The notes under the pieces: generated by a model
Database searches by the model: none
What the model saw: only the letters and a program-made list of their open reading frames with translations
Told to the model about the DNA's origin: nothing
Source of the DNA: Orbicella franksi
Taxonomy: Eukaryota
Length of the DNA stretch: 64,000 nucleotides
Reading direction: 5' to 3'
NCBI GenBank assembly: GCA_964199315.1
Contig: OZ116700.1
Location: 9,114,001 to 9,178,000 of the forward strand
Part shown: piece after piece, positions 1-64,000 of the stretch
Position numbering within the stretch: position 1 is the stretch's first letter
Layout of the letters: each line of letters begins with the position of its first letter
Translations under genes and position numbers: made by a program

Positions 1-39464: not shown

Positions 39465-40600
39465 ATGAATTCTTCCTGGCCGAACAATTCTTCAGAGGAA
39501 GCAAGGTCTCCAAGCTCTGCCGTCAGCCAAACAGTTTCTGGAAGTACCACTGCCAGTCAAGTCATCTACTCCATAGTTTCCCTTGTGGCATTACTTGGAA
39601 ACACGCTTGTTATTCTTGTCTTCATCTTTGATAAGAAGCTTTAAAGAAATCCTACAACACGTTAATCTTTTCCCTGGCTATCGCTGATGTTCTGACCGCC
39701 ATGAGCTTGATTACAAACCCGGCTTTTGTTCTAGGTGACTCTTTTCCTTATCCAACTGGTCCTGTCCTGGGCGAGCTTTTCTGCCGACTCATATGGAGCC
39801 GGGCGATTCTCTTCCAGTTGGTGGTATTCTCCGTCTACATATGCTTAGCGCTGACGGCGGAGCGATGGTTTGCTGTAGTGAAGCCGCATAAGTACAACGA
39901 CGCCTTCAGCAGAAAAAAGATTACCTGCTACATCTTCTCTTCTTGGGTATGTGCGTTTTTATCGGCAGGTTCAGGAATGATTGAAACAGTGTACAGAGCC
40001 TCACCCAACAAAATCTGCGAGTTCCAGTTTATTGCTGGAGGATCCGTTCTGCGTGTCGTGATAGGGGTCTTTCAATCTGTGGTGAAAATGGTTTTCCCTT
40101 GCGCCACTATGATGGGCCTGTACATCCACATGATTTATACAGTGAAGATGTCCGCGGCTGCGTCAGCGGCAAGCAAAGTTAAACTGCGCTCGAGAATAAC
40201 GCGGATGGTGGGAGTTGTCTGTTGCACTCTAATCATTTGTTACGCGCCAAACCAAATCCTCTGGGTGTTTGCATTGGCGGGAAAAGTAGAGTTGGATTCC
40301 GAGGTACACCACGCGACCGCACTGCTCACGTTTGTCGCCAGTTGCGTCAATCCAGTTATCTATGGGTTGAGCAACAGCAATTACCGAGAGCGCTATAAGG
40401 AGATTCTGGTTACTGCGTATCACAGAGTGTGTGATGGGAGAGCCAGCCAAGCAAACCAACCCAGCGTGGCTGGCGCTAACGGAAGACAACCGCGCGTACA
40501 TCCAGGACCACAACAAAAAGACATTCCGCAAAAAAAAGAACCCACTGAAAATGTAAACTTCTTTGCTACGTCTTCTGAGGTGTATACTGAAATTAATTGA
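39465..40600 (+). CDS. Intronless class A (rhodopsin-like) GPCR, peptide-receptor-like, interrupted by a 1-nt frameshift at 39640-39642
   Basis: ATG at 39465 gives MNSSWPNNSS (N-glycosylation sequons) and TM1 ..VALLGNTLVILVF. The downstream frame gives LAIAD (TM2), ERW (DRY position), CYAP (TM6) and NPVIY (TM7). Adding one T to AAGCTTTAAAG restores KKLLKKSYN and a 378-aa protein. Confidence 0.88.
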
Positions 40601-40917
40601 AACTGCCGTTCGTATAATTTTAATTTTGAGCAGGGCTCAGTAATGCCTTTGCATTTAATTTCTGAATTTTCTTATTTAGGTAGCACCTAGCCAATGTAAT
40701 GTGCTTGCAACTTTTGATTTCAGCACTGATAAGGTTTCTCGAGAATGGTTTAAAAATATTTCAAATGGATTAGATGCTTCAAATTTTCAAATTGAGACAT
40801 GGGCTTTGTCTCAGTGAAGTTTTGAATAACTGGGTGACACGCTTTAGTGTACATATAGATATCAGTTTTAAGTTGAATTGTTGAATTCTCATGGAGCGAT
40901 CACCGGGAGATCTATGT

Positions 40918-41160
40918 GAAGATGTATGTGGGTTCTAAATAATGGTAGAGATGTATACTTTGTTGTTCTATTTAAAGGTAGAGATGTATATATTTGTTCT
41001 AAATTATGGTAGAGATGCATATGATTTCTGTTCTAATTAATGGTAGAGATGTATATATCTCTTCATACTGACTGGTGGAGATGAGCCTATGTTCTAATAT
41101 AATTAATGGTAGAGATTTATATAATGTTCTAAATAATGGTAGAGGATGTATATACACTGC
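40918..41160. repeat. Degenerate minisatellite downstream of the GPCR
   Basis: About 6 copies of TTCTAAATAATGGTAGAGATGTATA-like units. Confidence 0.75.
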
Positions 41161-42643
41161 ATATTATAAGTAATGTTAGAAATGATGCATTGAATGTAAA
41201 AAAGAGCATTTGGCCTTATGATAAAGCTGAAGACGGCCACGCTTGTAGGACAAGACCATGTTAAGCTTAACCATAACATTTATTTGCAGCCAAGGAGGAA
41301 AAAAAAGGAAAATACGCGAAAATAAACGTTATCGTAGCTATATGAACTTTTCCTTATGTGACTTGTCTCTGTGTTTCCTAATTCGCAAATCTCATTGGAA
41401 CACATACACGCACATGAATATTTTCAAGCTGTTCTTTTTTTAAAGATTTCATGTCTCAATATTAATTAACCACATATTTTATAGTATGGTGGTATTTCGC
41501 CACGTTTACTAAAACCCATACATTGAAAAGTGAAGCGAAAATTTTGATTTAAACTTCACAATGAACCCTAGAAATTCCCGCTCCTGTCAAATTGGAATAC
41601 TCCTCAGGGTTGAGGTCTTATTGTATTCTGATCACTGTCAAAAGATGTCGAAGATCGAGGTGCTTACCTCAATGCAATGCTCATTCTCAACCGTCCCGTC
41701 CCGTCTCCTCTTCAATAGGTCAGTGTCAAAAGTTCTCTTTCCTAATTGTGCCATATCAACATGATAGCCAAATGCGACCAAATATACAAGTAGAAAAAAG
41801 GTGTAGTTTAGGGAAGAAGTTAAGGATGACAAAAAATGGAAGTGGATTACGGCTTGATTTTGTGGCAAGATGTCAAGAATTCGAAATTGCCTTTGTGGTG
41901 AATTTTTTTTTCTCCAAGCGAAAGAGTTTTGCGTAATTTTTAATGTTAGTAATTAATTTTTTTTCAGAGGGGGTGGGGGTGTGTGGGTGAGTGAGTGATA
42001 TTTCTCTGCTTTACGCCTCTCAGCTTTTGCTGTTTTGCAATATTAAAAGCAGGTTAACAGCAAGTTCCTAGTCATATTTATTAATTGGCTTGGCACGTTA
42101 ATTATACTCTGCCATGCCTAGGCCCTTCTGTGTTACTGTTCAAGTTTCTGTGAAATTTAAAATTGGCGTTTTGGACCTTTGCTGCCCTCAGACAAATAAA
42201 GCAAGGCACAGAATGTACTCTTAGCCACGAAATGTATATATCCCTGTCGCTACTACAAGTTAAATGAAATTCTCCAGCCGAATCGCTTTCAATGTATGTC
42301 ATGCAAAGATTTTAATTTATTCAATATGGCGGCGAGTCGAGTAAATGTTTAATACACTTCTGACACTCCTTGATATTTCAAGCTATTTCATTCACTCAGT
42401 GGTATTCATATGACATCCCATCTCGACTCTGTTTCGTTCTACTTTCGACTTAAGCTTCTGCGTAGATTAAAAATCTGACTAAAAGACTAAAAGATCAAGT
42501 CGCACTTCGGCTCGATTTCCGCCGCTTTCTCGAGTCCTGTCGCAAGCGGAATAAAAATGCTGGAATAACTTTTCTTCTTACTGAAATAATTCCTATATAT
42601 TTTAACAAGAAGGCAGGAATAAAATTCTGGTAAAAAAGAAAAA

Positions 42644-42789
42644 NNNNNNNNNNNNNNNNNNNNNNNNNNNNNNNNNNNNNNNNNNNNNNNNNNNNNNNNN
42701 NNNNNNNNNNNNNNNNNNNNNNNNNNNNNNNNNNNNNNNNNNNNNNNNNNNNNNNNNNNNNNNNNNNNNNNNNNNNNNNNNNNNNNNNN
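42644..42789. other. Assembly gap (146 N)
   Basis: Run of n characters. Confidence 1.
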
Positions 42790-42947
42790 CGATGGAAAAT
42801 TTATATATTTAAATATATTTTCATGACACCTTTTTGTATTTAACGCACCACAATAACTCTTTGTTGTTAAATACGTTCATGTAAAGATCAAAGCTGAAGT
42901 TATAAGTAAACAATCTTCTGTTTAAAATATCGGCAGAAGCGAGCGGT

Positions 42948-43510
42948 AATAGATCGTTTTCACGTGACGTCATCACTTTCTAAAATCCAAACTTGAAGGG
43001 CTACCAAAGTTTTTATCCTCATCAGGCATATGAGGCGGTATATTTATATCTGTTAACAATTTTACAGGTCAATAGCGTGCTTCGTTTGGAAACCAGAGCG
43101 TTTTGAATTTCAGGGTTATGGAGGTGCGTGACACAAGGCTACGATCGAGTTTGTTGAAAAATATATACTTATCTCATGATTTTGAGCCTTTTTAGAAGTG
43201 AGAAACGTGCTTAAGTAAATGTTTGCTTGTTCAGTACTGATAATCAGTCACCGAGACAGCCAAAGTAAGTTCCAGGTGTTTACAATAGTTTCCGGCCGCC
43301 ATGTTGGTGTACCACGATGTACACCAACATGGCGTTTTCATACTGCGGTCCGTAAATTTCTGCTAAACATTTCTGCTAAACATATCTGAAGTTTGGGGAG
43401 GTACACAGACCTAAAACTTGGAGAAGTGTCTTATTTAGTTATCTTCTATGACATCACAACTTCTTTGCTTTTTCCACTCGATGGTTTTCGATTTTTTTTT
43501 CATTGCGTGA
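42948..43510. mobile_element. MITE-like interspersed repeat
   Basis: Begins AATAGATCGTTTTCACGTGACGTCA and ends GCGTGACAGTAAAAACGAACCATT, with imperfect inverted ends. Confidence 0.45.
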
Positions 43511-45302
43511 CAGTAAAAACGAACCATTGTTTAGTAAAATATTGCGTGAGATATTAGTGTCACGCATTTCTTAACAGAGGCCATTTATGTCAGAATGTTT
43601 AGGGATTTCTTTTGAAATAATTGCAGATATGAATAGATCGTAAAATCTTTTTATTCTACTATATTGATGAAACACGTTGATGCCCTGGTCCCATACGTTT
43701 TCTTTTTTCTTTCCTCTAAACTGAAGTGAAATTGCGCCGTGAAAATTCTTTTACCTTATTTTTTTCACGAAAACGGGAAAATAATTTACCACAGGAACAT
43801 GCTGACTAAGATGCAATTTACAGACTTTGCTGTGGCGGACCAGACTGCAGAATATTGTAAAAGCTTTTCTTTTTATATTTTCAAGCGTATTATCATAACA
43901 TTACGTATTATTTAAATTCACTTTTTAAATGAAAAATTATAAAACCAGCTACGTTTCCACCTCGAAAGACGTTTAAACGAACAGTGCATATGATATAAAT
44001 TACAAAATGATCGACTTTAAATAAAAAAATTAACAGAGCTACGCACCTCTTCAGAACCTGTAATTTCGTTCGCTAAGGGCTAGATTCATTGTTGTTTGCG
44101 CTACTGTTTTCTCAGCCAATCCTGCAAAGCTTTCCGAGAGATGCGTGCCCCCTAAGAAAATAATTTCCTCGTATGTCTTACAGTAATTTCCTTTTTAAAG
44201 CTATGTCAAACATTTTTACCGAAGCCTAAAAATTGTAATACCTACGAAGCCTTTGGCCTTGGTTTACGTGATAAAATATAATTTCCTTCCGAGTCCTAGA
44301 TTGCGTTACATGTAGTTAAGAAATAAACAAGATAATGCATGCGCCGTGACTGATTAAAAGAGAATAACTACTTCATACAGAAACTACAATATTACTTTCC
44401 TTGCCTCAGAGAAATTATGGAAACTCTTGAAATTTTGGGAGATGTGGACTGATCAAGCTTTTATTGGTTATTAGTTATTTATTAGTTACTGTCTCCCAAA
44501 TATCCAGTTATCTTAGTAAGACCCAAGAGAGATTGTTTCCTCTTCTTAACGTTTAGATAATGTATGCGTGAATCCTAAACAGCAAGTAGCAAAAGTCAAA
44601 TTTTGCTTATCCTATATGGTACTTTTTACACCTGTCTTGTTGCATATGTTTTTTTTTTTTTTCATTCCTGGAAATAAATAAAATTGTCAGAACGAGATAT
44701 TCCTAACCCATTCTACCCCTCCCATAGCAATTCTAAATCACGATCTCAAAGTGAACGCGGGAACGCAGGTCGAATTCTGAAGGCTGACGACGACACGCGA
44801 ACTTGAGAACTGAGTTAGTGTCAATCAGTTTATAGGTGACAAATGCCACCACTAAGCGGAGCTAGAGAAGTAGGAAGCTAAAAAATAACAACACGCAAGG
44901 ATGCATGGGTAAATACACACAAGACTACATGATGCACATATGTATCGAATACGCTGAACAGTACGCAACTACTACTACTGTAGTACTTTTTTGGACATTG
45001 CGGTGGTAGTGAATCAAAAACGAACCAAGAAACGAAGGGAAACGCAGAACGGCCTTGTGTTAACCAAGAGACTTATGACTGTTATTTACTACCAACCTGT
45101 TGATAGTAACAGTTTTCTGTAATACCAAGACTTAACTCACGTGCGCTTAAAATATAGACAACCACTGTTAGTCATTGTGCTGATATTACAAACTCATACG
45201 AACTGAAACAACGTAAAAAGAATGATGACGTCATCAACTAATAAAAGTATTTTATACACTAAGCAAATAAAGACGAATTAAAACTACAGTAAAACTTCCC
45301 AA

Positions 45303-45605
45303 TACAGTTGAATACCGCTATTTCGAATTCTTAGGGAAAACGAAAAGCACAGTAGTTCGAAATAGCCGATAGTAAACTGACTGAATGGCGAATTTAAGGG
45401 AAATGAAATTGAGTTCGAAATAACAGAGAATTAAAAATAGCCAAGTTTGAATTTGCGGGGTCGAACTGTAGTCCGAAATAGCGAGAATTCGAAACAGCCG
45501 ATAGTTTACCGACTGAAGGGTACATCCAGGGGAAATGAAAAGTTGAGTTCGAAATAACGGGAAATTAAAGAATAACCGAGTTCGAATTAGCGGGGTCGGA
45601 CTGTA
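45303..45605. mobile_element. Tc1/mariner-type MITE with TA flanks
   Basis: TACAGTTGAATACCGCTATTTCGAA / TTCGAATTAGCGGGGTCGGACTGTA imperfect TIRs, with an internal duplicated GTTCGAAATA(A/G)C block. Confidence 0.7.
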
Positions 45606-45779
45606 TTTAACAATTGAGTAAAGCACAGGCTTTTGACTTCATGTTTAAACCTCACTGGCCAGATAAATTCATGGTCCAACCCAATCCTTTCCTCGATGCA
45701 AAACTTAAATTACTAAAAGGCTATGGGATACTCTATATAAAAATACTAGCTGCCAGTGATCATCATAATAATCGTAGGC

Positions 45780-48700
45780 TTAGTCAGGTCCAAATTCGTT
45801 GACGAGGAAATGATACATGAAACGTGCTTTCTTCTGGGTCAGCTGATTGACATTTCTCTTGCTAAGGCCTGCCTCCTTCTTTTTCGGTGCTCTCAAGAAC
45901 AGGGTACCAAATAAGGTGGCTGCAGTCAATAAAACAGCTTGTTAGAGATAAAACATGATTGACCATGGATACTTAATGGTCATACAATTCCTCTGTGGGT
46001 AACAATGGGAATAACGTCGATTTTCCAGTTAGGTTAATAAAGCACAGTCATTGAGGGCTCTGAGGAGAAGCAAGGTAATGAATAAGTGGGTTTATGCATG
46101 CGAGGGAGTATAGGTGCGCGCGAGAGCGCGTGCCTGCGAGCAAGTAGAACGATTTGTAAACTGATGAAAATGATTCGACTTACCCAGAGTTTTGGCGTCC
46201 AGTTTATTATCGTTAGAGTGCAGTAACAGCTCTCTCAGGAATGAACTAATATACGTAAACACATTCTGGTGGCTTTGAGGCATCTGGAATATCAACTGCA
46301 AGTGAAAAAACATACATGAGAAAATGACAGAAACTTGTCTGTACCAACTTTAAAGAAACTACCTGAACACCCACCAACAACATGCAATATCAGACAATGT
46401 TTTGACAACAAGAGAGGCCACACGGCCAAAAGCAGTACAGTCGAACCTGTTCACAACGGCCACCTTGGGGACGAAAAAGTGACCATTGATCAACTGGCCG
46501 CTGTCGAGGGGTTATTTTAGCAGTTGGGGCGCGCTTTAGTGGCCAATGCCGTTGTGGAGAGGTTAAAATAGAAGTGAGTGTATGGGCCTTCCGCCGGGAC
46601 AAAAAAGTGGCTGTTGTAGAGAGGTGGTCGCTAGTGCAGGTTTAACCCTAGTTACAATAAGTAGGAATTCTAAGTCAGTTTCATCTCCTTTGTCATTCAG
46701 GCCTTGAATCTTCTTTACACAAGCCATAATGCATGGCTCCCGCATATATACCTTTTTAAAGAACAAATTTCTTGTTCATACATTTGTTTCGAGAAGTAAT
46801 TTGTTTTGCTTTACTACGCTACACAATTGGCTTAAAAGACACGCTACTTTTTCATCCAATCAGAAGTAAAAACCAAAGCCCATCGCGACTCGCTCGCACA
46901 CGTTTTCCTGCGCTTCGCGTCAAGTACAAGCATTTAATTTACTTCTTATTTTGGTTTTGGTCTTACCACACGCAATTGGAAGCCGCTCTGAAGATTAAGT
47001 TGGTGAAATCACTTCGAGTGGGGTATGGGGCTGACAAAAAAAAAACAACAATAACAGCAACAACAACAAAATCGGTCAGCGATTAGCCAGTTGAGGGCAG
47101 TCTGGTAAGGAACATCTCGCAGGAGACGAAACTCGTCCTATAAAAAAACTAGGAACCCTAGTGAAATGCCGAGTCATGTCAAATCTTACCTGTTTGCAAA
47201 GCATGTAGTTATTGCAGCACTCAAGAGCTCTCTGGTAAAATGCATAAGGAATCACGGGTTCAGGTAAGGCTTCTAGAAAAATAAGTAAAGCTTCTGCTAC
47301 GGAGTAAATACTGCCAGCTTGGAACACGTCAAGGAACTATAACCACATCATGTTAGGTGCAATAAAACGCGGATGGCAAAATGGCTTTGTGGTTATATGA
47401 TCATTTTTGGGGATATTTAGAATTACCCTCAAATCAAAGGAAGCCACTAAATAATACCACAGAAGGGGCGTTAAGACTGGAACTTGCTACAGAAAAAAAA
47501 ATATGGGGAGGAGTACAAAACCCGGCAAAACAGACGGTAATACAAAATTTCGATTCTTTTAATAAGGCGACGTGAACAGCGAGGCCTAGTGGCTAAGGCG
47601 GTGCACTTGTAGCCCCCCCTCTGCCACTGGCCCGCCTACACTAGCACTAGCTATCCGCGGGCCAGTCTAATTTAAAAAAAATGTAAATTGAGGAACGAGA
47701 ATAAAGATTGCTTCCTTACATTAGCCTTCAAATGTTTGTAGTTAATTGTGTTTGGTAGAATCAAGACATACTAAATGTGACATTCCTGAAACAAGATAAA
47801 ACAATTGGAAAAAGTGGGCATGAAATTACAAGTAAAAACACCAGAAGGATACGCAGTTTACCACCACGGCAACAATCTAAATGTGTTCTGATCGCTTCCA
47901 AATCTCTCTCAAATCCAGACTGCCTGAGAATGTTCTCCTGAAGGGAAACCAAGAGTAGTATGTTAGCAAGATTGTCTTACGTGCTCCATCGTGTAGCACT
48001 CACGATTTGTCTCACCTGGCGCATGCCAAAGTTGAATAAGTGATCTGTTAGAAGCCACAGCTCTTTGGGAATTTCCAGTGGATGGGAATCTGATGAAGCT
48101 GAGGGATTTGATGAGTCGATATGCTCCTAATAGAAGGGAAAGAAGACAAATTAAGGTTTCTTTCTGAGAAATGCAACTATAGTAATATATATATTTTATT
48201 AGATGTTTTAGTGTGTAGTATCGCTGTATATTTTTACGAGTTGTGCCGTACTTTGACGAGCCCGTAGGGCGAGTCAAAATACAAACAACGAGTAAAAATA
48301 CACAGGGATGCTGCACACCAAAACATGCAATAAGAGATTTATTATCCAACTGCTGTATTCAATAAATTTATCAATGAAAGAGGGAGAGTGTGACAGTTTA
48401 GCGTGCGCGCGCCGACCTGTACGGCAAACAGGTTTTCTACTGGACAAATATGGCAAACAGGTTTTCTACTGTACAATATCGCTGTATATTTGTACTGTTA
48501 TTTGGACGGTATTCGGTGCAGTTGGATAATAAGGCAATTTACCGCACCCAAATTCGCAAGTAGTCAATCGGAAGCCGTCCTGATATCCTGCGATATCAAG
48601 TAATTGATCTGATATCGCTAGATATCATGCTCACTTGGTCCAATTTGGGTGCGGTAAATACCTTTTTTGGTACGCGTCGGAGCTGGCATATCAGGCGAGT

Positions 48701-51700
48701 TTGGTATCACCATGGGCATTTTGACTCGACTACGTCTCGCTAAAATACGAATCATGGCTCGATCAAATTCGCCTGATATGCCGCCGAAGCATACCAAAAA
48801 GGTACAATTAGGTAATAATAGTTAAATGGAAACTAAACTCACCAAGTTTACAAGAGTTGCAACAGGAACTTCTCTGATAGGTCCGTACATGCGTACCAAC
48901 GCTTCAATAGATGAACCGAAAACACTTGGGAGATAGTTACCGCTGACCGACACCTGTCTACCGTTAAGAAAATTACTGCAATATTGAAGGGAGCTATTTT
49001 CACTTAGCACAATATTACCACTGGAAGTAATATAATGTAAATACCTCTCAGGGGTTTCATTAAGGGCCGGGCACCGGGCAAACTGCCTGACCGTGAGGAT
49101 GATTTTCAGTGCCCCTCTGGTTTGACCATCTAGCGGAAGGTTTTTCTTATAAAGAAGTTCAGTTCTAATAGTTTTGCCTACGTGTGAAAACAAGTTGCCC
49201 TTCTGCTGAAAACGTTAATGAAACCCCTGATTATCACAGTAAGTAACTGTACCTGCAAAAAATTAACGTTTTTTGTCGCGCACCCAGCTCTTGGAAATTC
49301 GACAGTGATGATTCCATAGATAATTAGTCTGTGATCTTCCTTAGGGCTGCGTTTTCAGTATCGAAGTGCTCATCTTGAAGACAGCAGACTCGATATTCGT
49401 AATTTGTTGTAAGTTATAAGTATTGCAATGTTAGTAATGAACTATAGGTAATGCAAGACATGCAGTGAAAAAAAAAAACTAAATAAAATTAATAAGTAGA
49501 CTATGTAGCAACGTAGGAAGACACTTCTAGGTCTTTCCTAAAGAACATGTGACTACTCCAAAAAGGGTCAGCGAAGGAGGTTATAGATTTGTGAATTCCA
49601 AGGATATAAAAAAGTCTTTTCCACCCTCCAAGTGAAGAACGAGAATATCTTCAAGTTTCTCGTCTCCAGAATTCATGGTTCTTGACGATTCTTTATCAAC
49701 GTACACAGTCAGACGAACATGTTTGGTGCCTCCTGCCAGGACAAAGAACAAAGACTGTAAAACTACTCAAAAACAAGATCACGACACTTCTAATCTATTC
49801 CTTTTGAATCCAAGCTATAGACTACAGCTTTAACTTCAATCTCTTATTTCCATCGTTCATGAAAAGAGACGATAATTAAGTAAATTGACACAATCATGTG
49901 CGTCCAACTGCAATCTTTATCCCGGGTGGTAATCCTTACAATTACTCTCTGGATATGTTACCTGTTGTTATAATCCCCATACATGGTTTGACAGTCAACC
50001 AAGGCTTACAGTATTCAGTATCATCTAATTTAGCTATGAAAGCAAACCGAACTGGTACCTGTCAATCAATCAAACAGTCATCAATCACATAACCAAACCC
50101 AAGTTTCAAAATACACAGAAAATGGTAAAAAGACAAAAAATAACCCTTAGTAGAGTACCTATGACTATTTGCACAGTCATCCCATAATCGAGTATCAGGC
50201 AGGGGCGTAGCCAGAGGGGGGTGGTCCCTAAGGGTCCACCCCCCTCGCCCTTTTCTGGTGAAATGTTTGTTTTAGTAAAAAGCAGCCCTGAATAAGTTTG
50301 CTGAGTTTCGCAGTTAATGAAAGCATGATAATAGCCTTTACGAGATGTTGGGAAGAGAGAGAAAGAACGGATGGAGGGTAAGAGTGACGTACAGGTAAGA
50401 ACTGTATTTACAAATTAGAATTGGTCCAAACAAAGAGGTAAGTGCTGATATCCAGTTCAAACCAAAATACTCACCTGACCAGTGTTTACAATTTCCAAAG
50501 TGGCTGTCTGTTTTTCACGAAACTGGACATCTTTAAAAATAATCTACATAGAACAAGAAAAAAATAATCACAAACTTGGGGCTGGAGTTGTGATGTTCAA
50601 CCAAGCTCTCAGAGCTAAAATTCAAATAATTGTGTTGTAATGTGGAATGAGAATCAACATGTTGAGCTTGAAATAATAAAGGTTGACAAGTTTCCAATCC
50701 ACTATATGTGCAATACCTCTGTGGTACCCAGTTGGACTTGGGGCAGGTTTTCATTTTCTTTTCTGTCAAGTTTTCGTATGACATCTTCCATAACTTGTCT
50801 TTCTTGCTCCACATTTACAACTCTGACCTGTAAGTAGCAGTTGTTGGAGGTGAGCAGTAAAATCACATGCACGCAAAGACACTTCTAATATACATGTGGT
50901 GGTGGCTTATTCCTCAATGTACAGTAGTTGTAGACACTGTGACTTTTATTCTTATAGCCTATTCTGGGCTCCACTCTGTATCTGGTATAACCAACATTAT
51001 TATATGGATTGTGTTTGTAGTCGCTATAAATAAGGCACACTCTGATTGGCTAACTCTAGGGCATTATTATCTGTAATGCCCATCAGCCGATTGCGAGCCT
51101 GCAAAAACAAAGCAGAACGCCATATAATAAACTACTTCTTAACCTCGAACATTTGGTCTTTACAGGAAAATCTTAAACCTCAGTCTTGCTGTAAAATGGC
51201 AAGGTCTTGGTTTGAGATTTTCCCAGTCCTGACTCTTGCTTAATAAGTAGTTAAAACTGAATAAAAATGCCTTTGAATAGAAAACAAGGGAAAAAAGAAA
51301 GTAAGGTAACATATCTTGAGGTTCTAAATTATTATTATTTTATCCTGTCTAGGATTTTGAGGCCACACATTGAATCCATTTCTGACACTTAATGAGACAT
51401 AAAAGCATGAAATCGTAAAAATCTTATCTCACAATTCGTTTTTACTTGTTAAGAAAGCTTTTGGCAACCTTGTATGTAAAATATAAAATATCTTTAATGT
51501 AATTATCCCATGCCTATCATACATGGATCAAAACGCACTGTCTTGTTTTACAGACTTGAAAGCAAATAAAACATTATTTGTTGAGTTAAAGCATTATCAA
51601 TGCTTGTGACAGTAGAATAGAGCCTTGTGTATCACTTTTAGACTTTGAAAGGTCCCCACCCTCTCTATCCCACAAAATTGGGAATGCCTCTTTACAATGC

Positions 51701-54700
51701 ATCTAGAAGGGAGTGCATGAAGGGAGGCAGGTTTTAATACTGGTGCCTGGGTTACACTTACCCCAACTTCAAACAAGGCGCTGACAGGTTTATGGTCACT
51801 TATTTTTAGTTTATTATGGCTACGATATTCCAGCTGGTTGACTTGAGATCCTGTCCATAAAATACGATCACACCAGGCAGGGGCTCGACCTTTTTCGCTA
51901 AAAATAAAAAAATTCAAAAAAATCCAAAAATGTCTCAATATAGTACTCAGTGATCCAGACCTGCTTTCATTGTGACTGAAATGAAATCTACATTCATTAA
52001 ACCTTGCTGGCACATTTCTAGCAGTAATAAACAATCTCTCCCTTTGTGTACTAAGTCCTTCCTCAGCTAGAGGAACATCCAAGAATGATTCAATCTGAAA
52101 AATTCCACCTGATGATTAAGGACTATAGAGGTCCATGAAGAGTCAATGATTGCTTTTCACTTGCACTCACAAATTTAATACCACAAAAAAAAAAAGTCCT
52201 AAACACTGAACAGATGAAAACTTTCAGGCCTAGTTTGATCTGTATTAAACAAATTTTATACTGCTTCCATAAGAACTCTCTTGTCCATACAATCTTGTGC
52301 TTATATGGTTAAAACGTAAATGAGCAATATTCTGAGTGGCTCTTTTACACTTTGAAAGTGCATAAAGCAAAACCACATTGAGCTAATTTCCTCTACATGT
52401 GTGTTAGACAACCTTGTACTGATCAAATCCAATAGTAAAGTAATCACTGAGTTGACCCAACATTCTTAGGTTAAAGAAGTTCTATTTGAGCACTGCTTGT
52501 TATTAAAAAGCGACATCATCTATGCACAACCCTGTCATGTTAATAATAAAATCACCTTGTGTCCCAATTATCTGTTCCTGGATCGTATTTGTAAGTTGGT
52601 TTGAACTTGATGCTGCCTTCTTTAAAACCTTTAAAGCATTTCCTTTCTTTTTGTTGTTTGATGAGTTGATCATTGGCTAGGAGTTCTTCATACTGCCCTT
52701 TATCTGCCAATCTTCTCACGAGATCTGTATCCATGTCACTGATCCTGTAATTTAAGTCTCCTAACCAGAACACAGCCCTGACAGAGAGAGGATGTTTTGA
52801 TTATGTGAAACTCTGGAGACAAGCTATGTGTTTAACAAAATACATATATTCATGAAATGTGGCCAAATGTAATTTAGGCACAGTTTGAGTCGAGCCAATG
52901 CTGGCCAGCAGTCTCACAGGGTGACCATGCTCTGTGGGGTCTTATACGGAGTTTTGCAGGTATTATGTGTTTTTCTTGCCAGCTGTTTGTCTTGAGTGCC
53001 ATTTGTGCTTGTAGCCTGCTTTTGCTCCCTCCCCTCCCTCCCTTTCACTGGCGATGGTATGTATATGGGGTGGTAAGTATCTCCACTGAATCTATCAGTG
53101 TGACAGCGCCTGGTGGTTGCCACTCTCAGAGTTGCCATGGATACCTGCGTGCTCTACTTGAGGCTCATATCTCGGCTCCACCTTTCCCAAGCTCATCAAT
53201 TGGCGATTCATCAGTTTAATATTACATATAACTTACTCATGATCAGTGATTGAAAATGAACCATAGGACCCATTAAACTCCAGCTTGCTTAGAATATCTC
53301 TGTAGTCCTGTTGGTTGGAACAAATTATCGTCATTGATTTTTATTCAAGATAAAGATATACCCCTAATATCTTTCAGTTAAGAAATCCAAATCTAGTAAT
53401 ACCCAGTCATTATGATTGTCGAGCGACGGTAGACTCATAGGAAGGGCACTTACTTCCAGATTGAGCAGTCTGGATTTGAGGCCTGGCCAGAGAAACTGCA
53501 TTGTGTTCTTGGGCAAGACACTTAACTCTCACAGTGCCCCTCCCAACCCAAGTGTTTAAATGGGTAGTGGCGGATTTTAATTAATTCTGGGGAGTAGCCC
53601 TGTGATGGACTACCATTCCATCCAAGGAGGAGTAACACTCCTAGTACTTTATGCTATAGAAACCAGAGATAAGCACCAGCCTGATAGGCCAGTTGACGCA
53701 CATGCAGACTTTACTTTCACATGTGGTCTCATCTACAATCATGGACAAATTGTGTTGGAAAAGGCCAAAAACATGAAATCATAATCGTAATGCCTACAGA
53801 ATACGTGTTGACACCCCCATTCCCCCTTCCAATGTTGGAAAATGGTTAATTGCAAACTTGTGTCAGATGAAAGTGTTTTGTCAACATTGCACAGGGTTGG
53901 GAAGCGGCAAAATGTGTATAGATTGATTTTTTTCCAACCCTTGTGACCAAGTTTGTAGCTGCCAGTAATAATTATAATTAATACCGACAGTACTAGTCTC
54001 AGCTGGCAATCAATAACCAAATTTACCCACATCCTCCAAAATCATGTGGTTAGACAGTTGTGTGTAAGGAGATGAGATGTGTCTATGAAGCTTCAAGAGC
54101 AACCAGGTGTGTGGGAAATCTATTGACATCTAAGTGCAATAATTCTTTAGAAAATAGCCCAAAGAAAATACATGCACTGATGGGTTTAAAAATCATACAT
54201 CCTTAACTCGATAGAAACAGAACTAGCACAAGCTGTTGAGTTAAGATGGCCCTAGTAAGGAGAATTTACAGTTTGATGATCAAAGTAAACAAGCTGTTTT
54301 CTTTTTTTGTCACAGAATTTTCATAAAGAACTGGAAAACTTGTTTTCCGTGTTTCTAATATCGAGTTTTAGTATAAATCTACTAGCGTTCTATCACAACT
54401 GCCGTTCTCTGATTGGTTATGCTACTTGTTATCTATTCTTTGATAGATAGTGAGTAGTGTGGCAGTGTGCCCTTGTTAACAAAATGATGTCTGCTTCTTG
54501 ACATTTTCGAAGTGTCTGTGAAGAGGATTTAGATAAAGTTTTGAATGACTAGTAGATTTATACTAAAACAATTAAATTATTGCCTCTCGATTTCTATGTG
54601 TGATAGTTGACTCGAGCTGTACCCTCGTCAACTATCACATGATAGAAATCTTGTCTGAGCTCATAATCGAATTGTTTAATAGAAACACTTGTGGAAGTTT

Positions 54701-57700
54701 GAGAGAATTTGAAAACACTGTGGAAACACTTGCCTGTTTAATCACGTTCTCACAGCATTTCTCGTTCTCCCAATTAACTTCCACTTGTGTTTCTATAGCT
54801 CAATACTGAAACACGGCATACATTTTCAATTTCTTAAATATTATACTTAGCATCACTATACCTGGTTTCTCCTCTCAAACTCCTCTGTATGAGCTGCAAG
54901 ATGGGAGTTTACAAAACAAATACTTGTGTTGTGAATCTGCATTCTGATGGCCACACCTCCTTTGTTACCCTGTTTAGAACCAAAGTGTAGCTAATGAACA
55001 CAACAATTAAGGGCCTGTTTACAGGGAGGGTTACCCTAGCAAACGGGTTAACCCTAGCTGGAGGGCAAAAGATAGCCTGGGCTTACAAGCAAATTTTCAC
55101 AGGTTGGGTAACCCTACAACCCAGGACAACTTAATGTGCAGTTACACTCAAAGGGTCTGGAAATAAGTAGAAAGTAAACTGTTAACTCGGGTAAGCGGGT
55201 TAACCCTACCTGGACTGTTTACAAGAGAAAAAGTTAACCCGCCTGCCAGGGTAGCCCTGGCACACAGATAGGGTAACTTGCCTACCCAGGTAACCCTGGC
55301 CGCTTTGTAAACATGACGAAGAAAAATGAGGAAATGTGTGAGTGCTAGGGTAACCCGCTTGTGAGGGTAACCCTCTCTCCTTGTAAACAGGCCCTAAGAT
55401 CTAAATAATACATTACTATATAATCTTGCAAAGGTTTTCTGTACCCGACAATGCACTGTTCAGGCCTGGAACCAAGCAAAATCATTGGCTGTTTGCCATC
55501 ACCATAGAAACTCTGATGCAAAGTCCAATGATATATTAATTTTTAGTACTTAATAATGTGAAATCTGCTAATTTCTTTTCAATTTTTACATTGTATAATA
55601 ATTTAATTAACAAACTTGCAACTTTACTATTAATAGTAGAGACTGACCTGTCTGGTTTATGCACATATTTGTACAGCTGTACATTCCCACTCTTATTTTC
55701 TTTATTCATTTATAAAGATACTAATATTAAAAACTGGATCAATGCAGATAAATGAGGGAATTCAATGGTTTTCATTGGCTTAGCCTTCATGGTATATGAG
55801 CCATTATACCATGCTTTGCAAATATGGGAAGTGTAATTGTAACTCTTTTAGGTGTTTTAACTTTAATTTATTTTACTTCTATTCAGTTTTCTATATTTGG
55901 GGGCACTTTTAATAAAACAGTTATGGTATCATAATTCTTATTCCACATGTGCTTGTTGAATATGAGATGGTTAATAGTTAACTCGTGTCCAATGCATGCT
56001 TGTGTAATAATTGTTAAATAATTTATCAAGTGTTACAATATGTCATCAGGATAAATAAAATGCAAGACTTGCAAGTAAAAACTCCTCAGATCCTTACCAT
56101 AAGACCCATGATGCCAGTAGCTACAGTTTCAGCATCAACTTCAGTGACATAATGCTGATACTGGCTCTTGACAAAAACCATCAATAAGATGCCCACCAGA
56201 CGAATGGTCTTCACCTGGAGAAGTGCAAACAAATGACAAATTTTCAACACATGAAAGCCAAAGGGGTGGAGGGGGGGGGGGGGAATACAAACTTTAATTT
56301 AGAGAATCTGATGTGAACAGTCATTAAACATTGTCGTTGGGTTTCTCTATGTTGTCTACATTACTTTGTAGCTTCTTAACCTCAAAACAAAATAGACAAC
56401 GCAATGCCCCTTAAAAAAGTACTTTTGCCATAACCTTAGTGTACTGGGCTTTAGGGTGGAGTCCTCGCTCAGCAATCTTTAGCCACTCATCTTCTTTTGG
56501 AGTAACATTTTTCAGCAATGTCTCAGCACTGAGGTCAAGCTCCTGAAAACTAAATAAACAAAACCAGTATTGGAAATTAGCGCTTGCCCGCTCACCAATG
56601 TGAGTGCGAAGAGTGTCGGGTGAGTACAAATTATTGACCACTCGCCCGTTTGGCGAGTACATAATACTGATAACACTCCTTTTTATTTTCCATTTTATCT
56701 CTAAACCAAAACTTCCAGGTGCTTTTTTCACCTTTTTTATCTTTTTAGCTGCTCAACTAATTTGCCAATAATAAAACACAACTTAGTGTTTCATAAAATA
56801 ATAGACAAAATGAAATATGGCTTCCTTGTAGTGACGCATCTTTCTGGGCGAGTGAAAGTAACACTGGGTGAGTGCAGTTTCAGAGTCACTCACCCGAATG
56901 GCGAGTGCTGTGAAAATTTAGTTTCCAGCTCTGCAAAACACCCTTCTGTAAGTTGTCTTGTAAAGTGGAACCCCACCTTATGGTAGGTCACCTTTTTATT
57001 ATGGTCACTTCTTTCTTCTGGCAAAACACCCAAAATTTTCTTGTAAGAAAATCCTGTTAATGCAGCCACCTCCTTAACACTCCAATGGCCACATTCTGAA
57101 ATCCCAACCTGTATATTATTATTTTACCCTGTTTACATATATGGCACTCTAACCAGTCATGTTACTCTTTCCATAGATCCTTTGCCTAAATGGCGTCTAA
57201 ATTTGAATAACAATAATTTATACATCCTTAGCCTCATACTCATGTTTCAAGACAAAGGATTTTTTCACATGAATGTGAGGCTAAGGGTATATACGTATTG
57301 TTATTCAAATATAGGCACCATTTATGCAAAGGGTCTACTGTTAATAATATATTGTAAGTATGTATTAATTGAAGTTGATGGTTCAATTTTTCTTTAAATT
57401 ATTTCCACATTCCCGATGCTTATTAAAGAACAGTTGCATAGAAGTACAATTGTGATAATATTTACTCAATTTAGACCAGTCATGAAATTTGACCCTAGGT
57501 CCTTAATAGGACCACCCCATTAATATGGCATGAATGTGGCATTAATATGGCATTAATATGGCCAAATTTTCATGGCCCTTTGGCTCCAAGTGGCTTATGA
57601 AAAGAAAATGTCTCACCCCAGACTGAACACATCAGGTGGATCTTGATCAACAGCAAGCCAAGGTGCCACATTCTCTGCAGGAGTCTGGCCATTGACATTC

Positions 57701-60700
57701 CATGTTCCAACAAAGATTCTACATTAATACACACATTTAATTATAACATGAGGCAAGTTGTCAATAGCCATATATGGTTGACTGTGGAATAATTTATAAC
57801 CTAGAGTCACACTAAGCTCTCAATGTGTACTTGTAAAGGTCTACAGCTAAACAGCCCTCTCTGTGAACATAACTCTTGTACATTGAACACATATTGAATA
57901 CTTATGCCTTCCTTGTTTTTGCTGTTTGTTAGTTGGTAGTTTTCTGAGAAACGATATATCTAGCCACAAGATATGAAGTTGTGTCTGTATAAATAGTCTG
58001 GCTTATTCTTTTTCTTTCATCTACACTGTAGTATGTTTTGCTTGCACAAGTGTTACTAACCACTTTTTGCACAGTGCCAACAAGGCAAGAATGTCATTTA
58101 TCAGGAAAAATTCATTTTGGATGAAAGAATTTCTCTCCACATGTTTTACAACTCAACACTTTAGCTCCTGCATTGCCAAATGTGCTCATTCTGACATGAC
58201 TTGTCTGTTACTGTGTACATGTAGGTATACCTTACAGTTACTTTGCCTTCAAGATATTTGTTACTTTAGTTTGTGTTTAGAAACTTGTTACACTGGACAG
58301 ATGACCCCTGGGGGAACCCCCATATAAAATGGGCAGTGTGCTCGTTGGAAATTTTGAAAAGAACCCCTAAGCGGTACCAAGATCCAGTTTTGTGGGCATG
58401 GCTTGCACTTTTTTTAAACCCTCAGGGTACCAATTCTAAAGCAACACATAACCTCCTGTTGAGCTTTTTCTTTTGGCTCAATACCCAAAAGGCACCACAA
58501 ACACTCCCACTGTCAACCTTTTGAGGCTGAATATGTACCCTTAAAAGGTATTACAAGCACCCCTATCCTTTTCATATGGGTGTCACCACCCCCCCTCCCC
58601 CACTCCCCCCCCCCCGGATGTAACTCACTTCAGCTTTTTGATATGAGTGTATTCCGATTCTCTTGTAGCCATGTGCAGTTTAATAAATCCATCCCTGGCA
58701 CTAACGCTTGTTGGCAGGATAGACCTCCTGGGTAGTGCAGGTGAGTCAGTACTGCACTTCTCTACTTCATCAGAGGCAGTTAGACTCGCTGACGACAGTG
58801 ATGGGTGTATGGTGGGTGAAGGAGAAAAACCTGGCATTCCAAAGACATCTAATGATGCATCGTCTGGTTTGGATTCTGAGGCTAGTAAAACAATAATTCA
58901 AATAACAAGATGTTGATGCTACCACACACAGACATTCCCAAAAGACATCAAATTTCTTAAATTTCTTAAACAAGGAAATCATAACCACCACCATCATCAT
59001 CATCAGATGGAGATTTCCTCAACTGATATATTCTGGTAGTTTCAAATTGTTATGTGGCAGAGATTTTGATTTCATCCCTCAAATTTAAACGCTTTGCTGG
59101 ACATTGCATTTTCAACTCTCACGGCCCTTCATGCTTTTTATGTACTACATGAAACAAGCTCAATTTGTTGGACTTTCTTAGAGATAATAATTATTATAAT
59201 TGCTAGCATTGCAAATAATCCAACTCCAAATTTTATGCAGTAAAGGGCAGAGGAAGAGGTGTTCCACTAAGTTTGCTATTTCTAACTTTTTGTTTACTAA
59301 GTTCAAAATTCCTCTTTGTATATTTTACCTGTTACAACTTCTGATCCACTTGAGCTTGCTACTTCTAGGTGATCCCAAGGCCAGCCATCTGTTTGAATCA
59401 GTGACTGAGTAATTAGTTAGTTATATGGGTTATTGACCAAGCGTGAGGTCAAGATGGTTGGATATGGTGTGTTTATGGACCGAGATGGAGTCAAGGTCTG
59501 TAAATCCATATCCAGCTGAACAAGTTCAGTCAACACTGTTTTCTTGTGGGACACAGTGGGTAATCCAAAGCTGGCAAGATAGCGCAATTTTGCTCGCTTG
59601 GGTAGCCAATCGAAGCACCGGATTCAGTTCACCTTGCCTGCTCACTGAGCTAGACATTTTAGTGATAAAAAAACTTATTGACTTCAGATGTTGTGGGACT
59701 GCAACACTCATTAGCCCTAGTGAACATTTTTCCAGGATCTTCAAACTTTAAAGGACATTTGAGCACCATCTTGAGGATATGGAGAATCTTGGTAAGATCC
59801 ATGCAGAAATCTCAATCTTTCAGAAATTGTTACTTGAGTCTTCAAAATTTTCTGGACCAAAGTACTCAAGGACATTGGTTGACGTCTTTGTAGTAAGATC
59901 CTTGTCTTGGCTAGGGAGGACCTTTTAAGACTCAGAGTACACCTTACAGTGATACTTACCTATGCTTATGAAACTTTTTCTTCCAATCAACTGCTGATAT
60001 TTTTCTAGCCACTTGAATTCAGGCACACCAACCATGTGAGCCCTTTGTCGATAAGCTTTACAGGTAAACAAACAAAAACTTTTATCAGTAATAACCTATT
60101 AAAACAGACAGGGTTACAAAAGGGATGTGGTGAGAAAGAAAAGGCAAGGAACCAATTGAGACTCAGATTTTAAGGAGAAAGTGGAGGTGGTAAGGTCACA
60201 TCTTAAGGAAACAGGCTAACAACATCACCCAACAGGCACTAAAATGGAACCCTCTGGGTAAGAGGAAGAAGGATCACCCAAGGAACTCCTGGAGAAGGGG
60301 TGTGGAGTCTGAAATGAGGAAGTGGGGCCACACCTGGAACATACTAGGAAGGCTTGCCCAGGACAGAAGCTGATGGAGAACGGATGTGGTCAATGGTCTT
60401 AAGTATGCTCCAGCTGAAGCTGAGGGACAAATCAATCACCTTATTGAAACCACAACCAGAGTATTGAAACCCCTTACTCTGGAATTGTTGTAGCTAAATA
60501 TCTGTCACTATTAATAAGAAATTCAAACCAGTTCAAATGCTACTAATAATACTGAAAGAAGTGGCATCACCTCCAATGGCTTTATTCAATTCAACCAAGA
60601 AATTATTTCCTTGAGTATCCTTCTTCAACTCAAAGACAAGCTTTGTCTGGTCGTCAGTCAGGATTTGAAACCGTACTACACCTATAATAGAAATGCATAT

Positions 60701-62559
60701 TATACAGTCACTTTATTTTAAAAGCAAATTTTTATTGTGCATGATATCTGACTCAATTTGCATAACTGCTGATTTTGCATTCCAATATTGCTGCAATTAT
60801 CGGTGTATCTTTCTAATTAAGATTTTTGTATTGCAGCTAATAAAAATTATACATATCTTGGGTGAGTTTATGGACAATGCTATGATGATATTTAATTTAA
60901 TAAAATTAATTAATAAGTTTCTTTAAAAAATTTACATGAACAGCATATTAATTGATATAGGATGTTGCAACATGCCAAGTATTACTAGTTAACAAGAAAA
61001 AAAATGATAATTGTAATGATAATTTTTTTTAAACTATTGACTGTCAATTCATTGTTTACCCTCTTTGTCGTTACTTTCATCAGCTGGTTGATCTTTACAT
61101 ACAAAAAATATAAAAAAAACCAAAACATTTGAATATTAGTAAGATAGACTACAACCTATTATTTTAATGTTACTTTCTGGCTGGGAAGCCCATATAGTGA
61201 GAAACCATGACCTTGGAAGGTCTTGGAAATGCTGCCCAAGGCTGCAAGCCAAGGACAGCATTTTCAAGTCCAAGGTTGCAGTTTTTCACTTTACAGACTG
61301 ACCCTACGCTGGTAAATAACTTATTTATTTTTTCCTCTCTCTCAAATCTTTTCTAATTGTTGACCTTTTCCACAACACAATGTGCCTATGTGTTACCGTT
61401 AAACCATGGTCAGAGATAGGAAAATCTGAACTGCCCTAAGAAACAATCAGATTGGAGGATTTGTTACTGAAATGAGTGACAACATGAGAGTAAACATGTG
61501 TGTGTTACCTAGCAACACAACAAACTGTCACACTGTCACACTTTGACCTCAGCCAGGGATCAAACAAGGATGACTTGACCTGGAAGAGGTGCACTGAGAG
61601 CCAGCCGATCACCTTCCCTCTTACATTACATTGTACATTATTATATTATACTTTTTTATACACAAACAAATATCTCAAACACATGACTTGTATATGATTG
61701 TCAAAATATGTTGTTACTAACATTTCTCTGCCAAGTGTACAAAATTGAAGTTAAGTACCAACTAACTCGAAAGATTTTAAAAGAAATGTGGACACTACAT
61801 GACCTCAAGATAAAATAAGCGTGAACACATACCAGCCACAGTTGCGTACGAAAAAGGTCCACGGATGGCCAAAACATACAGGACCTCTAAATACTTTTCT
61901 TGAAAAGATGATTCACCCATCCACTGAAAGATGATCAACCTGTTAAAATAAGTGGTGAGTGTGTGAATTTTATTAAATGCAGATCAGAATTTACATGTGG
62001 TAACTGATGAATGGATGGGGAAATATATACATTGCATTGGATACAAAAGGTAATTAAGTCAATTTTTAATTAATTAATATGTATTTTATAACAATGATTT
62101 TCTCAGAATTAAATTGAAAATGTTTTTTCCAGGGAATATTTTTACACACCATACACTAAGTTCTTGAATTATTTACAAACAAGCAATCTGAAAGATACTT
62201 TAGTCTTAAAATTAATCAACGTTGTCAGGGTTTGAAAAGAACTTGAATTCCAGCTTGCCCTTGGGACAAGCAGCTCTCAAATTTTGCTTGTCCTTAGCAA
62301 GTCTTAGTTTGCTCTTCTAGTAGTTTAGTTGACACAAGATTTGCCTGATCCCTGGGAATGAAATGTTACATGTACTTGCCAAGAAGGAAAATCTACTTGT
62401 CCCAAATGTCCAGATGGCACTGTGCCCTGCTGTTGTATTGTTCACTTAAACATAAGCTTAAAGTCTTGTATACACCAAAAATTAAGTACCCAGTATCCAG
62501 AGTTCTTGTTATGAGAGAAATGAGGCAGCCAACTTTGTTGTGATCCTTTAACAGAACTC
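45780..62559 (-). CDS. OCRL: OCRL/INPP5B-family inositol polyphosphate 5-phosphatase (PH, 5-phosphatase, ASH, RhoGAP); 23 coding exons recovered, 5' exon(s) not located
   Basis: Exons in transcript order: 62490-62559, 61833-61939, 60571-60681, 59960-60055, 59329-59388, 58629-58881, 57617-57718, 56435-56549, 56098-56214, 54862-54969, 53237-53307, 52556-52777, 51762-51897, 50717-50827, 50475-50543, 49962-50058, 49608-49732, 48843-48953, 48016-48126, 47853-47937, 47190-47317, 46184-46295, 45780-45919. All phases are compatible and the frame is open (2657 nt, about 884 aa plus the missing N-terminus). Motifs: [110 protein letters not shown]. Confidence 0.96.
46436..46650. mobile_element. Tc1/mariner-type MITE remnant in an OCRL intron
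   Basis: TACAGTCGAACCTGTTCACAACGGCCACCT ... AGAGGTGGTCGCTAGTGCAGGTTTAAC. Confidence 0.55.
47318..47852 (-). other. U12-type intron with GT-AG termini in the OCRL-like gene
   Basis: 5' splice site |GTATCCTTC, branch site TTCCTTGAC (47328-47336) 11 nt from the AG, and no polypyrimidine tract. The splice gives GKL|[11 protein letters not shown]. Confidence 0.88.
48537..48804. mobile_element. Two abutting small MITEs in an OCRL intron
   Basis: A perfect 18-bp TIR pair ATTTACCGCACCCAAATT (48537-48554 / 48642-48659), immediately followed by a second element TACCTTTTTTGGTA..CATATCAGGCGAGTTTG / CAAATTCGCCTGATATG..TACCAAAAAGGTA (48659-48804). Confidence 0.7.
48954..49607 (-). other. U12-type (minor spliceosome) intron with AT-AG termini in the OCRL-like gene
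   Basis: 5' splice site |ATATCCTTG (minus strand from 49607), branch site TTCTTAAC (48963-48970), 3' end ..GGTAGACAG|. This splice gives KDFF|VSVSGNYLP, colinear with human OCRL KDYFLTISGNYLP. No GT donor is present at this junction. Confidence 0.85.
53418..53715 (+). mobile_element. tRNA-derived SINE, older copy of the 32639-32935 family, in an OCRL intron
   Basis: CTTGGGCAAGACACTTAACTCTCACAGTGCC..CCCTGTGATGGACTA..CATCCAAGG..AGAAACCAGAGATAAG body. Confidence 0.75.
55011..55394. mobile_element. PIF/Harbinger-type MITE in an OCRL intron
   Basis: TIRs GGGCCTGTTTACA / TGTAAACAGGCCC, TAA target-site duplication on both sides, and internal GGGTAACCCT repeats. Confidence 0.85.
60128..60425 (+). 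mobile_element. 5'-truncated RTE-clade LINE remnant, antisense to OCRL
   Basis: Translation [61 protein letters not shown] matches the RTE ORF C-terminus; it contains in-frame stops. Confidence 0.85.
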
Positions 62560-64000
62560 CTGTAGTGCAGTATGAACCGTTAAGGAAATAAATAAGCAAT
62601 ACAAAACTATTTTGCCCACAAGTATATATCTCAAAGGCAAACTTTGGAGAGTAACGCTATAAACCTTGGCCTTATATTTACTCTTTCTCTTTGCTTTTTT
62701 TGGGTTCTTTCTCTCCTTCTTACTTTGCTGGTTTTTGGATGGAGAAAAAGAGGGGGATGGCCTTATTATTTAAAACTGTATCAGGTCAAAAAATGTTCCT
62801 GATCCCTAAAGTAAAGAAAAAGTACTAACCGACTCAATAATATTTAATGAAAATAATTTTCATTTAATTCCCAGTCCTGCATTCATGCATAAATAAATCA
62901 TCATAAAAGTGGACAGCCTTCAATTACAAAGCTACTTACATGTAACAAATAGATTCCATGTTGTTCAGTAATACTGTAGATCACAGATGATGTCATTATA
63001 AACAACTAGGTAAGAACAGAAAAATGGCTTGGAGGCGACAGCTGAGTGTATCACTGCTGTTCTTACCACATTTTAATAACCTTCTGTGATCTATTAGTGA
63101 AAAGAAGCAAGGCAACATGGAATCTACTTGACCTGGTTTTATAATAATACCCAGAAACAAAAAACGAAGGTTAATGGCCTTGTCTATGTGTCTGTCCACC
63201 AATAGATCATAAGTAAGAACCAATCAACATGTGAGAATAATTTGACTTATCATATAAAAACCAATACTTCATGAAAATTTAACAATTTGGCATTGAGCCC
63301 TGTATATGGTATTAAATAAATTAACAGAAGAATTTGCAACATATTAATTATAGATGTCCCCCTTCTGTTCACTCACTACGGGAATATATATTAAAATGTC
63401 TTTTACAGGCAAACAAAGACAAAAAATAACTCGATATCAGTATCCACAGGCTGTCGTACTTTATTATATATTATAAATTATAAATTGGTCAGAAATGATA
63501 AACAGGAACAAAATTAGACACTAAAAGTTTTGCATTGATCTGAGTAGCTGCGCATCTTGCAATAATTGTACGCAAATTTCAGCTGTGTTTTTCATGGTGT
63601 CATCTGATATGCAAACAATCGTTTCCCTGTCAAATCTCGCTTAGTGAGGAATAACACCATATTTCCTGCCGGACGCAAAATTGTTCCGCCTTCAAATTGG
63701 CCATATATCATCGAGCAAGCGAGCGCTGCTGTCGGTGTTGAACAGTAGTATAAGTTATCCACGGAGTTCTAATGATAGCTGATCCCAGTGTCACCTCAAC
63801 AAAATTAATACACTGAGTTCTGCGATGTTATGGAATTTTCTTCACAGAGAATAATAAAAATAACTTTAAATACAAGCGCAGTTTCTCTAACATAACAGTC
63901 CCAAGCTATCGAATTATTTCGCAGCTGAAGCCGTTGAAGCAATACTAAATTAGAAATAAAATATTACGAAAAGGATATTTTAATGCACTTCTCCTCACTT

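What the first reader, a model, noticed from the sequence alone, without database searches (positions are those of the whole stretch)
47853..47937. OCRL-like RhoGAP domain has Arg at the arginine-finger position
Seen in sequence: this exon encodes ENILRQSG, with the Arg codon AGG at 47923-47925 on the minus strand. Established: human OCRL has EDLFQTPG at this position, and the Gln replacing the catalytic Arg makes the vertebrate OCRL/INPP5B RhoGAP-like domain inactive; active RhoGAPs read EGIFRxS(G/A). Inference: this protein may retain or have regained Rho/Rac/Cdc42 GAP activity, coupling PI(4,5)P2 hydrolysis directly to GTPase inactivation. Caveat: other GAP-supporting residues look degenerate (LLIFLEALP lacks the LKxFLRELP Lys/Arg; KTLA stands in for NLA), so activity is not guaranteed.
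Basis: partly seen in the sequence, partly recalled or inferred. Interest (0 to 1): 0.75.

Follow-up and report, generated by a model that had tools for sequence, protein, structure and literature searches.

The report
Coral OCRL pseudo-GAP with finger-position arginine
A stony-coral version of the Lowe-syndrome lipid phosphatase OCRL really does carry an arginine where true RhoGAPs keep their catalytic "finger", but every other catalytic or binding residue is still missing and close relatives swap the arginine for lysine, so the domain is most likely still an inactive binding module.

Summary
It reads ENILRQSG, with Arg = AGG at 47925-47923. DNA contigs and RNA reads show no variant there, and RNA reads confirm all seven splice junctions of the C-terminal gene model.

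HMMER alignments place this Arg on the catalytic Arg of N-chimaerin, and on Gln of human OCRL. The family profile puts the same column on the catalytic Arg of ARHGAP5. An AlphaFold model (pLDDT 92.7) puts it in the loop between helices A and A1.

The functional inference is weak.
- **Finger column:** across 349 family members it reads Q, E, R, K, I, L, T and others, and it changes at the median rate for the domain.
- **Distribution in Anthozoa:** Arg is found in most stony corals and one octocoral. Pocilloporid corals and sea anemones have Lys.
- **Outgroups:** medusozoans, a sponge and a choanoflagellate have hydrophobic residues; bilaterians have mostly Q or E.
- **Other determinants:** the equivalents of Lys319, Arg323, Asn391, Val394 and Pro398 are L, E, T, T, T, as in human OCRL.

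The Arg is most likely a derived anthozoan substitution on an old pseudo-GAP scaffold. I put real GAP activity at about 10%. I found no earlier report of this pattern.

The parts
47923..47925 (-). AGG codon for the Arg at the arginine-finger-equivalent position (residue 183 of the ASH-RhoGAP model; aligns with Gln of human OCRL and with the catalytic Arg of chimaerin)
   Evidence: no variant in DNA or RNA
47853..47937 (-). Finger-loop exon (85 nt, starts in phase 0, ends in phase 1): [28 protein letters not shown]; end of the A-A1 loop plus helix A1 of the RhoGAP-like domain
   Evidence: both junctions seen in RNA
48016..48126 (-). Exon encoding the linker and helix A (…[22 protein letters not shown])
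   Evidence: junctions 48126|48843 and 47937|48016 in RNA
47190..47317 (-). Exon with [25 protein letters not shown]…: the Lys319 and Arg323 equivalents are Leu and Glu
   Evidence: junctions in RNA
46184..46295 (-). Exon with …[19 protein letters not shown]: start of the degenerate 'NLA' motif (KTLA; Asn391 equivalent = Thr)
   Evidence: junctions in RNA
45783..45919 (-). Last coding exon ([12 protein letters not shown]…NEFGPD, then stop TAA at 45782-45780); Val394 and Pro398 equivalents = Thr, Thr
48843..48953 (-). Exon spanning the end of the ASH domain and the start of the RhoGAP-like domain ([37 protein letters not shown])
49608..50058 (-). Two ASH-domain exons (50058-49962 and 49732-49608) with the intron between them
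47318..47852 (-). U12-type GT-AG intron directly downstream of the finger exon (donor GTATCCTT; branch-site-like TTCCTTGAC ending 10 nt before the AG)
   Evidence: junction 47317|47853 in RNA
48954..49607 (-). U12-type AT-AG intron (donor ATATCCTT)
   Evidence: junction 48953|49608 with ends AT..AG in 4 RNA reads and 1 RNA contig
45780..61920 (-). Whole OCRL/INPP5B-like gene: about 21 coding exons; PH-like region, 5-phosphatase, ASH and RhoGAP-like domains
   Evidence: exon-by-exon matches to P0300 residues 1-866, all on G000:C3 inside the window; Pfam domains of P0300

Best explanation
The exon encodes the loop between helices A and A1, and helix A1, of the RhoGAP-like domain of the single coral orthologue of OCRL/INPP5B. 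That protein is a PI(4,5)P2 5-phosphatase with PH, 5-phosphatase, ASH and RhoGAP-like domains. The Arg is real and lies exactly where active RhoGAPs carry their catalytic arginine. However, it sits on a scaffold that had already lost the rest of the GAP machinery in the common ancestor of all sampled OCRL proteins. Most likely the domain works as in human OCRL: it is a catalytically dead module that binds Rho-family GTPases and endocytic adaptors and helps place the phosphatase on membranes. On this reading the basic residue (Arg or Lys in Anthozoa) is a lineage-specific surface substitution. At most it adds an electrostatic contact, and it is not a working arginine finger. Shown here: the position, expression, phylogenetic distribution and the missing partner residues. 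Inferred: the lack of catalysis and the binding-module role, by homology with human OCRL.
For: (1) Family membership. The window's C-terminal 302 residues are 99% identical to Orbicella faveolata OCRL-1-like P0300. P0300 carries 5-phosphatase, OCRL-type ASH and RhoGAP Pfam domains. The AlphaFold model (pLDDT 92.7) superposes on human OCRL ASH-RhoGAP 3QIS with TM 0.96 and rmsd 1.2 A. (2) The other GAP determinants are absent. Aligned to N-chimaerin and ARHGAP5, ALKLYFRDLP / ALKAFFADLP corresponds to [10 protein letters not shown], so Lys becomes Leu and Arg becomes Glu. ENLGIVFGP / DNLSICFWP corresponds to KTLATLFGT, so Asn, Val (Ile or Ser in the two printed templates) and Pro all become Thr. 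Family-wide, the Lys319 equivalent is Leu in 343 of 350 rows and the Arg323 equivalent is Glu or Asp in 344 of 350. Arg282 and Lys319 are described as the defining basic pair of RhoGAPs, and Arg323, Asn391, Val394 and Pro398 as binding determinants whose loss accompanies undetectable activity in p85 (PMC8305018). (3) The finger column is not constrained like a catalytic residue. It reads Q119, E91, R45, K29, I20, L16, T12, V8 and others. It shows 13 parsimony changes on a 49-tip tree against a domain median of 14, while its neighbours Leu(-1) and Gly(+3) show 2 each. (4) Arg and Lys interchange inside Hexacorallia. The residue is Lys in every sequence of the Pocillopora cluster (15 of 15) and the Stylophora cluster (12 of 12), and in Nematostella and Actinia. 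It is Arg in every sequence of the Porites, Acropora and Montipora clusters and in Orbicella, Oculina and Desmophyllum. From my own knowledge, Lys is a very poor substitute for a GAP arginine finger. (5) Human OCRL and INPP5B are regarded as inactive GAPs that still bind Rac1 and Cdc42 (PMC8305018; PMC4278560).
Against: The residue is basic in all 12 anthozoan lineages sampled, including an octocoral whose motif EQGIFRQSA is close to the canonical EGIFRxS(G/A). Both changes seen inside Anthozoa are conservative R/K swaps. This hints at selection for positive charge. ARHGAP5 (p190B) also lacks the Arg323 equivalent (its motif reads FFADLP), so not every determinant need be essential; that p190B is an active GAP is from my own knowledge. 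One early paper (Faucherre 2003) is cited by a review as treating OCRL1 as a RhoGAP for Rac1 and Cdc42. No biochemical data exist for any cnidarian OCRL.
Confidence: 0.75

Rival explanations
1. The Arg is a working arginine finger. On this view anthozoan OCRL is bifunctional, removing PI(4,5)P2 and switching off a Rho-family GTPase on the same membrane.
For: The Arg aligns with the catalytic Arg of N-chimaerin; the family profile puts the same column on ARHGAP5's catalytic Arg; and the octocoral Arg aligns with those of beta2-chimaerin, ARHGAP12 and Myo9b. It lies in the A-A1 loop of a confident RhoGAP-fold model, whose RhoGAP part superposes on p50RhoGAP from the RhoA.GDP.AlF4 complex 1TX4 (TM 0.73 by target). 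The flanking Leu and Gly that shape the loop are conserved. A basic residue is kept throughout the sampled Anthozoa.
Against: The partner Lys319 equivalent is Leu, and the Arg323, Asn391, Val394 and Pro398 equivalents are Glu, Thr, Thr, Thr, as in inactive human OCRL. Lys replaces Arg in pocilloporid corals and sea anemones. The column varies at the median rate. p85 BH domains that lack the same binding determinants show no detectable RhoGAP activity (PMC8305018).
Confidence: 0.1
2. The Arg is ancestral: the first OCRL had an active RhoGAP domain, anthozoans alone kept the finger, and all other lineages lost it independently.
For: Arg occurs in both anthozoan subclasses (Octocorallia and Hexacorallia). 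It also occurs sporadically in a hydrozoan-like cluster (P0289, 5 of 5 sequences) and in a chiton, Liolophura.
Against: The choanoflagellate has M, the sponge L, scyphozoans I, most hydrozoans L, V or M, hemichordates S, other bilaterians Q or E, and several deeply divergent, unnamed representatives in the sample have Q. TbOCRL of Trypanosoma is reported to carry Gln (PMC3214021). This scenario needs at least five independent losses, against one to three gains. The Lys319 and Arg323 equivalents are already Leu and Glu/Asp in nearly all family members.
Confidence: 0.08
3. The codon is an assembly or sequencing error, or the gene is a pseudogene, so the residue means nothing.
For: None found.
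Against: The same letters appear in independent DNA contigs and RNA reads. Seven introns are spliced exactly as modelled. The reading frame is open to a TAA stop. The same ENILRQSG motif appears in Orbicella faveolata, Oculina and an unnamed scleractinian, P0299. The genome has a single locus.
Confidence: 0.01

Closest known systems
Human OCRL (and INPP5B) ASH-RhoGAP-like module (PDB 2QV2, 3QIS)
   Same: Same domain order (PH-like, 5-phosphatase, ASH, RhoGAP-like). The RhoGAP-like part is about 44% identical. The model superposes at TM 0.96 and 1.2 A. The degenerate motifs are identical or near-identical ([16 protein letters not shown]; LATLF..LLLR), and the Lys319, Arg323 and Asn391 equivalents are missing in both.
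   Different: The finger position is Arg in the coral and Gln in human OCRL and INPP5B. The coral protein has a shorter linker before helix A. P0300 shows no OCRL clathrin-box domain (PF16726) hit.
Active RhoGAP domains (N-/beta2-chimaerin, ARHGAP5/p190B, p50RhoGAP)
   Same: Same fold (Foldseek probability 1.0, TM by target 0.73-0.78). An Arg sits in the equivalent ...L/F-R-x-S-G loop after helix A.
   Different: The coral lacks the conserved Lys (ALK.. becomes ALL..), the Arg of FLRELP (becomes Glu), the Asn of NLA (becomes Thr) and the Pro of VFGP (becomes Thr). Its Arg is not invariant among orthologues.
Other RhoGAP-like pseudo-GAPs (p85 BH domain, ARHGAP36, DEPDC1, TbOCRL)
   Same: These are RhoGAP folds kept for binding rather than catalysis. 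The review states that the p85 isoforms lack Arg323, Asn391, Val394 and Pro398 and show no detectable RhoGAP activity (PMC8305018). TbOCRL is described as an R-to-Q pseudo-GAP that still binds its Rho-like GTPase (PMC3214021).
   Different: The listed pseudo-GAPs (ARHGAP36, DEP1/2, OCRL1, INPP5B) lack the finger residue. The coral protein has it but lacks the surrounding machinery.

Membership tests
OCRL/INPP5B (type II inositol polyphosphate 5-phosphatases with ASH-RhoGAP-like tail) | Central inositol 5-phosphatase (EEP) domain | tested here: met
   PF22669 scores E 2.3e-88 on P0300, which is 99% identical to the window model over its C-terminal 302 residues. The phosphatase exons match P0300 at about 77-95% over the matched six-frame stretches, which include flanking intron.
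OCRL/INPP5B | OCRL-type ASH domain directly followed by a C-terminal RhoGAP-like domain | tested here: met
   PF21310 E 6.3e-40 and PF00620 E 6.6e-23 (81.7 bits, cut-off 24.5). Profile hit to 2QV2/3QIS at E about 1e-142. Foldseek TM 0.96.
OCRL/INPP5B | N-terminal INPP5B-type PH domain | tested here: inconclusive
   PF16776 scores 20.9 bits, below the curated cut-off of 29.2. Many orthologues carry the precomputed domain.
OCRL/INPP5B | Family-typical pseudo-GAP substitutions (Leu and Glu/Asp in place of the RhoGAP Lys319 and Arg323) | tested here: met
   The window reads [10 protein letters not shown]. Leu in 343 of 350 and Glu/Asp in 344 of 350 family members.
Catalytically active RhoGAP | RhoGAP fold | tested here: met
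Catalytically active RhoGAP | Arginine finger in the loop after helix A | tested here: met
   Arg aligns with the Arg of EGLYRVSG in N-chimaerin, and the family column aligns with that of ARHGAP5. It lies in loop 175-187 between helices 162-174 and 188-200 of the model. This is sequence- and topology-level evidence only.
Catalytically active RhoGAP | Conserved partner lysine (Lys319 in p50RhoGAP numbering) | tested here: not met
   Leu in the window and in 343 of 350 relatives. Its importance is stated in PMC8305018.
Catalytically active RhoGAP | Binding determinants Arg323, Asn391, Val394, Pro398 | tested here: not met
   Glu, Thr, Thr, Thr. The p50RhoGAP numbering is taken and mapped through the chimaerin and ARHGAP5 alignments. 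The p50RhoGAP alignment itself was not printed.
Catalytically active RhoGAP | Invariance of the finger Arg among orthologues | tested here: not met
   Lys in Pocillopora, Stylophora, Nematostella and Actinia; non-basic residues outside Anthozoa.
Catalytically active RhoGAP | Stimulation of GTP hydrolysis on a Rho-family GTPase | not testable with these tools
   Needs a biochemical assay.

The most novel reading that the evidence does not exclude
Anthozoan OCRL could be a natural case of a pseudo-enzyme domain that has partly come back to life. A re-acquired arginine finger would give the RhoGAP-like domain weak but real GAP activity toward a cnidarian Rho-family GTPase. PI(4,5)P2 removal and GTPase inactivation would then be carried out by one polypeptide, with pocilloporid corals and sea anemones (Lys) as natural low-activity variants.
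Probability: 0.1. Interest if true: 0.75.

Novelty: new variant of a known kind. Interest (0 to 1): 0.3.

Why it matters
OCRL is the Lowe syndrome / Dent-2 gene. Its RhoGAP-like domain is a textbook pseudo-GAP whose inactivity is usually put down to the missing arginine. A natural lineage that has the arginine but none of the other determinants is a ready-made test of whether the finger alone is enough. The Arg (most corals) versus Lys (Pocilloporidae, anemones) versus Gln (vertebrates) series could be compared directly in a GAP assay. If the domain is inactive, as expected, it shows that the domain's deadness is over-determined and that the finger position drifts freely. If it is active, it would be a rare case of reactivation in a pseudo-enzyme domain. 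For genome annotation the gene is an ordinary, already predicted OCRL orthologue.

Tried and rejected
- **Junction finder:** my first automatic splice-junction finder picked several wrong junctions where exons were missed or donors were weak. I replaced them by manual curation and then verified them with RNA.
- **First homologue search:** the search with the arthropod-like representative P0020 returned mostly arthropods and no close relatives. Searches with P0035 and P0300 gave the cnidarian set.
- **Ancestral reconstruction:** I did not try it any other way, and used only treekit's parsimony change counts. The polarity argument (gain rather than retention) therefore rests on outgroup comparison.
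- **Complex prediction:** Complex prediction was not run. A binding result would also not settle catalysis, since human OCRL already binds Rac and Cdc42.
- **p50RhoGAP alignment:** a residue-by-residue alignment was not obtained because p50RhoGAP ranked below the five printed alignments. The mapping to p50 numbering goes through chimaerin and ARHGAP5.
- **Literature:** searches found no statement about the finger residue in cnidarian OCRL. The Amin et al. 2016 RhoGAP survey is not in the searchable library and is cited only through the review PMC8305018.
- **Rfam:** a scan of 44000-62500 found nothing.
- **Paralogue idea:** I rejected the idea that a second OCRL paralogue carries the Gln. Only this locus matches the ASH-RhoGAP part of the query.
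Full report
**The observation**

The minus strand of 47853-47937 translates to [28 protein letters not shown], with AGG (Arg) at 47925-47923. The stretch is a bona fide exon. It begins after a CAG acceptor and ends before a GTATCCTT donor. The upstream exon ends …[19 protein letters not shown].

I curated the C-terminal gene model by hand against the best full-length homologue. The exons are:
- 50058-49962
- 49732-49608
- 48953-48843
- 48126-48016
- 47937-47853
- 47317-47190
- 46295-46184
- 45919-45783, followed by a TAA stop

Public poly-A RNA reads (X23) and RNA contigs (X15) show every one of the seven junctions exactly as modelled. No run shows another letter anywhere in the finger exon. 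One DNA contig covers 46892-48225 with zero differences. The codon is therefore not an assembly slip, and the gene is transcribed and correctly spliced.

**What the gene is**

An 82-residue phosphatase exon found OCRL/INPP5B-type proteins across eukaryotes. The modelled 302-residue C-terminus is 99% identical to [quoted passage not shown] (P0300). It is 82-92% identical to other stony corals and 67% identical to sea anemones. The window therefore comes from Orbicella or a very close relative.

P0300 carries 5-phosphatase (E 2.3e-88), OCRL-type ASH (6.3e-40) and RhoGAP (6.6e-23) Pfam domains, plus a sub-threshold INPP5B-PH match. The 497-Mb genome has one such locus. All matches to the ASH-RhoGAP part lie in this window, and the few other hits cover only the phosphatase domain. 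There is no second paralogue that could hold a "normal" Gln copy.

**Is the Arg at the finger position?**

Yes, on three lines of evidence.
- **Alignment to human OCRL.** HMMER aligns [13 protein letters not shown] without gaps to hqEDLFQTPGmq of human OCRL (2QV2), so Arg falls on Gln.
- **Alignment to active RhoGAPs.** The same search aligns the motif to lnsEGLYRVSGfs of N-chimaerin, Arg on the catalytic Arg. A profile of 49 family members aligns the same column to EGLYRVSG of ARHGAP5. The octocoral orthologue aligns Arg on Arg with beta2-chimaerin, ARHGAP12 and Myo9b.
- **Structure.** An AlphaFold2 model of the ASH-RhoGAP module (pLDDT 92.7, pTM 0.89) puts residue 183 in the loop 175-187 between helices 162-174 and 188-200. 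From my own knowledge, that is where RhoGAP fingers sit. The model matches human OCRL 3QIS (TM 0.96, rmsd 1.2 A). It also matches RhoGAP domains, including p50RhoGAP from the RhoA.GDP.AlF4 complex 1TX4.

**The rest of the GAP machinery**

The same printed alignments map the other determinants.
- Chimaerin ALKLYFRDLP and ARHGAP5 ALKAFFADLP correspond to coral [10 protein letters not shown]. The Lys319 equivalent becomes Leu and the Arg323 equivalent becomes Glu.
- Chimaerin ENLGIVFGP and ARHGAP5 DNLSICFWP correspond to KTLATLFGT. The Asn391, Val394 and Pro398 equivalents all become Thr.

Across 350 aligned rows (349 relatives plus the window's own model) the Lys319 equivalent is Leu in 343, and the Arg323 equivalent is Glu or Asp in 344. 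All anthozoans share these substitutions with human OCRL.

The review PMC8305018 calls Arg282 and Lys319 the defining basic pair of RhoGAPs. It says OCRL1 and INPP5B are inactive, and it says p85, which lacks Arg323, Asn391, Val394 and Pro398, shows no detectable RhoGAP activity.

**Distribution of the residue**

| Lineage | Residue at the finger column |
|---|---|
| Scleractinia: Orbicella, Oculina, Desmophyllum, cluster P0299 | Arg |
| Scleractinia: Porites (11/11), Acropora (15/15), Montipora (6/6) | Arg |
| Scleractinia, Pocilloporidae: Pocillopora (15/15), Stylophora (12/12) | Lys |
| Sea anemones: Nematostella, Actinia | Lys |
| Octocoral: Dendronephthya (motif EQGIFRQSA) | Arg |
| Hydrozoans | L, V or M; one unnamed hydrozoan-like cluster has Arg |
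| Scyphozoans | I |
| Sponge: Sycon | L |
| Choanoflagellate | M |
| Hemichordates | S |
| Other bilaterians | Q or E; one chiton (Liolophura) has Arg |

Over all 349 relatives the column reads Q119, E91, R45, K29, I20, L16, T12, V8, S4, M3, with single N, C and W. These counts include redundant cluster members.

A maximum-likelihood tree of 49 representatives shows well-supported Cnidaria, Medusozoa, Hexacorallia, Scleractinia and Pocilloporidae clades. On it the column needs 13 changes overall, 4 for basic versus non-basic, and 5 for Arg versus other. Thirteen changes is the median for the domain (median 14). The flanking Leu(-1) and Gly(+3) change only twice each. So the loop's structural frame is conserved while the finger position itself is free to vary.

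Trypanosome OCRL is also reported to have Gln (PMC3214021). Outgroup comparison therefore favours a gain of a basic residue in the anthozoan stem over retention of an ancestral finger. At least two R/K swaps followed inside Hexacorallia. Model-based ancestral reconstruction was not available here.

**Interpretation**

A catalytic finger should be invariant. It is also poorly replaced by Lys, which I state from my own knowledge of RasGAP and RhoGAP mutagenesis. Here Arg and Lys alternate between closely related coral families, and the residue appeared on a scaffold whose partner residues had long been replaced.

The most likely reading (about 75%) is that the domain remains a pseudo-GAP. It would act like human OCRL's, binding Rac/Cdc42-type GTPases and F&H-motif adaptors to place the 5-phosphatase on membranes (PMC4278560).

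The consistent positive charge across Anthozoa, and the fact that both internal changes are conservative, leave room for a non-catalytic electrostatic role. I include that possibility within the main explanation. Real GAP activity is not excluded. ARHGAP5, for example, also lacks the Arg323 equivalent. I put it at about 10%.

**Known or new**

The gene itself is already predicted in Orbicella faveolata. I found no paper that mentions the finger residue of cnidarian OCRL. One survey of cnidarian phosphoinositide genes only lists OCRL's Pfam domains (PMC9909359). The feature is a new variant within a well-known pseudo-GAP family. It is useful as a natural test series (Arg, Lys, Gln) but is not strong evidence of a new activity.

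**Side observations**

The finger exon is followed by a U12-type GT-AG intron: donor GTATCCTT, with a TTCCTTGAC branch site ending 10 nt before the AG. Two exons upstream lies a U12-type AT-AG intron with donor ATATCCTT, which another first-stage note had flagged. Both splices are confirmed by RNA.

Noticed in passing
window 47318-47852 (minus strand): The intron directly after the finger exon looks U12-type of the GT-AG subclass: donor GTATCCTT, branch-site-like TTCCTTGAC ending 10 nt before the 3' AG, and no polypyrimidine tract. The splice 47317|47853 is seen in RNA reads and in one RNA contig.
   Followed up: partly
window 48954-49607 (minus strand): The AT-AG intron with an ATATCCTT donor, flagged by another first-stage note (s1-210832), is confirmed at RNA level. 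The junction 48953|49608 with ends AT..AG appears in 4 raw RNA reads and one RNA contig. The gene therefore has two U12-type introns within about 2 kb.
   Followed up: partly
window 48093 (and 47214, 50037, 50056): Exonic variants appear in RNA reads of 'organism C'. 48093 A>G (7 of 10 reads) turns Ser into Pro in the linker before helix A, which matches the O. faveolata protein P0300. 47214 G>A (7 of 12 reads) is at a third codon position. The window may come from a sister species or another haplotype.
   Followed up: partly
window 48199-48639 and 46729-47022: These intronic stretches have very high summed contig depth in a DNA run (up to about 1.7e5 against about 90-120 for flanking sequence). 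They are probably high-copy repeats or transposon fragments inside OCRL introns.
   Followed up: no
P0491 (Dendronephthya gigantea OCRL-1-like), residues about 740-750: The octocoral orthologue reads EQGIFRQSA, which is closer to the canonical RhoGAP EGIFRxS(G/A) than the stony-coral ENILRQSG. It still has the Leu, Glu and Ile replacements at the Lys319, Arg323 and Asn391 equivalents.
   Followed up: partly
P0307 (Liolophura sinensis) and cluster P0289/P0468-P0471 (unnamed, hydrozoan-like): Arg occurs independently at the finger column in a chiton (NDLFRLPG) and in one hydrozoan-like lineage (QNILRQEG), among relatives that have Gln or Leu.
   Followed up: no
window 42644-42789: A run of 146 N, the only gap in the window, lies about 3 kb downstream of the OCRL stop codon. 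I left it untouched.
   Followed up: no

Follow-up and report, generated by a model that had tools for sequence, protein, structure and literature searches.

Minor (U12-type) introns that begin with AT and end with AG are a known rare subclass, of which human has 11 and mouse 8 (PMC1557818). One view sees them as intermediates in the switching of minor introns between subtypes, and as possibly inefficient (PMC3584512), and they are grouped with AT-AC, AT-AA and AT-AT introns as A-type (AT-AN) introns (PMC8280824). In animals the base directly before the terminal AG of AT-AG minor introns tends to be a C; corals are rich in minor introns, and Orbicella was included in a pan-eukaryotic survey (bioRxiv 10.1101/2022.09.24.509304). 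The two human genes most relevant to the present locus each contain two minor introns: an AT-AG intron near the 5' end of the gene and a GT-AG intron in INPP5B, and a GT-AT intron near the 5' end of the gene and a GT-AG intron in OCRL (PMC8280824 supplement).

The locus described here is an OCRL/INPP5B-like gene on the minus strand of a 64,000-nt stretch of coral DNA, referred to below as the window. Its exons matched the proteins P0080, P0018 and P0305 over their whole length, with PH, 5-phosphatase, ASH and RhoGAP regions, and the orthologues carry PF16776, PF22669, PF21310 and PF00620. The window protein was 98.6% identical over 211 residues to the OCRL-1-like protein of Orbicella faveolata (P0301). 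The start codon of the gene lies 35 nt past the window end: exon 1 (MDLVERVQKELSSEEKCIK) extends from 64035 to 63979, running 35 nt beyond the window (L077), and exon 2 starts at 62569. The gene contains three minor introns of three terminal types, AT-AC, AT-AG and GT-AG. We are highly confident that the intron in the ASH-domain region is a genuine minor-spliceosome (U12-type) AT-AG intron, with the mechanism and history set out below. The features of the gene are the following.

45789..64000, minus strand: OCRL/INPP5B-like inositol polyphosphate 5-phosphatase gene (tblastn of P0080, P0018 and P0305)
62570..63978, minus strand: PH-domain minor intron, first in the gene, phase 0, AT-AC; starts ATATCCTTTT, has TTCCTTAAC at 62587-62579 and ends AC (sequence; coral transcript-derived proteins)
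49608..49732, minus strand: upstream exon (ASH domain), ending ...LEGGKDFF, followed by a phase 0 intron (RNA joints 49731/49961, cut +1, and 48953/49608; translation; orthologue alignment)
48954..49607, minus strand: U12-type AT-AG intron, 654 nt (RNA joint; same termini in L015, L026 and L027)
49599..49607, minus strand: 5' splice site ATATCCTTG, opening with eight bases identical to the U12 box ATATCCTT (sequence)
48963..48970, minus strand: branch-site box TTCTTAAC (sequence; pairing with U12 snRNA; conserved in L015, L021 and L023)
48956..48957, minus strand: unused AC, 2 nt upstream of the AG (RNA without such a joint; AC also in L023)
48954..48955, minus strand: AG 3' terminus, used (RNA joint and in-frame product)
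48843..48953, minus strand: downstream exon, from VSVSGNY... to ...ATLVNL (RNA joints, translation, orthologue alignment)
47318..47852, minus strand: RhoGAP-domain minor intron, phase 1, U12-type GT-AG; starts GTATCCTTC, has TTCCTTGAC at 47336-47328, then 10 nt and AG (RNA and sequence)

Elsewhere in the window there was a run of 146 N at 42644-42789, which is either a gap or a masked stretch.

Two raw poly(A) RNA runs, and two further runs in the form of Logan transcript contigs, were compared with positions 47200-50200 of the window; the runs carry coded organism labels and may come from close relatives rather than the same species. A joint 48953->49608 was found in three of them (X23, X1 and X5) with a positional ambiguity of 0. 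It skips exactly 654 nt, the ends of which are CT..AT on the plus strand, or AT..AG on the strand of the gene, and the termini that define the AT-AG subclass are in other words shown by transcripts. In X23 the joint was crossed by 4 raw reads with 4 distinct starts, which is thin raw-read support; X1 and X5 each contributed a single contig with the joint, at depths of 42.8 and 56.6. Both contigs extend across the neighbouring GT-AG junctions 49733-49961, 48127-48842 and 47938-48015. The joint of the RhoGAP intron, 47317->47853, was likewise seen in X23, X1 and X5 with an ambiguity of 0. For the PH-domain intron, the coral transcript-derived proteins P0305 and P0318 join exons 1 and 2.

On the minus strand, the 3' end of the exon at 49608 reads GGT GGA AAA GAC TTT TTT, and the exon from 48953 opens with GTG TCG GTC AGC GGT AAC TAT, which encodes VSVSGNY. 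The confirmed exons, when joined, form one open frame. Their product, with GGKDFF/VSVSGNY at the junction, aligns without gaps to OCRL/INPP5B proteins of a sponge, anemones, corals, a nemertean, amphioxus and a hemichordate, as well as those of mussel, brachiopod, horseshoe crab, priapulid, starfish and fish.

The same reads gave some indication of how well the intron is removed. X23 had 4 spliced reads at the AT-AG junction, compared with 4-6 at adjacent U2-type junctions, and about one read at most in the repeat-free bins of the intron. The AT-AG intron thus looks efficiently removed at steady state, at a depth too low for a number. Logan RNA contigs also span U2-type introns unspliced; this is likely to reflect pre-mRNA or DNA carry-over. 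Both long introns contain repeat-like segments (48190-48610 and 49020-49320 in the window), where the depth of RNA contigs reached the thousands and many had loose ends. These segments are probably transposon-derived sequence expressed from many loci.

If the first base of the intron were in truth a G, miscalled in sequencing or assembly, the intron would be an ordinary GT-AG U12-type intron, and the close relatives L023 and L024 do have a G at that base. However, the A was also present in an independent assembly of Orbicella faveolata (L015) and in two JGI metagenome contigs (L026 and L027), as well as in L025, L021, L022 and five separate open reading frame fragments, and no base difference at 49607 was listed among the RNA comparisons. 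The intron in L015, which runs ATATCCTTGG … TTTTCTTAACGGTAGACAG/GTG, was 97.9% identical to that of the window, which must thus stem from Orbicella or a very close relative. Judged by these sequences, the A at +1 is not an assembly error, and we give a miscalled base next to no probability.

The sequence of the intron is that of the minor class at both ends. ATATCCTTG directly adjoins the last exon base set by RNA, so that the /RTATCCTT box stands at the exact position expected of a U12-type 5' splice site. This motif is not rare in itself, with 6 matches in the window where 4.4 are expected by chance, and the match at 49607 is taken as real because of its position and the RNA, not because of its rarity. 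Three of the other matches were set aside as chance occurrences: at 884 and 17264, both on the minus strand, every frame is closed by a stop codon shortly upstream of the match, and the one at 60615 on the plus strand is antisense, inside a coding exon. At the other end of the intron, TTCTTAAC differs from the consensus TCCTTAAC only by C>U, a departure that still permits a U-G wobble with U12. The last A of TTCTTAAC is at 48964, 10 nt from the last intron base, giving a distance from branch A to intron end of 10-11 nt, within the range of about 10-15 nt that is characteristic of U12-type introns. The tail GGTAGACAG is purine-rich and has no strong polypyrimidine tract.

The genome also encodes the machinery for removing such an intron. 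Genes for all four minor-spliceosome RNAs scored above the Rfam cut-offs: two for U12 (100 and 94 bits, the cut-off being 53), two for U11 (90 and 88 bits), two for U6atac (113 and 111 bits) and one for U4atac (54 bits). The U12 copies keep GTAAGGAA, the partner of the branch box, and the U6atac copies keep AAGGA, the partner of TCCTT. In human, CENATAC is the factor on which A-type (AT-AN) minor introns specifically depend, and a homologue of CCDC84/CENATAC was found in the coral genome as three colinear exons.

The motifs, together with the orthologous introns described below, suggest that the intron is removed by the minor spliceosome and that its branch point lies at TTCTTAAC. U2-dependent AT-AC introns do exist (PMC1557818), which leaves room for the idea that the major (U2) spliceosome removes this intron as a non-canonical AT-AG one. 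That idea is extremely improbable here: the 5' end is a perfect U12 box rather than the U2-type form, a U12 branch box lies 10-11 nt from an end with no real polypyrimidine tract, and in the orthologous intron U12 boxes are retained from sponge through anemone.

All of the sequence statements in a first-pass annotation, which had called an AT-AG U12-type intron with these motifs at 48954-49607, were correct. It had named the AG as the acceptor in use, and this was borne out by the split RNA joint 49608/48953, the alternative 49608/48955 not being among the joints listed. A different GT donor or acceptor, or a G as first base, had been named as findings that would speak against the call; both were looked for, and the RNA gave AT..AG, and L015, L026 and L027 gave A.

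The intron tail after TTCTTAAC reads GGTAGAC, followed by the AG at 48955-48954, and the AC that it contains led the first-pass annotation to two further suggestions. One was a tunable switch between productive splicing and nonsense-mediated decay, in which use of the AG gives the productive mRNA and use of the AC, 2 nt upstream, gives a +2 frameshift and a degraded transcript. The AC is present, and the choice of 3' splice site in U12-type introns is known to be error-prone (PMC3584512). However, no read or contig used the AC: among the joints from the four RNA runs none led to 48955 or 48957, a result that bears weakly on the matter, as read depth was low, decay would hide the products and Logan contigs drop rare variants. 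The branch A is also some 8 nt away from the AC, short of the 11-13 nt reported as the optimal distance between branch and 3' splice site (PMC3584512). Such a switch is very unlikely, although at this depth rare use of the AC or another acceptor could go unseen.

The other suggestion was that an AT-AC intron had been caught in mid-conversion, and this depends on the termini that the intron has in other species. For annotated orthologues, the exact exon-intron structure was mapped onto each locus, the cnidarian homologues being obtained with an alignment seeded by coral exons. A homologue search with the arthropod-like P0018 returned no cnidarians, and the contigs found to encode the catalytic-exon fragments P0001 and P0003 were short ones without ASH exons. 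At the ASH site, the sponge Sycon ciliatum has a U12-type AT-AC intron (ATATCCTC … TTTCCTTAGC … AC) at the same codon boundary, and the anemone Actinia tenebrosa has a U12-type GT-AG intron (GTATCCTTAG … GCCTTGAT … AG). In amphioxus, fish OCRL and fish INPP5B the intron is absent and the exons are fused. The orthologous intron has U12 boxes at this phase 0 site in Sycon, Actinia, several corals and unidentified metazoan contigs, and its presence in the sponge makes the intron position appear ancient. Over all of these animals, the ASH intron would be AT-AC in the sponge, GT-AG in most cnidarians and, within a single robust-coral clade, AT-AG or AT-AA, with a loss in chordates.

The other two minor introns of the gene were compared in the same animals. 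At the RhoGAP site, all of the mapped genes (those of Actinia, Sycon and amphioxus, and both OCRL and INPP5B of fish) have a U12-type GT-AG intron, as do human OCRL and INPP5B (PMC8280824 supplement). For the PH-domain intron, the AT-AC termini of the coral recur in Sycon, Actinia and amphioxus, and fish OCRL has GT-AG. In fish INPP5B (L017:558-1006) it is apparently GT-AT (GTATCCTC…ATCCTTAGC…AT), a non-canonical type also listed for human OCRL. The AT-AG intron of human INPP5B and the GT-AT intron of human OCRL are the orthologues of the coral PH-domain AT-AC intron. The termini at this position are AT-AC (sponge, anemone, coral, amphioxus), AT-AG (human INPP5B), GT-AT (human OCRL and, apparently, fish INPP5B) and GT-AG (fish OCRL).

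Corals were sampled more densely with a query made of the exon open reading frame extended into the intron, so that the first nine intron bases could be read off from the three codons following KDFF. ISL (ATATCCTTG) was found in five coral fragments, all with the GGTK signature shared with the window, one of which matches an Oculina exon exactly. VSL or VSF (GTATCCTT.) was carried by over 13 fragments from corals and by others that are anemone-like. Metagenome contigs gave both ends of the intron in several cases. In L023 the intron is GT-AG (GTATCCTTGGAATTCAC … TTTTTCTTAACACAAGACAG/), with ends clearly homologous to those of the window intron, and a spliced cDNA of the same species (L028) confirms the KDFF/VSVSGNY junction. 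The intron starts with GT in L024, is GT-AG in L029, and starts with AT in L025. Two contigs of a related coral in ENA assembly ERZ26858540 (L021:4133-5292 and L022:4133-5287) read ATATCCTTGG … TTTTCTTAACAGTAGACAA/GTA TCT GTC, and from the frame and the conservation of the protein their intron is predicted to be AT-AA.

A tree of codon nucleotides, built from about 430 nt with Actinia as outgroup, grouped the window with Orbicella (98) and L021 with L025 (84), and joined these two pairs with a bootstrap of 60%, the value for monophyly of the AT-type corals; L023 and L024 (95) were their sister, followed by L029. A protein tree of ~250 residues, contaminated by intron read-through, was unresolved and split the AT-type corals. 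In every topology the outgroups to the AT-type corals were GT. As the node of the AT clade is weak, a single origin of AT and repeated toggling between G and A both fit the sequences. Since the outgroups are GT-AG under any arrangement, the fewest steps are needed if +1 changed from G to A in a robust-coral lineage. The direction of change, read from the tree, would most likely have been from GT-AG to AT-AG. The simplest history for the L021-type branch would add a further G>A at the last base, producing AT-AA.

These relationships bear directly on the suggestion that the coral intron is an AT-AC minor intron halfway to GT-AG, its 3' C already a G and its 5' A unchanged. The sponge AT-AC intron at the same site, the AC 2 nt upstream of the AG, and the proposal that AT-AG is an intermediate of AT-AC to GT-AG switching (PMC1557818; PMC3584512) all fit such a conversion. 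On the other hand, the closest non-AT corals (L023, L024 and L029), many other corals and the anemone are GT-AG, with the AT clade nested among them, and the sister coral appears to have moved on to AT-AA, not GT-AG. L023, a GT-AG relative, has the AC in front of its AG too (..AAGACAG/), and the AC is therefore older than the AT state and not a vestigial terminus. A mid-conversion from AT-AC is unlikely, and a change from GT-AG to AT-AG is the reading retained here.

The mechanism proposed for this intron is that of the minor spliceosome. U11, and then U6atac, would recognise the ATATCCTT box, U12 would pair with TTCTTAAC, and the 3' cut would be set by distance from the branch A, with the AG at 10-11 nt downstream, near the 11-13 nt optimum (PMC3584512), being used and the AC at about 8 nt being too close. 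The resulting mRNA would be in frame and encode the conserved GGKDFF/VSVSGNY. In the history that goes with this mechanism, an intron at an ancient position would have been GT-AG in Hexacorallia, and AT-AG would have come about through a change of its first base from G to A in one robust-coral clade, made up of the genome of the window, Orbicella, an Oculina-like coral and others. The last base of the intron in a sister coral may then have drifted to give AT-AA, which fits the known tolerance of A-type (AT-AN) introns for any 3' base. A broader reading, to which we would give an even chance, is that OCRL/INPP5B genes have three ancient minor introns, two of which have repeatedly changed subtype across animals, with the coral switch going from G-type to A-type, the "wrong" way. 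If this is true, the switch moves the intron into the CENATAC-dependent class and leaves its 3' base free to drift.

The introns of this gene also have consequences for annotation, as coral gene models must allow AT-AC and AT-AG introns. The first-pass annotation had expected gene predictors restricted to GT-AG to fail at the ASH-domain intron. This is so only in part: the NCBI Orbicella model P0301 already has the KDFF/VSVSGNY junction, but it is without the N-terminal exons on either side of the AT-AC intron of the same gene and has no PH-domain Pfam hit. A separate model, P0322 from Desmophyllum pertusum, is without KLP at the RhoGAP minor-intron junction 47853/47317 (CCRGA---GS), which looks like a mis-called splice site at that intron.

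The coral locus provides a clean, RNA-verified AT-AG minor intron outside vertebrates, with close relatives that are GT-AG and AT-AA at the same site. It is thus a natural series for studying how the termini of minor introns switch, and for asking if AT-AG, a supposedly inefficient state, is able to last. Compared with the described members of the AT-AG subclass (Sheth et al. 2006, PMC1557818; de Wolf et al. 2021, PMC8280824), the intron has the same ATATCCTT box and an TCCTTAAC-like branch box ~10 nt from the 3' end; its AG is preceded by C, it is in phase 0, and it lies in a gene with other minor introns. There is no difference in kind: this is a cnidarian example, with orthologues elsewhere that are GT-AG, AT-AA and AT-AC.

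The comparison of termini with other cnidarians and with human OCRL/INPP5B, which the first-pass annotation had proposed, yielded these GT-AG, AT-AA and AT-AC orthologues and also placed the nearest human case. The AT-AG intron of human and mouse INPP5B (PMC1557818 Table 3; PMC8280824) shares both gene family and rare termini with the coral intron. However, by its position in the 5' part of the gene and its flanking codons it is the PH-domain intron, matching the coral AT-AC intron at 62570-63978, and it is therefore not an orthologue of the coral ASH-domain AT-AG intron. Human and mouse XPO4, ACTR10 and SCN10A, in which orthologous minor introns are AT-AG in one case and GT-AG in the other (PMC1557818), are similar in that a single base at +1 makes the difference. 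They differ in that the tree allows the coral switch to be located among stony corals, where it appears to run from GT-AG to AT-AG, with AT-AA in a sister lineage. The coral intron is a well-supported further case of a known rare class and involves no new mechanism; what it adds is modest, namely AT-AC, GT-AG, AT-AG and AT-AA termini at one orthologous site and three differently ended minor introns in one gene.
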